The notes below the pieces were generated by a model. The model did not search any database. It was not told the origin of the DNA and saw nothing but the letters and a program-made list of their open reading frames with translations. Position numbers and translations under genes: made by a program. Shown here one piece after another: positions 1-64,000 of a stretch of 64,000 bases of DNA (the first letter of the stretch is position 1; the number at the start of each line of letters is the position of its first letter). The stretch is taken from positions 262,405-326,404 of the forward strand of contig NW_003314265.1 of NCBI RefSeq assembly GCF_000143415.4, read 5' to 3'. Source of the stretch: Selaginella moellendorffii. Taxonomy: Eukaryota > Plantae > Lycopodiophyta.

Positions 1-2077
1 ACACGCCATGGGACTCAAGTTTGGAATCCACGTTATGAGAGGGATTACTACGGTTGCTGTGGCGAACAACACACCGATTCTCGGTGCCAAGGTACGTAAT
101 CTTTTTTATCGTTCTTTTCTTTGAAGGGGGTATTGGATCGTGGTTAATGCAGGGATGGAGAGCGAAAGATATTGCTCTCACAAGCCAGCCATGTCCGTGG
201 ATGCGAGAGTGCTTTGTTAGCATCAACACGACCAGTGCTGGTGGAAAAGCATTTCTAAAATCACTTTATGATCAATATGCTTCCTGGGGAGTCGATTTCG
301 GTATGGCTTTTCCAAAGTCTTTGCTTGTGTATTCACTTTGCCTTGTCAGTGAAACATGACTGTGTTTTCGGAGCTGACAACATCGATCTAGAGGAGATTC
401 AAGCCGTGTCAGAGGTAAGTGTCTTGCATTTGTTGGATCCACGGATGGAAGGTTATGGATCTTTCATAGGCCATCACAAACACTGGACGACCAATCGTAT
501 ACTCTTTGTCTCCTGGAGTGCAAGCCACTCCCAGCTTGGCTTCATCAGTAAGCGGTATCGTTAACATGTACCGGATCACTGGCGACGACTGGGACAGATG
601 GGGTGATGTAGCTGCTCATTTTGACGTTGCAAAGTACAAACTTCTAAGCTCTCTCTAGTTATTTCACAACGTGTCGTGGTTAATGCTCTAGGAGTTTTGC
701 CGCTGCTGGTTTGATTGGAGCACCCGGCTTGGGAGGGGGGAAGTCTTGGCCTGACTTGGACATGCTTCCGTTAGGCTGGCTCACTGATGGAGGTAAAGAG
801 TTGAGCATATAGTTAGTTTCAAAGTTCTTCAATTTTTTTTTTTCTCAGGTGCACCTTATGGGCCATATCGTTCTTGTAGGCTATCTTTCGATGAGCAAAA
901 AACACAAGTAACTCGTACATTGAGTTCCTTGTTACTTATGAAGCTCCTCCTTTTCTTGCTGTCAGCTTACGCTCTGGGCAATGGCAAAATCTCCCTTGAT
1001 GTATGGTGGTGACCTGCGAAATATCGACCAAGCTACTTATGCCATGATCACAAACCCGACTATTCTAGAAATAAACACCCACAGTACTGAGAATACAGAG
1101 GTAAGCTTCTGTAAATATGTGCCACCGACCGTTGCATTATTGATTTCCATAGTATTACGCTGGAACACTACCGGGCACTGAGGATGTCCCACTGCTAACT
1201 TTGGTTAGCTGCGATGAATCGAGCAGTAAGACACACTGGACGTTGGAAAAGAAACAAAACGCAAGAATTTGCTGGAATGCTTCAAGAACAACATCATCTC
1301 GATCATCGGTGCTCTCGGGGTGTTTCAACTGGACCTCCTTAAGTGATTCATCACTCTCGTAAGCATGGATGAATACGCAATGGTTTCGTCTAACTTTGGC
1401 TCTTAGTGACACTGAATCCAAAGGTGCTATTCGGCTGTGGACCTCCGACTTTGGTGAGCTTTGCATGGACTCGCAGCCAAACCTTCCATCTAGCATTGGA
1501 ATGTTTGCAAGCAAGCGTTTCTCGTTTTGCTCCATGGAGAATAGTCAGGTAAGTCGAGGCTTTGCTCTCTTGCATGTGAGCGTAGATTCACAAGCTCTTG
1601 TAGGCTTGGCAACTGTTGCCAAATGGCAAACTATTGAGCCCAAGCACTGGGTTTTGTGCGGAGGTTAAGGAAGTGGCACCAATTCGTATATGGCTCGCGC
1701 GCGGCTTGAAAGGTACTTGAATACTTCTCGTGGTGGTGTTAATTAGTTGAGACGTCTCTTCAGGCCAGTACTACGTTGCATTTTTTAATCTCGGCCAAAA
1801 CTCCACGACTGTGACTTATAGCTTGGCGGGCCTCCAACAACGTCAACCCGGATTAAAGCTCGCAACGACGAGAGCTCGAGGAGCACAAGATCCGGAGGCA
1901 CCAAAAACCCAACCAGGCCTGGACGCGGACGACTCTAGCACCCAATGCACTGGGGAGGAAGTTTGGAGCAGGACCGAGCTAGACAAAGTGGAGAGTTTGT
2001 CGGCGCTGGTGCCCTCTCACGGCTGTGCATTGTTTTCTCTCATCTGTAGCGCCAGTGGGGGAAAAAATCTGGCTTAG
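1..2077 (+). CDS. Glycoside hydrolase family 27 alpha-galactosidase/melibiase-like protein (multi-exon, 5' end outside window)
   Basis: Spliced exons give HAMGLKFGIHVMRGI, YASWGVDF|VKHDCVFG, NMYRITGDDWDRW, SWPDLDMLPLGWL and LWAMAKSPLMYGGDL (GH27 motifs). Last exon YYVAFFNLG...VPSHGCALF ends at TAG 2077. Confidence 0.9.
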
Positions 2078-2195
2078 ATCGTGCACAAAAAGAGGGAGAA
2101 TGGAACAACTTGAAATCCAGCATATTCACGAATATTATGGTTCTGTAGAACTATCCGGTAGCGGAATATCCTAGAGACTGCTGACTTGCCAGAAC

Positions 2196-2543
2196 CCCAT
2201 TCATTCTAAACCACGATAGAGGTCAACGAAAAACATGATCTCATCAAGCTTAACCAAACGACATAACAGAGCACGAATAGTTCCTTGCTACTGTCTCCAA
2301 AAGGAACAATTGATTAAGTTAATCACGAGTTCCTGCTTAGAACTTCCAAGGACAAAATGCAATGGAACTCGTCGGTGTGTTGCACGAACTCTATAGAGAG
2401 CGGGATAAAGACAAAAGGCGATCGATCTCGAGAACAAAGTTGATGACGTGAGTGTCGAGAGACAAAGTCACGAAAAGAACTGGGAGAATAATGTGCTCCC
2501 GTGAATGTGCTTCTCTTCCGCCGAGAGAATGAAGCACTTCAGG
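2196..2543 (-). pseudogene. Degenerate direct copy of 2705-3115 (LBD 3'UTR, last exon, part of intron)
   Basis: Shared blocks include cccattcattc, ttcctgcttagaacttccaaggacaa, gatctcgagaacaaagtt and gagagaat(g/a)aagcactt, with many short indels. Confidence 0.9.
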
Positions 2544-2694
2544 GAGTGGTGCAAAGGCCAGTTGGCCAAACGCATGTTTCAGAAGCAAGAAACTGCCACC
2601 TGAAGTTTCAGCCGTGAATATTGAGGCAATCAAACCACCACCACCAAAGCCTGCAGAGACGACAGCGGTTTTGGACACAGTTGAGACGGTGTCT
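2543..2694 (+). pseudogene. Degenerate copy of coding exon segment 10172-10349 of the downstream mitoribosome-protein gene
   Basis: ggagtggtgcaaaggcca...aagaaactgccacctgaagtt...accaccaccaaagcctg...acggtgtct is colinear with 10172-10349 apart from several short deletions. Confidence 0.9.
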
Positions 2695-2818
2695 TGCTTC
2701 TGAGCCCATTCATTCGAATCCACGTCCATAGAGATCATTGGCAAACAAACAAAACACGATCTCATCAACCATAACCAAACCCCGAACCAAAGGACGACGC
2801 CTTAACCAAAAACACGAC

Positions 2819-4174
2819 TCAGTGCTGGCGCTGCTGATGCTCCTGCTGTTCCTGCTGCTGTCTAGCCAAAAGCAACAAAGCACTAAGTTAATCACTCGCA
2901 ACATTGATCTTTCCTGCTTAGAACTTCCAAGGACAAGATGCAATGGAACGGTGATTTGCATGAACTCGTGAAACAGGATAGAGACAAACGGCGACCGATC
3001 TCGAGAACAAAGTTCATGACGTGAGTGAGTCGAGAGACAACAGATTCAGAAAATGAACTGGAGATTAATGAAATGTGTTCTCATATCCGCAGAGAGAATA
3101 AAGCACTTATCAGAGGGATTAGAAAGCGATGATACAACAACAATAGAGAACAAAAATGAGAGACAAAATGGGACAAATGCAGAAAACAATGCGGGAAGTT
3201 AGCGTCACATGTTCTCTCACTCTCAGGTTAGTACGAAACGAAATATCTCATCACACGTAGCAAATGTACCTGTGCTCGCCGTTAGCCGGCTGAAAAAAGT
3301 TGCCACCGAACTCCTGCTCGAGCTGCTGTTCCTCCGGATCAAGCCGCTCCTGCTTCACCGGCGGAGCCTCCTCAGCCTGGTGCTGGACAAAATCCATGGG
3401 CAGAAACCCCGGCTGGAAAAGAAGCAGTGGGGGCTGTTCGGGAGGAGCCAAAGACGAGTCCATGACGTTTAGAGGGGGGCCGTGGTCGCCGAGCAGCTGC
3501 GAATGAGGGTGGTGAGGGACAACGTGCATTTGAGGCTGGTGCACGACGTGAGGCTGCTGCTGTTGCGGAGGATCAAACACAAAAAACTGCTGCTCCTGCT
3601 GCTGGTGCTGCTGCTGGTGCTGCTGCTGGTGCTGCTGCTGATGTTCCTGATGTTGCTGGTGGAGCTGAGACACAAGGAAGCTAAGTTGCTCCTTTGCGAC
3701 GACTAGCTCCTCCTGGAGCTTTGCGACCTCTTCGCGGAGGGTGGTGATGATGCCGGCGGAGCCGTAGACGGGGTCGCGCTGGCGGGCGTCGGCCTCCAAA
3801 ATGAGCGACTTGATAGTGTCGTCCTTTTGCGCCGGCTGGACTCCTTCCGTGAGGATGCGCACCATGTTGCTCACGCCAAACAGCCGCTTGCAGCTCATGA
3901 AGCACGCCGTGTTTTCAACTGGGAAGTATGGCGCCAGTACGCACTCTGGGGAGCAGCGCCGGCGCTGGAACTTGCACGCCGCGCACGCCGTCGCGCCTCC
4001 GCCTGACGATCCTGATCCTCCCGCGGCTGCTCCTCCAGCTTTTGCGCCTCCAGCTCCAGCTCCTCCATCTCTTCCGGCTCCTCCGCCGCCGCCGGCGGCC
4101 GCTGCAGTGATGTTGGTGCTGCTCTCCATTGACAGCGTTTTCCCAGTCGCCTTCTCACGATGGCCGCCTCTCAT
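2819..4174 (-). CDS. LBD: Class I LOB-domain (LBD/ASL) transcription factor, two exons (4174-3270, 2861-2819)
   Basis: CAACKFQRRRCSPEC C-block, FGVSN, RDPVYG GAS block, leucine zipper and poly-Q tract. A GT donor at 3269 and AG acceptor at 2862 add an in-frame exon RQQQEQQEHQQRQH*. The start could be 4129 instead. Confidence 0.92.
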
Positions 4175-4652
4175 TATCTCCCAAATATCTCACCGGAAAC
4201 ACGCGAGAAAGCGGAAGGTGAGCGATCGCGAGAAAACTTGGAAACAAAGATGAGGAAAACGGAGAAACGATCGCAAGCAAGCGATCGATCGGGAGCGATG
4301 GATCGGCAGTGAGCGCGAGTATAGCTTGCCGCGCTTTGGTCGCCTCGCGACCTAAAATTCCAAACAAGCAGGGGCGGTGACGAAAGAGAAAACAATAAAA
4401 ACAATGGAGTGACGTGGAGGACACCTGTGCAACAAATGCAGCAGCGCAACGTGGCATTTTCTATTTCGATTCTTCTGTGAATAGTGAAGTTTGACGGGGG
4501 ATAAGACCCTCCATCGTGAGTCACTGGCAGACAACTTTCCTTAAACATCTCTCTCTTTTTCAGTGACGATTTATTCTTCTTTTTACCTTTCGCTTGCGCG
4601 CCATTCACCTCGACTCTCTTGGCCAACCGCGAAAACACGAATTCGCTTTTAA

Positions 4653-5439
4653 GAGATCTCAGCCCGCGCCTGGAAGATCAAATGTACGCATCGATTTCTA
4701 GAGCTTCGATTGCCTCGACGATGATCGGCCCGTGATGTATTTCTGCATGGCCTGGAAGTTCATTTTGGAGTAGTTTCTCTCCTGAAAGTTATGATGGCTC
4801 ACAAAAAACTGAAGCCGAGCGAACCTTTTCGAGCGAGGTTGTAATCCCGTCGTTGATCATCGCCTTGTAGAGGAGCACCATTCTCCCGTCGTTCTTATGG
4901 AGAAACCACCCGGTTGACGAGCCCCCATCGCTCGGCGGTCGATCGCGGGTTCTGTTGGCACCCACTGGCCAGCTTTTGTGAGAGCCCGCAAGATGGAAAG
5001 ATTCTAAACCTGAAATGTATACGAAAAGAAAAACACAAGGAGAGGAACACAAAACCATGAGAGAAGACTTTGGTCTTGGTTTCATGTTTTTTGATGTTTG
5101 ACTTGAAAAAAGTCATGCAAAGAAACCAAGGCCAAAGTCTTTTCTTATGGTTTTGAAGAAACCACACAAACAAAGAGATGCACTAAGAATTATAAGGAAA
5201 TGATCAGAAGCAAGCTAAGAAAGATCTCACAAGCTAGCAAAAGACGAATGAAACATACCACCCCAGAGCAAAATGCCCTTTCAGTTGATCCCGTGATTAT
5301 CCCAACCCAGCGGCGTTGAGCGCCTTGGGCCGTTCGTGAATTAAGGCGTCACTCCCCTGCTGCTACTGGCGTTGATCGATCGACCGACCCATTTAGAATG
5401 CTACCTTCTTACGCTAAGCTTCTTTGCGGCTCCCTCTCC
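4653..5439 (-). pseudogene. Deletion-riddled near-full-length copy of the enoyl-CoA hydratase gene (introns and 5'UTR retained, exon 2 missing)
   Basis: Colinear with 6538-7930: gatcaaatgtacgca, ctagagcttcgattgcctcgacgatgatcggcccgtgatgtatttctgcatggcctggaag, gaatgaaacataccaccccagagca, ctttgcggctccctctc. About 790 bp versus about 1390 bp. Confidence 0.92.
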
Positions 5440-5469
5440 CACGTGAGTCGTTATTCGATTCACACGGCC

Positions 5470-5910
5470 TGAAAGATCAAATGTACGCACGATTCCTTCA
5501 AGTTCTAGAGCTTCGATTATGATCGGCTCGTGATGTATTTCTGCATGGCTTAGAATCCTCAAAGTTAAGAAAAATTTGGATTTGGCTTCAAACTTTAGAA
5601 AAGCCACGCGAACCTTTTCGAGCTCGAGCTCGAGTGAGGTTGATCCCGTTGTTGATCATCGCCTTGTAGAGGAGCACCATTCTATTGTCGTTCTTGGCAA
5701 TCACTTCCACCACAGCTCCATAAGCGCAGACGGAGAAACCACCCAGTTGACGAGCCCGAGTGCTCGGTGGTCTAGGCCTCCTGGCCAGCGTTTGTGCCAA
5801 AAGATAGAATGATTCCATATAGGCTGTGCAAGAAGTTTTCAAAGGCACTCACATGAAGAAACTGATGTCAAAAGACAAACCAGCTAACTGGAGAAACTGA
5901 TAATTGGTGC
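5470..5910 (-). pseudogene. Second degenerate enoyl-CoA hydratase copy, with an exon-2 fragment inverted (5822-5910)
   Basis: 5470-5815 is colinear with 6548-7025. 5822-5910 (gctgtgcaagaagttttcaaagg..tgatgtcaaaagacaa..gaaactgataattggtgc) matches the sense strand of exon 2, so it lies in the opposite orientation. Confidence 0.85.
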
Positions 5911-6067
5911 TAAAAAAAACAGTGAAGGTTGTATTTAAACCTTACTTTATAATCTTATAAAATTAAAAATAATTCAAATTTTTCTTCTTAATATAAGCTC
6001 AAATAGTAATATTTTAAAGTATTTATGAGTATGATTTTAAATATAAACTTCTTTTATGAGAAGGTTT

Positions 6068-6410
6068 TTGGTTTGCTTAAGCAAACCTATAGGGGGACTG
6101 GGATGGTAGTGGATATACCTAGAATATACTTGGATATTCTAGGATATTCTACCATCTAACGGTTGTTATTCATTTAGATTAATCTTGTATTTATAATTTA
6201 TAAACATGTTTATAATTTATAAACTTCCTTAAACCTTTTCTAGTATATTCTTTTTTATTCTACCATCTTGATATGCAATAAAATTAATCTTGTATATATA
6301 AATTACAAACATGCTTATAATTATAAACTTTATTTGATCAATTGGATTAATATGTAATAATAACACTAGTATTAAGCAAACCAAGCGTTGCTACATGCAA
6401 CGCGTAGCAA
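6068..6410. mobile_element. AT-rich non-autonomous element (MITE- or Helitron-like)
   Basis: 13-bp inverted repeats ttggtttgcttaa (6068-6080) / ttaagcaaaccaa (6372-6384); internal duplication 6178-6226 vs 6282-6330; ACTAGT at 6365-6370 next to hairpin gcgttgc-tacat-gcaacgc (6385-6403); homologous copies at 23706-23892 and 54108-54262. Confidence 0.6.
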
Positions 6411-6579
6411 TTTTTTTAACAGCTATAAACATAAATTATAATTATCAACTATAACTGCGGGCTTTGGGTTATCACTCATGGTCCTCAAAGAGACATATAG
6501 TGAGTGTTAACTCCATTGCGTTTCCTTCCCTTATAAAAGATCTCCGCAAGATCAAATGTACGCACAATTCTTTTGATTT

Positions 6580-7854
6580 CTAGAGCTTCGATTGCCTCGA
6601 CGATGATCGGCCCGTGATGTATTTCTGCATGGCCTGGAAGTGATCTGGCTTCATTTTGGAGTAGTAGTCATGAGCTCTCTCCTGAAAGTTAAGAACAATT
6701 GGATTTGGCTCGACAAAAGCTTTCGAACTTTAAAAGCTGAGCGAACCTTTTCAAGCTCAAGCGCATTTCCCAGAGCGAGGTTGACCCCGTCATTTATCAT
6801 CGCCTTGTAAAGGAGCACCATTTTCTCATCATTCCTGGCAATCGCTTCTGCCACAGCTCGTGCCGTCTCCATAAGCTCAGATGGAGAAACCACCCGGTTG
6901 ACAAGCCCCCAACGCTCGGCGGTTGAGGCCTCCAATGGCAAAGCCGTGAGTGACACCTCACGGGCTCGGTTGACACCAATTAGACGGGCCAGCTTTTGCG
7001 AGAGCCCCCAAGATGGAAAGATTCCAAACCTGAAATCAATACACGAATTATCAAAAAAGAAGAAGAAGAAGCAATTGAGTTAACACTCACTTGCTGTGTG
7101 TGTCGATGAATTTGGCATTGCTGCTCGCAAAGAGGATATCACATGCGAGTGATAGCTCAAAGCCTGCAGTTATAGCCAGCCCATTGATGGCGCCAATGAT
7201 CGGTTTCTTGCATCGCTCCATCTGTGCAACGGGATCAGCTGACTTGTCTTTGACATCACCTTTAAAAACTTCCTGTGCAGCTGTTAAATCCTGTATCAAC
7301 TAGCTTTCGTTAGAATTCTCTGTAAGCGTAGAAGAGCAAAGGACTAAAAAATCTCTAAAGCTATCCCTCCAAATATAAAAACAATGAAAAAAAGACGTTT
7401 GGTATTCGTTTCTATGCTTTCTTTCAGTTCATCAAGAGAAAAAACACAAAAGACCAAATGCGGTTTTTTCAAGAAACCACACGCAAACAAAAAAAGAAAA
7501 AAAAGAAAGAAACAAAGAGATCCTTTCGGATAGAAAATCTCAGACACCAAGAATTCTAAGGAAATTATCAAGAGTCAAGCTAAGAAAAATCTCTCAAGCT
7601 AGCAAACGATGAATGAAACATACCACCCCAGAGCAGAATGCCCTCCCGGACCCCGTGATTATAATCACTTTGACCTCTGGATCGCTATCCAGCTGCTTGA
7701 AGATCCCGGCCAGGCTCGTCAGCATTGGCTTGGTGAGGGCGTTGAGCGCCTTGGGCCGATTGAGCGTGATCGTGGCGATCCCGCTCCTTTTCTCCACGAG
7801 AATTAGGGCCTCACTGCCCTGCTTCTGCTGGCGTTGATCGATCGGCCGATCCAT
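6580..7854 (-). CDS. Peroxisomal enoyl-CoA hydratase/isomerase (ECHIA-like), 4 exons
   Basis: ITLNRPKALNAL, GRAFCSGVDL, KPIIGAINGLAITAGFELSLACD and AERWGLVNRVV. The last exon ends ...GRSSSRQSKL*, a PTS1 signal (SKL). Confidence 0.95.
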
Positions 7855-8049
7855 TGGTTCGAGACTAGAATGCTACCTGCTTACCCTAAGATCCAGCTAT
7901 TTCTTCTCCTTCTCTTTGCGGCTCCCTCTCACTCATTCGCTGAATGGAAATGACGCACCGCCAAAGCAGCCAAATGGCTGCTCTTGTGGCCTGGTGCTCA
8001 CTGGAATCGAACCAGAGAACTCGAAGAAGGAATATGCCCCCAAGAATTA

Positions 8050-8058
8050 TTAGGGTTT
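8050..8058. promoter_or_regulatory. Telobox (TTAGGGTTT) in the 228-bp divergent promoter between ECH and the mitoribosome-protein gene
   Basis: Exact AAACCCTAA reverse complement 25 nt before ATG 8083. Similar boxes at 37428-37436, 42293-42301, 50640-50648 and 54290-54298, each close to a start codon. Confidence 0.6.
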
Positions 8059-8082
8059 TAGCTCTCGATGTAGGAAGGAAGA

Positions 8083-11000
8083 ATGCGAGGCGCATTGGAT
8101 CGGCGCGTTCTTCTCAAGGTACGCTGCTACTGCACTAGTCCCGGGCGAGGAAGAGGAAGAGCCGCCGCGGCTCCACCGTCCAAGCAATCGCCGCTACCGG
8201 CAGCCCCGGCACCAAAATCCGCGTCGTCGTCTCCCGGTGTAGGTCACGGCAGTGGAATCGCAGCTCCAGCTACAACTCCTGTGTCGAGCTCCGGGCGAGG
8301 CAGGGGTGAATCCCCGATCGCAGCTGCTAGAAATGCCACAGGGCAAGCACTACAAGCAAATGTGGCTACATCCAGTCCAGCTGCGGCGATTCCACAGGCC
8401 AAAGCTACGGCAGTGAAGGCAGCGAAGGCCGCGAAGGCCGCGATTCCAGCACCAGTCAGCAACATCACTGGTGTTGTGACGAGCGGCCAATCTCCACCTT
8501 CGCAGGTAAGAATTCCATTTGTAGTGTAAGAACTACCGTTATAACTTGTTTTCTGTGCGTTTTTCTCTTCTTTTTCTTGAGCAGGCACCTGCGGATCCTT
8601 CTTCGGAGGTATGCCCGTTAGTTTGCACGAGAAACTTGGCTCATTTCTTGTTTTTCAGCAGGAGACGCCCGCGTATCCCCCGTCCAAGGTAATTGCTTTC
8701 ACCTAAGAGCCTGAATTTTGATGTTGATAAGTTTTTTTGCGCAGAAACCTACAAGCCGTCTTGAGGCTTCGGAAGCTTTTGGTGCGTTGATCCAATCCTG
8801 CGTCAGCCGAGGACTCTACTACGAGATCGACTACGTGCATGCAGCAATGCAAGTTGCTCACATTCCTACGACCATGCAGACGTGCCAAACGCTTCTGAAC
8901 GCCTACATCCAGCTGGGAAATTCCCAGAAGATGGATAACATTTACGCGGAGATGCGGGAGATCAGGACGGGCGGGCAGCAGAAACCAGAGCCGAGCGTAC
9001 AGGAGAAAGCTCAGGCTTCAGAAACTCTTGCAGCGTTGATAAGTTCGTGGTACAGCCGGGGATTTTACCAGGAGGTAGGCATGGCTTACAGAGGGATGAA
9101 AGCCGGCCATCTGCCGGTGTCCATGCAGGCTTGTAGAGTTGTGATGGACGCCTACAATCAACTGGGAAACTACTCAGCCATGGATATGGTTTACAGTGAG
9201 ATGCGAGCACTGATGACAGCAGCAACAGAAACACCAATCGCTGCGCAGCAACCAGCAACAACAGTCTCAGCAGTCCCGGCGCAGCCAGTGACAAGACCAC
9301 CCGCAGTACCATCGCATGGTGTTGGTCACGGAACACCTCTTCAGACACCTGGGATGCAGCATCAAATTGGCCAGGCTCCTCAATACCAGCAGTCTCAACA
9401 AGCTCCAGCCACATTAAATCCACAGCAGCCTGCGGCACCGCCAACACAGCAATGGTCTCAAACGTCGGCTTACTATCCACCGAATCCATACGTCAATATG
9501 CAGCCGGTTCCTCAGGCTCCAGTCGGATATCATCCTCAAAGTCAGCCTTCGGTATATCATCCAGGATATCAACAAGCCTATCAGGGGTATCCGGGATACT
9601 ACCAGCAAGCTTATCCGGGATACCAAACGTATCCAGGATATCCACCGGGCTATCCTGGATATCAACCGGCTTATCCTCCGGGCTATCAGTATCCCCCTCC
9701 ACCTTATGCACCAGCAGCAGTCCCACCGCCGCCACCTCCACAAAATGTCGCTATTGCAAGACCACAGCAATATCCTGCTACACAAGTTGCCACTCCAGCG
9801 CCGCAAGTTCCGACATCAACTGGACAAGCTGCGCCACAAGCTGTCGGCCAAGCTCCCCGACCAAAACTCGAGCTTCAGCCAAAGGCGCTTGAGTTGCTGC
9901 AGCAGTCACCAGAGTTACTCAAAGCTGCAGGTGATAGAGCAACTCTTATGGAAGGTAAAGCTGCGGCGAGTGCAGTGCGGCCTCAAACGCAGGTTCAAGC
10001 GCAACCTCCCCAGCAGTTTTCGCAGGTACCGTATCAACAAGTACCAATGAGCGTCCACAGCCCAGCTCAGTTTACAGCAGGTGTTCCTCAAGTTAGACCG
10101 GCTGGACACGCTCAGTTCCAAGCGCCACCGCAACCAGTTCCGATATATCCTTCAGGACTCCCTTTGAGACCAGGAGTGGTGCAAAGGCCAATTGGCCAAC
10201 CACCTTCGACGCATGTTCCAGAAGCGCCATCGGCCGCCAAGAAACTGCCACCTGAAGTTCCAGCCGTGAAAATTGAGGCGTTGAAACCACCGCCACCACC
10301 ACCAAAGCCTGTAGAGACGAAGAAAGCAGCGGTTGTGGACACGGTGTCTCCAAAACCTGCACCAGCAAAGACCGATATCAAATCGCAAGTTGAGGCGAAG
10401 GTTTCAGTGGCGGCTAAGAGTAAAGATGTGGTAGCGTCAGTGCCAAAGCCTGAGAAGACTGAAGTTAAGCCGAAGACACCTGCAGCGGTGGCTGAAGAGT
10501 CTACTCCAAAGCTGAATCTCACGCCAAAGAAACCTTCAACTGTGACGGAGCCTCCTCCAAAGTTGGATCTTCAGCTGAAGAAACCTGCAGAAAAGAAGGA
10601 AGAACCTCCAAAGTTAGACCTGAAGCTGAGGAAACCTCCAACAGTGACGGAAGAGCAGGCTGCGCCTGAAACCAAAGACGAACCTGGACGTGCTAAACTG
10701 GAGCTTAAGTTGAAAAAGCCTTCGGCTGTTCCCGTAAGAATGAAGGAAGAAACCACACCTGGAGCTGTAAAAGTACAAGATGAACCAGCAGAAGCGGAAG
10801 GAAGTAGACCTGGTGTTTCAAAAGCTGCGCCGTTGAAGCTGGAAGTAAAATTGAAGAAAGAAAAAGCTGCAGAAGCTCCGACGCCCGAACCTCCAACCGT
10901 ATTACATGGACTTGGAAGAGGCAAAGTAGTGGAAGAAAAATCTTCGGACCTTCCCAAGCCACCTCCGTTGCGTCTTGATCTGAAGAAGCCGGGCTCACCG

Positions 11001-12275
11001 AAGGCAGTGAAAGAAACCGTTAAAGCTGCTGAGACAGAGACTCTTTCCGAGAGCGAGGCATCTGATACCGAAGTGGATCGACTGCCTTCTATCCGGAAAT
11101 TCATTTCTCCTGGTCGAGGCAAAGGCGTCCCACTCATGGATCCAGTTGCAAGTCTTATTGGTCTACACACGCCAACAGATGAGCTACTTCAGGAGGAAGA
11201 AGCTTTGGAGAGTCAGCAAGGTGAACAGGATGAAAGTTTGCCTGCTCTGCCTTTCGAATCGAGACGAGGCAAAGGCAGGGGGAAAGTCATCGATCCCACT
11301 ACTGTTGCTGCTGAAGTGAAGCGATCGAAACTTAAGAGGGAAGAAGCAGCGGCGAGAGCCATGGCTATTCTGGAAGGTGGTTTGGGGAAGTCTCAGATGT
11401 CCGCTTATCTGGAGAGGAGGAAGAAGAGATTCAGCGATCAGTTTTCACTGGGGGACGTTACCAGCAAACGAACAACCGAAATAAGACCGGGTGGCGGAGT
11501 CAAGAAAAGTAGTAGAGGCAAACAAGTGGTGCCTCAAGGTGTGATAGATTTGGATGGAGCCATCGAGTACGTAGCGCCGCAAGAGTATATGGCGAAAGGG
11601 GACGCTCTTACGAAGGTGGAGGAAGCGATCAAGGGAACTTTGCACAGGCATTTCATGGTACGTTACTATTGTGTTTTTCTGTTCTTTCCCGGTTCTTGAC
11701 GTTTTTGGTTCCCGCGAATTGCAGCTGGATGTTGACCCGGAGGCTGCAATGGAGGAGTTTGGAACAAATCCAGATATTGATGACAAACCTTTGCCAACGT
11801 TGGAGGAATCACTGGACAGAGCCAAACGAAAGCTCGTTTCGCAGGATGGCATTGACGAAAAAGCATGGGAGGTAAGAGCAAAATCGTCGTTCTTCTCTCA
11901 GATTCTTTGGCTCTAATGAGCTACAAAAAAACTTTGCAGGAAGCCGTGCAAGACGTGAAAGAGCGTGCCCCGCAACTCCAGTCTCTGATCGAAACTTACA
12001 CGGGCCCCCAGCAGAAATCCGGGAAGAAGAAGAACGAGGAGCTCCATAAGATCGTGAAAGCGCTCCCACCGTTTGCCAGTCCCGAGCTAGCGGCGTTTGC
12101 CAAGAGAGCGATGGTCACTCTTCAAGTAAGCTAGATCTTCTTCTCTACTTGGATAGATCGCTCACGAAATTTTTCTTGGCAGAACAATCCCGATTGGAGC
12201 CATGGAAACAAAACCAAGCTCTTGAAGAGGCTCGTGGCCGACGCTAGACAACTCCACGAGAGTGGGGCTTCTTAA
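8083..12275 (+). CDS. At1g53645-like plant mitoribosome-associated protein (mS31/mS46-type), expanded to ~1270 aa
   Basis: N-terminus MRGALDRR..GRGRGR; C-terminal domain FGTNPDIDDKP..YTGPQQKSGKKKNEEL..LQNNPDWS matches the recalled At1g53645 FGSNPDIDEKP..YSGP..KSNPGW. Exons 8083-8505, 8585-8608, 8659-8688, 8745-11657, 11725-11871, 11940-12125, 12183-12275. Confidence 0.8.
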
Positions 12276-12324
12276 ACCCAGAATTTTCAATGTAAGAGGT
12301 TTTGTTCTAGGGCTCTTGGAAGCC

Positions 12325-15300
12325 ATGGTGATGGCGCTCCAGATTTCCGCGTCGTCGCCGGCCTTCCCGATCGATTCTCCAGCTCCAGCTCCACGATTCG
12401 TGTATCCGCGAGCAATGCCGTCGATCCGATGGCCGCAGCACAGCGATTACGCCTCGAGAAGGACAGGAAGAGGCACCGCCGAGGAGAGCGAGGACTCGCC
12501 ATCGCATTCGCATTCGCATTTCCAGCAAGAGAATGCCGCCGGGGAGAGGGAGCCGTTGTACGTGGTTCTGGATCCCCAGAAGCCGAAGAAGATGTGGCGG
12601 CAGTACCGCGGTGAGTACCTCCAGCCGCCGCTCATGGCTGTGCTAGAGCCCGTCAAGCCGCGCAAGATGTCCAAGCTCGCGCTCAAGCGCGCCAAGGACT
12701 GGCGGCAGCGCGTCCAGCGGCTGTCGGACGCGATTTGCCGGCTGGACGAGCACGAATTCGTGCGCGAGACGGTGGATGGCTGGAAGGAGCAGCTCGCCCC
12801 CACGGATTTGTGCTACGTCGTGAAGCGAGTGGCAAACACGAGCTGGCAGCGCGCGCTGGAGCTCTACGAGTGCCTCAACGTTGCTCGCTGGTACGCTCCC
12901 AATCCAAGGATGCTGGCGGTGATGCTATCGGTGCTGGGGAGAGCGAATCAGCCCGGCCTAGCGCAAGAGCTCTTCGACCGAGCGGAGTCGAGCATTGGCA
13001 ATTGCGTCCAAGTTTACAACTCGCTCATGAGCGTCTACGCGAGGCATGGAGATTGGAACAGCGTCCAGCAGCTTCTCTGCCGGATGCAAGATAGAGGATG
13101 CCGGCCGGATCTCGTCACCTTTAACATCGTGATCAAGGCGAGAACTCGGGGTGGCATGCAAGAGGGTCTCGCCTCCTCGCTCCTCCAGGACGTCTACGCT
13201 GCTGGTCTCAGGCCGGATACCATCACGTACAACACTTTGATCAGCGCTTGCAGCCTCAACAACAGGCTGAGCGACGCCATTTTGATCTTCGAGGAGATGC
13301 AGCGGCAGGGGTGTGATCCGGATATCTGGACGTACAACGCGATGATCTCGGTCTATGGTCGAGCTGGGAGAGTCGAGGCTGCGAGCTCCATCTTTAGGAT
13401 CATGCAAGAGCAGGGCTTTACTCCGGATGCCGTGACTTACAACTCGGTGCTCCATGCTTTCGCCAGGGACGGGAGGATTGAGGAGGTGGAGAGGATCCGA
13501 GGGATGATGAGAGACGCCCGCTGCTCCTCGGACGAGATAACGTACAACACGATGATACACATGTATGGGAAGGCGGGGATGCACAGGAAGGCCGAGGAGC
13601 TTTACGTCCAGATGAAGGAGGAAGGACGCTGCCCGGATTCGGTGACTTTCACGGTTTTGATCGACACGCTCGGCAAGGCTGGGTTTGTGAACGAGGCAGC
13701 GGCTATGTTCGAAGACATGCTCAAGTCGCAAGTCAGGCCAACTCTGCAAGCTTTCAGCGCCATGATTTGTGCGTATGCAAAGGCGGATATGTTTACTGAT
13801 GCGGAACACACTTACAGCTGCATGCTTCGTGCTGGAGTTCGTCCCGACCTCTTGGCTTACTCGGTGATGCTGGACGTCTTCTTCAAGGCTGGAATGCCAG
13901 AGAAGTGCATAATTCTATACAAGGCTATGGTTGGCTCGGGCTTGAAGCCGGAGCTCAGCGTCTACGCCATCATGGTTCGGGTCTTCTATCAGAAAAGTTC
14001 TGTAGCGGAGATCGAGAACCTTAGCAAGGAGATGGTGCAGTCCAGTGCTAGCTTGGCCGCGCTTTCTTCCACGCTTGCTAAAGGTGGATTCTATGCGGAA
14101 GCCGCGGTTGTGTTGAAGATCTCCTTTGCGCAAGGGGTGGCAGTGAAGGTGGAAACACTCAACGACGTTCTCGGTGCCTTTGAGGCATCCGGGAAGCTCA
14201 GTGACGCGCGAGATTTGGTTCACGCGGTGTCGAGCATCGAGCCTAGTGTTGCTGCTCACCTGTACAAGAGACTGGCGGTGATGCTGGCAAAAGCTGGAAG
14301 GTTCAGTGAAGCGGAGGAGGAGATGAGAACATCTCAGACTTACGGCCAGGTACAGGTTTCCGACTTTCTCAAGGTGTTGGTCGCTTCCTATGATCGAGCT
14401 GGCATGCAAGACGAAGCTCTTGCTCGGTTTCTGGATATGACAACAGAGGGATTGGAAATGGACGCTGAAGTTCTTCAAACTGCTGTGATGTGCTACTGTC
14501 GCAAGGGGTTTGCTTTCGTTGCGCACGAGCTTCTGATCGATTGCCTCCATGCCTTTGACGTTAAGGACTCAGCCATGCACGTTGCGATTATCGCATCTTA
14601 TGGAAAGTTGAAGCTGTGGCAGAATGCCGAGATCGTTTTCAGAGATTTGCAGCAGCATGGTTTTGCTGGAAACACATCCGCCTACAGCGCGTTGCTCTCA
14701 GCTTATGCCGAGACTGGAAACTTTGAGCGAGCTACGAGAGCACTGGACAATATGGTGGCCGCCGGTCTACAGCCCAACGCTACCTGTGCAAACTACGTGC
14801 TCGAAGCCTTTGGGAGAGCTGGGAAAGCAAAAGAGATAAGTGAGTTCTTTCAGCGCTTGCCTGAGATGGGGATAAGTCCTAACTCAAGAACGTTTGTGGT
14901 GATTTTTCATGCTTTTAGCAGGAATGGAAATCTGGAAGAAGCTAGGAGCATGTACCGGCAGATGAAAGAGGCCGGATTTTCTCCCAGCATCCAGGTGTTC
15001 AAGGCTTTGCTTGCTTTATACTCCAGAGAAACGGTTGAGATCGATGCTGAAGAGCTTGTCAAGGACATCAAGAAGGCAGGATTGGAGCTCGACATAGATA
15101 TCTATAACCATATGATCAGCTTATACAGCAAGCTCGGAAGCTACAGAAACGCGGCCTTGGTCTTCAAAGGGATGCAAGAAATAGGCTGCTCGCCGGATGC
15201 CACCACTTTCAACACACTTATCATGCTCTACAGCCGCAACCAGATGGTGCAAGAGGCTCAAGCTCTTCTCAGGGAAATGATTAAAACAGGCAATGCTCCA

Positions 15301-16911
15301 AACATCTCGACGTACACGACACTCATCTCGGCTTACGGTCGTCTCCAGGCATATGAGGATGCTGAGCTTGTTTTCAAGAGCATTGCGGAAACCGGGTGCA
15401 AGCCTGATGCTACAGCGTACAATGTGATGATCAACGTGTACCGGAAAGCTGGGGAGCACAGGAAGATAGAGGAGATCATAGAGCAGATGAAAGTCGATGG
15501 CTTTGAACCGAGCCTGACGACGATTCACATGCTCATGGATTCTTACGGGAAAGGTGGTGCTACTGGAAAGGCCGAAGAGGTTCTCGAAACGCTACCAGAG
15601 ATTGGAATGAGCCCGGACGCCATCCACTATACGAGCATCATCAACTCCCACTTGAACAACAAGGATTATTTGTCTGCGGTGATATGGCTGAGAAAGATGA
15701 CCGACGCTTGTGTTCGGCCCACTCATGTTACAATAACTTGCTTCGTCGGGGCTGCGTCGGTCTGCGAAAGGTCAAGTCATGCGTTGATGCTTCTGAAAGC
15801 TTTGTCCGAAGCTGGTTTCTCGCTCCCTTTGAGGTAAGTTTTTTTTCCTTTGCGATTCGATTCTTACTAAGTGTTCGTTGTTTTCTTTTCGTTTTCAGGC
15901 TTATGACCGAATGCACTCCCAAGGTGGTGCAGGACATGCAAGACATATTCGATCAGTTGCAAGAGTCTGGCCCCGAAGCATGCCAAGGGGTTGTAAACGT
16001 GCTTATGGACTTGCTCTGGGCATTCCGGCAGTGCGCAACAGCAGCTTTGGTGTTTGCAGTGGCGATTGAGAGCAACATTTACACCCAAGTTTTAGCCAGG
16101 TACCTGACAACAACCTTTGGAGCAAATAGCTGACACGTTTGCTCGTGTTTTTGACTCCCAGGGTGAAAGACAGGAACTGGGGAGCGGACTTTCGTAGACT
16201 GTCGCCAGGGGCCTCACTGGTCGCTTTGATACTCTGGCTGGATCAAATGCAGGTACAACGTACATTCGTTTACGCTCAATATCATACTTACGAACTAGCC
16301 CTCAGGACGCTTCACTGCAAGGATCGCCAGTTCCACCAAAGTCCATCCAGATAGACATAGGAAGCAGCAAGCTAAACAACCAGGCCTCGGTGAGAAACAC
16401 AATCAAAGCTCACCTTTGGCAGATGGGGTCACCGTTTCTTCCATCGAAAACGAGGGCCGGAGTCCTGGTCGCAAAGAGCCACGCTCTGTGCATGTGGCTC
16501 AAGGAATCGCCTTACTGCCTCGACCTGGAGCTCAAGAACACGAAGACTCTGCCCGACACAAACGCCATCCAGGTTTACAACGGTGCTTTCGTGTGGGCCG
16601 GGCTGGCACCGGCCATCCAAGAGATCGACGAGACAATGGGGGACATACTCCCCAAGAAGTTCGCCAGGCTCGTCCATCTCACCCCGGAAGGACGAACAGC
16701 GGCCATGGAAGCCGACTTGAGGGGGAGAGCTGAAAAGCTGGCCAAGCAGCTCAGGGTGAAGCTCCCGAAAGCTAGCAGTCAAGTGGAGAAGAAGAAGGAA
16801 GAGAAGAGGCTGAGGAAAGCTGGGAAGATGAGGCAGTCACCAAAGCTTGCAAGACCAAGAGAGAAACAAAGGTTTGATGATAGCAAAAGCCTCAATAATA
16901 TAAGAGTTTGA
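12325..16911 (+). CDS. EMB1270: Plastid P-class PPR protein with C-terminal SMR-like domain (At3g18110 ortholog)
   Basis: More than 20 tandem 35-aa PPR motifs; PSIRWP, DWRQRV, WGADFRRLSPGASLVALILWLDQMQDAS and LWQMGSPFLP..AKSHALCMWLKESP. Three 3' introns. Confidence 0.88.
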
Positions 16912-17081
16912 TCATACTCTCAAGATTTGTGCGTCTTAGTATCACTGAAAACCAACTTGGTGGACTAAGTTTGTGGAAAACTGAGAATTGTCCGTTTTGA
17001 GAGTGCCAGACTTTTTTTTCAAACACATCAAGCCCTAATATTTAATGTGCTCTTTTGCCCTAGTCAGGGGGAGCGGCAGGA

Positions 17082-19567
17082 ATGTGTGGGATTCTAGCGA
17101 TTCTCGGCTACCATGAGGCGCATCTCCAGCGCAGCAAGGTGCTGGATCTCTCTCGCAGGTATCACGCGGCAGCGATCCAGGGTTTAAGGTGCTGAAATGA
17201 AGGGTGTTTTTGCTAGGTTGAGGCACCGGGGCCCCGATTGGAGCGGCCTGTATCATCACCAGAATTTCTATCTTGCTCATGAGAGGCTGGCGATCGTCGA
17301 CCCCGCTTCCGGGGATCAGCCGCTCTACAATGAGGACAAGTCGATCGTCGTTGCGGTACTCCACGTTTTCTTCTTTTTATTTTTTCGCGGGGTGTATCAT
17401 GCTTTTCCATTCTTGCAGGTTAACGGCGAGGTTTACAACCACGAAGCTCTCAAGGCGTCAATGGAGCACAACTACAACACGCAGAGCGATTGCGAAGTCA
17501 TTGCCCATCTGGTACGAGCGTTGAGAGAGTTCTACTGTCTTAGCTATTTTTCTTTCCCTCGTTGTTTCTCAGTACGAGGACTTTGGAGAAGACATGGTCC
17601 AGAAGCTAGATGGGATGTTCTCCTTTGTGCTCCTCGACACACGAGACAATAGCTTCATAGCTGCTCGTGACCCGATTGGAATCACGCCTTTGTACTTTGG
17701 CTGGGGTTCCGATGGTATGTCACCCTGGTTTGTTCCAAAAGGTTTCTCAGTTTTATTTTCTTCGTTTTCTTTGCAGGATCTGTATGGTTCGCGTCAGAGA
17801 TGAAAGCTCTTGTGGATGACTGTGAACGGTTTGAAACTTTCCCTCCTGGGCATTTATACTCTAGCAAAGCAGGTCATTCGCAGCTACGTAGTTCTCTGGC
17901 TGACTAAGCTGAACTTCTTCTTGGACAGGAGGCTTGCGAAGGTGGTATAATCCACCTTGGTTTTCTGAGTCGATTCCGTCCATGCCTTACAATCCCTTGG
18001 CACTTCGTGAAGCATTCGAAAAGGTTTGTCTATTATTATTCCTTTGAATCAAATTTGAGCTTTCTTGCGCTTGCTCTTCCAGGCAGTTGTCAAGAGGCTT
18101 ATGACAGATGTTCCATTCGGGGTGCTACTCTCTGGGGGCCTTGACTCGTCTCTAGTTGCCTCCGTGGCTTCAAGGCACCTAGCTAGTACGAAAGCTGGGA
18201 GACAGTGGGGACCCCAGCTTCACACCTTCTGCGTAGGCTTGAAAGTAAGCAGGTTAATTCTCACTGTTTAATAATCTAGACTACGTGCTTCTCAGGGTTC
18301 TCCAGATCTCAAGGCGGCAAAAGAAGTTGCCGATTACCTTGGAACAATCCATCATGAGTTTTACTTTACAATTCAGGTAGTTTCATTGTCGATATAGTTT
18401 TTATTTAGTTTTGTGGGAATTTGACAGGAAGGTCTAGATGCACTTCGTGACGTAATCTATCACATTGAGACGTACGACGTGACAACAATCAGGGCCAGCA
18501 CCCCGATGTTTCTAATGTCACGGAAGATCAAAGCTCTTGGTGTCAAAATGGTGCTGTCTGGGGAAGGATCAGACGAAATTTTTGGCGGTTACCTTTACTT
18601 CCACAAGGCTCCTAACAAGGAAGAATTCCACCGGGAAACCTGCAGAAAGGTACAAACGCCATGCACTGCTTTCTTACACATTGAAAGCTTATTTCATGCA
18701 GATAAAATCGCTCTATTTGTACGACTGTTTGAGAGCAAACAAGGCGACATCTGCATGGGGTGTGGAAGCAAGGGTTCCATTTCTAGACAAGGAGTTCGTT
18801 GACATTGCAATGAGTATTGATCCATCTGAGAAAATGGTTTGTTTCCTTTAGTAACGAGTGCAATCGTTTCCTTACATGTTTCTCTTGTTCTGCAGATTCG
18901 ACCTGGCGAAAGGATAGAAAAGTGGATTATGAGACGAGCGTTTGATGATGAAGAAAAACCTTATTTACCGAAGGTAGCGAGAGCGGTCGTGTTTGATGAA
19001 GCTAATCAAGGCTTTTTACTTTTTTGCAGCACATTTTGTATCGGCAGAAGGAGCAGTTTAGTGACGGGGTCGGGTATGGCTGGATCGATTCTTTAAAAGC
19101 CTTTGCTACAAAGCAGGTAACGGTGTGGATCGAGTTTTTTATCAGGGTGCCATTGTGTATATAACCACGCAGGTGAGCGATCGTATGATGGCAAATGCTA
19201 TGTTCGTCTATCCTCACAACACCCCACAAACAAAAGAAGCATACTACTATCGCATGCTCTTTGAGAGAGTCTTTCCACAGGTACGAGAATCAGTACACCA
19301 CGCTCAGGTCGACTAACGTCAATGAAACACACACAGGAATCTGCGAGACTGAGTGTTCCTGGCGGCCCGAGCGTGGCATGTAGCACAGCGGCTGCAGTAG
19401 CCTGGGACGAGGCATGGTCCAAAAACCTGGATCCATCGGGAAGAGCTGCCACTGGCGTCCATGCGGACGCATACGAGTCATCAGAGGCACACCCTCAAAC
19501 CAGCACGGTGGAGGAAATTAGCAAGGAGCAGCTTAAACTCTGTCCTCAAGTTGTGGTGGCATCGTGA
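17082..19567 (+). CDS. ASN: Asparagine synthetase, glutamine-hydrolysing
   Basis: MCGILAILG start, [58 protein letters not shown] and [10 protein letters not shown]. About 14 short GT-AG introns. Confidence 0.97.
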
Positions 19568-19646
19568 CTGTTTCCTTGTTTTATAAATTTGTTCCAAGAC
19601 AAGCCCAAATGGTAATACTTTAGTAAATTTATTTATTACCTTAAAC

Positions 19647-22600
19647 TATGAGTGTTATAAATTCTTAAAATATTTGTTTGTCTATTAATATTAGTGTTTT
19701 GATAGCCATTCTATTGGTTTAAATTTAGACCATTCACTTTTATATATAAATTAGGGTTTTGGGTTATTATTTTCATATTCCATACACTCTGTTTTGATTG
19801 TCCCTGATGAGTACTTGAATTTAAGATTTTGGTTTAGATCTTACTTTTGCATTATTTAAATTTCATTTCATTTCTTTTTCTTTTATCCTTTTCATTCCAG
19901 AGTAGCAACTTCCTCATTATTTGACTCTAGAGTAATAATCAGTGTAATTGTTTGATGCTATATAGTTGTAGTTGAACAATCAAACTTAGTGGATAGCAAT
20001 ATTCACAATACATGAAACAACTCCTTTTACTCCTACTATTAATCCTCATGTTTAGCCAAAATTATTCCATGGAAATGATATATATTTTGGTTCAATCACT
20101 TTATAGTGATTATTAGTTATCATTCTTGAGATGATGCTCAGGATTTGTATTCATTGGTGTTGTCATTCATTAAAGACATTGTAATAATACAATGGTTTGA
20201 ACATAGCCACTTGTGCAAATTGAAGCATTCTCTTAAACATCTATAAACATGCATTTGGATATACTAATAATTATGATAATGTCTTCTAACAATTGCATTA
20301 TCTTTATTAAGAGTCATTTGAGTCAATGATGCAATTTGGCATTTGCTTCAAAAACCTCTTGTTTTGTCTAGAGCTAAATATATTGAAGCAAGTCAAGTTC
20401 AGAATGTTGTGGCTAGCACTTCATCAAAATCTTGTTAAACTTGTGCATACACTTGCTTTAGCCACCTGATGATGCTTTTTGACTGATACAACGTTATAAT
20501 ATATTGCTTCTTCCACTTCTCACTGCACATTCTTCCGCTCTACTTCTTGTGGGAGATAGTTATATTCTAATAGAAGTTGATGTTATTGTTGCTCGTGTTC
20601 AAAGATAATAGCAAAGACATGGCCGTGGGTTGTGATATCCACTATTGAGCATGTGTTATACATATCGGCATTGTTAGCATTTTCTGGACTAGCATCAACA
20701 ACATTATGTTAGTGCTACTATAGTGAAAGGTCTTAACACAAAGATTTTTTTGGGAAACAAGGAGTTGCGCAAGTAATAAAGGGTTCTTGTGTGAATAAAT
20801 CAATAACTCCTTCATCTTTCTTTTGAGAGTACTATCAAAAGCTTCACTTAAAGTTCATTTAGTGTTTACTTTGGAAACTCATTTTTATAACACTATTCTC
20901 TTTGTATTAGTTGATATAGACTTGCTCAACTTATTACTATATATTGCTATTTACAATTGTGTTGAGTGGTAAAGTTAGTCTTCATTCTTTATAACAATGG
21001 CTATGCATTTGTAAGGGATAAGGCAAACCTAACTGTATGTATAGGAGATCTTTACCTTAAATTTCAATTGTTGTAGATAATCAAGCTTTTGACCTCATCC
21101 TTGGTATGAATTTATTATAGCACAATTATGTCAACTGTGACTTTGAGGTTTCTCCCTCTTATCTTATACTTTATATTTCTTCAATTCCTCTTAATTTTAT
21201 TCCTTTTCATCTCTTTTTACTTCGATCACTTTTGTCTCCCTATTACTTCCTATTGTGTTTCCATCTTGCTCTTTTTTTCCCTCTCTAGATCTTTTTGACG
21301 GTATTTATGTTGCTATAGTGGACTGATTCAAGGATATTGATATCTTCGACTTTGACATATCATTTAGGGCTAAGATTGCAATATATCATTTTATTCCAAC
21401 TAAGGATGCTCGTCTAATTAAGGTTCCAAAAGAGATCAAAATTTTATGCACGAACATCAAGAAAATGTTATAAAAGGGTGTTATCTAAAAATCTCAAAAT
21501 CCTTAGGCATATGAACCTCATTTTGTAATAAAGTCTGATGGGAGTATTTACTTCTACATTAACTATTGTTCATTAAACAAGATGACTATCCTAAATATAT
21601 ACCTTCTTCCTTACACTACTGATCTCTTGGATCATTTGGAGAGAAATTATTGGTTCACCAAGTTAAATATTTCTTCTGGGTATTAGCAAGTGTTAATGGT
21701 TGAGGAAGATATTCCTAAGACTACTTTTCATACATTATTTAATTTATATAAATTCTTGGTGATGCTATTTAATTTAAAAAATGCTCTAATAACTTTCCAA
21801 CAGATAATGGACAAAGTTCTTTTAGATATACTAAAGATGACTATTGACTATGATGTCTTGATCAATATATAGGGGATGTGGGATGAGTACATACATGATA
21901 TTCGTAAAGTATTGGATTAGTTGCAGGAAGTTAGTTTAAAGCTGAAGCAGTTAAAGTGCGTGTTTAGGTCCAATAACTCAACTTATCATATTTCTTGTAA
22001 AGGTTTGCAAGTTGATCCTGACAAACTTGTGGCTTTTTGTTGATTATATTTTTTATTGTACTACACCATTATGAGCATTATTGAAGTCGTCAACATCATC
22101 CTTTATTTGGTTGGTGGACTACAAGTGATCATTTATGGATCTCAAAAAACTGTTAACAACTCCTCCAGTTTTGGTATATTCTAACTATACTCAATTTTTA
22201 ATTTTGTGCATGAATGCTTCTAATATCAATCTTAGAGATGTGTTGATGCAAAAGAGCCCGAGTGTATTTGATCAATGCCATCCTACTATATATATTAGCC
22301 ATATATTACAATTAACAAATGTGAATTACTCTGAGTTTTTAGTAGCAATTTAGGGTTTTAAGAAGCTTCATACATATTTGTATGGTTTTCAAACATTACT
22401 AAAAAGTGATTATGTTGCAATTACTTCATTATTGAAGTAGAAGAATTTCGTTAGTTATATTGTTCAATAAGCCCTAAAGCTTTAAATATATAAATAAATA
22501 TATATAATTTATATAAATTTAATATATAAATATATGCTTCTTAATCAACTACAAGTAATAAATGCATTATTATTGCCTCTAACTATTTGACTCACTAGCT

Positions 22601-23643
22601 GAAAATTAATGCTTTTACTAGTGTGTTAGCAATTGTTGTTAAGTACTTTTTTCTCAATTGTGTGGTATTTTAACATTCTTATCTAGAGTGGATTCTCTCA
22701 GATAATAATCTCATATTTATGCCTGAGGTGTTTCATGTTTTAACATCTCGACTAGGGATATGCCACACTTTCACAAGTGTTTATTATCCACAAATAGGTA
22801 ACTTAGTGGAAGGGTTTATTTGAACCTTCAAAAGAATAATTGTGAAGAATGTAAACTTTTAATATTTAGATTAAGATGGTTATTTTCCATCTCTTTAGTA
22901 TGCATATATTACAAAGGTATAGAGTTTCGTTGATGCTCCATCATATAAACTTTTATATGGTCATGATCTGATACTACCATGAGAATTGAGTTTACCTTCA
23001 TGATTATCATAAGTTGCCAATGTTAAGTCTTTAGATCAATATTTAACAAGTGTTCTTCCACTTGTCTAAGCGGAGCCTGTTAAATACTTAGGCCATATAC
23101 AAATGGGACAACAATAGTGTTATAAGTCTCATTATCATTTACTTACAAAGTATAAAGTGGATGATTTAGTGTTGTTTGTTTTTCTAATTTTATGGTACAT
23201 GGTTTGTCTAAAGGGCTCTCTACTCAGTGGAAAGGACCATGCTAAGTGTTGTGGCAAGTTGGACCACAAGTTTATGAAGTTCAACATAATATTCAACATG
23301 TCAATCCTTTAGAAATTATGTATATAAACAATTGAAATGCTTTGTATAAAGGGATCAAGAACAACAAACACCTACAAATCCACTAGTGCCTTTTATTAAT
23401 ATTCCTTTTGATCCTGGCCCATTAATTAGAGAACTTTGACTACCTTCCATCTTTTCAAAAGGAAGGGATGATGTGAGGTCTAAATGTATGGCTATAATGC
23501 TATATACTAATATTAGAATAGTGAGATTTTAATAGTTATTAGATTAGTTTCAATTTGGACCATTTGTATATAAGCTAAGGTTTTTAAGCTAATTAATTTG
23601 CACATTTCTGTATTTTATTTCCATATTTCATGCACTCATATCA
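19647..23643 (+). mobile_element. Highly decayed full-length Ty3/gypsy LTR retrotransposon
   Basis: RT remnants YLLP, SSGY*QV..EEDIPKTTF..FLVMLFNLKNALITFQ; RNase H LTTPPVL..MNASN; integrase ILSDN, FTSVYYPQ; GPY/F-like WKGP at ~23228; polypurine tract 23457-23471 followed by TG...CA 3' LTR (~23472-23643), which resembles ~19650-19790. Many stops. Confidence 0.88.
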
Positions 23644-23705
23644 AGATTTTTTAGAATTTTAAACTATCAATTTTAACAGATTAATAAAAAATTATTGAGT
23701 AATGC

Positions 23706-23892
23706 TTATTTTCTATTAATCCAATTAATAAATTAAATTTTATAGTTATAAACATGATTTCAACCATTAAATGTTAGAATAAAATAGGATATACCATATA
23801 CTATGAAGTATTTAGGAAATTTTATAAATTATAAATTCAATATTAAATAAAAACCGTTAAGTGGTAGAATATCCAAGCATATCCTAAATATA
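23706..23892 (-). repeat. Second copy of the AT-rich element at 6110-6360 (inverted)
   Basis: aaccgttaagtggtagaatatccaag is the reverse complement of ttggatattc..taccatctaacggtt (6131-6163); tattaatccaatt is the reverse complement of aattggattaata (6340-6352). Confidence 0.7.
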
Positions 23893-24822
23893 TATAAAAT
23901 ATGTAACTCTTTGTGTCATTACTCATGTGGATGTAATGTGCAAAATTGATATATATCATATTGTGTCCATGTATGAAAGGCACTAGAGTGGGTATTTGCT
24001 AGACATCTCAAGGAGCTTTTATCAAGGTTTCTTGTATTAGATTTTCACAGAAGGTGATAAGATGGAGCTCCACACATTCACAGTCAAAGTCATCCTCAAA
24101 AAAGACATTGTTTCCAATAAATTCGGCTTTCTGAGCAATCTTCTACAGTTACTTTTGCCTGAAATTGTTGTACTCCTTCATGAGAAGAATAAATTATTGA
24201 ATATAGAACAGAAGTATAGGTGCAGTTATTAAATATGCTTATAAATGTTTGCTCTTGCAGTTCTACACCATATCCATTGTCCTTGGCATGAGCAAAGAAT
24301 TATGTTCAAGAGAATGGCCGAGAGAGGCATGGTTTCTTATCGAGCATGATCGTCTAAGCAGGCTTTTCAGCATCTTGTGGAAGGTTGATCATATTGCAAT
24401 TCTCCTCTGCAATTCTTGAGCTGTGGAACATATAACATGCAATCAATCTTTAAAATAGCCTAATCAACTCTACCATGTGAAAACCAAAGACTAGGCTGAG
24501 ATGAGACTGAGCAGTATGATCTCATTGGGATCCCAGTTATATGTAGACTTGGAGCATCACACATATATGTAAATGCCACTATGGTGTGTTTTCTTGGGTT
24601 TCACTTTAGTGTTTGAGACAATAGTTTATGAATTACATGCCACCACTTAGTTGTTAATGAGTACATTGACATCAAAACGGTATGAACTTCACAATATTAT
24701 CTAAATTTTTAATTTTACAGTTCAGAAGAAAAGACACCTAAGAACCAAACCACAAGCCTCACCACCTTCCGCCTCAAACGAGCAATAGTGTGGTAGTGGC
24801 ATTGAACACGCTCTAAGCTAAT

Positions 24823-24846
24823 CTCTCTCTCTCTCTCTCTCTCTCT
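24823..24846. repeat. (CT)n microsatellite
   Basis: Direct reading. Other microsatellites: (CA)n ~25881-25905, (GA)n ~25964-25981 and ~39948-39971. Confidence 0.9.
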
Positions 24847-27800
24847 ATGCGCCAGTTTGCTTTGCAATAATTATCTCTTAGCCTGGTAAATAACCGAATA
24901 GAGTTCTCTTGCATATACTTTGGTTTCTAAAGCTTTGAGTTTAAGAGACTGGGTGGATGCACAATGTATTGTCACTAATTTTCTCTCTTTGATCCAGCAT
25001 GCTTGTCTCTGCTCCAAGCATTGGGCAATACCTTAAATGCCCGATGTTAACGCCATCGCGACCAAAATTGAACAACAAGATCGCTCATTCACTCCCAAAC
25101 CAAAGGAACTCTCTTCGTCCCACGCTCCACATCCAGACACAAAAGTACACTTCAATTGATCTCTAAGTGCAAGGTTGACGAAGGAAAAGCTCCTCCATTT
25201 CGTTCATCCAGATCAGTCCATTTTAATTCCGCAGTTTCAAAGCAAAACGTCGGTGGCCCGGTATACACTCTCACACGCAAAACAAGCCTTCATAACGCGC
25301 AGGGACAAACACGCAGACAACGGAGAAAGGAATCCGATTGACAAAATGGATTGAAAGAGAGAGGCCTCTTTAAAGATGGGAGATGACAAGATTGGCATAA
25401 TCTTTTGAGGTGGCCACAATTCTCCTCTCTTGCAGCCATGCCCTATATGGGCTGCTCTTGCTCGACAAGTAGACAAAGTACACACAGACGTTGAACCTTG
25501 CCATGTATATCGTCTCTTTATTACGTGGACAAAGAGCCTTGTCCAATGCTTTCCACCGACTCGAAAGCCAGATAAACAAACAAACAAATAAATGAAATTA
25601 AGAATAAGAATCTTAATATTTTTCTCCATATTCAACTATCTGTGTGACTGCTGTTTTCTCCTCTTTAGTAAAGGCCATGCAAAATGCCCGAGTCCGGGTT
25701 CTTGTCCTTGAAAAGCGATGCCCAAATACAAATGCCACCAAGTGACTTGGATTTTGCTTTTTGGGAGGATAGATCTCGCTACCAAACACAAGGATGCATA
25801 CAAAGAAAGCCTCCCTCTGCCTTTTTCCACTGCCATTCGCCACCAACCAAACCCAATACAAAGAGAACTTCCTCTCCAAAACACACACACACACACACAC
25901 ACACATCATGTGTGTCCCATCTGTTAAAGGAGGGGACCTCCAAAAGTCAAGAAAAAAAAAGGTGAGAGAGAGAGAGAGAGATCAGAGAATGGTGGCCCCT
26001 TTGTCAAGATCCCTCCGAATCTCTCACACATGGCACGCAACACACAAGAGAAACAAAGAATGACTTTTGGTGTTGTTAAAGCGAGCTCTCGGAAGTATGT
26101 CTCTCAACTTTCGGGGTTTGTATGTGAGTGTGCGTTTTGGGGGATGAGAAAGGCCATGTTATGTAGCAAGAACCACTTGACACGGTCTAAAGTTGGGCAT
26201 GGCGATCTAAGAAGCTTAGAGTTGGGCATGGCGATGGAGAAGGCCAAGCTAAAAGAAACTTTATGATTTTGGTCACGGGAGCTTTATTCTTGGTCGTGAT
26301 TGCGGGGCATCTGTTGGCCTCATACTCAAAGTATATGCCGAGCCCACTCCGCAAAGCTGTAGAATCGAACCCGAGCGGATCAGTCTCTCTCTATTTTACT
26401 TGCGCTGGAATCTCTCAACTATCATGACGGGATTCCAGCTTTCCTCAAACCAAAAGAGGTGCTTGATATGTTCCATCATGCAGCCGAAGAAAGTCACCTC
26501 ATGAATCACAATCTTCCTCCCATTTGGCCACTCCATCATTCCGGGAGCAATAATACTGTTCCATTTTGGTTAGAATAGTATTATCATGATCAAGCTGATA
26601 TTATATGAGTAATAACTTGATACTTGTGAAAGGACCTGTTTAACCAGACCTCAAACAGTAGATGTTACACTGCTGCTCATCAGGGGGACAATTTCCATCC
26701 CACAAGTTCCACGTAGAAGCCAAAAAAATCTACAAGACAAAACACAAAGCATTGCTATAATATCCCCCACGTATATAATACATATCATTTCAAGGCTGCC
26801 AGGTATTGCATGATGAAGCGCCAAAAAGATAACATTTGGTGCTCCTCCACCATGGACGATCCATGGATGATGGATGATGGATCGATCCAAAAGGGGGGAG
26901 ACGAAGAGGAGGATCGATTCCAATGTTCCATTCCATTACACACTTAAATCTAGACTAGTGCTTCCTCCCGGAATGATGCGTGCAATCATTCGCTTTGGGG
27001 ACTACATGAAATCGAGCGCGCAAAAGCATAGAATTATTCTGGAATTTGTCACCCTGGACGGAGGGGTTATTTAAAAAGCAAAAGTTTCGGCCGGGAACGA
27101 ATCGAGGGAAGGGATAGAAGAGAAGAAGGCCTCTGTAGGCAATGCATGCGCACTGCTCTTCGGTCCTAGATTTTGCCAAGCGACGGCCTGGATTCGGTCA
27201 GGCACCGGACCTGGACGGCCTGGATGGACGACGTCCTGCAATAACATTCATGTACAGTGTGGAAGGGAATCTTGTGTGTACGGGACACTCATTGAAACCT
27301 CAAAGTGGCTTTCCGTACCCCTTTTCTAGTTGGACCCACCTGAAGAAAAATATAACATGCTCTTAAAAAACTGTAAAGGCCAGAACTCGTCCTGGCTGTA
27401 GCACTTACGCAAATTCATAAAGCTGCTGCTGAATGGGGCCATGCCTCGACTTTTTATTTTCTTTTTCCTTTTAGTTTTTCAAATTTTGTTCTCTCTAGTT
27501 TTCCCTTGTTTTCAGTATTATTATTTGTATAATTTGGGTTTGAAAAAGAAACGCCTTGCGAGACAAAGGGATGCTTTTGGTAGCCATGATACTACGAACA
27601 ACATGATGGCTGCAAGTTCTGTTCAATCAACGGCCACGGGCGAACCACGTGGTACGTCAAAATGTCAAGTATCCTTTACTCTTTCACTCCAAGGAAGGCG
27701 TTTCTTCTTCCTTGTATATGTTCAATGCCTAAAGGCGCGTTTGTTTGGACGTATAGCAAAAAAGGTGGCAGCCTGGCTGGTTGCTGCAACCTCCATGTGG

Positions 27801-30596
27801 AGGGGGACACATCTTCGCTGCACGACCGCATATCACTGTCCCCATTCTTCGCAAGGAAGCAAAACAAAGGAGATAAAGGCGAGAGCATGGATCAAATCTG
27901 ATCGAGCGGACAAAGCCACCCTTTCTTTCCCTTTTCTGTGTGATAGATTCTTCCAAGAGTCTCTACTCTTAACCAGTGAGCCGAGGGGTTAAGACAGGAA
28001 AGCTTGCAAATGCCGCGTTGGGGCATTTTTCTTGTGGCTAAAAAGCCGTAAAGGTGCAACGCAGCGCTGCATTCAAGGCGAAAAGATGGCTTCTGGTAGT
28101 GTTTCCACAGCAGGTTTGATTTTTTGGAGAGGGCCTTTCTTTCTCTATTTTGTTTTGGCATTGTTTGTTGGAGAGGGCCAAAAGAGGAGAGGGGAGGCGA
28201 GGCGAGGGTCCCCCAAAGCTTTATGAAAGGAGAGATTCCCTTAAAGGTGGTGTCAGGGAGGTTAGCGTTTGGCTGGCCTCATGTTGTTTGTTGGTGGGGT
28301 TATGGTTTTCCTCCTTGTGTGGCCTGGAGCGATTTCTATACTCCAAGTATCTCAGTCGCCATAGCCAGCCATTATAGATGGAATTCCATGGAAGAATTTC
28401 TAAGTTATCTTTCTCTTGACTTATTCTATAACAAAACCATAAGGTTAAAGACACTTTTCCTGATGTTGCCATCACCAAATTCCAAGCACTTGCTTTCTTG
28501 TTCCATTAGCAAGGAAGCAAAGCAAAGGTGGAAAGAATGGACCACGAGACCCCGAATCATTCACAAAAGATTCCCATCATTGTGTTCTAGTATGCATAAC
28601 AATCTTGTCAAAGATATATATATGAGATCTCAGGAAAATGAGAACCCAAAAGCAAAGACAATGCCACTGTTTGTTCTGCTGAGATGTTTCTTTCGCTAAT
28701 AAGAAAGCTCGCAAAAGTCACACCATTGAGATCAAACTAAAGCCAGGAACTCTAAACAATGACGCAAAGATCTCCCAAGCTTCAGGTCATTGTCATTGCT
28801 TTGCACGCACTCGAAAAATGTTATGGGTTTTGGTGAGAGAGGGCTGCTTTTTTTGGGAGCAAACGCTTCTATCTAAGCAGCTTTAGGCAGGTTAGAACTT
28901 TAGTATTCTATTCTATGTCCAGCACAGCCAGCTTTTTGGGCAACAGGAGGAGCAGTAGCTTGATGGTCAAGTCTATCTATCTAGACACTGTTTGATTGAT
29001 AGTCTTGTGGTGCTCAATTTGGACATGAGACTGATGGATGCAAAAATCAAGTCTTTATCGGCGTCTAAACAGCATTGAACTTGGGTGACCTGATTTGTTT
29101 GATGCATTCAAAGCTCAAAATCCGGACAAAATATCTTGAGATCCATGATCTACTAAGACCTTTAACTTGGGTGAAGTTGAATATAAGCAAAAGAGAGAAT
29201 GTCCCCATCAACTTAATGGCATTTTCGTTTGTCACCAGAAAAGTTGGCTCTTGTTTGTCATGGACTGATCCGGCTAGATTACGGCATGGCTTACAACTTT
29301 TGGACATAAACAGGGGATTTCGGTTGGAAGGGAATCGAACCGGCATCAAGTGTGCCAGAGGGGAGGATCTTTTATGCGTGTACGTACCCCTGGCCCCTTT
29401 GGCGAGTTTTAACAAATGAAGCCTTTTTCCAATGGCCCGCCGCTTTTACGCAATAAAAACAAAAAGCAGTGCTGCTACTGGTGGGGGCCGCCACCGTGGG
29501 AGCGGTAAAAGTGAAAAGTTTTAACCCAATCCACACACACACGGACGCTATAGTTCTTCCTCCTGTGCTTTTCACTTACCTTTATTACTTTGCTATTTGA
29601 GAGGCAAAAGAAATGATCTTGTGTCCTTTTTAGGGCATTATGATTCCATCCATGCATGATCATTGATGCACATCATGGACCCATAAAGCATAGGATGAAT
29701 GCCCATGCGGACGTGGCGCGGGCGGCCCGGTTCTTGGTGACGTGTGGGGATCCTGGCCGGACAGCTGGAGCCCTCATGCCGCGCTGGCGGCAGTGGGGCA
29801 TAAAAATGCAGGGCAAAGTTTTTTGGGGGCGAGGCTATGGCGGCGACGGGGCCCAGCCTGCTTTTGAGGGACATTCATTGCGATTTCATTGGAATCGGGT
29901 GTCCCTCTTTTCTCGATTCGTGAAGAGAGTCTCATTGCGAAAAATAGGGGGGAGAAAAGAGTGAGAGATGAAAAAAGAGAAAGAATTGGAAAGGCAGTAG
30001 CAGCAGCAGCACTGCAGAGGGTCTCTTGAAATCAGTTCGATTCTTCCGGATTTTTGGTCTCTGGAAAATTTTCTCGTTTTTTTTTTTTTGTGGTTAGTGT
30101 CATTTTTTGTTTGGTTAAATGGTGAAAGACAGCGTTGAAATTTTGGGGGTGAGGATAGGTAAGGGGTCGCAATTGTGAGAGTTTTTTTTCAAAGGGGTGC
30201 TATGGTGGTGTGTATGGGGAACACCAGTTGAGAGTTATGGAGGTGGATGTGAGATTGATTTGATCCGAGAGGGAAAAGGGGGAGAGGATCTGATCGCGCG
30301 CGTATACTTTTTTTCTCTCCACTCGTTCCTCTGCCGCCACTGAGGAGGAGGAAGAGGAGGAGATAGATTGATGCATTTAGTTCCTCTAAAGACACGGATC
30401 ACCGCGCGCAAATCCAGGCAAGTTGGTCTCCTTCGGCGAGCTTTGGAGAAGCGCGAGCTTCCTTTCTCCGCTCCCAGGCTCGCGCGGCTGGCAATTCTCT
30501 CGATCTTCCAAATTCCGATCGAGCTTCGATCCTCCGCGGGGTTTCGAGACGACCACCGAGCTCACGCGCGTGAATTCCTTCCAGGAGGAGGAAAAG

Positions 30597-33500
30597 ATGC
30601 GGGCGGGGGTGTCCACCGTGCAGCAGACGCTAACCACCGAGGCCGCCAATGTTCTCAAGCTGGCGGTGGCGGAGGCGCAGCGGCGCGGCCACGCCCAAGT
30701 CACTCCCTTGCATGTCGCCACCACGCTACTGTCGGGCACCACCAGCGTCCTCCGCCAGGCCTGTATCCAATCCCACTTGCACCTCCCGCAGCCCCCACAT
30801 TGCCGCAGCCTCGAGCTTTGCTTCAAGGTGGCGCTGGATCGATTGCAAACCAGCACCACCACCGGTAACTCCACTCCCTCCTCCACCGCCACCCCGGTGA
30901 CTCCAGCAGCTCCTCCGCCATCTTCTTCTTCTTCTCCATCGTCTTTGCTCCACCACCACCACCATCACCACCAGCACCACCACCAAATCCAGCAGCAGCA
31001 GCAGCTCCACCACCAGCACCACCACCACCAGCAACCGGCGCTCTCCAACGCGCTCGTCGCGGCTCTCAAGCGGGCACAGGCTCACCAGCGAAGGGGCTAC
31101 CCGGAGCAGCAGCAGGTCCCTCTCCTGGCCGTCAAGGTGGAGATGGAGCAGCTCATAATCTCCATCCTGGACGATCCCAGCGTCAGCCGGGTGATGAGGG
31201 AGGCCAGCTTCTCCAGCACCCAGGTGAAGAACAGCCTCGAGGAGGCGCTGGCTGCCGCAGCCGCCGCCGCCGCATCGTCGGCCTCGGGTGGATCGTCCAC
31301 CTGCGCTGCTCAGGCCAGGAGAATTCTACCATCTTCGGCAGGAGCGGCGGCTGCGGCGGCGGCAGCATCCATGGTTGGCAGTCCGAACTCTACCACCAGC
31401 GTCGACCGGTTGAGGCTGAAATTGGGATCCTTGGAGCAGTACACCGCGGCGGCAGCGGCAGCAGCAGGAGCTTCTCCGTTCCGAGCTGGAGTTTTCGGTC
31501 CGGGTTCCACCACCACCACCACCGCTCCAAATCTTCTCATTCCAGGCTTGCTCGTCCAGCAGTCGAGCAGAAGCATTGCTCCCGATCACCACCAACACCA
31601 CCAGCAGCTCAACAGCGTTCTCATGGGGATGACCATCCCTTCGAGCGGTAGCAGCAACAAGAGCTCCGTGGACGTGAGCCGGGTGCTGGAGATCCTTCTC
31701 AAGTCCAAGAAGAGGAATCCGCTGTTGTTTGGCGAGCAGCCGCCACACGGTGTCGCGCAGGAGGTGATGCACCGGCTCGACAAAGGTGACTGCGAGCCAA
31801 GCCTGTCCAACCTCCGGATACTCTCGCCGCAATTCGCCTCCATAGCTCTGGGACTGCATGCCAAGGACGAAGTCGAGCGCAAGCTCGCCGAGCTCGTCCG
31901 CTCCGTGGAGGAGAGCCTGCTGCGCTCCGCCGGCGTGGTGGTCTATCTGGGAGATTTGCAGTGGCTCGTCGAGAGGCCTTCTCCTCCTCCTCCTCCTCCA
32001 TCATCTGGAGCAGCGGCTCCCTCGTCGCCTCCCTACTGCCCCGTCCAACATACCGTGTCGGAGATTGGAAAGCTGCTGGCTGGACATAGCAGTCAAGTCT
32101 GGTTGATGGGGATCGCGTCGTCGCAAACTTATATGAGGTGCCAAGCTCGCCATCCTTCTCTCGATTCCTTGTGGGGGCTCCAACCTCTGCCAATCTCCAG
32201 TGGATTCAGCATGACTCTGCGGAACAGCGGCAGCAACGGCAGCGCCAGGTACGTGATAGGAACTTTTTCTCGACGCCGCTTCCTCCTCCCTTGACTCCAT
32301 TCGTGTCCTCGCAGGTTTGGAAGCTCAAACTGCGTAGAGTCTCCGTCACCTGTGCGTACTGCTGTTCCTGGCCGGTGGCCATCGTTGCCATTTAAGCTGC
32401 AGCCTGAAAATGGAAGCTTGGAGAACTGCTGTGCCGAGTGCGTTGCCAAGTACGAGCAGGAGGTGCAGGAGAATATCTCGAGCAGCGAGGAGCACACCCC
32501 CAGTGGCCTGCCATTCTGGCTCAAGCCAAACAAGGATGCCGACCAGGTTGGCACTTTCTTTCCACTACTGCTGCTCTCGCTTGTCGTGTTTTCTGACGAT
32601 GATATTTGCCAGGCAAATGGACGTAGCCAAAAGTTGAAGGAGCTCCAGAAGAAATGGTCGCAAACGTGCCGGAGCCTGCATGGGATGCGGCGAAACTCGA
32701 GCTCGACCAAAGGCTTCTCCTCCGAGACCGGTGCCAATGGCAAAGTTGCTTGCAGTACTACTGTTGGTGGTAGCTTGCCCATGTCGATCCCGTGGCTCTC
32801 TCTCCAGCCTCAAATCTCCAATGGCACGCAACCAGTGCCCGAGAAGAATGGACTGGCGGCTCGTAGTCACGGCGAAGAGGTTGGGCCCGTATGCACCAGC
32901 TTGGCGGAAGATGGCTTGTCCACGGATATCGGGCTGAGTCTCAAGCCATCCACTCCACATAGTTCTAGTCCGCAAGGAAAGCAACCGGATTCCGAGGTGA
33001 CGGTGCAAACTGACTTGGTTCTTGGACGGTCCGAGTCACTCAAGTGCAATGACAGCAGCGTCACCGCACAGTCGAAGGGCTTCACTGTTGATGCAAAGCC
33101 GCAACAACAACAGCACCAACGTCGCGAGGCCTTGGAAAGCCTAGCAGCTGGTTGCACAACTTCGGGTTCCTTTGGTTTTCCGGTCTTGCCTATATCACCC
33201 GAGAAGAGGAGTTACCAGAACGGGATTGACAAGCCACAGGTACCTGCTGTTATCAAACCGAACGTCTTCAAGGCTCCACCGGTGAAGGAACTCGACTATA
33301 AAGGTCTCTGCAAAGCTCTGGCAGAAAACGTACCGTGGCAACGGGATGCCGTCGACGCTGTGTCTTCCACAATTTTGAACCGTGCTGGAAGAGGCAACAC
33401 CTGGCTGCTGTTCCTGGGGCCGGATGCCATGGCGAAGAGGAAAGTCGCGAGAATTCTGGCGGAGCAAGTCTACGGTTCCGACAAAATGCTCCTCCGGTTG

Positions 33501-34517
33501 AGTTTGAGGTCCGGTAAGCGTCAGGAGCGGGACGTTGAAGCTGTGACTGGCAGAGGACGAACTCCACTGGATAGACTTGCTGATTCGGTGAGGAGCAAAC
33601 CGTTCTCGGTGGTACTTTTGGAAGATATAGAGCAAGCTGACCCGAGGCTGAAAAGTTCCCTGGTGAAGGCCATGGAGAGAGGTCGGCTGGCCGACTCGAG
33701 CGGACGAGAAGTAAGTGTGGCCAACTTGATCGTCATAATGACCTCCAGTATCGGAGAGGAGCTGCTGCCGCAGGAAAACCAATTCACGTCGCTGGAGTTG
33801 AACGAGAAGATCATTGCCGGTACTGAGATAGTCGGGATGAAGCTGGTTGCGGCCGAGGCAGCAGATCCGGAAGCCGTGCTCCACAAAGGCGAACGGGTGT
33901 CCGTCATTAGAAGCTCGGTTCCCAGTGATAGTACGTCGCATAGTAAGCGTAAGGCAGGAGCCAGCGACCTGATGGAAGCTCCGGCGGCTGTGGTGGAGAA
34001 GCGCAACAAGGTTGAGTCCCGAGGTGTGGAGCTCGACTTGAACCTGCCCCTGGAAGAAGACGAGGCAGCTCCAAAAGCTGGCGATAATGTGGTCGAGAAG
34101 ATCGACGTCAAGGATAGCCAAGTGAAGCTGCTACTCGAGAGGGCCTGCGACCAGCTTTCCAAGAACTTCTGGGACAGAATGAGCGGCACCATCGTGTTCA
34201 GGCCTTTCAACTTCACGAAGTTGGCCGAGCTTGTCGTCAAGGAGATTAGCACTGCTGCCTCTGGGCCGGAAGTTACCATAGAAGTAGAGTCCACCTTATT
34301 CAAGCATCTGGTTGCGGTTGTCTGGGAAGGCCAAGGGAGAAACGACGAGTTTCAGAGGTGGGTAACTCAGGTCCTCGAAAAGAGCGTTTTGAGTTTGGTG
34401 GAGAAGCACAAGCTGCCCGAGCAACATATCATCAAGCTGCTGGCGGACAGATCTGATCCTGCAGACGCAGTGTTACATTTGCCGAACAGAATTAAAATAG
34501 GAGATGAAGGAACGTGA
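30597..34517 (+). CDS. SMXL: SMAX1-LIKE (SMXL) ClpB-related repressor
   Basis: MRAGVSTVQQTLTTEAA..RRGHAQVTPLHVA, LSNALVAALKRAQAHQRRG, ILDDPSVSRVMREASFSS, WLLFLGPD, GRGRT degron-like motif and LDLNL EAR motif. Introns 32249-32314 and 32547-32612; probable 5'UTR intron 30159-30584. Confidence 0.95.
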
Positions 34518-34759
34518 CAAACCTGGTGAGAGGATCGCGGACAGTTCTCATTTCTCTTTCGGCTGAGTGTACTATAGTAACGATCACAATCCAGGTTACT
34601 GCAAAACAATCTTGGCATTGTACAGAACTTTACAAAAGGGAAACAAACAATTGCAACTACCCGCTGCAATTGTATTTTGCTGGCAAAATCTCCTTCCAGA
34701 GCTAGAAAGCTCTCGTGTTCGAAAGGAGCTCCTCAAAATCTATAGCTTTTGTCAGCACC

Positions 34760-37408
34760 TTATGATAACTTCTCAAGGTTTAGCCGGTCAAACAAGATGA
34801 GGAAGTGGTGATCAGGCAAGTAGAAAACGAATCCGAGCCTTGCACCATTCGTCGGGCCAGTTGTCTGGAAAGATATTGCTCAAATTAGAAAAGAACGAGA
34901 AAAGCCAGTAGCTTTAACTTACCCTTCCATCGAGTAATACAAGCTCTCCGTCAGTCCACTTGGGGTGTTTAAAGCCAGGATCTGCCAGTTGACCTTGGCC
35001 TCTGTATCGGGCAATCTGCAAAAACACACCAAAAAAATTCGCTTAAAATGCGAAGCCAATGAGAAAACAACATACCACTCCTAACTCCTCTGGATAGATG
35101 CCCAGTGGTGACATCCTGTTTTCTTTGGCAATACGTGCTCGAAAGCTTACCTGCCAGAAATTTCTAAGAATCAGCAAACAACCGACATACTCTTGGAAGC
35201 TTCATACCTGCCCCGCGGGAACGTTTAAATCGCCTGTCAGCTTAATAGCCTCCACATACTCGTAAAACTTGAGCTTGTCATCCGGGACTGATCTCTTCGT
35301 GTCCCAGTGGCCGTATTTCCGCTTAAGTTGAAGGATCTCCGGAGTGTTTGCGCCGAAAGCCCCAACATAGAGGCCTACATCAAACTGGAGAAATCAATAT
35401 ACGAGGTACTAAATACCAGCGTCCTACCCGTGAATGGATCAGAGGATTCAGTCACGTCGATGCGATGAAAGACAGTGGTCTTTGGCAAGCTCTGCATTTT
35501 TTGCGCCTGATTCACAGCGAGCTTGATAACCTCTTTTAGCTCTTTAGAAACCTGTAACTACAGTATCAACAGTTTGCAGAAACAAACAGAAAGTCTAGAA
35601 ATCACCTGCACTGGCACCTTTTCCACATTCCACAACTTTTGAGCCACGTCATCGGGCATCTGATCTGCTGACGCCTTAGTGGCAATCCTCGCAACCTTCC
35701 AAGCCTTCGAATCGTCCTGGTGAATATCGTCCGGAATAGAATCAATGTGAAGCACAAAACTGTCTATTGACTCTTGCTTGATGGTAGCGGGCACCCTCAC
35801 TGCAGGACCGATAGAACCATCTCCGCCTTCTCCAGGAGAAGCTCCACCTATAACTACTCTGATGGTAACAGCCTTATCGCCCGGGACCTGGTCGTCCCCT
35901 GCCTTTCCCTCGGTATCGGACGATTCTTGAACGACTATCCCACCAATGGCAGAGGCATCACTTTTATCCCGGTGCTCTTTCTGCTCCCTCTCGATTATCT
36001 CCTCGATAATCTTTGGGATGTCTGGCTCTGAACCTTCTGGAGCGATCACCTTTATAACTTTCATGTTGAGGTCGGGGATTCTATCCTTTAAGAAGTCGAC
36101 TATACCGCTAGCTTGTACGTGTGCTTCATCGGAGTCGTCATCTGCTTTCTCGTTTTCCTGCTTTTCTGTCTTTCCTGCGCTCTTTGTTCTGTTCTTTTCT
36201 TCCGTGCTTTCATTTTCCGCCTGCTGAACTATTTCGTCAATGTCAATATCGACAAGTTTATCCAGGTCTGCTGCTTCTGCTTCTGCTGGGTGTTGCAAGT
36301 AAACAACCTGTGCACAGGGGAAAGTTATTCTCAAGTTCTTCCTTAAAAAGGCCCACCTGCTTGTTGAATCCATTATCTTCCTTCTTAACAAAAACTTCGA
36401 ATAACGCATCACCTTCTGCACCATTCTTTTGAGCAAAGGTAGCTAACTGCCTGCAAAACATAAGGATTCGCATTGTTCCATCTTAAATCCGAGAAAACCT
36501 GGCAGTGTAGTTCTGTGCTATAAGCCTGCCATGAGCGGCTCTCACCCTGATAATTCTCCCAAAAGGATCACTTCCATCTTTGGAGATGCCTGCCCACCAT
36601 CCTACCTGCAAGGCAGTGAAATGGAATGACAACGGCGGTACGAAGCACAGACATACCAGGCCAGCACCAGCTTCATCTCTCAAGCGTGCAGCGTCTTTGT
36701 ATCGTTCCTCTTGCAAAGCTCTCTAGAGACAAAAATAAAAAATAAAATAAAAATCGTTCATGCATGTATATCAGAGGAAAATGGGAAGAAAAAACGACCT
36801 GAAGCTCTTTGTTAACTTCCGATATCACGTCGTTTGCTTTGGCTGCTTCGATAGCTCTCTTTAGCTTCGCTGCCTCTTGAAAATGTTCCAGCTTCACAGC
36901 TTCCTCTAGCTGGAACTGCGCAAGCCACAAACGATAAGTAACACCAAACGAAAATCCAAGAAAAAGAGTGACAAACTTTTAAAGCCGAGATGAGATTGTC
37001 CTCCTCCTCCACCTTTGGAAAATGCTCCTGCCACGACTTCCATTCCTTATCCTCGGGGGAAGACGACGAAGACGACGATCCCGACGACGATGCAATGTAC
37101 TCCTCCAGCTTCCTCGAGGAAACACTCTTGATTCTCAACACTCTCTCATCGGTGCCCGATGTTTCCGCATTTCCCTCGGAATTGTCATCCACAGCGCGGC
37201 ATTGGCACCTAATGACGCCGCGCAACCTACTCGATACTCTCACCACATTACCAGCGCTCGTCCACGCACTTACTGGAAATTGGAAGTGCTGCCGCGACGA
37301 AGAACACGCCAGAAGATTGGATGATCCTCCTATTCCCCCCAGTGACGACGATGAGGACGATCGCGACCCCAATCCAGCAGCAGCCTGGCTCACCAAGGCA
37401 GCAGCCAT
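34760..37408 (-). CDS. EX1/EX2: EXECUTER family protein (UVR domains + DUF3506), chloroplast singlet-oxygen signalling
   Basis: Ser-rich transit peptide, [67 protein letters not shown], ending [13 protein letters not shown]. Confidence 0.92.
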
Positions 37409-38376
37409 TTCCCCTCTTCCCTGGTATAAACCCTAATCCCCCTCATCCAGATGAAGCGAAGATCACCACCGTCAATTATCCCAGACGATCTGCTCCGTCC
37501 ATTCCAATATATAGCTCTCCCCCAAGCCCTAGCGGCCGCTAGGGTTCTTCATAGCGCTCATCCGATATCGCCTGCGATTTCTCTGTGGCACGCGATCAAA
37601 CTCAATGCGCTTAGAATCAGGCGCTGCTGGTCGCAGATCCATCCGCGCGGATCACTCCCCGTGTGGATTCACGCGCTCTTCAGTCACAAATTCACTTGGA
37701 TTGGGAGTGTTTGGCTTCTTTATTTTGCTGGCCTCTGGTAATATCCTCATTTCCAGAAGGCCCGTTCCCTGGAAGCAAAATTTTCCTTGCAGCCCTCGCT
37801 ATCCCTCCACTGCGACTTTGCATTGGAGGGACGTTGGGTTGCTACATTGAAAATCTCTCCCCTGTTTTATCTAAGTCTATTTGCCTTAAACCGAGAAATC
37901 GAGCTCCAGTTTTGCGATACAGGCCCCCACTAGTCTCGCAATTTGGCCGCGGATCATTGCTGGAATCCTGGCGGATTGAATTATTCCTCGTGACCCACGT
38001 AAGGCTTTACAAAGGCCCCCGAGCGCATATATGCTATGGACCACCACCCAGAGAAAAAAAAACCAATCAGTCAATCAAAGGCCGACCTTGGAACCACCAC
38101 TGATTCCCAGTGGTGGAAGTAAAGAGTGGAAGTAAAGAACAAAAAAAGAGATTAATAGTAAGAAACTTGGAAGAACACAGGCTACAAAATTTTTGCTTCT
38201 CATAAACCTTCTCTCGCATCTTAAATCAGACTCGCTATACTTTAGTAAGAACTTCTACGATCAGACGCACTGGCCGGCCATGGAGATCTTTTGACAAGAC
38301 TTGTGTGCGTCCCACCTGATATACGCTTCTGTCAGATTTGAAGGAATCAGACGAGAGAATCACGCACCTGTGGAGC

Positions 38377-39820
38377 TCAGTGAAGAAGATCCATGAGCAG
38401 CAGATCACCCTTGGCTGCCGTGGGGCTCAAGACTTCTTGAGCTGTTCTCGGTGGTGGTGATGGTGGTGTTGTTGGCCGTGATGGCAGTGGTGGTGGTGCT
38501 GGTGGCAACGCTCTTGCTGCCACTGTGTTGGATTGGGACTGCATCGAAATGGACAAATCTGTAGTGTCGGAATCTGCCTCGGAGCTGTGACAAGGACTCG
38601 CGGGGCTTGTCCGCTTCGCGGCGACACTCGAGCTCGCGACAAGGTGACGATGGCTGTTCTTGGAGCTCATCTTGGATGAGGACGAGCCCAAGGTGAGGTC
38701 CAGCCCAACTTCGTCGCCGCCTGGCCGCCACCCTTTCTCCACCACCACTGCCGCGGCAGCTCCGCCGTCGTTTTCCACCGCGTGGTGGTCGCGACGACCA
38801 GAGCCACACGCCATCGCGTGGGGACGACGATCGTGGACAACGCCACCTCCCGATCCTCGGCCCTGATCCTCGTCCTCGTAAAAGTGCTCGTCCGGTTCCT
38901 CCTGTTCTTGGAGCTCGACCTTTAAGGTTGTCGCGGCCGAGCGATGCCTCCGCTGGAGGCTCGCAAAGCTGCTGCTCTCGCTGCTGTCGCGATCCAGCGC
39001 CCGCTTCACTCCCGCGAACTTGGAGCCGTCGAGCGAGAACCCTTGCGCATTGGTGGCGGAGTTGTCATTGTTGGTGTCCTTGGTGCAACTGTAGATGGAG
39101 AAGGCTCCAGCCGCAGCGGCGGTGACAGTGCTGAAGTAGCCTCTCCCGAGACGAACTTTGGGAAGCCTTCCGGACGCGAAAGCTTGCTGGGACTGGGAGG
39201 GGGTGACGAAGCCGATGGAGGGCCTTCCGGTGCCGAAGGCGCTGGAGAGCCTTCCGGTGCCAGTGGAAACCGTGGAGCAAAGCAAGCCCCCTTTGAGCAC
39301 CGTCTCCACCGCGTCCTGGCAGTGCTTCCAGCTGCCCGAGCACAGCAGCCCCACAGCTCCAAACACGGGATTTATGGTCCGGCCGCATGCCTCGTAGAGG
39401 AGAGACTGGAACAATGCTGCATGGAGATCAATTTTAAACACCATAAACCAAAGGTTCCAAGAGGAAACTTGCAAGCTATACTAAGAGCACGCAACATCTT
39501 GAAGGAAGGAATAACTCTTCCATGCATGCACTCACAGGAACAACCGATCATCCTGGCAAAAGAATTCGCACAGAATAATCTCTAAAGAGAACTCCCAAAA
39601 AACCATGAGGCTCTCCATCAAGTATATTTACTTTACCGGGTCTTTGACTCTCCGGGACGGAGCTTATCAGCGCCATCATCCCCGCGCGGCCGAAGAATTT
39701 GGCGACGAAGACCGTGGCGTGGCCCTGCGCATCGGGGCTCTCGATCCATCGCAGGCACTGCCGGAGAACGCAGCCATCGCTGCAGCCCTTGCGCAGAACC
39801 CGGCACCCATTGCAGCTCAT
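38377..39820 (-). CDS. LBD: Class II LBD transcription factor (LBD37-42 type), intron 39636-39417
   Basis: [36 protein letters not shown]|[25 protein letters not shown], plus an LDLTLG motif. Confidence 0.95.
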
Positions 39821-40212
39821 GGCGACGCCCTCTCGTTCCTCACACCCAGTCAGACCATCAAAATCGCGGCGAGAAAGAGTAGGGAGAAATGCGCGCGATC
39901 GAGCGAGCGGGCGAGCGAGCGGCGGTGGCAAATCAGCTGCGAGAGATGGAGAGAGAGAGAGAGAGAGAGAGATGGAAAGAAAAACACAACCCTGATGATA
40001 GAAGAAGGGGGGAGAAAAAAAAATTCTTTTTTATTAATTGAGATGCGGCGACATGAAGCTGCACGCTTCATGTCGCCGCATATGCCCATGTGGCATGCTT
40101 GCGTGTCATGACACGTGGCCATTCCTCCTCTGGTTTTTTTGTTTAAATTATATTTTCTTTCCATTCTATTCGTTTCTTTGGTATTTCTCATTGCGATTCT
40201 TTTGACGACACT

Positions 40213-42227
40213 CTACAATAATGGTGGCGATTTTTCCCACGTCGAGTTGGGCAAGATCTTGAGCAAAGCTTGGGCCGTCTCTGGAAGGAACTTTCGCGCG
40301 AATAAAAAACACGGCCGCCGCTCGCCATTCCATATACACGGAGTTCTCGTTACCACAGCCTGCAAGAGGGATAAAAAAAAGAAGAAAAGGAAAAGAGGAT
40401 CCGAGTTAGGCGCGCACAGCTTTTAGAGATTGCGAATCGATTCAATCATACCTTTGCAGTACTTGTCTTGTGCACATATTCGTCAATCATCTGGATGGAA
40501 GCACGCACAGGCACAGGTAAGATCAGTGACACGAACGAATGAGCTTTTGCAACTGTTGCGAGGAGGAGAGAAAACAGGAGACCGAAGCAGCAAGGGAGGG
40601 GTACCTGGAGCTGCCGCAGTTTCTCCGCAGTTACGTCTGCTTTAGTATATGATTTCGGGTGCCATTTGCCTTCGGACCAGTCGACGTGAGTGACTGTCCA
40701 GTTTGCTATCCCTGCCGAATCCATAATCTGGAAATGGATGATCGTGTGAGAGAAATGGAGCAGCAAATGGATGTTCGCTTACGAAGAGGAATGTTTGCAA
40801 GTAATGCTCGTCCGGGTAGCAGTTCCGGTTGTTGTCACCCGGCTGCAAAACAAGACGAGGAAGAAAAGGATCAAGTGAGCATGGGCATCGAAAAGTAGCA
40901 AATGCGACGCTCCTTTACCTTGCAGAACAGTTTAAACTTTCGATAATACACGTGATCAGCGATGACCATAAGAGCATGATGGCGCTGTACTGCAAACCAC
41001 TGAGAGACGTTTATTCTGTCGTTAAACTGCATTGTAAGATAATTGAAGCATTTGAGCAGCACAAACCTGTGCACCTTTTCTCCATTCCCATTGCTCTACT
41101 TGCGGGGACATGTAGCCCATGTATCTTCCCCTCCCATGGGGGCCAGGGTCGTCGAAGCTGTGCCAGTCACGGCCACCATTAAATATTCGCCAGAAACAAA
41201 GAGGAAAGGAGAAGCTTTTTTACCAGTCGACAAAGCTACCACTGAAGTTCAATAAATGATTGTACGTGTAGCGGAAGCTATGGAGCGGTACACACCTGAC
41301 AATTGACTCGATCAACACAAGGAACTTGTGGCGGAGAGACTTACGTGTCGGAAAGAAGAACGAAGTAGGCATTGTTCTGATCGAGAACAGCGTGAGTGAG
41401 GAGTCGCCTCTCCGCATCGATCATGTTGATGTTGCCCCATTGCACCTGTCGCCAGGCACACGAGAATGTAAAAAACAGAAGGAAGGAAAATGCTTGTGAT
41501 TCCGAGGCAATGGAGACGTAAAAGCCATACCTTTTGAGAGCGGATCATTCGTGAGCGAAACAAATCGGTCTTCCACACAACCCTCTTGTTGATGGCCGTG
41601 TCCGAGGCATGCACGTAGATGGAATACAAGCCTTCGTTTCCCTGGCAGAAAAAAGTTATGTTTTTGGAGTTAACACTTATTCTAACTGCGCGGAAGAAGT
41701 TAAGAGACCCTGCCTACAAGAATCCATGCAAGCACACTAGCGAGAAACAAGCAAACAAAAACGAGAAAAGACGATCCCAGCAAAGGAACGAAAATAAAAA
41801 GTGAAAGGCACAAGAAAAAAAGAAGGAACAGGAAACTTACTTTGAAAAAGCGCTCCCAGAGGAGCTCGAAAGGCAAGGCGCCAGCCGTCAAGAACAAGAA
41901 GGCCACCTTGGAAGGACCCGACCGCGCTTGAAAGCTCTGGTGCTTGAGATCCACCGCAAGAGCAAACTCGGCAATCTCGGTGTCGCTCTTGTTCAACCAG
42001 GGCCTGGGCGGAGGAGGAGCCGGCGGAGCGAGCAGCGCAATTCTACACAAATCAGTCCCCAACACTTCACAGGGCGTGATGTGAGTGGGCGTGTAGTGGT
42101 ACGCGATGATGCCGCCCAGCGTGGAGAGGCTGACCAGGAGGAGCAATCCCAGCGTCCAGGCCAGCCATCGCCGCTTGGACAGCTTCATCTGGAGCTTGAT
42201 GTTGGCCACTTCCTTTTGCCAGGACAT
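40213..42227 (-). CDS. Core-2/I-branching GlcNAc-transferase family (DUF266, BC10-like) type II membrane glycosyltransferase
   Basis: N-terminal TM helix, KVAFLFLT..LPFELLWERFF, YSIYVH, CVPLHSF, SQWFAVQRHHA, CYPDEHYLQT, TVTHVDWSEGKWHP; last exon CFLFARKFLPE. Confidence 0.92.
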
Positions 42228-42431
42228 GATGGATCTTACACATCAATCGGCTACCATTGCATAGATCTCGCGACGCCTGCGTTGCGGAATCAAAACCCTA
42301 GCACTGGCGAGGCGATCTTGTACCTCTGTGACAATGCCGCCGCGCCGCTCTCGCCATGGCGCGTCGCTGCATTTGCCCCGGCACGGCGATAAAAAAAGTG
42401 CCCCCCAAGAGAAATATTTTAGGGTTCTTAG

Positions 42432-44328
42432 ATGGAAATGGACGACGATAGTCCAGAATTAGGGCTGGGCGACGACGAGGACGAGGACGAGTACGCGGTG
42501 GTCACGAGGATCTTGGATTCCTTCTTGCATCGGCCTGATGATGGCGATTGCGCAGCTGCATTGCAGCGAGAGGAAGATCCAGGCAAGGATTTCTTTTTTT
42601 TCTTGGCTCTTTAGAGTGGATTGAGAATGCGGTCGTGTCTAGTGCCTGGATCAGCTGCTGCTGCCGACGGCGACGCTTCCAATCAGGATGCCTTGGCGAT
42701 TGTTCCAGTCTCTTATCCGGAGGAGCCGATCGTGGAGAATGCCTCATCATCTTTGGCGATCGTTCAAGGTTGCGAGGAAAATGGAAATGCGCGATTTGAT
42801 GGGGGCCCGCGAAGAACGTTTATCATGGAAATGCAAGTTTTCGTCGAGGACATGAAGAAGAAGAGCCGGAGACGGCTCAAGAATCTCGACCAGGTGATCC
42901 GGCAGGGAATTTTTCTTTCTTTCTTTCTTGTCACTAAGCATGACTGTTTTTTCCCTGATTTTTTAGGACAGAAGGACAAGCTAAAACCTGAAGAAGCTGA
43001 CAAGATCAACCGTGGGTAAGACTTGAGTAGATTTACCTATTGTACTTAAATGGTTGGAGCAGTCTAGAGACGATCACTATGCTGGATATGAAGCTTCAAG
43101 AGCTGGAGCGAGGAGCCAGACATCGCCGTCTCGGCGGTAGAGAATATGAGTCCGATGCATCAAGAAAGCTGAGGTAAGAGAGTAACTTGTTCGAAAGCCT
43201 GTTGAGAGCATCTGTTCTTCTTAGGGATGAGAGGAAGAGACGACGAAGATATGCGAAACTTAAGCGATCTCTGGAAAATCTAGACGCCTTGCATCCTGAG
43301 AAACAAGGTCATGTTTTAAGAAATATTCTTCTAGGACCAAGTGCGAGGTACTTCAGGCTCACGGTGAGCGTGTTTTACTCGGTCAGATTGCTTTATAACT
43401 AGCTGTTTTTTTTTTTCCAGCCAGAGGAGGAAGCGATGGTGGAAGAATTGCTTCGCCAGCAAGACATTGTTGACGACGATGGGGATAATAGCAGTGTTAT
43501 CTCGCATGTCTCAACGGTATTTGCTAACACTCGACGCTGGTATGCTCGCACTAAAAGAATTTGGACCAGGCCTTTGATGTGGAGGGCCAAGAGGCCGTTC
43601 GCCTGGCAGAGATAGACTGCAGGCTAGACCCTTACAAAGAGAGCCACAGCTATTATTCCATTTCACCCATGGCGTCGTGTACGTCTTGTTTTTTCTATTT
43701 TGGTTCTTCTATATTGGTGGCTGACGCAGTGTTTGTTTGCAGCTTCTACTCCAAATAGCAAAACTTTGATGCCTGGATGTCCGTCATTGTCTCCCATGGC
43801 TTCAGGTAAACTTTATCCGTGCACAAGGTATTCCAAAAGATTAAATTCTCTCCAGCATTCTATCAAAATATTCACTCACTCACAAACTCGCGTTTTTCTG
43901 TTTCAGTGTCCACGCCCAAGAGCAAGTCGTATTTCGAGAATGGCGAATCTCGGACCAAGTCAGAGGAGTTCTCCGTGCATCATGAAGCTTTGTCAAGAGC
44001 ACTCGAGCCTTTCGCAGGAACTACAGTTGTGGAGGACTACTTAGGGGAGCTGAAGGAGAGGCGAGAGTACGAAGAAAAAATGGAGGTAACATAATTGTCT
44101 CGCCTCGAGTTTTCACTGAACAACCCGTGGCCGCCAGGAAATCGACAAGAAACTCAGACAACTCCACATGACAGAGGCTCCCGCGGGTATAACAGACGAT
44201 CAACTCATGCAACTCGTAAGCTTCCTTTTGTTTTGGTTTGTTGTTTTGCTTGCTGATCGTCTTTCTGGCCTATGCTCCAGCTGAGTGCCTCAAAAAGGGA
44301 ACAAGAGTTATATGCTGCCATCCAGTGA
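42432..44328 (+). CDS. Putative FSIP1 (fibrous sheath-interacting protein 1)-like coiled-coil protein, ~11 exons
   Basis: Consistent spliced frame containing GHVLRNILLG..EEEAMVEELL, RLAEIDCRL and EDYLGELKERREYEEKMEEIDKKLRQL..TDDQLMQLL. These resemble recalled FSIP1 blocks in the same order. Confidence 0.65.
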
Positions 44329-46428
44329 AACACAACAACAACCAAATGTGTACAATCGCATAGCACAGCCTTCACAAGATCAAGAACAAAAAATGTAAGC
44401 CTTTGCTTTTCCTTTTCTCTTTGTCCCTGGGGGACATTGTCTCATGCTCCTAGTGGGATTGGCTAGCTATGGCTTATAACATGAACATCACTGAGATAAG
44501 AGTAGTATTAGAGAGATTGACAAGCAAAGTAATAGCTAGCTAAGCAATTTATACTAGAGAGAGTGTGCGTGTGTGTATCTTTGTCTTTGCAGTGCTGAGA
44601 TCCTGTGAGATCTTCCTTACTGCCTATCTCTCCAATGAGAGAGAGAAACAGAGGGGCTGAGCTGTATGGAGTGTGTCTATAGGGCCAAGGTGGTGGTGGT
44701 ACAGCATGGACTTAATGCATTAGCAATTAGTGGCAACAAGTTGACGGAATTGAAAGGGGGGAATATATAGGTAGGTCGCTGGCTGGCCGGAAACACAATC
44801 GTACCAAAGTTGTTGTTGCTGCTGTGCTGCTGCTGACCGGTGGATATTTTCTTTTTAGTGTGAATTTAGCTACCAAACAAAAGAGGGAACAAACGAGGCT
44901 TGAAGCACCCCCCACCCCCAAATTCAATTCCTTGAGTGCGATGTCGCATGCATGGGCATGCCATCGTGCCCCATGCTCGGCGCTCAGGCAGGAAGGAGGA
45001 GCTGTAAAAATCCTTCCCCGGGTAACAAGTGACAGTGAGGGAAACCAGGAGGGAGCATATGCTCTGCATCTCTGTGTGTATGTGAAACTCTCGCTCGCTG
45101 CCCTGAGAACGCGCAGTGGCAGCAGCAGGCTTTTGGAGATTTTGCCGTGGCCCCAGAATCGGGAGACAGAGGCAGAGATTGGCTGTTTGTTGTTTCTTTT
45201 TTTCTTTTTTTTCTTTTCTTTTCCTTTAGTGCTTTTTTAGCAGTTCATGTTCAGTTAGGAAGGAGTCAACCACCACTGTTCTCACAACACAGCACCACCA
45301 AATCTTTTACCTCCATTGACGCCACAAGACTGAAAGGAGTGAAAGAGGGATGAGGGAGCAGAGAACAGGCCAGCATTGCACATGCAACAAGCTAGCCCAT
45401 GCCAGGCACACCTCACTGTCATATTCCTCACAAGGTGATGGTGATCATGATGGTGGAGGGCCTGAAATTCAAACCAGCACCACCACCAGTCCCTCCCCCA
45501 AATTGTGCATGATTCCAAAGAGATTATGAGGCATAGAATAGAAGCCCATATGACACATAACATACTGTTTTGGCAATTTTTTATTCAGTATCATATAAGC
45601 ATCCATGCCAGGAATTTGACATACCAGGAGTAACAGTGTTAGCATTGTCCCCCAGGAAGGGGTTAGGTAGGTCTACATCCACATCTTCCTCTTCTCCCAC
45701 AAGAGCAATGCAAAAACAAGGAGATAGAATGAGTTTATATTCCCTTCATTGCCCCCCTTCCCTGCCCTGCCCCTCCTGCCTCCCTGCCTGCAGCACTCAC
45801 AAGAAGAATGCAAACAAATTCAAAGCCTGTGTTATTTTTGCTGCTCCAGAGCTGGGCTCAGCCTACCTTCTAGTAAGTACTGTTTCATCATCCCTACTTT
45901 ATTGGGGATGTTGTTAATGCTTATGCATGCATGGCTGCCTGGGTGAATGGCTGCATCCAAAAGAGTTTAACTCTTGTTTGATCCTTCCTGACTTTACCTG
46001 GCTGTTGCTCCAAACATGCACTCACACATTACATATGATGTGGGTACCTTTCTAAATTTTCGCTTGCACTGTTTTGTGTGTGGTGTTGTCATGCATGCGA
46101 ACAAAAGGCAGGTGTAGTAGATCTGCTTACCAACCAGAGATAAAGAGCAAGGAGTTCTTTCCTCTTTTTAACAGTTGACACAAGATACAAGTTGAGCTTG
46201 AGATCAAAAAGGATTTGTGTGTTGTGTGTTGTGTCCATGCTTCTTGCTCCAGCAAACTGGGAAGCAGCAAGACATTCTTGTTTTACAAACCAAGACATCG
46301 ATGATACCCTTTTCTGTTGGATCAGTGGATGATCTTGGCACCAAAAAAGGAGAGCATTATAACTTGGCACTGGTACAAGGAGCTCAGCAGCAGCAGCAAT
46401 GCATCATACAAAAGGACTGATCGTTGCG

Positions 46429-47809
46429 TCATGTTGTCGTTGCCACCACCATTGACAGTGGGAACATGCAAATGCCCTTGTCTTGCAACGCACTTGCAGC
46501 TTGGCAAGTCTGCGAGGTCATTGCGCTATCGCCAGCGGAGGCAGATTGCTCGCTGCTCAATCCATCCTTTGAAGCTCCAAACATCTAAGAAGGCAAAACA
46601 AAGCTTAGAACTTCCGCTAGGATCGCTCGCAGCAGCCAAGAAGCTCTACCTTGATCTCCTCTTCCAGACTTTTCACGTAGTCGATCGCGACTTCTAGCAC
46701 TTGCTCTTCATCCAGCTGCAAATGGTTTACACAAACACGGAATACTTAGCGCGCTTCTCAAGAGCCAAACCAGATCGCCCCGTACCTGTCTACTACTATG
46801 TGGTATCAAGTGCTGCAGCAACTCCAAGCGTGAATCTACAGCTTTCTCGTGTATCTGGTGGAGAAGGAAGACAAGACCGTCAATCCACGAAACAATCAAA
46901 GCCCGGAAGCAGAAGCTCGCTTCTTACATTGACGCTTGGAGGGCTGGAAATCTCGGCTTCGCCAGCCTCAACCTCGACCTCATTCTCATCCGAGTGCTCA
47001 TCTACAACCTGCAAAGAGAAGCATCCATGATAAGTTTCCAGATCAGAAACTCCCATGTTATAATTTACCTGAGGAGGCCGTGACAATGCTGGTTGATGAT
47101 CATCGCCGACTCTACTTCTCTTGCATCGCCGTCTAGCCGGCCTCGGATCGTCCGAGACCGACTCACAGCTGAGATTCGACTGGCAAGTATCATCGAGATC
47201 ATTCTCGCCCTCCCGGACGACGCAACACGGATTGGTTTCCCTCACCGCCGCCGACTTTCTCTTCCCCCGTAGAGCGTTCCTCCTCAACCCCTCCTTTCGG
47301 AGGAGCTCGGGCTGCTCGGGACCAGAGGAAGCGTCCGACTCCATTGACGAATCTTCCCGCCACTCGTCCTCCATCGACCCACCATCGTCGATCGATCCGG
47401 GTCTTATCAGATGTCTCGACAAACTGTTGTAAGCGTTCCAATCCACGGAGATATCCAAGTAGGCCGTCCAGCCCGACTCGGACGTCGCCTCGGGCCTTTG
47501 CCCAAGATCCAATTCATCGATTGGGTCTTGTGGATTCGCGCTGCTGGGGGCTCCATTCCTGGCACAAATCTCGTTCGCTCCATCATCCCTTGTGGCTGGA
47601 GAATTAGCGAGGCGAGCAAGCGTTGGAACCGTGCTGTCTGTGAAGATGGATCTCAGGGGAAGTGGCTGCTGCTGTAACCGCGACGACTGGAATTTCCTGG
47701 CGACGCCAAAGCCGGCTAGAGCCTGCGATTCATTCTTGGCGAAGGAGGCGGCCCAATCGCATGGAGAGGTGAAACCGCGAGCGAGATCGTAAGCGGGATC
47801 TCTTGCCAT
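46429..47809 (-). CDS. SOFL/VUP1-motif protein with a C-terminal atypical (non-basic) HLH domain
   Basis: Exons 47809-47069, 47008-46928, 46854-46786, 46715-46650 and 46584-46429, all GT-AG and phase 0. Motifs ESGWTAYLD, DSSMESDASSGP, LDDT, SRLELLQHLIP|LDEEQVLEVAIDYVKSLEEEIK| and LQDKGICMFPLSMV. Confidence 0.85.
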
Positions 47810-50494
47810 GAGAGGAGCGCTGGAATGTAGAAATCAGCAACGCATCTGCCCCGAGAAACCAGAGAATCGATCGGAAATGGGCGCGGGACGAGCGAGCGAG
47901 CAAAGAACGCGAAGATCCAAGAATCAGGGAAAATGTGGATAGGAGAGATCACACTCCAGACCGTGACGAACGGCCAAACTATCGCGATCGCGATGAGCAA
48001 ACTCTCAAGGGGCAAGGAAAGGAATGCCGCTCAAAAAGCCCTCGCGCAAGCACGCATACCAAGAAACAAAACTAAAATCAACTAAAGGAGAACCTAGTAG
48101 GTTAAAACGCCGCTAAGCTAATAGGAACCGGCCGTACGTACGATGGGTCCAGCTCCCCCGGCATATTCCTCACGGGTGAAAATGTATTTGTGCATGTGAC
48201 GCAGGTTAAAAGCCGACGTGGACAGTGTGGATGGAAGTTAAATTGGATGGCAGGTGGTGGTAATGATAGAGGGCAGATACATACAGATACCCGGGGCACA
48301 TGCGCGCGTGCTAATGACCCACACGTACGGATATTCCCCTTGCTCCAAGTTGTGGCCCACTCCGCACGGAAGAGTACATATAATGTACGCGTTTGGTAGC
48401 GGTTGGATCGGCGGGCGTATGCCCATCCAACGGTGGAAACGGGCAAGGCAACTAACTTACTTTGTATGCATGGAGTGCACGCAAAGGTGGCGTAGGGTTA
48501 ACTACATTGGAAACGAATGAGTAAGTGTGGGAATGGAATGGAATGTGATTGGAGTGGCCCATGATGCACTAACAAAGATTGTGGGGGTACTGTGCGAATA
48601 ATTCCGGCACCTTTCGGGCCAATCACAGGGAATATGCTTGTTCTAGTTTTCTTGGCCATGTTCCATCCCTGACACGGAGGGGAAGATCATGTCATGAATT
48701 TAGACAATGGAGCTGTAGGCAGGGTAAGATTACCAAGGTTTTTACTGAGGTTTATAAAGATTTACCAGCCAGCCAGCCAGCATACATTTGCATTTGCATC
48801 AAGTCAAAGTGAGGACCGGGGATGGTTTTAGAAAAGTGGCGAAGCGCATGTGTTACTTCGCATTGTCTATGGATTGATCTCGCGCCTTGATGTAAATCTA
48901 TGCGACACACGAAGCGAAGGATACCATAGCCCCTCGGATCGAATTACCTCGCATTGTTTTCTCGTTCTTTTCTTTTAAATGCAAGTTTCGCCACCGCTTC
49001 AATCGCATCCATGCACAAGTTTCTAGTGCGTCCATGTGAGATCTAGCGAGGAATTCAACTTGGGTGAGCTGGCCCCTTGTGGATTTCGGATCTTGGGGGA
49101 CGGGGGCGTGGCGAGACATGGGGCGGGAGATCTCTACAGTTCAAAGTGTTGGGTGATTGGGGCTCCCTCGTTTCCCTGGAAATGATTTTCTAGGGCGTGG
49201 CCATGGGTAGCAACTCAAAGTCAGGACATTCACCAGGCTTTGAGATCGGTCAACCAGCCTCGATTCCGCCTTTTCTTATCTCCCGCGTAGATTATTGCCT
49301 TTGATTACACTGCCTAGAACATAGAAAGACATTCTTTGCATCATATAGAAACCTCCCATGTCCCGGAAGTGCCATGCACTCCCCACATGCACGGTTGCAT
49401 CGCTAGCCAGCAGACACTAATAATCCATTCAATCGGAACTTTCTCACAAAGTTTACTCAAATCGAAGTGATCCTTTAAAAACCCTCTACTAGAACGTTAC
49501 ACGTTAAGAGGGATCTCACCGTGTGGACAGACAAGGAGGAACCCTAGAATTGTTTGTGGGCATTACCAAGTCCTGCAAATTGGCCATGTGAAACTATCAC
49601 AACACACTGAAAACACGCGGATTAGGACACGCCATGGCCAGCAGAGCTTGTCATGTGAAAACGATCCAAGTTGGTGGAGTTTAAATGTAAATTTTATCTT
49701 AAAGCAAGATTGGTCAACCACCAAGGACCTAATCCGTACACACGCCCCGCTTACAAAAACAATTCGCCAGTGAACGTGTGCTATGCGCTGTGATTCAAAG
49801 ACAAGCTCCGAGATAGATACATGTGTCGCCCTTCCTGTTAACAAGCGATTGGATGATCCCCGGAATCGTGATTCACCGCGGAGATTAAACAAGTCGAGCG
49901 ACACTGCACGTGCATGTCAATTTGCCCTAACCTTTAAAACCCTAAATTCTTTCAACGGTCACCACAGGAGGGCTGGGATATTTCCCCCGAGGATTTTTAA
50001 AAGGCCGCGTTCCGTACGCATCCTTTTTGGTTGCGTGTCCACATGCACACGAAGATGTGGCCACTGACACCATCCCGTCGCGCTACGCTTTTGGCCCATG
50101 TGCCTGACGGGCATACGGTACCACTCGCCCGCAAATACGTACCCGTACAGCGGAGATACACATTGGCATGTGCGCCGTACTGACATGCCTTGTACTCGTG
50201 ATGTGCTGCTGCTGCCGTGGAAGTCGACGCTGCTGGCCAATGGCAGACGGCCACGCGGCAGGTGCCGAAAGGCATGTGGCCATGTGGTGTTGCGCAGGGG
50301 TTGAATTTGGGCTTTGCAACAGCCAGCCAGTCAGCCAGCTAGCTAAAGAGACCTACTTAAATGGCGCGCTTTCTCAAAATTTCGAAAGCTCCAAGCGCGC
50401 AAACTGCCGCGGGATATACCCCAGATGTCGGCTAAGCCCTAATCCAAGAGCCCTAAAATTGGGCCGGCAGAAATGTAGCTCAAGAGTCGCCGCC

Positions 50495-53133
50495 ATGGCG
50501 ATGGAAGAGCAAGCGAAAGCGTCGGCCGCGGCGGCTGCGGAAGTGGACGATAAGCAGCTCCAAGAGATTGTGCGGTCGTGGATTTTGCAAGCGCTGTCTG
50601 GGGTATGTCTGTGACTGCTTGTCCTGGGGTTTTTGAGGCTTAGGGTTTTGGGTTCCTTGCAGGAGGACATCGATCGCTATCGGAAATTGCTCTCGGACTT
50701 GAAAAACGTCGACTTCGATGATTCAGAAAGCGTCTCTGGCTTGGCGGTACGTGGAATTTAAATTTTTATTGTAGGGAAGCTGTGTCACGAGGCTTATTTT
50801 CGTTGTAATTTTTCCAGGCAAGAATACGAGCGCTCTCCCAATGTGTAAGCATTATCAACGAGCGGGATCACGAGATGCTGCTATCGCTTGTAAGTCGCCC
50901 TTCTGTTTTCTAATGCTTCGTACTAAGAAACTTTTCCCTAGGTGTTTTCTATGAGCTTCTGGAGTGGTAGCAATGAGCTTCTGGATGCAATTGAGAACCT
51001 TGTCGTGAATTTGGTAAGTAGACAGATGATTTGTTTCTCCGGAATGCTTAGATGTTTTCATTTCAGGCGACTTCTAGCGGTGTTTTGGTGCCCAGATGCT
51101 TGGACATGCTAGTGCGGAACTTTTTGCCTCCCTCATGTGGTATCAAGGTGCATCTTGACTGTTATACACAAGACAGGCTTGCTAGAAAAAAGATGACTTT
51201 TGAAAGTCTTAAAGGACTAAAACCGCTACATTTGTCCATGAAAAATGACGTCATGAATCGTGTGCATCTAGCTCTACAACGAATTTTGGAGTTGGTCCCA
51301 ATTGCCGCTCTGAGGCTTCATCCGATCGTCCAGCAAAGAATGCCTCATCGAAGGGTTGACAAAGATGTAAGTTCGTTCTTCTTTTTATGTGATTTAAAGG
51401 GCCTTACCTTGAAAAAGTTTTGTGCAGTGGAATTCTTTGTTTCTGGAGAATATGTTACTTTTAGATAGCAAGCGCGTTAGTCCAGCTATAAGCAGCCGGA
51501 TGCTGTTGGGGATAGTCGACAGGCTGATCGAGATAGATGTAAGAGCTTACACGGTTTTATTATTCTTTTTTCTTATTCTCATTATCCTTCCAGGTAGAGA
51601 TAGCTTGGGAGGACATTTTGAAGGATGAGGATAGTAGCAAAGTTTTGGTCTTCCATATGGATGTTGATGAATCCGATGACAAACAAGCGGCTCCCGGTAG
51701 TGAGGTAAATATCTCATCTGTTTATCTTTAGATAAGAATTCTGATGCGTGAGTTGTTTTGCAGGCTCAATTGGAGCATGCCTTAGCAGCGCATTCAGGGA
51801 AGAAGCCTTTAGATGAAATAGCAGATAAGATGGACCATTTGATGGAACTGGTTTTTGAGCACTTGCATCAATGTGCGAAAAATGAAAGGCTCGACGAGGT
51901 GTATACGACACTAATGGTTTCTTTCAAGTCGACTGTCCTTGACACTTACAAGTCAAAGTTTACGCAGGTATGTCTTGTCGAAGTGAAGTGTGAATTTTAG
52001 TAACAAGCTTGTTTTCTTCAGTTCTTGATCTTCTATCTGTGCTCGTTATCTCCTTCAAGTTGCGGGGCGAACTTCGCTGGGTTTCTTTGCGAGACATTTG
52101 TTACTCGGTCTATTCCCAGCAACACAAGGTACAACCTTTGAGCTTTAGAATGAAACCTCTCTAATTATGGTTCTTTTTCAGGATGTCTGCTGCCGCATAC
52201 CTTGCGAGCTACCTTGCCAGGGCAAACTTCTTACCTTTGCCTGTGGTGCTTTCATCCGTTTCAAGGTACTGCTTTCATAAGACAAAGGGAGTCATTCTAA
52301 TGAGATTATTATCTGCAGGCTAGTAAACTGGTGTGTCAGCTTTACTCCTACAAGGTTCGACGTGTTCAAATTGACAGACACAGCGCTTCATGGAGTCTTC
52401 TATGCTGCTTGTCAGGTGATCATTTTGCTCTGGCTTTGGACGGTCATTAACTTTCATGTCTCATGCAGGCAGTAATGTACATTCTCTGCTTCAGATTGAG
52501 GGAGCTTTATGCGGAGTCTACGCAAAGACCCTTGCTGAAAGGCTTGAGATTGCAACAGCTGATAGAGCACAAGCTTTGCCCTCTTAAGGTAACCCGCAAG
52601 AGCATAATTGGTTATGTGCTAATGCTCGTTATGCTACCAGGTGTGTCTTCCCTCCGTCGTCGAGGAGTTTGTCAGGCAAGCGACGGCAATTCAGCTTATC
52701 AGCTACAGCGGCACTGTAGAGCCTAGCTCCGGATTCGAGGTCTTGTCATTCAAATCCTATGGAGGTGACAACAGGCTAGAGATGTTCTTCCCATTTGATC
52801 CTTACTTGCTGAGACGATCGGACAGGTAAGACCATGGTAATTGTTTTTACTGTGCTGAGTAACAACAAAATGGTGGACAGATTTATCGAGCCAATCTTCA
52901 CGCACTGGTCTGCGGCTCACTCAGCAAACGAAGTCGAGGAACAGAGCAGCGACGAGGAGGAGCCTGTTGTGGAGGAGGAAGAGGTGTTAGATCCGGATGA
53001 TCTGATGGAGGCCGAAGAGGAAGGCTACGATGATGGTGGCGAGGAAGCGTTCCGGAATTCTTTGGAGTGCATGTCCATCACGCCGCCTCGGATGCTACCG
53101 GCGAATTTGGCACACATGCTTCCAATCTCTTGA
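50495..53133 (+). CDS. RRN3: RNA polymerase I transcription initiation factor RRN3
   Basis: CLDMLVRNFLPP, DRLIEIDVEIAWEDI, ADKMDHLMELVFEHL, TYKSKFTQFLIFY, AAAYLASYLARA, FYAACQAVMYILCFR, FFPFDPYLLRRS and an acidic tail. Confidence 0.93.
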
Positions 53134-54107
53134 GATCATCAAGTTTGCTTCAAATATATATTTGTAAACTTCGGGTTGGATTTCATGGATTCCATTGGAA
53201 AGATTCAGATCTTGTGGGCGGTGGTCGAAAACGTGAAGTTGGACGGATATCTCTGCGTTGGGCACCTTCACCAGGAATGTCAAGAACTCTTCACAGATGA
53301 GCTGATTGATTTGATTATTAAGAAGGCACCACTGACAAAGGTATGAGTTTTCCACAAGCTCATTGGGAAGAGGCACAGTCGCACTGTGATCTGTGTTTCT
53401 TGATGCTGAGTTTGCAAACGATGGACTCACTTACCCAGACATGTGATCAGGAGACTTTCACCAGAGTACATGGGTTCTTTCAGAATAAGCATTTGGAAGC
53501 CATGGGTTTGGGCTACAAACCCGAGACCCAAACCCGAGATTTGTGTGTTTGAGAATGTTCTTCATATCTCTGACGAGAGGCTATTTCGTGAAATGGTTAA
53601 GGAACATCCAAATGTGGCTGGAAAACCAAATAGTTCTATGGAGTCTAAACACTTCGTTGGTTTTAGGGGCAAAAGCCAAGGGTGTTAAGCTGAAAGTTAA
53701 GTCGTTCTTCATAAGCCATGGAAGTGACATGGATAAGGGTCTTGGTTTATTGCTTGAGATTGCTGATCCAGCACAAGCTTATCAGGTTGGCCATAAAGAG
53801 AGGCCGGCTCAAATTGGATGATAAACAACTAGCACAATGTTACCACCTTTAGGTTATGATCGTAAGTGGGAAAGTCTTAGGACGAGAATGCTAAATTACT
53901 TTTTAAGTTTGGCAACCTCAAACTGTTGCCAGCCATTCCCTTGAGCCCTGAAGGCAATACTAAAAGAGACTTGCACGAAGATCGCCGTGCTACATTGCAT
54001 TTTGCAACTTGATGGAACCTGATGCGCTGAACATGGTATGATTATCGTTATTTGCGGGATTATCTCGATACCTCATAGTTGAAACAGTAATTATATCGAT
54101 ATATTCT

Positions 54108-54262
54108 GTTTATTATTTATTAATCCAATTAGAAGTTTATAATTATAAACATACCATTAGACTAGAATATACTAGGAAGTAGTTTATAAATTATAAATAT
54201 TCAAATGTAGATTGTAGAATATCCTAAGATAAAACAAACATAATCTAAATATATCCATTAAT
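54108..54262 (-). repeat. Third, internally deleted copy of the AT-rich element
   Basis: tattaatccaattagaagtttataattataaacat and gtttataaattataaata..tagaatatccta match the reverse complement of 6139-6360. Confidence 0.65.
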
Positions 54263-54310
54263 TGCTTAAACCCAAGTGCCATGTGGCAGTTAGGGTTTAT
54301 CGCTGAAATC

Positions 54311-55414
54311 ATGGCGGCATTTGTGGCTTCAATGCTGCCGCCACCGGCAGTGATTGTTGGGCGGGGCCGAATTGGGTCGGCTCTTGAAAAGCTGGGGCAT
54401 GGCAGGGACGTTGTCTTGCTGCGAGGCCAGCCGTTTCCATCCAGTCTCTCTTCCGGCCCCATCTTTGTTTGCACCCGGAACAACGATCTGGACGCTGTCG
54501 TGGACGCTACCCCGGCACACCGTCGCGAAGGTATCCATAGAATCCATGGCATTCTCTCTAGGCTTCCTCTCATTCGCTTCTTCTCCCAGACTTGGTGTTC
54601 TTCCAGAATGGGATGCTGGAGCCGTGGCTGGAGAAGCGTGGATTGGCAGACGCTACGCAGGTCCTCGTCTACTTCGCGGTCGCCAAGCTCGGGGACGAGC
54701 CCGTTGATGGCAAGACGGATGCCAATCCCGAGGGCCTCACTGCCGCGTGTGGGAAATGGGCTGCCGCAGTTGCTGCAAGGCTACACGCTGGAGGGTTGTC
54801 ATGCAAGGTACTTTCGCAAAGAAACTCTCGTGAGAACCAGAGAGAAAAGAGAGCTTTTCTTTCGACTCGACTTACTCCAATGGCAGGATGGATTCAACAG
54901 GTGTTGGACGCCCGCGAGTTTGCCAAGCCCATGCTTGAGAAGCTGATATGGATTTCAGCTTTCATGCTTGTTGGTGCCCGTCACCCTGGCGCAACTGTGG
55001 GAGACGTTGAGAAGAGGTATCGTGACGAGGTATGTCATGTTCATCTCATTCTAGAAAATGCAAAGCTCTCTCTTTTTCCTACTTGCAACAGGTCTCCGAG
55101 CTTATAACCGAGCTTGCTGCCGCAGCCTCTTCGGAAAAATCCGCGGCTTTTGGTCCCGGGCTCGAGGAACGCCTGTGTTCGTATGCCAGATCGGTTGCTC
55201 ACTTTCCCACCGCTGTGAAAGAGGTCGTTATTCTTTTTTTCGCACTCTTTTCCTGTGATGACATGCTTCGTCTGTGTCTCAGTTCGAATGGAGGAACGGA
55301 TGGTTTTACGGGATCTCGGAGCGAGCAATCGCGTCTGGGACGACCGATCCCTGCCCTTTGCACTCTCGGTGGCTTCAGGAAGTGGAAGCGGTCCCCAAAG
55401 TTCTTGCAAAGTGA
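54311..55414 (+). CDS. At1g16080-like conserved protein (Rossmann/ketopantoate-reductase-like fold)
   Basis: AVIVGRGRIG, GPIFVCTRNNDL, DLVFFQNGM, MLEKLIWISAFMLVGARH, HFPTAVKEFEWRNGWFY and DPCPLH. An alternative in-frame ATG lies at 54281. Confidence 0.88.
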
Positions 55415-56236
55415 TCACCCAAGATTTACATCGTCCCGAATCGTAAAAACCTCTACTGTGTGAGCGTTAGCTTTGGACTTTTGATGGACAGCAAAGGAAT
55501 CACATTTCAGGAATGCGATCTGGAGTTTGTGGTGGAAGAAAGTATTATCAAACTGTGTGATCTTCGCAACCAGGAGACCAGAGACCGAGGCAACAACGTG
55601 TGTGCCAACGATTCCAGGATCTGGAAGATCAAAGTTGTGCCTTCGCAAACTCGAGAAAGCTCCTTTAGTGGCAGAGTGGGAATCGCTGGGTGATGCCTGG
55701 GCATCCAAATAATGCTTGTATAATTGTGACGCGGTGAAACAAGCGGTGCTAGTAATGCTCCTTCGAATCTCGTGACAGTCCTTAGTAATTTAGCCACTTC
55801 TGTGGGGATTTTGACAGCAAAATCCAGTTGTTCCAGTAAGTTTGGGGGTGGAAACTTTGGGTGGTGCGCACAAATATCTTTTTCTTTGTTTTTTTCTATC
55901 TCGTGTCACTCGCATGATTTTCCGGATTTTCGCACAGAAGCTTTGACAAGTTCTCGGTACTTAAAAGTTTTTTGGCGTAGTGTGATTCCCACAAAGAGGA
56001 GAAATTCAATTATAAAAGTTTTCTGGGCAAGGATCTTGGCTGGAATCTGTTTGAACAAGAAAGAGAAGAGCATCACTTATCTAATGATCCAGCTTGTCGG
56101 CTGCATTATATAAGCAAGCTTTGCTTGCTCTCTAAATCACTAGAAAAAAGAAAGAGCCGAGTCGGTTAGAACTCGCTCTTTCTTTTTTTCTCCGCTCTCT
56201 CACTCGCTTACTCGATCTCATCGTTGTTTGATCGAC

Positions 56237-57697
56237 ATGGAGAAGCAGCAGCAGCACGTCGAGCTCGAGTCCGGGAATTCGAAGATCATCGATGACTGCT
56301 GCAAGAACCCGGAGCAAGACAAGGAGAACAACAAAGCCACCTTGTTCCAAGCGTCAGTAAACTCCATCGTCCTGCTCATTGGTATGCAAGGACACCTTCA
56401 TAATCTATGATTCTAACTTTCTTTGCTCGCAGGCCTGGGAACGCTCTCCTCCGCGTACGCGATAGAGAGATCGGGCTACTTCGGGCTGTTCGTTCTGCTT
56501 ATCACCGCATCCTTCTACTGGTGCGGATCCAAGCTCATCTCTAAGTGCCTCGTCCACGATCCAAGTCTCGCAAACTATCAGGACGTAGCAACCAAGGCCT
56601 TCCCATCCTGGGCTCCAATTCTTGTCCGGACGCTCTTCTATCTCCGGATCCTTGGAACGCTCACGGGTTACCTCGTCTCCATGGGTGACACCCTCACGCA
56701 CATATTCCCGAGCTCCAGGATCAACGTCCTGGGCGTGATTCGAGGCAAGGCTCTCTTCACTTGCATGGCGTTTCTCTTGGTTCTTCCCACAACTTGGTTC
56801 CGGAACTTGCGGACGATCTCTTATCTCACGTTTTGGTGCGGGATGAGCATCCTCGCCACCGTTGTGTGCCTCGTCGTGGCTGGAGCAGACTATGGAATTG
56901 GATTCGATCAGCCCGTGGCCGTTGTCAATGTCAAGAATCTTCCCCTTGCGACTGGAGTGTACACTTTCACGTTTGGATCCACGCCAGTGTTGCCAAACAT
57001 TCAAAGATCCATGGAGAACCAGGGTGATTTCCCAAAAGTAAGCTTCCTGATGATCTTGTTCTAGTGCATTTGTGTTATCAGTTTATTTTGTTCTTCTTGC
57101 TCTGTCACCTTTTGGTTGGGCCATGAAAATATTTAAACTCACAATTACACTGTTTAACAGGTGATGGTCATCTCCTTCGCGACCGCGATCACGCTCAATG
57201 TCATCGTGGGCATCCTCGGCGCGATCATGTTTGGCTCCCAGACCAGGCCCCAAGTTCACCTCAACATGCCGCCACACCTCCTTCCCTCCAAGATCGCAAT
57301 CTGGGCGACATTTCTCACCCCTGTTACCCAGTTCGCCCTCCTCCTCTCCCCAATCGCCCACGAACTCGAGCAGCTCCTCCTGCCAAATCTCTCTGACTCG
57401 CGGCACAGCCCAAAGCTCGGCTACCTCGCCTGCGTCTTCCTCCGCACCATGATCCTCTCCGGCATTGCTCTCGCCGCCGTGCTCTTCCCGTACTTCGTCA
57501 ATATCATCCAGCTTATTGGATCGTCCCTCAACGTGACGCTCTGCATCATCATGCCGTGCCTGTTCTACGTGAAGATCTTTGGGGACAAGGTGAGCCGGAT
57601 GGAGAAGGCGGGGCTGTGCGCCATGGTGGTGCTGAGTGCCATCGCTGGAATCACTGGAGCGACAGTGTCGATCAAGAATTTGATCCACAAGCAATAG
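56237..57697 (+). CDS. Amino acid transporter, AAAP/Aa_trans family (AVT1-like), 3 exons
   Basis: ATLFQASVNSIVLLIGLGTLSSAYA, many TM helices, LPLATGVYTFTFGSTPVLPNIQRSM, LIGSSLNVTLCIIMPCLFYVKI. Confidence 0.9.
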
Positions 57698-57799
57698 CAG
57701 TGGAGCCAAGAAAGATGAGACAAAATGCGAATCAATCCATTATTTGAGAGCCCACCAATAACTCAATGAAGAGACTTGGTTTTTGTTTTCGGAAAAATG

Positions 57800-59900
57800 A
57801 GAAGTTTTAAAATGTGAGTATACATAAATACTAAGCAATTAGGTCAATGTCAAGAGTCACTTGTCTAAAAACTTATAATGTAACACGTAACTTTTGAGGC
57901 TGATGCGTGAAGCAACAAAAGTAATCCAAAGTTAGAAGGTTGTGAACTACACATGTTTCTCCAGTACAATGGTTGATCAAACGCAATATCTTAACTTCCA
58001 AATACATCTGACTCTGTTTGTGCTTTTTAACTTTTGTTTGTTAGAATGGGACTTGACAATAATGCCATAGAAGAGACATGAAAATAAAAATGGGTTACCA
58101 CATAATGTTTTGTGCCTACTCATCCTTTAGTTAAATAAATTTGTGTATCTCTAACTCAGAATGAATAACAAATGAAGTAGAGAAAGATTAATAGTAGGGA
58201 AATCATGTTAATTTGAACTGTTTTATAGAAATAATAAATTAATAAATTATAAATAATATAATTGGTCTTTTGATACTTGGGAGTTCAATTTTATTTTTTC
58301 ATTTAGTGTTCAGGTTTTACTCCATTTAGCACATGTGTCCAATAGTTGTTTCAGTTTCCATAGGACCCACCTCCAAATTAAAAAAGGATTTTTAACCTAA
58401 TTTTAATGCTTTTCTTTTTATTTTGAATTATTAAAAGCATAGAATAACATTAGAATAATCCTAAAGCATCTAATGCCAAAACTAATATACAAAATAGAGC
58501 CAAAAGGTATTTAATAGTATTTGAGCATATTAATGGTTTATGTGAATTTATGGGTACTCCACCAATTAGCATAGTATGAATTTGGGTTTAGACCTAGCCA
58601 AGCCAATGCAGACAAAAATAAACACATCCAACATGGAGCTAAATAATATTTTAGATTAGTCAACCATGCCTTATATACCCTTGAAAGCTCAAAAACTCAT
58701 TAAATATAAAATGATGCTATCTTGTGAATTTAAACATGAAAATAACACTATTGTGTTTAAAAAAATCTTTGGATAATGATGTATTTGATATTTTCCATTG
58801 GGTTGATTTAGATGTAAACAGACATTGGGTGGATACATCTCCTGCAAAAGTCTAACTAAGAGTTGCATCAAGTGAAAATTTGTATACTGCACTAAATACC
58901 CATAAGCTTAGCTCATACAATCCATGAATTTAAATTTTCTTTAAAAGCTGAAAATCCTTTTTAGTTTCCTCTCCATATCCTTTATATAAGACATTTGTAA
59001 AATCTTGAGAATCTTTGTTATAACTTGTAATTTCTTGATCCCAACTTTCTAAAAATATGGGTTAACATGAGAGGAGTATCATGATGATGTTGTTAAGTTG
59101 AATTGTAAAAAATTAATGACATTACAATCCACCAGGTTTTTAACAACTATGGGAATTTATAGCTTTGGCTGTGAATGTGACTTAACCTAAATCTTTAAAT
59201 ATATATTTTTAAATCATGAGAGGGTGATGAAAAAGGCACTACAAACTTTGAAGACTGCTAAAAAAAGTTGAAAAATGTGGTAGACATGAATGTAGTGGGA
59301 TGGGATAGGTGAGAATATAAAAGTTTGTGAAGGATGATTAGATGGGGAGAGTGGCATTATTAGAGATATCTCTCACCAAAGGCAAATTCAAAGCAAGGAT
59401 ATCAACTATGTCAATAGTCATTATGTTTCTATGCCAATAACCTATAAATGACTGGACTTGAGAGATTGCATACCATAGCCAAAATTTACTATGATCCTTT
59501 GATTTGTCCTAGAAAAAGCTAGTGGAGTATTCTCTCTAACATTTCAGTGCCCTAATCATATATCCCAGGAATATGCTGGAATCCCAAAAATACCTGTGTA
59601 ACTGAGGAACTAATGGTAATTTACCATAGAGTAAAGGGTGAAAACTAAATATTACATTATAGAGTTGTTACTTGGCTTAATATTTTCTTTAACAGGTTTT
59701 TCAATTTAATTATCTAATAATCCTTAGACATAGTTTCGGCAAAAGATTTATTATTCTTTATAAATTATAACTATTATTTGATCAATCTCAATTTGATACT
59801 TTTCACACGAAAGCATCTAAATCCCATCTTATACAGTGACTTCTATTCCATTCCACCTCTTTTAAGAAGTAGCAATTTTATTTGGCATAAATAATCCACT
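57800..59900. mobile_element. AT-rich, CpG-depleted region, probably decayed transposon sequence of unknown class
   Basis: Abrupt drop in GC, almost no CG dinucleotides, no intact ORF. A short match to the AT-rich repeat family at ~59755-59787 (ttataaattataac..atttgatcaat). Confidence 0.4.
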
Positions 59901-60029
59901 AGTGTCGATAATCCTTCACCTTTCAGAGGGTCCAGGCATATTCTTGGGTCATTTTCTAGTGGCCGCGAGAAATCATGTTAAAGTTACTTCTAAAATATTT
60001 TCTTTTTCATTTGGCCGAAGTAAGAAGCT

Positions 60030-62707
60030 ATGGCTTCGCACTCGCTTGGTGTTCTGGGCTCGCCGTGCTCGCCCCACAAGAGCACCAATGGTGCTTCCGG
60101 CTGTGGCGCGGCCTCCTGGTCCTTGCATCCTCCGGCCGGGAAAGAGAGGCAATCGATCATTACCAATGCTCCCTATAAGAGCGTCTCAATCTCCTCCACA
60201 AAGAAGACCACTCGGATAGTGGTCTGGCCTCAATCCAATTCTTGATTTGTTATCGGCTTTGTGTGTGTGGTTGTCAATGGATTTGCTCGTTCTCGTGTAG
60301 ATTTACGCTCGGAAGCAAGGGGGTGGCCTCAACGTTATGATCTCAGGCGCCCCAGCGTCAGGCAAGGGCACGCAATGTGAGATGATCAAAGACAAGGTAT
60401 GATCCATCCACTGAAAGTTGTGTTGCAAGCTTACATTGTGTGTGACAATTCTAGTACAATCTGGTCCATATTTCCGCTGGAGATTTGCTACGAGCGGAAG
60501 TTGCCGCAGGCACTGATTATGGGAAGAGGGCCAAGGAGTTTATGGATCAAGGCAAACTTGTTCCCGATGATGTAGTGGTCTCGGTAAGTTCTATCGCATA
60601 ATTCTCTTTCATTCTCACTCGCGAAAGTTTTCATAGATGGTCAAGCAAAGATTGCAGCTACCAGATGTTTGCGAAGCTGGCTGGCTCCTGGATGGATATC
60701 CCCGGAGTTTATCACAGGCTCAAGCACTCGAAGCTCTGAAAATAAGACCACAGCTTTTCATACTACTGGAGGCAAGTATTGCCTCTTTTCTTCGACTTGG
60801 TTCTTCACGCTGAATTTCTCAGGTGCCCGAAGACGTCTTGATCGAGCGAGTGGTCGGAAGAAGGCTCGATCCCGTGACTGGAAAGATTTACCACCTCAAG
60901 CATTTCCCTCCCGAGGATCCAGAGGTTGCCGCGAGGCTGATTCAACGCAGTGACGACACCGAAAAAAAGGTAAAGATGTTGTTTTTAAGAATGTTTCATA
61001 GCTAAACTTCCTAGGCAATGGAGCGCTTGCGAACTTACCACGAGAACCTCGCTTCTGTGTTGTCTGTGTACGAGAGCTGCATCAAAACTGTATGTGGTGA
61101 TTGATTGATCTTTTCTTTTTTCGAGAGAAAAGCTTTGATGCATGTAATGCCAGGTTGATGGTAATCGACCCAAGAGCGAGGTTTTTGGAGACATTAGTAG
61201 CTTTCTGGACGATCGTATCAAGGTTGGCTAGTTCGTTCTCGGTCATAGTTCCTTTCTAAACAGCGTATTTTCCTCTTTGAAGGCTGCTACAAAAGTATCC
61301 AAGCCTAAGCAGGTATTTTCTCAACTCGGTAAGTTAAGAAGCTTTCCTTTCCAGCTGAGAGCTCCATTCTAGAGCAAACTTCCAGGACAGCTGGAGAGGG
61401 ATGCCGACTAAACTAAATAGCATCCCGCACTCGAGAGAAATCCGCGAGTATTTCTACACAGAGGTCTGCGAAGGCGTGAGAAATGCGGTTGAAGACGGCC
61501 TTCACAAGCTCAAGGTTTGCTCAGCTGATGATATATTCGCATAATAAAGTCTTATTACAATCAGGTTGAAATCACAATACCGGAGCTGAATCCTGAGATG
61601 GTATTTGTCAAAAGACACAGCCTTTTTGTTCTGGCTTTTGATGATCAAGCTCTCTTGTGCAGGATGTTTACAGAGCTGGAACCTTGCTGGAGCTGGTGCG
61701 AGAGCTTGCATTTACGTTTGCCAACGATGGGAAAAGAGTTAAAGTATTTGATTTCTTCATTCCTTATTGTTTCTCTTTTCAGTTCATTCACTAGGAAGAA
61801 CTTGACGAGCTTAAACTTCTTTCAGGTTTGTGTACAAGGCCCAATGGGAGAAGGGATTTTCAGAGGAATGCCACTGCAACTCTCGGGCTCCAGGATGATG
61901 CTCGAGGTTATGGACTGGGGCGATTACGGAGCAAAAGGAACGTTTGTCAACATTGGTGCAATAGGTGCCAAAGTCATGAATGCTTTTTGTTTTTTGGATC
62001 GATGGATGTACTGATCTCTCTCTGTCAGCTGCAAGCGATGTATCCGAAACGGATGACATGTTCATCCTCATGGCTCCGCAAAATGCCGTCGGAAATTGCA
62101 TCATAGAGGTGAAAGTCGTGTGTTGATTATCTCCTTGTTTGTTCATTTCAAAGAGAGTTTTCTATTGTTACAGGATTTACAAGCAATGGTGCAAGCAGCC
62201 GGAGACAGACCAGTTATTCTCGTCAATCCGCAGCTCAAGGTGACGAACTCAAGTTAGAACATTATGGAAACTAAAACTCACAAGTAATCGTTTTCTTTTG
62301 TGCTTGCAGGACGTTCCAGGCGCCGGAGGAGTGATGCAGGTAAACTATAGCTTGGAATGTATAAGAAAGTAAGTTCCGTTGTCTTTGATTTTCCTAGGTG
62401 ATTGGGAGAGAGCAAAGGATGGAGTTTTCAGACTCTTTCTTCGTTTGCTACTCTTTCAGGCTTCTCTACAGAGCTGGAACGTTCTATCCAATCATGGGAG
62501 CGCTCAGGTGAGCGAGAGAGCAAGCTCGAATTCCTCCATTGAAAAAAAATTGTTTGATCTTGCAGGATGAAGTATCCTGGCCCCTACGAAGTCCACAAGC
62601 GAATCGACACAGGCTACAGCAGTGAGACATACATCCAGGAAGCAACATTCCCAGGCCGCCCCACCCCGACAGAGCTGCAAGACGTCTTTGCCGGGCGATC
62701 GAAGTAA
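60030..62707 (+). CDS. AMK5: Chloroplast adenylate kinase 5 with C-terminal DUF1995 domain (At5g35170-like)
   Basis: Transit peptide, [14 protein letters not shown]-loop, [32 protein letters not shown], then [26 protein letters not shown] and APQNAVGNC. Confidence 0.92.
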
Positions 62708-63116
62708 GTTTTCGTTGCTCGTGACTTCTTCCTCACAAGGAATGCTGGTTGTGATCCAGAGAGGCAAGCAAAACCAAAAGCATCTGGTCCTTCTTCGGAA
62801 TCTAACAAGAGCAAGCGTTTCACTGAGAGAGAGAGAGAGTGAGGACGAAGATAAGAAACAAAGCACTTGCTTAATTCCAAGTACCTATCATATTTCTTCC
62901 ACTCGTGTCATCCCAAAACGGGGGTGTGGCGGCGCTCTGGAGAATTACTACCGCAAAAAACACGAAGGAAAGAAAGCTTGCTCCTCGTGAGAAACTTGCG
63001 AAGAGAAACTAGAAAATATGCGTACCCGAAGAAAACAACGAATGAATGCCTTGCAGAAGCAATTGGAGGAAGCTCCAGATTTTCAAAACATTAGCAAAAT
63101 TAGACATGTTTACCAG

Positions 63117-64000
63117 CTACCAGGAGACAACCATGGCGTGGCTGCGGTCTTCGTTGGCAGGGACATGCTCTCGAGGAGCAGCTTCAAAGTCAGTAATGGT
63201 CTGCCCATAAAAGCTCGCGTCAGTGTTGTATCTCAAGCGCTTACCGAGCAGCGGACTCATTCCCGGGGTCACGAGTCCTCCGGGCTTGTTGGCCGCTGAC
63301 AGAAACGGAGATCTCAGCGGCGACAACACGGGACTCTTGGCGGGCGTCGTCGGTCGTTGTCTGAAGCCTGGAGTTTCTGGTATTGTGCTGGTGAGGGGCA
63401 TGCTCGAAGGGAGCGTTGGAAGCTGCCGAAAGCTGAATTCCTCTACGCGCGAGGTTGCTTCTGCCGCCTGTGATGGATCAAAGTCCATGTTGTCGAGCCG
63501 GCCGTCCTCCGTAGCGTTCATTAGCTGCTCACGCTCCACTTCCGGGAGAATCTCCAGCGATTTTTCCTGCACAACACAACGCATATTAGAGAGTCAGGAA
63601 CAGAAGTACGACGTACCATCAGTTTTGTTCGCTGCTCACATATCCTTTGCACCACGTCTGTGCTCATGTTCTCCATTATATATTGCCGCTCAAGGCTGAG
63701 CAAGCGCCTATGGACTGCATAGGCTTCTGAGAAACGGCACCGCTGGAAGAAGAAAAAAGCAAAAGAAGTTAGGAAACTCAACAGCTGCATAAAAACGTAC
63801 CTGAAGATAGAAAGCGGCCAGAAGACTTCCAGAGGACGATGATGGATCCTCCATCGCCTGCTCGAGAAGACATTTCCTCAGAACTTTCTCCTCGTCCAGC
63901 TTCCAAGGGAGCTCCAACACCTTTACCATGCAGTTCTTCCTTATGCAGATAAAGCATAACTCCCCTAACAAAACGTCCAATTCCTGTATCCAGTCCCTGG
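63117..64000 (-). CDS. HOS1: HOS1 E3 ligase/ELYS-like nucleoporin, 3' part (5' end outside window; true last exon uncertain)
   Basis: ELCFICIRKN..LELPWKLDEEKVLRKCLL..DPSSSSGSLLAAFYLQ|RCRFSEAY resembles the recalled HOS1 ELYS-adjacent region, followed by an S/T-P-rich tail. Confidence 0.8.

Follow-up and report, generated by a model that had tools for sequence, protein, structure and literature searches.

Two tandem PPR units on the N-terminal arm of the Selaginella mitoribosomal protein mS31/mS46, with homologous single units in moss and fern orthologues

The mitoribosomal small-subunit protein mS31/mS46 of Selaginella moellendorffii carries four P-type PPR motifs on its long N-terminal arm, in two tandem units of two motifs each. 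The gene lies in a 64,000-nucleotide stretch of contig NW_003314265.1 (hereafter the window, to which all DNA positions refer). We consider it probable that the unit is an ancestral part of mS31/mS46 that was lost repeatedly and doubled in the lycophyte line, and that it would serve for the docking of mRNA or of mRNA-bound factors.

The coding region (8083..12275, forward strand) comprises seven phase-0 exons with GT/AG borders (8083-8505, 8585-8608, 8662-8688, 8745-11657, 11725-11871, 11940-12125, and 12183-12275) and encodes 1270 aa. In the order and content of its exons, the gene matches the public S. moellendorffii model P0001 (1274 aa), an allelic protein with 99% identity to the window gene over the PPR module; P0001 was used for the full-length analyses, the window exons being searched individually. 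Exon 1 (8083..8505, +) encodes the N-terminus typical of the family, Arg-rich, with an MRG start and two GRGRG motifs, and both the MRG start and the GRGRG motifs recur in homologues of moss, fern, liverwort, algal, and angiosperm origin. This exon probably corresponds to a predicted mitochondrial presequence plus low-complexity arm. Downstream of the PPR module, the long low-complexity arm (9228..11618, +; 19% Pro, 12% Ala, and 9% Gln over exon-4 residues 163-800) contains at ~10497-10720 (+) a repeat with a 51-nt period encoding a PKLDLKLKKP-like motif, of which eight homologues examined for it show no instance. The conserved C-terminal mS31/mS46 domain (11619..12272, +), encoded by the end of exon 4 together with exons 5-7, is the portion that contacts the ribosome in the cauliflower structure. 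Pfam recognizes no family in exon 1, exon 5, exon 6, or the C-terminal domain. The mS31/mS46 gene is followed directly downstream by a large true PPR gene.

The C-terminal domain establishes the identity of the protein, as the sequence-only reading had proposed in calling it an At1g53645-type mitoribosome protein. Residues 1121-1267 of P0001 align to residues 346-493 of cauliflower mitoribosome chain X (PDB code: 9evs) with an E value of 1.3e-27 over 147 residues, and exon 6 alone reaches an E value of 2.3e-6. A phmmer search of the PDB with the last 186 residues of exon 4 gave no match; the conserved domain begins only ~13 residues before the end of this exon. According to the supplement of PMC12672651, this chain, mS31/mS46, corresponds to At1g53645 and sits on the small-subunit head; At1g53645 appears as mS84 in PMC6953067. 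The C-terminal part (P0001:560-1274, region 550-715), used as query against a word index, gave 921 candidates, none at E<=0.001, which reflects a limit of sensitivity rather than absence, since an exhaustive representative search with the C-terminal part yielded 79 homologues. A tree of 53 C-terminal domains, covering zygnematophytes, bryophytes, Selaginella, ferns, and seed plants, is congruent with the species tree, although the long branch of Selaginella (1.11) makes its exact placement unsure. The Selaginella gene is thus the orthologue of At1g53645. Besides the ~150-aa C-terminal domain, it has in common with the plant proteins (At1g53645, Q9C8L9; cauliflower chain X of 9evs, 9evt, and 9gyt) a start with MRG, GRGRG motifs, and an N-terminal arm that is long and of low complexity. 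However, the angiosperm orthologues are 340-581 aa long and show no PPR match, as expected from the earlier reading, whereas the Selaginella protein has 1270 aa and four PPR motifs on its arm.

The PPR module (8769-9227, +) consists of two tandem units of ~70 residues each that are 44% identical, the comparison of the two module halves by BLASTP giving 31/71 identities, ungapped, with an E value of 7e-24. This likeness is far above chance for a single comparison; at the DNA level, the two units are 60% identical. Two homologous units with a 35-residue register had been read from the sequence at 8770-9212, and the strings quoted there run from 8778 to 9209. Each unit is composed of two 35-residue PPR motifs; the four motifs begin with module residues 9, 44, 92, and 127, and inside each pair the spacing is exactly 35 residues. 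Motif 1A (module residues 9-43; 8769..8873, +) takes its register from the phmmer alignment to PAP2/pTAC2, and its helices in the structural model span residues 2-21 and 25-37. Motif 1B (residues 44-78; 8874..8978, +), with model helices at 44-57 and 60-74, contains the best Pfam PPR stretch, residues 46-72; the other haplotype has an allelic Tyr-to-Asn change at a core position of this motif. A 13-residue linker, partly coil in the model (8979..9017, +), separates the units. Motifs 2A (residues 92-126; 9018..9122, +; model helices 85-104 and 108-120) and 2B (residues 127-161; 9123..9227, +; model helices 127-140 and 143-161) follow from ungapped alignment to 1A and 1B, respectively.

The suggestion that the module is PPR-like, with about four motifs, is borne out by sequence profiles. 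Of the Pfam PPR families PF01535 and PF13041, the former scores 32.9 bits on the 162-aa module, in two stretches, above the gathering cut-off of 25. Nonetheless, the score falls to 22.3 bits on the whole exon and to 15.7 bits on the allelic full-length public protein, both below the cut-off, which explains why the public Selaginella model has no PPR annotation. A TPR identity was considered and rejected, since the scores of TPR models are much poorer (E 0.18) and the structural matches are headed by PPR proteins. Among PDB sequences, phmmer places the plastid protein PAP2/pTAC2 closest to the module (E 1e-7), a generic PPR similarity. No rPPR chain is listed at E values up to 1 when the module is compared by phmmer with all PDB chains, those of the cauliflower mitoribosome included, so that a specific sequence relationship to any named rPPR was not found. 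For a PPR protein, two pairs of motifs is a very small number.

The predicted fold is consistent with this assignment. An AlphaFold model of the module, built on only 8 sequences, has eight helices with a pLDDT of 90.7, in agreement with the helical hairpins anticipated by the sequence-only reading. In this model, each motif is predicted to fold into two antiparallel helices that can be superposed on PPR motifs of known structure. Unit 1 (residues 7-75) superposes on two consecutive motifs of known PPR structures (PDB codes: 4wsl, 9gyt_1v, 8r6s_G, 6lvr, and 4m57) with an rmsd of 1.4-2.2 Å over 66-71 residues and Z values of 8.5-8.9, and unit 2 (residues 91-161) matches a designer PPR with a Z of 6.9 and an rmsd of 2.4 Å; because such Z values are common for helical repeats, the ranking of PPR structures in first place weighs more than the Z values themselves. 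For the whole module, the comparison with PPR arrays by Foldseek gives a global TM of only 0.35-0.38 and an rmsd of 11 Å, the two units packing differently in this model from 8 sequences and not as one canonical solenoid. Taken with the sequence profiles, the stretch encodes genuine P-type PPR motifs, four in number, as two two-motif units.

The base-specifying residues of canonical PPR motifs are N, T, or S at position 5 and D, N, or S at position 35. These are not present in the Selaginella module, where position 5 of the four motifs is G, Q, A, and R and position 35 in unit 1 is T and Q, as read from the phmmer register. Elsewhere in the family, position 5 is V and S in moss and D and D in ferns, so that the code residues differ between lineages. 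Non-canonical and variable residues of this kind argue against a sequence-specific reading of RNA by the module.

The presence of a large PPR gene immediately downstream raises the question of whether a small separate PPR gene has been wrongly merged with the mS31/mS46 gene in the annotation. To this explanation we assign a negligible probability. The PPR units lie inside one 2913-nt exon, exon 4, an uninterrupted run of 971 codons that also contains the first residues of the conserved C-terminal domain, which places both on one shared transcript, as had been supposed. Also, the conserved N-terminus of the family is encoded upstream of the module, and an intronless transcript contig of 4076 nt (P0022), which falls among the ferns in the C-terminal tree, has the same order of elements. 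The case for a continuous transcript draws on the exon structure, on P0001, and on such transcript contigs of orthologues. Moreover, the neighboring PPR gene is only generically similar to the module (19-23%). A capture of the module from this neighbor was likewise rejected, given that level of similarity and the occurrence of the unit in moss and ferns.

Outside Selaginella, one homologous two-motif unit each is found in Physcomitrium patens (P0005; XP_024390674, 855-858 aa), in Adiantum capillus-veneris (P0048; KAI5066484, 1225 aa), and in two further fern transcripts (P0022 and P0040). The moss and fern proteins have the same architecture as the Selaginella protein, the unit standing between the matching N-terminus and the matching C-terminal mS31/mS46 domain, but they carry one unit whereas Selaginella carries two. 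Their units are homologous to the Selaginella units at 23-33% identity and, taken as 103-aa pieces, exceed a Pfam PPR cut-off with 38.3, 36.5, and 26.2 bits. These moss and fern orthologues are annotated only as uncharacterized or hypothetical. Among the zygnematophytes, the Closterium orthologue matches the unit profile weakly (E 1e-4, 99 sequences), and the orthologue of the alga Mesotaenium has about three weaker PPR-like motifs, with three predicted hairpins that match PPR structures in a single-sequence prediction of which only one of five models is confident. The evidence from algae is weak, the Pfam PPR scores of their orthologues being 22.4 and 12 bits.

This distribution bears directly on the proposal of an insertion by which about four PPR motifs were acquired in Selaginella and nowhere else, perhaps to cope with unusual mitochondrial RNAs. 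In its favor, a Pfam scan of 47 homologues finds no PPR in the 43 other than the moss and fern unit carriers, and the unit is absent from 37 seed-plant rows (all the named ones angiosperms), from Marchantia, and from one moss copy. When the module was the query against the word index, no protein but that of Selaginella came back, although this blank is due to the word index and the length window, and not to absence. However, the homologous unit in the moss and fern orthologues, the recognition of Closterium orthologues by the unit profile, and the PPR-like hairpins of Mesotaenium make a gain in Selaginella alone scarcely credible. The comparison of orthologues upholds one half of the sequence-only reading, the lack of PPR motifs in angiosperms, and overturns the other, an insertion specific to this lineage. 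A module carried by orthologues in general, which that reading had named as grounds for its refutation, is in part what is observed. Since the module is older than the Selaginella lineage, the suggested tie to a divergent mitochondrial rRNA is left without foundation.

The occurrence of the module in moss, fern, and algal orthologues suggests instead that it is ancestral, was repeatedly lost, and was doubled in the lycophyte line. One two-motif unit would be an old part of mS31/mS46, common to the moss and fern orthologues, and the zygnematophyte orthologues may have PPR-like motifs at an equivalent place. The two Selaginella units (Sm_u1 and Sm_u2) are each other's closest relatives (90/91), and their comparison gives a dN of 0.46, a dS of 1.27, which is near saturation, and a dN/dS of ~0.37. 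A tandem duplication of the unit within the exon would then have occurred long ago in the lycophyte line, both copies having probably been kept under purifying selection. By sequence comparison, only the step from two motifs to four appears specific to the Selaginella line, in a sampling where Selaginella is the single lycophyte and which includes neither hornworts nor any gymnosperm identified as such.

Could the units be a relic without function, carried on a disordered arm that evolves fast and heading for loss as in seed plants? The repeated losses in angiosperms, in Marchantia, and in the moss copy P0010, which is without residues 141-470 of P0005, would fit this explanation, and so would the allelic change at the core of motif 1B and the non-canonical code residues. 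Repeated loss also shows that a mitoribosome can work without the module. Nonetheless, the unit has been kept in early-diverging land-plant lineages while the flanking arm diverged past alignment, the dN/dS between the Selaginella copies is low with dS near saturation, and the fold prediction for the module is confident. We therefore regard a relic as quite improbable and favor an ancestral unit that has retained a role.

As to what this role may be, the position on the ribosome is taken from the cauliflower structure, where the N-terminal arm of mS31/mS46 is disordered, faces the solvent, and points to the mRNA entrance. The paper describing that structure reports that the N-terminal 300 residues of mS31/mS46 are not resolved and that protuberances of head and body near the mRNA entry channel are possible sites of mRNA recruitment. 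Given this location of the arm, the docking of mRNA or of mRNA-bound factors is our best guess. The C-terminal domain would anchor the protein on the small-subunit head, the low-complexity arm would reach into the solvent beside the mRNA entrance, and the small PPR platform on it would provide a surface on which incoming mRNA, or helical-repeat factors bound to mRNA, could dock, without being a base-specific reader.

A different function for an ancestral module would be structural, that is, binding to an rRNA expansion or to a neighboring ribosomal protein on the small-subunit head in the manner of the rPPRs, rather than recruiting mRNA or factors. Plant mitoribosomes use PPR proteins to stabilize extra rRNA domains (10.1101/2024.10.28.620559). 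The Selaginella module has the 35-residue register of short P-class PPR proteins and of the plant rPPRs (mS76-mS81 and others). A mitoribosome chain of Brassica oleracea, 1v, is among the top structural matches of unit 1 (Z 8.9), and non-canonical code residues would fit contacts with the RNA backbone or with protein. However, the rPPRs are separate proteins, whereas the Selaginella motifs, with their non-canonical code positions, lie inside the mS31/mS46 chain. Also, the cauliflower arm is disordered and solvent-facing, not bound; lineages differ greatly in where on the arm the unit lies (residues 165-316, 288-357, and ~580-705), which is difficult to reconcile with a fixed contact; and angiosperm ribosomes work without the unit. 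On balance, a structural role seems rather unlikely, and docking is preferred.

A parallel for docking is found in the human mitoribosome, where the N terminus of mS31 and the PPR protein mS39 dock LRPPRC-SLIRP, forming a corridor for mRNA hand-off (PMC11637978). There, as may be the case in plants, an otherwise disordered N-terminal region works with PPR-type repeats (mS39 and LRPPRC) at the small-subunit head in the reception of mRNA. The human repeats are on other proteins, the mS31 region being two helix-turn-helix motifs, whereas in Selaginella the PPR motifs are within the mS31/mS46 chain. The origin of metazoan mS31 has been placed at the root of Metazoa (PMC11637978), which makes homology of the human and plant arms doubtful, and the functional parallel would be one of analogy. 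A bolder proposal, which we put forward tentatively and consider unlikely, is that the ancestor of zygnematophytes and land plants had an mS31/mS46 whose flexible arm, at the mRNA entrance, bore a small PPR platform of its own. This platform would correspond, as an integral part of the protein, to the metazoan mS39/LRPPRC device for mRNA hand-off; seed plants would have dropped it in favor of separate factors, and Selaginella would have doubled it.

How plant mitoribosomes find and load their mRNAs is still being worked out. A search of the available literature found no paper linking mS31 with these non-seed plants, which is not proof that the unit is undescribed. The database labels can be corrected, the Selaginella protein being called 'titin-like' and the moss and fern proteins 'uncharacterized'. 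The module adds a further example of PPR motifs within a ribosomal protein that were lost several times. The folded, conserved PPR unit predicted on the arm of non-seed plants would be a concrete and testable element of mS31/mS46, and Physcomitrium, which is easily engineered, has the single-unit form. If the bolder proposal of an ancestral platform at the mRNA entrance is true, the mitoribosomes of mosses, ferns, and lycophytes would recruit mRNA partly via this mS31/mS46 arm.

Translation of 8745-9230 on the forward strand gives a module of 162 residues whose two halves are identical at 31 of 71 positions (44%) in an ungapped alignment (E 7e-24). The repeat is real, a chance match being ruled out, and its two homologous units lie where the sequence-only reading had placed them, the strings quoted there spanning 8778-9209. 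The module forms the beginning of an open exon of 971 codons, the fourth of seven exons whose GT/AG borders were read from the window sequence (8083-8505, 8585-8608, 8662-8688, 8745-11657, 11725-11871, 11940-12125, and 12183-12275, all on the forward strand); all are in phase 0 and jointly code for 1270 amino acids. A word search found a single database protein with words in common with the module, P0001, the NCBI Selaginella moellendorffii model 'titin-like isoform X2' (1274 aa), which has equal exon content and 99% identity across the module. This places the window in S. moellendorffii, probably as a second haplotype. Full-length protein comparisons used P0001, and the window exons were searched separately. 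The two alleles differ within the PPR motifs, Tyr/Asn at 8904-8906 (motif 1B, in unit 1) and Ser/Asn at 9054-9056 (motif 2A, in unit 2). Also, the acceptor of exon 3 (8656-8661) is a tandem cag-cag, where choosing the first AG over the second adds one Gln, a choice that may be what separates isoforms X1 and X2 of the public model. A repeat with a 51-nt period at 10497-10720 (+) codes four times for a PKLDLKLKKP-like motif, with looser copies close by; none was found in eight homologues checked.

A search with only exon 6 found PDB chain 9evs_X ('mS31/mS46, BnaC06g06470D', 496 aa) at E 2.3e-6, and residues 346-493 of this chain match the last 235 residues of P0001 (E 1.3e-27). A supplement row of the cauliflower mitoribosome study gives mS31/mS46 as Q9C8L9, that is At1g53645, chain X, in the head (PMC12672651), so the identity with At1g53645, as initially proposed, holds. 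An earlier review named AT1G53645 mS84 (PMC6953067), and the UniRef name of the Brassica homologues among the matches is 'Hydroxyproline-rich glycoprotein family protein'. The 9evs_X alignment opens 13 residues before exon 4 ends, so a single exon holds both PPR units together with the beginning of the conserved domain. Upstream, on the opposite strand, ORF pieces at 4789-7854 (-) resemble, by eye, what we take to be an enoyl-CoA hydratase, and recur three times, with the peptide MVLLYKAMIN at 4789-5085, 5588-5848, and 6651-6956; this threefold recurrence points to exons or gene copies duplicated in tandem. About 50 nt downstream of the mS31/mS46 stop codon starts a large P-class PPR gene (12325-15837, +). 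It encodes at least 1170 aa, Pfam PPR_2 matches it in 17 stretches with a score of 434 bits, and it resembles the module only generically (19-23%).

The proposal that the units are PPR motifs holds at several levels. Pfam PF01535 gives 32.9 bits in two stretches on the module alone (cut-off 25). When the whole exon is scanned the score is 22.3 bits, and for P0001 it is 15.7 bits; the fall from 22 to 16 bits is due to the Tyr-to-Asn change of P0001 in motif 1B, and since the scores of the whole exon and of P0001 lie below the cut-off, P0001 carries no PPR annotation. By sequence, the closest solved structures are those of PAP2/pTAC2, a PPR protein (E 1.3e-7 to 1.3e-5), aligned with both units, and this alignment set the 35-residue register. 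An AlphaFold model of the module, from an eight-row alignment, shows four hairpins formed by eight helices (pLDDT 90.7, pTM 0.84). Foldseek ranked designer PPRs, PPR10, and PAP2 first, at only E about 2e-3 and TM 0.35-0.38. With VIA-align, model residues 7-75 superposed on two consecutive PPR motifs of 4wsl, 9gyt_1v, 8r6s_G, PRORP1, and PPR10 (Z 8.5-8.9, rmsd 1.4-2.2 Å, 66-71 residues), and residues 91-161 on a designer PPR with Z 6.9. In the model, unit 1 is thus a PPR pair of canonical form; the fit of unit 2 to a solved PPR is weaker, and the packing of the two pairs is uncertain. In our reading of the register, position 5 of the four motifs holds G, Q, A, and R and the base-specifying positions are non-canonical; as these residues also vary among lineages, base-specific RNA reading by the module appears unlikely.

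An exhaustive phmmer search with the C-terminal 185 residues against 1.84 billion representatives retrieved 79 homologues, most of 400-560 aa, in which units were sought with the module and then with a profile built from units. One clear copy each was found in P0005 (Physcomitrium patens, cluster member XP_024390674; 858 aa), P0022 (1204 aa), P0040 (1141 aa), and P0048 (Adiantum capillus-veneris; 1225 aa), the Adiantum protein clustering with P0022 and P0040 in the tree of C-terminal domains. As 103-aa pieces, the units of P0005, P0022, and P0048, the three scanned of these four, exceed a Pfam PPR cut-off. The contig of P0022 (4076 nt) is intronless and is taken here to be a transcript, in which case one RNA carries both the unit and the C-terminal domain. 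Two Closterium homologues match the unit profile (E 1e-4 among 99 sequences), and Mesotaenium P0027 has three successive PPR-like motifs across residues 254-360, where Pfam PPR gives 22.4 bits, slightly below the cut-off; they are modeled from the single sequence as three hairpins whose best matches are nearly all PPR proteins (TMq 0.55-0.66; one of five models confident). P0020 (296 aa), labelled as the amoeba Leptophrys vorax, clusters with Closterium and most likely derives from algal prey in that transcriptome.

Among 47 near-full-length homologues, PPR families match four and none of the other 43, including Marchantia (535 aa), Nymphaea (448 aa), and Brassica; no PPR occurs in any of the 37 rows making up the seed-plant clade, where every named row is an angiosperm. 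Another sequence from a moss, P0010 (557 aa), is 73% identical to P0005 across its own C-terminal 390 residues and lacks residues 141-470 of P0005, a 330-residue block including the PPR unit. P0010 could be a paralogue or come from another moss species, so unit-bearing and unit-less forms both exist within mosses. The C-terminal-domain tree agrees with the species tree. In the unit tree, the Selaginella units are sisters (90/91), those of the ferns group with one another, and Closterium falls outside. The Selaginella copies are 45% identical pairwise vs 23-33% with moss and fern units; their DNA is 60% identical, with dN 0.46 and a dS of 1.27 that is near saturation (ratio about 0.37). The duplication is therefore old and later than the split from ferns, and both copies have been constrained, Selaginella being the only lycophyte sampled. 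The suggested insertion, a lineage-specific gain of about four motifs, is therefore reversed by the homologous units in Physcomitrium, Adiantum, P0022, and P0040: the PPR module is ancestral, was lost repeatedly, and was doubled once, in a single lineage. The four-motif mS31/mS46 combines known kinds, mS31/mS46 and PPR, and no description of a PPR-bearing mS31/mS46 was found in the literature searched.

The analysis thus shows a folded PPR platform on a long Pro/Ala/Gln-rich arm, which is flanked by the N-terminus typical of the family and by the C-terminal domain that binds the ribosome. Its position along the arm is residues 165-316 in Selaginella, 288-357 in the moss, and about 580-705 in ferns; such wide variation among lineages argues against a structural role in fixed contact with rRNA or protein, which we regard as unlikely, and a relic is considerably more improbable still. 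In the cauliflower mitoribosome, mS31/mS46, uS3m, and mS35 together make up the head protuberance, the disordered N-terminal arm of mS31/mS46 points into the solvent beside the mRNA entrance, and mRNA recruitment was suggested as a possible role of the protuberances (PMC12672651). The N terminus of human mS31 becomes ordered upon LRPPRC binding and forms with the PPR protein mS39 a corridor for mRNA hand-off (PMC11637978), a parallel in which the PPR protein is separate. The reading we favor, tentatively, is that the plant PPR unit might serve as a docking surface at the entrance, receiving either mRNA or helical-repeat factors bound to mRNA.

Follow-up and report, generated by a model that had tools for sequence, protein, structure and literature searches.

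FSIP1 appears in the literature as a testis-specific cancer-testis antigen, named for binding to the sperm-tail fibrous sheath, and in reviews it is discussed as a testis protein of animals. In the mouse, the FSIP1 domain extends from Asp4 to Glu405 and includes three motifs (residues 264-300, 310-348, and 374-403) that are conserved in all eight animals examined; the N-terminal FSIP1 motif is not universal among animals (PMC8099781). Mouse Fsip1 binds IFT20, its knockout disrupts flagellum formation, and the protein also affects the acrosome and Golgi vesicle traffic (PMC8099781). A disturbance of both flagellum and acrosome formation upon loss of mouse Fsip1 has also been described elsewhere (PMC11276731). 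The literature that we searched contains no mention of FSIP1 in plants or oomycetes, or of homologs in Chlamydomonas.

We examined a locus of the lycophyte Selaginella moellendorffii in a window of 64,000 nucleotides (the whole stretch of DNA that was analyzed, from whose first nucleotide all coordinates are counted). The gene at this locus, LOC9654264, is expressed, and its C-terminal part very probably makes it a new, divergent member of the known FSIP1 family (PF15554). Like animal FSIP1, the plant protein is non-enzymatic and built of charged helices, and the C-terminal core of the family (profile positions ~224-395) aligns between the two in order. Both the FSIP1 family and the plant relatives are found in organisms with flagellated cells. 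Unlike animal FSIP1, the plant protein has no counterpart of the N-terminal ~220 profile positions or of the vertebrate C-terminal motif, and it carries an acidic N-terminus and a Ser/Pro-rich linker of its own. The Selaginella protein scores slightly below the curated cut-off of the animal-FSIP1 profile, and its mRNA, again unlike that of animal FSIP1, has no apparent restriction to male germ cells.

Gene structure and expression

Unspliced, 42432-44328 contains only short ORFs on the forward strand. The original prediction had proposed that these fragments join in one frame, which proved correct: 11 exons splice into a single frame of 422 codons (1269 nt) starting at the first ATG (Table 1), and all ten introns are present as joints, at the predicted places, in contigs from four sequencing runs that are probably RNA. 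The introns are 47-101 nt long and have GT-AG boundaries, with the exception of intron 1, which is GC-AG. An in-frame stop codon lies immediately 5' of the first ATG (42432), and RefSeq places the start of LOC9654264 at the second ATG (42438), giving a protein of 420 aa. The exon translations map in order on this RefSeq protein (XP_002963951.2, "uncharacterized protein LOC9654264", Selaginella moellendorffii), with only split codons in between. A second, near-identical Selaginella copy or haplotype encodes an intact 422-aa product (XP_024528635.1).

Table 1. Features of the FSIP1-like gene and its head-to-head neighbor, in window coordinates.
Feature	Coordinates	Strand	Evidence
First coding exon of divergent GT14 'Branch' (formerly DUF266) glycosyltransferase-like gene	41841..42227	-	Pfam
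Gap between divergent start codons, 204 bp, mostly 5'UTR of both genes	42228..42431	.	RNA contigs
FSIP1-like gene coding span, S. moellendorffii LOC9654264	42432..44328	+	RNA joints, RefSeq match
Acidic, weakly conserved N-terminal region, residues 1-124	42438..42869	+	24% Asp+Glu
FSIP1-homology core, residues 185-389 = PF15554 positions 224-395/396	43226..44167	+	Pfam alignment
Exon 1, GC donor	42432..42582	+	Joint skipping 60 nt in 4 runs
Exon 2	42643..42893	+	Spliced model, RNA contigs
Intron 2, two acceptors	42894..42971	+	78-nt and 73-nt (42894-42966) forms, RNA contigs
Exon 3	42972..43015	+	Spliced model, RNA contigs
Exon 4: conserved helix, consensus GLExIxKLDMKLQELE; outside Pfam alignment	43063..43173	+	RNA contigs, protein alignment
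Exon 5: basic helix, then most conserved motif LRNIxLGPxxRYFxLT	43225..43363	+	RNA contigs, protein alignment
Exon 6: EEExxVExLL helix, acidic stretch	43421..43516	+	RNA contigs, protein alignment
Exon 7: RLAEIDxxL helix	43570..43678	+	RNA contigs, protein alignment
Exon 8: Ser/Pro-rich, possible tandem duplicate	43743..43805	+	Spliced model, repeat analysis
Exon 9: linker, then VEDYLxExKExR helix	43907..44085	+	RNA contigs; fern genomic fragment
Exon 10: IDKKLRxL ... DQLxxLL	44138..44215	+	RNA contigs, protein alignment
Exon 11 with stop codon	44281..44328	+	Spliced model, RNA contigs

The four runs are public, come from four studies, and were compared as assembled contigs with 42200-44600. 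Spliced mRNA was assembled in all four, with a 3'UTR that extends past 44600. More widely, about 20 runs from 10 studies contain roughly half of the sampled words of 42432-44328, which is approximately the exonic share, and spliced mRNA was found in most of the runs that contain the locus. Such a wide occurrence of the mRNA gives some appearance of expression that is not restricted to sperm, in runs whose tissue labels are coded; these runs are probably ordinary sporophyte libraries.

The contigs also contain transcripts that do not encode the full protein. Two acceptors, separated by 5 nt, are used for intron 2: the 78-nt form stays in frame, and the 73-nt form shifts the frame and meets a stop five codons on. 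The frameshifting form has a greater contig depth than the 78-nt form in three of the four runs, and the productive isoform was seen in three of the four. The 73-nt form could represent unproductive splicing or regulation. Intron 6 (43517-43569, 53 nt) remains unspliced in some contigs, one of them nearly full-length (in a single run) and others of 111 nt (in two further runs). Together, the frameshifted form and the retained intron suggest that part of the transcription of the FSIP1-like gene may be unproductive.

This unproductive part could be spill-over from the neighboring gene on the reverse strand (40449-42227), whose contig depth in the examined runs exceeds that of the FSIP1-like gene. 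Several exons of the neighbor match Pfam Branch (PF02485, GT14, Core-2/I-branching enzyme), and its 5'UTR contains a 47-nt minus-strand intron (42277-42323). The two genes had been predicted to share a divergent promoter of 204 bp. That distance does separate the start codons, but nearly all of it is 5'UTR: contigs of the neighbor extend to 42400, and those of the FSIP1-like gene, on the plus strand, start at or before 42386. The two transcription units thus abut head to head and leave almost no intergenic DNA between them.

The frameshifting splice form and the intron retention would also be compatible with a gene that is in decay or has lost its function and is transcribed only because of the neighboring promoter. 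We consider this extremely unlikely, since the frame is intact over 11 exons, three of four runs contain the productive isoform, the near-identical second Selaginella copy has an intact 422-aa product, and blocks of the protein are conserved with ferns and a liverwort.

Protein architecture and plant relatives

The product consists of an acidic, weakly conserved N-terminus of about 124 residues followed by a helical C-terminal part of about 300 residues, and the protein is rich in Glu, Lys, and Arg. No enzyme signature was found in it, and it is probably a helical adaptor. An AlphaFold model built from a four-sequence alignment contains helices and disordered linkers (mean pLDDT 62). A shape search with this model returned unrelated rows with TM <=0.31 and no meaningful fold match, and sequence and profile searches of the PDB with the protein gave no match.

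Database searches used single exons as queries and then XP_002963951.2, either whole or sliced. The sole exhaustive protein search was made with one weakly conserved exon (exon 9) and returned the 420-aa protein, identical across the exon, plus two unrelated repeat proteins. A word search with XP_002963951.2 found three relatives: a 469-aa protein of the fern Adiantum capillus-veneris (KAI5071221.1, 37% identity, E 4e-38), for which PF15554 is already present in precomputed annotation; a 237-aa protein of Adiantum nelumboides; and a 303-aa protein of the liverwort Calypogeia fissa (CAM6091325.1, 32% identity, E 1.5e-27). As database entries, these fern and liverwort orthologs are only hypothetical or unnamed.

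An alignment of the four proteins has a variable N-terminus followed by five conserved helical blocks, in which its 53 invariant columns are grouped. The strongest block has the consensus LRNIxLGPxxRYFxLTxEEExxVExLL and lacks a heptad pattern. The fern and liverwort orthologs have these five blocks in common with the Selaginella protein at 32-42% identity, whereas the N-termini of the Selaginella, fern, and liverwort proteins show no sequence kinship, and the Ser/Pro linker (with duplicated SPMAS and STPxSK) is longer in Selaginella than in the orthologs. A metagenome scan yielded a single 1-kb genomic fragment, 73-77% identical to Adiantum exons, with an intron at the position of Selaginella intron 9 (after exon 9); one intron position is therefore common to the Selaginella gene and the fern-like fragment. 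The fragment (contig ERZ1034419, 1-1029) holds two exons of a fern-like FSIP1-like gene, has 35% G+C, and is plant DNA within a metagenome assembly.

Two further word searches, one with the alignment of the four proteins and one with the core of the fern protein, found nothing new; low-complexity words had crowded the queries, and some known relatives were missed. Marchantia, Physcomitrium, and algae yielded no homolog in searches insensitive enough to miss known relatives, which leaves a sparse phyletic pattern. All homologs recovered belong to a lycophyte, to ferns, or to a liverwort, in searches too weak to show absence elsewhere.

Comparison with the Pfam FSIP1 profile

The Pfam FSIP1 profile is 396 positions long and has a curated cut-off of 27 bits. 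An exon-by-exon Pfam scan of the Selaginella gene gave no FSIP1 match, and neither the full-length protein nor its slices 205-300 and 350-420 matched Pfam. Residues 140-420 did match, with FSIP1 as the sole family listed (25.5 bits, E 9e-6), at 1.5 bits below the curated cut-off; the acidic N-terminus masks this match when it is included in the query. The alignment pairs Selaginella residues 185-389 with profile positions 224-395/396. No generic coiled-coil family was among the Pfam matches of the Selaginella protein.

The relatives match the same end of the profile. The Adiantum capillus-veneris protein scores above the cut-off both at full length (28.5 bits, E 1.1e-6) and trimmed (31.7 bits, E 1.2e-7), in each case over profile positions 247-394, and liverwort residues 100-303 score 26.5 bits (E 4.5e-6) over positions 251-395. 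None of the three plant proteins has an aligned counterpart of positions 1 to ~220. Judged by these alignments, what the plant proteins share with the animal FSIP1 domain is its C-terminal half alone, which corresponds roughly to the three motifs common to every animal examined. The C-terminal core is present in order in the Selaginella, fern, and liverwort proteins; its mapping onto the mouse motifs is approximate because the mouse domain comprises residues 4-405.

An independent method gave a similar result. In a search by language-model features, 11 of the 30 clusters nearest to the Selaginella protein were PF15554 (score 0.92, with ~200 of 256 features shared), and the commonest taxa in these clusters were Oomycota and Chordata. 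Because three plant lineages match one segment of the profile and FSIP1 clusters are among the language-model neighbors, the Selaginella protein is very probably homologous to FSIP1, as originally predicted.

The original prediction had rested on four blocks set against human FSIP1. The Selaginella strings it quoted are present in the translation; for the human strings, we used the Pfam profile as a stand-in. Residues 185-389 contain blocks 2 and 3 and the larger part of block 4, and these parts are borne out by the profile alignment. Outside the alignment lie block 1 (KINRGLETITMLDMKL, residues ~143-158) and the end of block 4, DDQLMQLL (residues 398-405).

We also considered whether the likeness to FSIP1 could have arisen by chance, as between two proteins rich in charge and helices, in which case the gene would be plant-specific and of some other origin. 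The sequence is indeed rich in Glu, Lys, and Arg, the full-length protein and the single exons have no Pfam match, the trimmed protein is under the curated cut-off, and the fold searches were empty. Yet three plant proteins (those of the fern and the liverwort only 32-37% identical to that of Selaginella) fall on one profile segment, in order, with E-values from 1e-5 to 1e-7, and one of the three, that of the fern, exceeds the curated cut-off. Moreover, FSIP1 is the sole family listed for the Selaginella protein, to the exclusion of any generic coiled-coil family; the best-conserved plant motif has no heptad repeat; and the language-model search also places FSIP1 clusters nearest. A chance match is thus quite improbable.

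Function and evolution

In our view, LOC9654264 is best explained as a divergent FSIP1-family gene whose product, by analogy with the mouse protein, most likely helps to build the flagella of motile sperm, a reading for which we consider the odds fairly favorable. As mouse Fsip1 binds IFT20, the Selaginella protein may act in a comparable way in building sperm flagella, and the gene would have been kept in those plants that still produce motile flagellated sperm.

To our knowledge, plants have no fibrous sheath, which makes it more likely that the shared core acts in flagellum assembly or vesicle traffic. The core would then have an older job, tied to intraflagellar transport or vesicle traffic and not to fibrous-sheath binding, and might, while sperm form, serve the assembly of the flagellum or the vesicle traffic supplying it.

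A true FSIP1 relative could instead have a role in plants that is not specific to flagella, as a general helical adaptor (in Golgi or vesicle traffic, or as a scaffold) expressed throughout the plant. Such a role would accord with spliced mRNA in about 20 runs from 10 studies, assembled in every one of the four runs examined; with a start region head to head with that of a GT14 glycosyltransferase-like gene of higher contig depth; and with the additional effect of mouse Fsip1 on acrosome and Golgi vesicle traffic (PMC8099781). However, the homologs found are all from organisms with flagellated cells, the tissue labels of the runs holding the mRNA are coded, and the 73-nt splice form and retained intron 6 fit leaky transcription outside the tissue that needs the protein. 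We regard a general, non-flagellar role as unlikely.

The FSIP1 family has been described so far in animals, and since relatives occur in ferns and a liverwort, it probably predates the animals. Many ciliary genes have a distribution similar to that of the FSIP1-like gene. The proposal that FSIP1 is an ancient ciliary protein of plants with motile sperm fits the lycophyte, fern, and liverwort homologs together with the oomycete and chordate clusters, and loss of FSIP1 in angiosperms is plausible. A more far-reaching version, which we put forward only tentatively, is that the FSIP1 core represents a flagellum-assembly module of great age in eukaryotes (linked to IFT20 or to Golgi-to-basal-body traffic) that would have persisted in land plants strictly together with motile sperm. 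The FSIP1-like family is not among the entries in the candidate table of Koshimizu et al.

With relatives in a spikemoss, ferns, and a liverwort, in addition to oomycete clusters, the job of the conserved core would predate the fibrous sheath. The link to FSIP1 supplies a name and a testable hypothesis for a plant family annotated only as "uncharacterized", and if the core is an old flagellum module, its ancestral function could be tested genetically in plants, free of fibrous-sheath effects. The gain is modest in that automatic Pfam annotation already marks the fern protein as PF15554.

Repeats and other features of the window

The Ser/Pro-rich linker of the Selaginella protein contains the peptide motifs SPMAS and STPxSK twice each. 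At the nucleotide level, a 19-nt direct repeat is found at the ends of exon 7 and exon 8 (43663-43808) with a spacing of 127 nt. This spacing is exactly that of intron 7 plus exon 8, which suggests from the sequence that exon 8 arose by tandem duplication; the duplicate may be lacking from the fern and liverwort proteins.

Elsewhere in the window, two reverse-strand ORFs at 38377-39931 match the LOB domain (PF03195), one over positions 1-59 (E 9e-12) and the other over positions 54-94 (E 6e-5), and they are probably parts of a single LOB-domain transcription factor gene that an intron interrupts.

What the first reader, a model, noticed from the sequence alone, without database searches (positions are those of the whole stretch)
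46429..47809. SOFL/VUP1-motif protein carrying a hidden basic-less HLH domain: possible link between bHLH factors and the SOFL/VUP family
Seen: the ORF track shows only a 309-aa ORF, but four canonical phase-0 introns extend it. The spliced protein has ESGWTAYLD (47479-47453), DSSMESDASSGP (47354-47319) and LDDT. It then has a 69-nt exon IHEKAVDSRLELLQHLIPHSSRQ, a 66-nt exon LDEEQVLEVAIDYVKSLEEEIK and a last exon with LQDKGICMFPLSMV. Known: SGWTxY and SMxSDASS define SOB5/SOFL and VUP1 proteins, which are described as small proteins without a recognised domain. The helix1-loop and helix2 exons reproduce the conserved bHLH intron pattern (...LVPxxxK|xDKASxLDExIxYVKxLQxQVK|). The LxxKGLCLxPxS tail occurs both in VUP1 and in bHLH subfamilies X/XI (LRL). 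Here the basic region is replaced by an acidic stretch. Inference: this is a non-DNA-binding HLH inhibitor, and either SOFL/VUP proteins descend from such bHLHs by HLH loss or this is a lineage-specific fusion. Either would give SOFL/VUP a mechanism: sequestering bHLH partners.
Basis: partly seen in the sequence, partly recalled or inferred. Interest (0 to 1): 0.9.

Follow-up and report, generated by a model that had tools for sequence, protein, structure and literature searches.

The report
SOFL-motif protein with basic-less HLH
This expressed Selaginella gene encodes a helix-loop-helix protein with no DNA-binding basic region that also carries the two signature motifs of the SOFL proteins, and its relatives show that flowering-plant SOFLs are shortened descendants of this older protein type.

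Summary
The five-exon, 370-aa minus-strand gene (47809-46429) is real: spliced contigs from four runs of four studies remove exactly the four predicted introns. It is Selaginella moellendorffii. RefSeq already models it as "transcription factor BHLH089", so the HLH is not hidden from databases.

It carries SOFL-A (ESGWTAYLD), SOFL-B (DSSMESDASSGP), a KR-rich block, an HLH with no basic region, and an LRL-like tail (LQDKGICMFPLS). The same architecture occurs in Diphasiastrum, Cryptomeria (named "SOB FIVE-LIKE 6"), Ginkgo and Taxus. Ferns keep only HLH plus tail.

Three introns around the HLH sit at the same positions and phase as in an LRL-type bHLH gene. Amborella and Magnolia SOFL5-like genes keep this exon layout, with a vestigial helix-1 exon and a helix-2 exon stopped after about ten codons. 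Angiosperm SOFLs therefore arose by HLH truncation, not by a lycophyte fusion. This contradicts the 2018 SOFL survey, which found SOFLs only in angiosperms.

The proposed mechanism, sequestering bHLH partners, is inference with only weak predicted-complex support. The VUP link was not testable. The "LDDT" match is not homologous. Two unchecked scan notes raise the same idea elsewhere in this genome.

The parts
46235..48070 (-). Transcribed region: 5' UTR, five exons and 3' UTR
   Evidence: Spliced contigs in runs X1, X2, X8 and X10 cover 46235-48054/48070. One X2 contig holds the whole mRNA.
47069..47809 (-). Exon 1 (247 codons): N-terminal region with SOFL-A, SOFL-B, the lycophyte SCESVSD motif and the KR-rich block
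   Evidence: It matches RefSeq protein P0001 (370 aa), which differs from the window protein at 5 residues.
47453..47479 (-). SOFL-A motif ESGWTAYLD (residues 111-119)
   Evidence: SESGWTxYL is invariant in alignment A2. It matches the SGWTxY definition in PMC5873917.
47318..47353 (-). SOFL-B motif DSSMESDASSGP (residues 153-164)
   Evidence: D.S..SDASSGP is invariant in A2. It matches the SxxSDA / SMxSDASSxP definition.
47111..47134 (-). KR-rich block RRRCKRSR (residues 226-233), probably a nuclear localisation signal (inferred)
   Evidence: A conserved K/R cluster in A2. The NLS role is inferred from composition only.
46928..47008 (-). Exon 2 (27 codons): acidic stretch in the place where an LRL-type bHLH gene encodes the N-terminal half of its basic region
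46786..46854 (-). Exon 3 (23 codons) IHEKAVDSRLELLQHLIPHSSRQ: degenerate basic-region remnant, helix 1 and loop start
   Evidence: AF2 predicts a helix at residues 275-290. The exon boundaries match the LRL exon LRRERIAERMKALQELVPNANK. E9, R12 and R13 are replaced by V, H and E.
46650..46715 (-). Exon 4 (22 codons, 66 nt) LDEEQVLEVAIDYVKSLEEEIK: helix 2
   Evidence: AF2 predicts a helix at residues 300-328 with pLDDT above 90. Cryptomeria, Adiantum and an LRL gene have the same 66-nt phase-0 exon.
46429..46584 (-). Exon 5: linker plus the C-terminal tail and the stop codon
46447..46488 (-). C-terminal tail LQDKGICMFPLSMV (residues 352-365), shared with LRL-type bHLHs
   Evidence: L..[KR]GLC..P.S is nearly invariant in A3. 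LRL-type proteins P0034, P0056 and P0070 carry MQYLQGKGLCLMPIS.

Best explanation
The locus is an expressed Selaginella moellendorffii gene for a 370-aa atypical helix-loop-helix protein.

Shown: it joins the SOFL-A and SOFL-B motifs and a KR-rich block to an HLH domain that has no basic region, followed by the C-terminal L..KGLC..P.S tail that LRL-type (class XI-like) bHLH factors also carry. The HLH and tail derive from a bona fide bHLH gene, because three introns sit at identical positions and phase. The composite protein dates at least to the common ancestor of vascular plants, since it is found in lycophytes and gymnosperms. Ferns kept only HLH plus tail. Angiosperm SOFL5/6-like proteins are truncated derivatives that stop about ten codons into the helix-2 exon.

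Inferred: having no DNA-contacting residues, the protein cannot bind E-boxes itself. It most likely acts through HLH-mediated dimerisation with basic bHLH partners, with LRL-type kin as the leading candidates. That would form non-DNA-binding heterodimers, as Id, PRE, IBH1 and SACL-type HLH proteins do. The SOFL-A/B module would supply a second, still unknown, interaction or regulatory surface.
For: - Gene model and splicing.
- Species and existing annotation.
- Same architecture in Diphasiastrum (P0003, P0004, P0005, P0097), a Selaginella paralogue (P0046), Cryptomeria (P0006, 'SOB FIVE-LIKE 6'), Ginkgo (P0007, P0010) and Taxus (P0091).
- Local HMM classification of the 193 proteins held: 13 have SOFL + HLH + tail, 115 have SOFL only (including all the named angiosperm SOFLs), and 14 have HLH + tail only (11 fern or unplaced basic-less proteins plus the three LRL-type bHLHs).
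- HLH identity: the family profile against PDB gives MYC2 at 3.6e-7, then MITF, Max, TAL1 and ID-1. Psilotum member P0008 passes the Pfam HLH cut-off at 22.4 bits. AF2 predicts helix-loop-helix.
- No basic region: 0-2 K/R in the 13 basic-region positions in 26 of 26 members, against 4-5 in canonical bHLHs.
- Intron positions are identical to LRL gene L004 and conserved in Cryptomeria and Adiantum.
- Angiosperm truncation: the Amborella and Magnolia exon layouts and hhalign of angiosperm C-termini against the gymnosperm HLH, E 1.9e-4.
- Dimerisation: predicted complex with the bHLH+tail region of an LRL-type protein scored 0.47, best of 3 controls 0.01, verdict 'weak support'. The mark was reached by 51 of 78 solved complexes and 2 of 108 mismatched pairs, but scores of 0.60 or under came from only 5 of those 78 and from all 4 passing mismatches. 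The runs agree in at least 68% of contacts and partner pLDDT is at least 57.
Against: - Pfam HLH on this protein alone is below the gathering score (16.0 against 20.7).
- The partner used in the complex test is from another, unidentified plant, and any HLH pair may score from memory of solved bHLH dimers. The verdict was only weak.
- No experimental data exist for any SOFL-HLH protein.
- Arabidopsis SOFLs work without an HLH (overexpression phenotypes depend on SOFL-A/B, PMC5873917). The SOFL module therefore has an HLH-independent activity, and the HLH may not be the core of the function.
- No bryophyte or algal member was identified, so the fusion's age beyond tracheophytes is open.
Confidence: 0.6

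Rival explanations
1. The HLH serves only to homodimerise, or to dimerise with SOFL-HLH paralogues. This would bring two SOFL modules together, and the protein would not titrate DNA-binding bHLH factors.
For: The family has several paralogues per species: two in Selaginella and at least four in Diphasiastrum. The SOFL motifs are functional on their own in Arabidopsis. Support for a heterodimer with an LRL-type bHLH was only weak.
Against: Known basic-less HLH proteins of plants and animals generally act by heterodimerising with basic partners (established knowledge, not tested here). The shared tail and intron pattern show close kinship with LRL-type bHLHs, which usually favours cross-dimerisation. 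Homodimerisation was not tested.
Confidence: 0.2
2. The protein is a non-inhibitory cofactor. It docks on a bHLH or another partner through the HLH and/or the conserved tail, and delivers the SOFL module (for example a hormone-related activity) to chromatin or to another complex.
For: The tail L..KGLC..P.S is as conserved as the HLH itself across lycophytes, ferns, gymnosperms and LRL proteins, which suggests a separate binding function. A KR-rich, NLS-like block is conserved. SOFLs are reported in both nucleus and cytosol.
Against: There is no evidence for any activity of the SOFL motifs or the tail. A heterodimer with only one basic region is not expected to bind an E-box stably (established knowledge).
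Confidence: 0.12
3. The architecture is a lycophyte-specific fusion or an annotation artefact joining two genes, and the SOFL-like motifs are chance matches.
For: Before the tests: the 2018 SOFL survey found no SOFL in Selaginella. Pfam finds nothing in exon 1.
Against: Single spliced contigs join all exons. The same architecture occurs in Diphasiastrum, Cryptomeria, Ginkgo and Taxus. An angiosperm-only SOFL profile hits the protein at E 8.6e-4 with Z = 5.8e9. Angiosperm SOFL genes keep the vestigial HLH exons.
Confidence: 0.02

Closest known systems
SOFL (SOB FIVE-LIKE) family: SOB5 and AtSOFL1-6 (Zhang 2006/2009; Tayengwa 2018, PMC5873917)
   Same: SOFL-A (SGWTxY) and SOFL-B (SxxSDA / SMxSDASSxP) are present in the same order and with similar spacing, followed by a basic cluster. 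Profile-level homology is shown. The gymnosperm orthologue is named SOB FIVE-LIKE 6 by RefSeq. Amborella and Magnolia SOFL5-like genes share the exon layout.
   Different: SOFLs are described as small, angiosperm-only proteins with no conserved C-terminal region. This protein is from a lycophyte and is 370 aa. It carries a complete HLH and a conserved tail, and lacks a positionally homologous L[DE]DTASSP motif.
LRL-type (class XI-like) plant bHLH transcription factors, represented here by P0034, P0056 and P0070
   Same: The HLH is similar. The three introns (in the basic region, in the loop and after helix 2) have identical positions and phase, and the helix-2 exon is 66 nt in both. Both carry the C-terminal motif ..L(Q)xKGLCLxPxS.
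   Different: The basic region is absent here: E9, R12 and R13 are replaced and there are 0-2 basic residues against 4. The N-terminus carries SOFL motifs. The linker between helix 2 and the tail is much shorter. The protein is therefore not an LRL member.
Atypical non-DNA-binding HLH proteins: animal Id; plant PRE/PAR1/KDR/IBH1/AIF and SAC51-like
   Same: An HLH without a functional basic region. The family profile also matches the ID-1 HLH in PDB. The expected mode of action is titration of bHLH partners.
   Different: No sequence kinship beyond the HLH fold was shown. Those proteins have neither SOFL motifs nor the KGLCLxP tail. Inhibitory activity has not been tested here.
VUP1 / VUP family (Grienenberger & Douglas 2014; InterPro IPR039280; Pfam PF27761 'VUP_C')
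   Same: Precomputed Pfam VUP_C hits fall on the gymnosperm orthologues P0006, P0007 and P0092. The same Pfam family occurs in clusters of small bHLH or bHLH112-like proteins. This is consistent with the tail being the shared element.
   Different: No VUP sequence or Pfam model could be examined. The Selaginella protein itself has no precomputed VUP_C hit.

Membership tests
SOFL family | SOFL-A domain with SGWTxY | tested here: met
   ESGWTAYLD at residues 111-119. Invariant across A2. Definition taken from PMC5873917.
SOFL family | SOFL-B domain with SxxSDA (SMxSDASSxP in Arabidopsis) | tested here: met
   DSSMESDASSGP at residues 153-164. An angiosperm-only SOFL HMM covers both motifs at 36.9 bits.
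SOFL family | Small protein with no other conserved domain; reported only in angiosperms | tested here: not met
   The protein is 370 aa with an HLH and a tail, and comes from a lycophyte. The literature description itself appears too narrow.
SOFL family | Overexpression dwarfism or a cytokinin phenotype that depends on SOFL-A/B | not testable with these tools
   Needs plant transformation.
bHLH superfamily (Pfam PF00010) | HLH profile match | tested here: inconclusive
   This protein alone scores 16.0 bits against a cut-off of 20.7. At family level the match is clear: PDB MYC2 at E 3.6e-7, P0008 at 22.4 bits, and AF2 predicts helix-loop-helix.
bHLH superfamily (Pfam PF00010) | Basic region with DNA-contacting residues (H5/E9/R12/R13 pattern) | tested here: not met
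   V, H and E occupy the E9, R12 and R13 positions. There is 1 K/R among 13 positions, against 4-5 in canonical bHLHs. The same holds for 26 of 26 family members.
bHLH superfamily (Pfam PF00010) | Conserved plant bHLH intron positions (basic region, loop, after helix 2) | tested here: met
   Window exons IHEKAVDSRLELLQHLIPHSSRQ | LDEEQVLEVAIDYVKSLEEEIK | align with LRL exons LRRERIAERMKALQELVPNANK | [22 protein letters not shown] |, all phase 0.
LRL / class XI bHLH | Conserved C-terminal ..KGLCLxPxS motif | tested here: met
   LQDKGICMFPLS compared with LQGKGLCLMPIS.
LRL / class XI bHLH | Functional basic region (a DNA-binding transcription factor) | tested here: not met
Atypical inhibitory HLH (Id/PRE/IBH1-like, functional class) | Heterodimerises with bHLH partners and blocks their DNA binding | tested here: inconclusive
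   Predicted complex with an LRL-type bHLH scored 0.47, best control 0.01, verdict 'weak support'. The blocking of DNA binding cannot be tested here.
VUP family (Pfam VUP_C / IPR039280) | VUP_C profile match and similarity to VUP1-4 | tested here: inconclusive
   Precomputed VUP_C hits exist on gymnosperm orthologues, marked 'faint' for P0006, and none for P0001. The model is absent from the local Pfam copy. The VUP1 paper is not held.

The most novel reading that the evidence does not exclude
The whole SOFL family of flowering plants (and possibly VUP) is the remnant of an ancient tracheophyte family of basic-less HLH proteins derived from an LRL-like bHLH gene. In the ancestral protein the SOFL-A/B module and the HLH/tail worked together to modulate LRL-type or related bHLH growth regulators. 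Angiosperm SOFLs would then still act on the same pathway through the SOFL module alone. This would give these 'domain-less' hormone and growth regulators a concrete molecular context and a set of candidate partners.
Probability: 0.35. Interest if true: 0.75.

Novelty: new variant of a known kind. Interest (0 to 1): 0.62.

Why it matters
SOFL proteins affect cytokinin levels and organ growth when overexpressed. VUP1 overexpression reduces organ size and down-regulates brassinosteroid-responsive genes, and a VUP1-family gene (TSS1) is a candidate style-length gene of the Linum distyly supergene. Neither family has a recognised domain or mechanism.

The published SOFL survey dates the family to the angiosperms. 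The evidence here moves the origin back at least to the ancestor of vascular plants. It shows that the ancestral form was an atypical HLH protein related to LRL-type bHLHs. It also explains a conserved angiosperm SOFL5/6 C-terminal motif (..FGFLQSSLPGKP..VCREE..) as a vestigial helix 1.

This turns an open question, what SOFLs do biochemically, into testable hypotheses. One can ask whether they interact with LRL-type or related bHLHs, what the SOFL module contributes with and without the HLH, and what the shared tail does. The finding is evolutionary and annotational rather than a new kind of mechanism, and databases already label the individual pieces.

Tried and rejected
- Pfam on the single exons gave nothing useful. 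PF27761 'VUP_C' is not in the local Pfam copy, so its extent could not be checked.
- The VUP1 paper (PMC3982757) is not held.
- Literature searches for a described SOFL/VUP-bHLH link found none. Searches for the gene identifiers and for run SRR6920682 also found nothing.
- The Selaginella paralogue P0046 is not in this window.
- No SOFL exon lies within 6 kb upstream of the Adiantum HLH+tail gene. No helix-2 or tail remnant lies within 3 kb downstream of the Amborella SOFL gene.
- The look-up of encoding contigs had no record for P0046, P0005 or P0004, so Diphasiastrum exon structure was not checked.
- An HLH-only tree (54 columns) separates gymnosperm, fern and an unplaced clade. It leaves the lycophytes unresolved, and the split from canonical bHLHs has only 73/86 support. 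It was not used for any claim about order of events.
- The lineage-specific-fusion and chance-motif readings were rejected (see rival explanations).

Full report
**1. Observation**

Reading the minus strand and assembling the five proposed exons gives an uninterrupted 370-codon frame. Exons are 47809-47069, 47008-46928, 46854-46786, 46715-46650 and 46584-46429. The four introns are 60, 73, 70 and 65 nt, GT..AG and all phase 0.

Contigs from four public runs of four different studies skip exactly these four intervals. One 1552-nt contig runs from 46235 to 48054 with all four removed. The downstream HLH exons therefore belong to the same mRNA as the 309-aa ORF.

The motifs sit where stated, except that SOFL-B is at 47353-47318, one base off.

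**2. Identity and existing annotation**

Exon 1 finds a 370-aa RefSeq protein of Selaginella moellendorffii named 'transcription factor BHLH089' (P0001). It is the same model and differs at 5 residues, probably the other haplotype.

It also finds an older, wrongly spliced 422-aa model, SELMODRAFT_408928, labelled 'BHLH domain-containing' by UniProt, and a Diphasiastrum orthologue. The HLH is thus already labelled in databases.

Pfam HLH on the protein itself is sub-threshold: 16.0 bits against 20.7, covering only profile positions 17-53, that is without the basic region.

**3. The family**

A profile search of 1.84 billion representatives and two word-indexed searches recover the full architecture. 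It comprises SESGWTxYL, EDSSMASDASSGP, a KRRR block, the HLH and L..KGLCLxPxS. It is found in:
- Selaginella, including a 181-aa paralogue, SELMODRAFT_408741, on the same scaffold but not in this window;
- Diphasiastrum, with four genes;
- Cryptomeria, where RefSeq names it 'SOB FIVE-LIKE 6';
- Ginkgo, with two genes;
- Taxus, and several unnamed conifer-like transcripts.

Fern proteins (Psilotum, Adiantum, Ceratopteris) have only the HLH and tail. Every named angiosperm hit is SOFL-only.

The local HMM classification of the 193 proteins held gives these counts:

| Class | Sequences |
|---|---|
| SOFL + HLH + tail | 13 |
| SOFL only | 115 |
| HLH + tail only (11 fern or unplaced basic-less proteins plus 3 LRL-type bHLHs) | 14 |

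**4. Is it an HLH, and is it basic-less?**

The HLH+tail alignment of 22 members (A3) hits only (b)HLH domains among solved structures: MYC2 at 3.6e-7, then MITF, Max, TAL1 and ID-1. One Psilotum member passes the Pfam gathering score.

AlphaFold2 on A3 predicts helix 275-290, a loop, and helix 300-328. Mean pLDDT is 71 and helix 2 is above 90.

In the 13 positions that form the basic region, canonical bHLHs from the same search have 4-5 K/R and an R-R pair at positions 12/13. All 26 family members have 0-2 K/R and never the E9/R12/R13 pattern. The window protein has V, H and E there.

**5. Descent from a bHLH gene**

An LRL-type bHLH gene (P0070, locus L004) is split as ...SIAER | LRRERIAERMKALQELVPNANK | [22 protein letters not shown] | VLS... 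The window gene is split as ...PPSVN | IHEKAVDSRLELLQHLIPHSSRQ | LDEEQVLEVAIDYVKSLEEEIK | MFG....

All three introns are phase 0 and at the same alignment positions, and the helix-2 exon is 66 nt in both. Cryptomeria and Adiantum have the same layout. The LRL-type proteins also carry the tail MQYLQGKGLCLMPIS.

**6. Relation to angiosperm SOFLs**

The angiosperm genes compare with Cryptomeria as follows:

| Gene | End of exon 1 / start of exon 2 | Exon 3 | Exon 4 |
|---|---|---|---|
| Amborella SOFL5-like (P0155, L002) | ..LEDTASSPVSSLPK / SGLT.. | ERAQLQSSFGLFSTKP | ICREESRRQR-stop |
| Cryptomeria (P0006, L001) | ..LEDTASSPLHSFK / SGLT.. | ADAVNKRLDFLQSILPEAP | MCREETVGVAIKYISALEQRIK |
| Magnolia SOFL5-like (P0129, L005) | ..LDDTASSHVFSFSN / NCFN.. 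| GKTALQKHCGFLETSLPLKPTSKAQP | VFREESKNKIW-stop |

Amborella and Magnolia each have four phase-0 exons. Many angiosperm SOFL5/6-like proteins share the C-terminal pattern ..SALQKHFGFLQSSLPGKP..VCREE... A profile-profile comparison aligns it to gymnosperm helix 1, the loop and the start of helix 2 at E 1.9e-4.

Conversely, an HMM built only from angiosperm SOFLs scores Cryptomeria at 104 bits and the window protein at 36.9 bits.

Together with the lycophyte plus gymnosperm distribution, this shows that the composite protein is ancestral in vascular plants. Angiosperm SOFL5/6-like proteins arose by truncation within the helix-2 exon. SOFL-only genes also exist in conifers, for example a Cryptomeria tandem trio, so truncation may have happened more than once.

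This contradicts the published survey. That survey found no SOFL in Selaginella or Physcomitrella, concluded that the family emerged in angiosperms, and saw no conserved C-terminal region (PMC5873917). No paper in the searchable library links SOFL or VUP to HLH proteins.

**7. Mechanism**

Shown: an HLH fold, no basic region, a conserved tail, a conserved KR-rich block and transcription.

Inferred: the protein cannot contact E-box DNA and acts by HLH dimerisation. The most economical model is titration of basic bHLH partners, with LRL-type kin as prime candidates.

A predicted complex of residues 266-370 with the bHLH+tail region of an LRL-type protein scored 0.47, against a best control of 0.01. 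The verdict was 'weak support'. The mark was reached by 51 of 78 solved complexes and 2 of 108 mismatched pairs. Scores of 0.60 or under, however, came from only 5 of those 78 and from all 4 passing mismatches. The runs agree in at least 68% of contacts and partner pLDDT is at least 57. Because solved bHLH dimers exist, such a pass may reflect likeness only.

The roles of the SOFL-A/B motifs and of the tail remain unknown. Arabidopsis SOFLs need SOFL-A/B for their overexpression phenotypes, so that module has an HLH-independent activity.

**8. VUP**

The only evidence is indirect. The Pfam family PF27761 is named 'VUP_C' and has precomputed hits on the gymnosperm orthologues, faint for P0006. 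It also occurs in clusters of small bHLH or bHLH112-like proteins.

**9. Corrections**

'LDDT' (residues 205-208) lies before the KR block and is not conserved in Diphasiastrum. The SOFL L[DE]DTASSP motif lies after the KR block in gymnosperms and angiosperms and has no counterpart in the lycophyte proteins. Lycophytes instead share C.SN.SCES[VI]SD.

**10. Earlier scan notes**

Two unchecked first-reader notes on other pieces of this genome (s1-337485 and s1-351405) propose the same idea. They probably concern the other haplotype and the paralogue. I did not examine those pieces.

**Verdict**

The mechanistic half is plausible but unproven. This is a new variant of a known kind (atypical HLH proteins) and it revises the origin of the SOFL family.

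Noticed in passing
window 46429-46715 (3' exons): The older public model SELMODRAFT_408928 (P0002, 422 aa) leaves the correct frame after ..AIDYVK and runs on into unrelated sequence. None of the spliced contigs supports it, while the 370-aa RefSeq model matches them.
   Followed up: partly
window 47702-47825 and SNP table across 46483-47970: Runs carry two allelic versions of the transcript; run X8 has two contigs of similar depth that differ at several sites. The window protein differs from RefSeq P0001 at 5 residues (A10S, E99G, D142G, E202D, T345S). This is consistent with the two haplotypes of the S. moellendorffii assembly.
   Followed up: partly
window 45900-46117: A separate low-depth contig (run X8, depth 3.3, with small insertions and substitutions) lies just beyond the 3' end of the gene. 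It may be a neighbouring transcript or a divergent allele.
   Followed up: no
P0046 (SELMODRAFT_408741), same scaffold, not in the window: A compact 181-aa Selaginella paralogue has SOFL-A, a degenerate SOFL-B (LSVLSDASSGP), an HLH and the tail. It sits on a very long branch in the HLH tree.
   Followed up: partly
L003 (Adiantum), P0008/P0009 (Psilotum), P0022 (Ceratopteris): Fern members are 127-206 aa proteins with only the HLH and tail. The Adiantum gene (L003), the only fern locus mapped, has the same exon layout. Exon 1 keeps only a KKLKL..PPSSSP remnant, and no SOFL exon lies within 6 kb upstream in Adiantum.
   Followed up: partly
L006 and L007 (both from run SRR6920682, organism unknown): Two divergent SOFL-HLH transcripts come from one unidentified plant. 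One has an unusually long loop (..LIPCLKEVAGRASEEEML..). They form a well-supported separate clade in the HLH tree.
   Followed up: partly
Cryptomeria proteins P0109, P0124, P0126 (LOC131073269-71): Three consecutively numbered SOFL-only genes on one Cryptomeria contig lack the HLH. This suggests HLH loss also occurred within gymnosperms.
   Followed up: no
window 42432-44328 and 8770-9212: Other first-reader notes on this window (an FSIP1-like protein and a PPR-like module) were listed by the scan index. I did not examine them.
   Followed up: no
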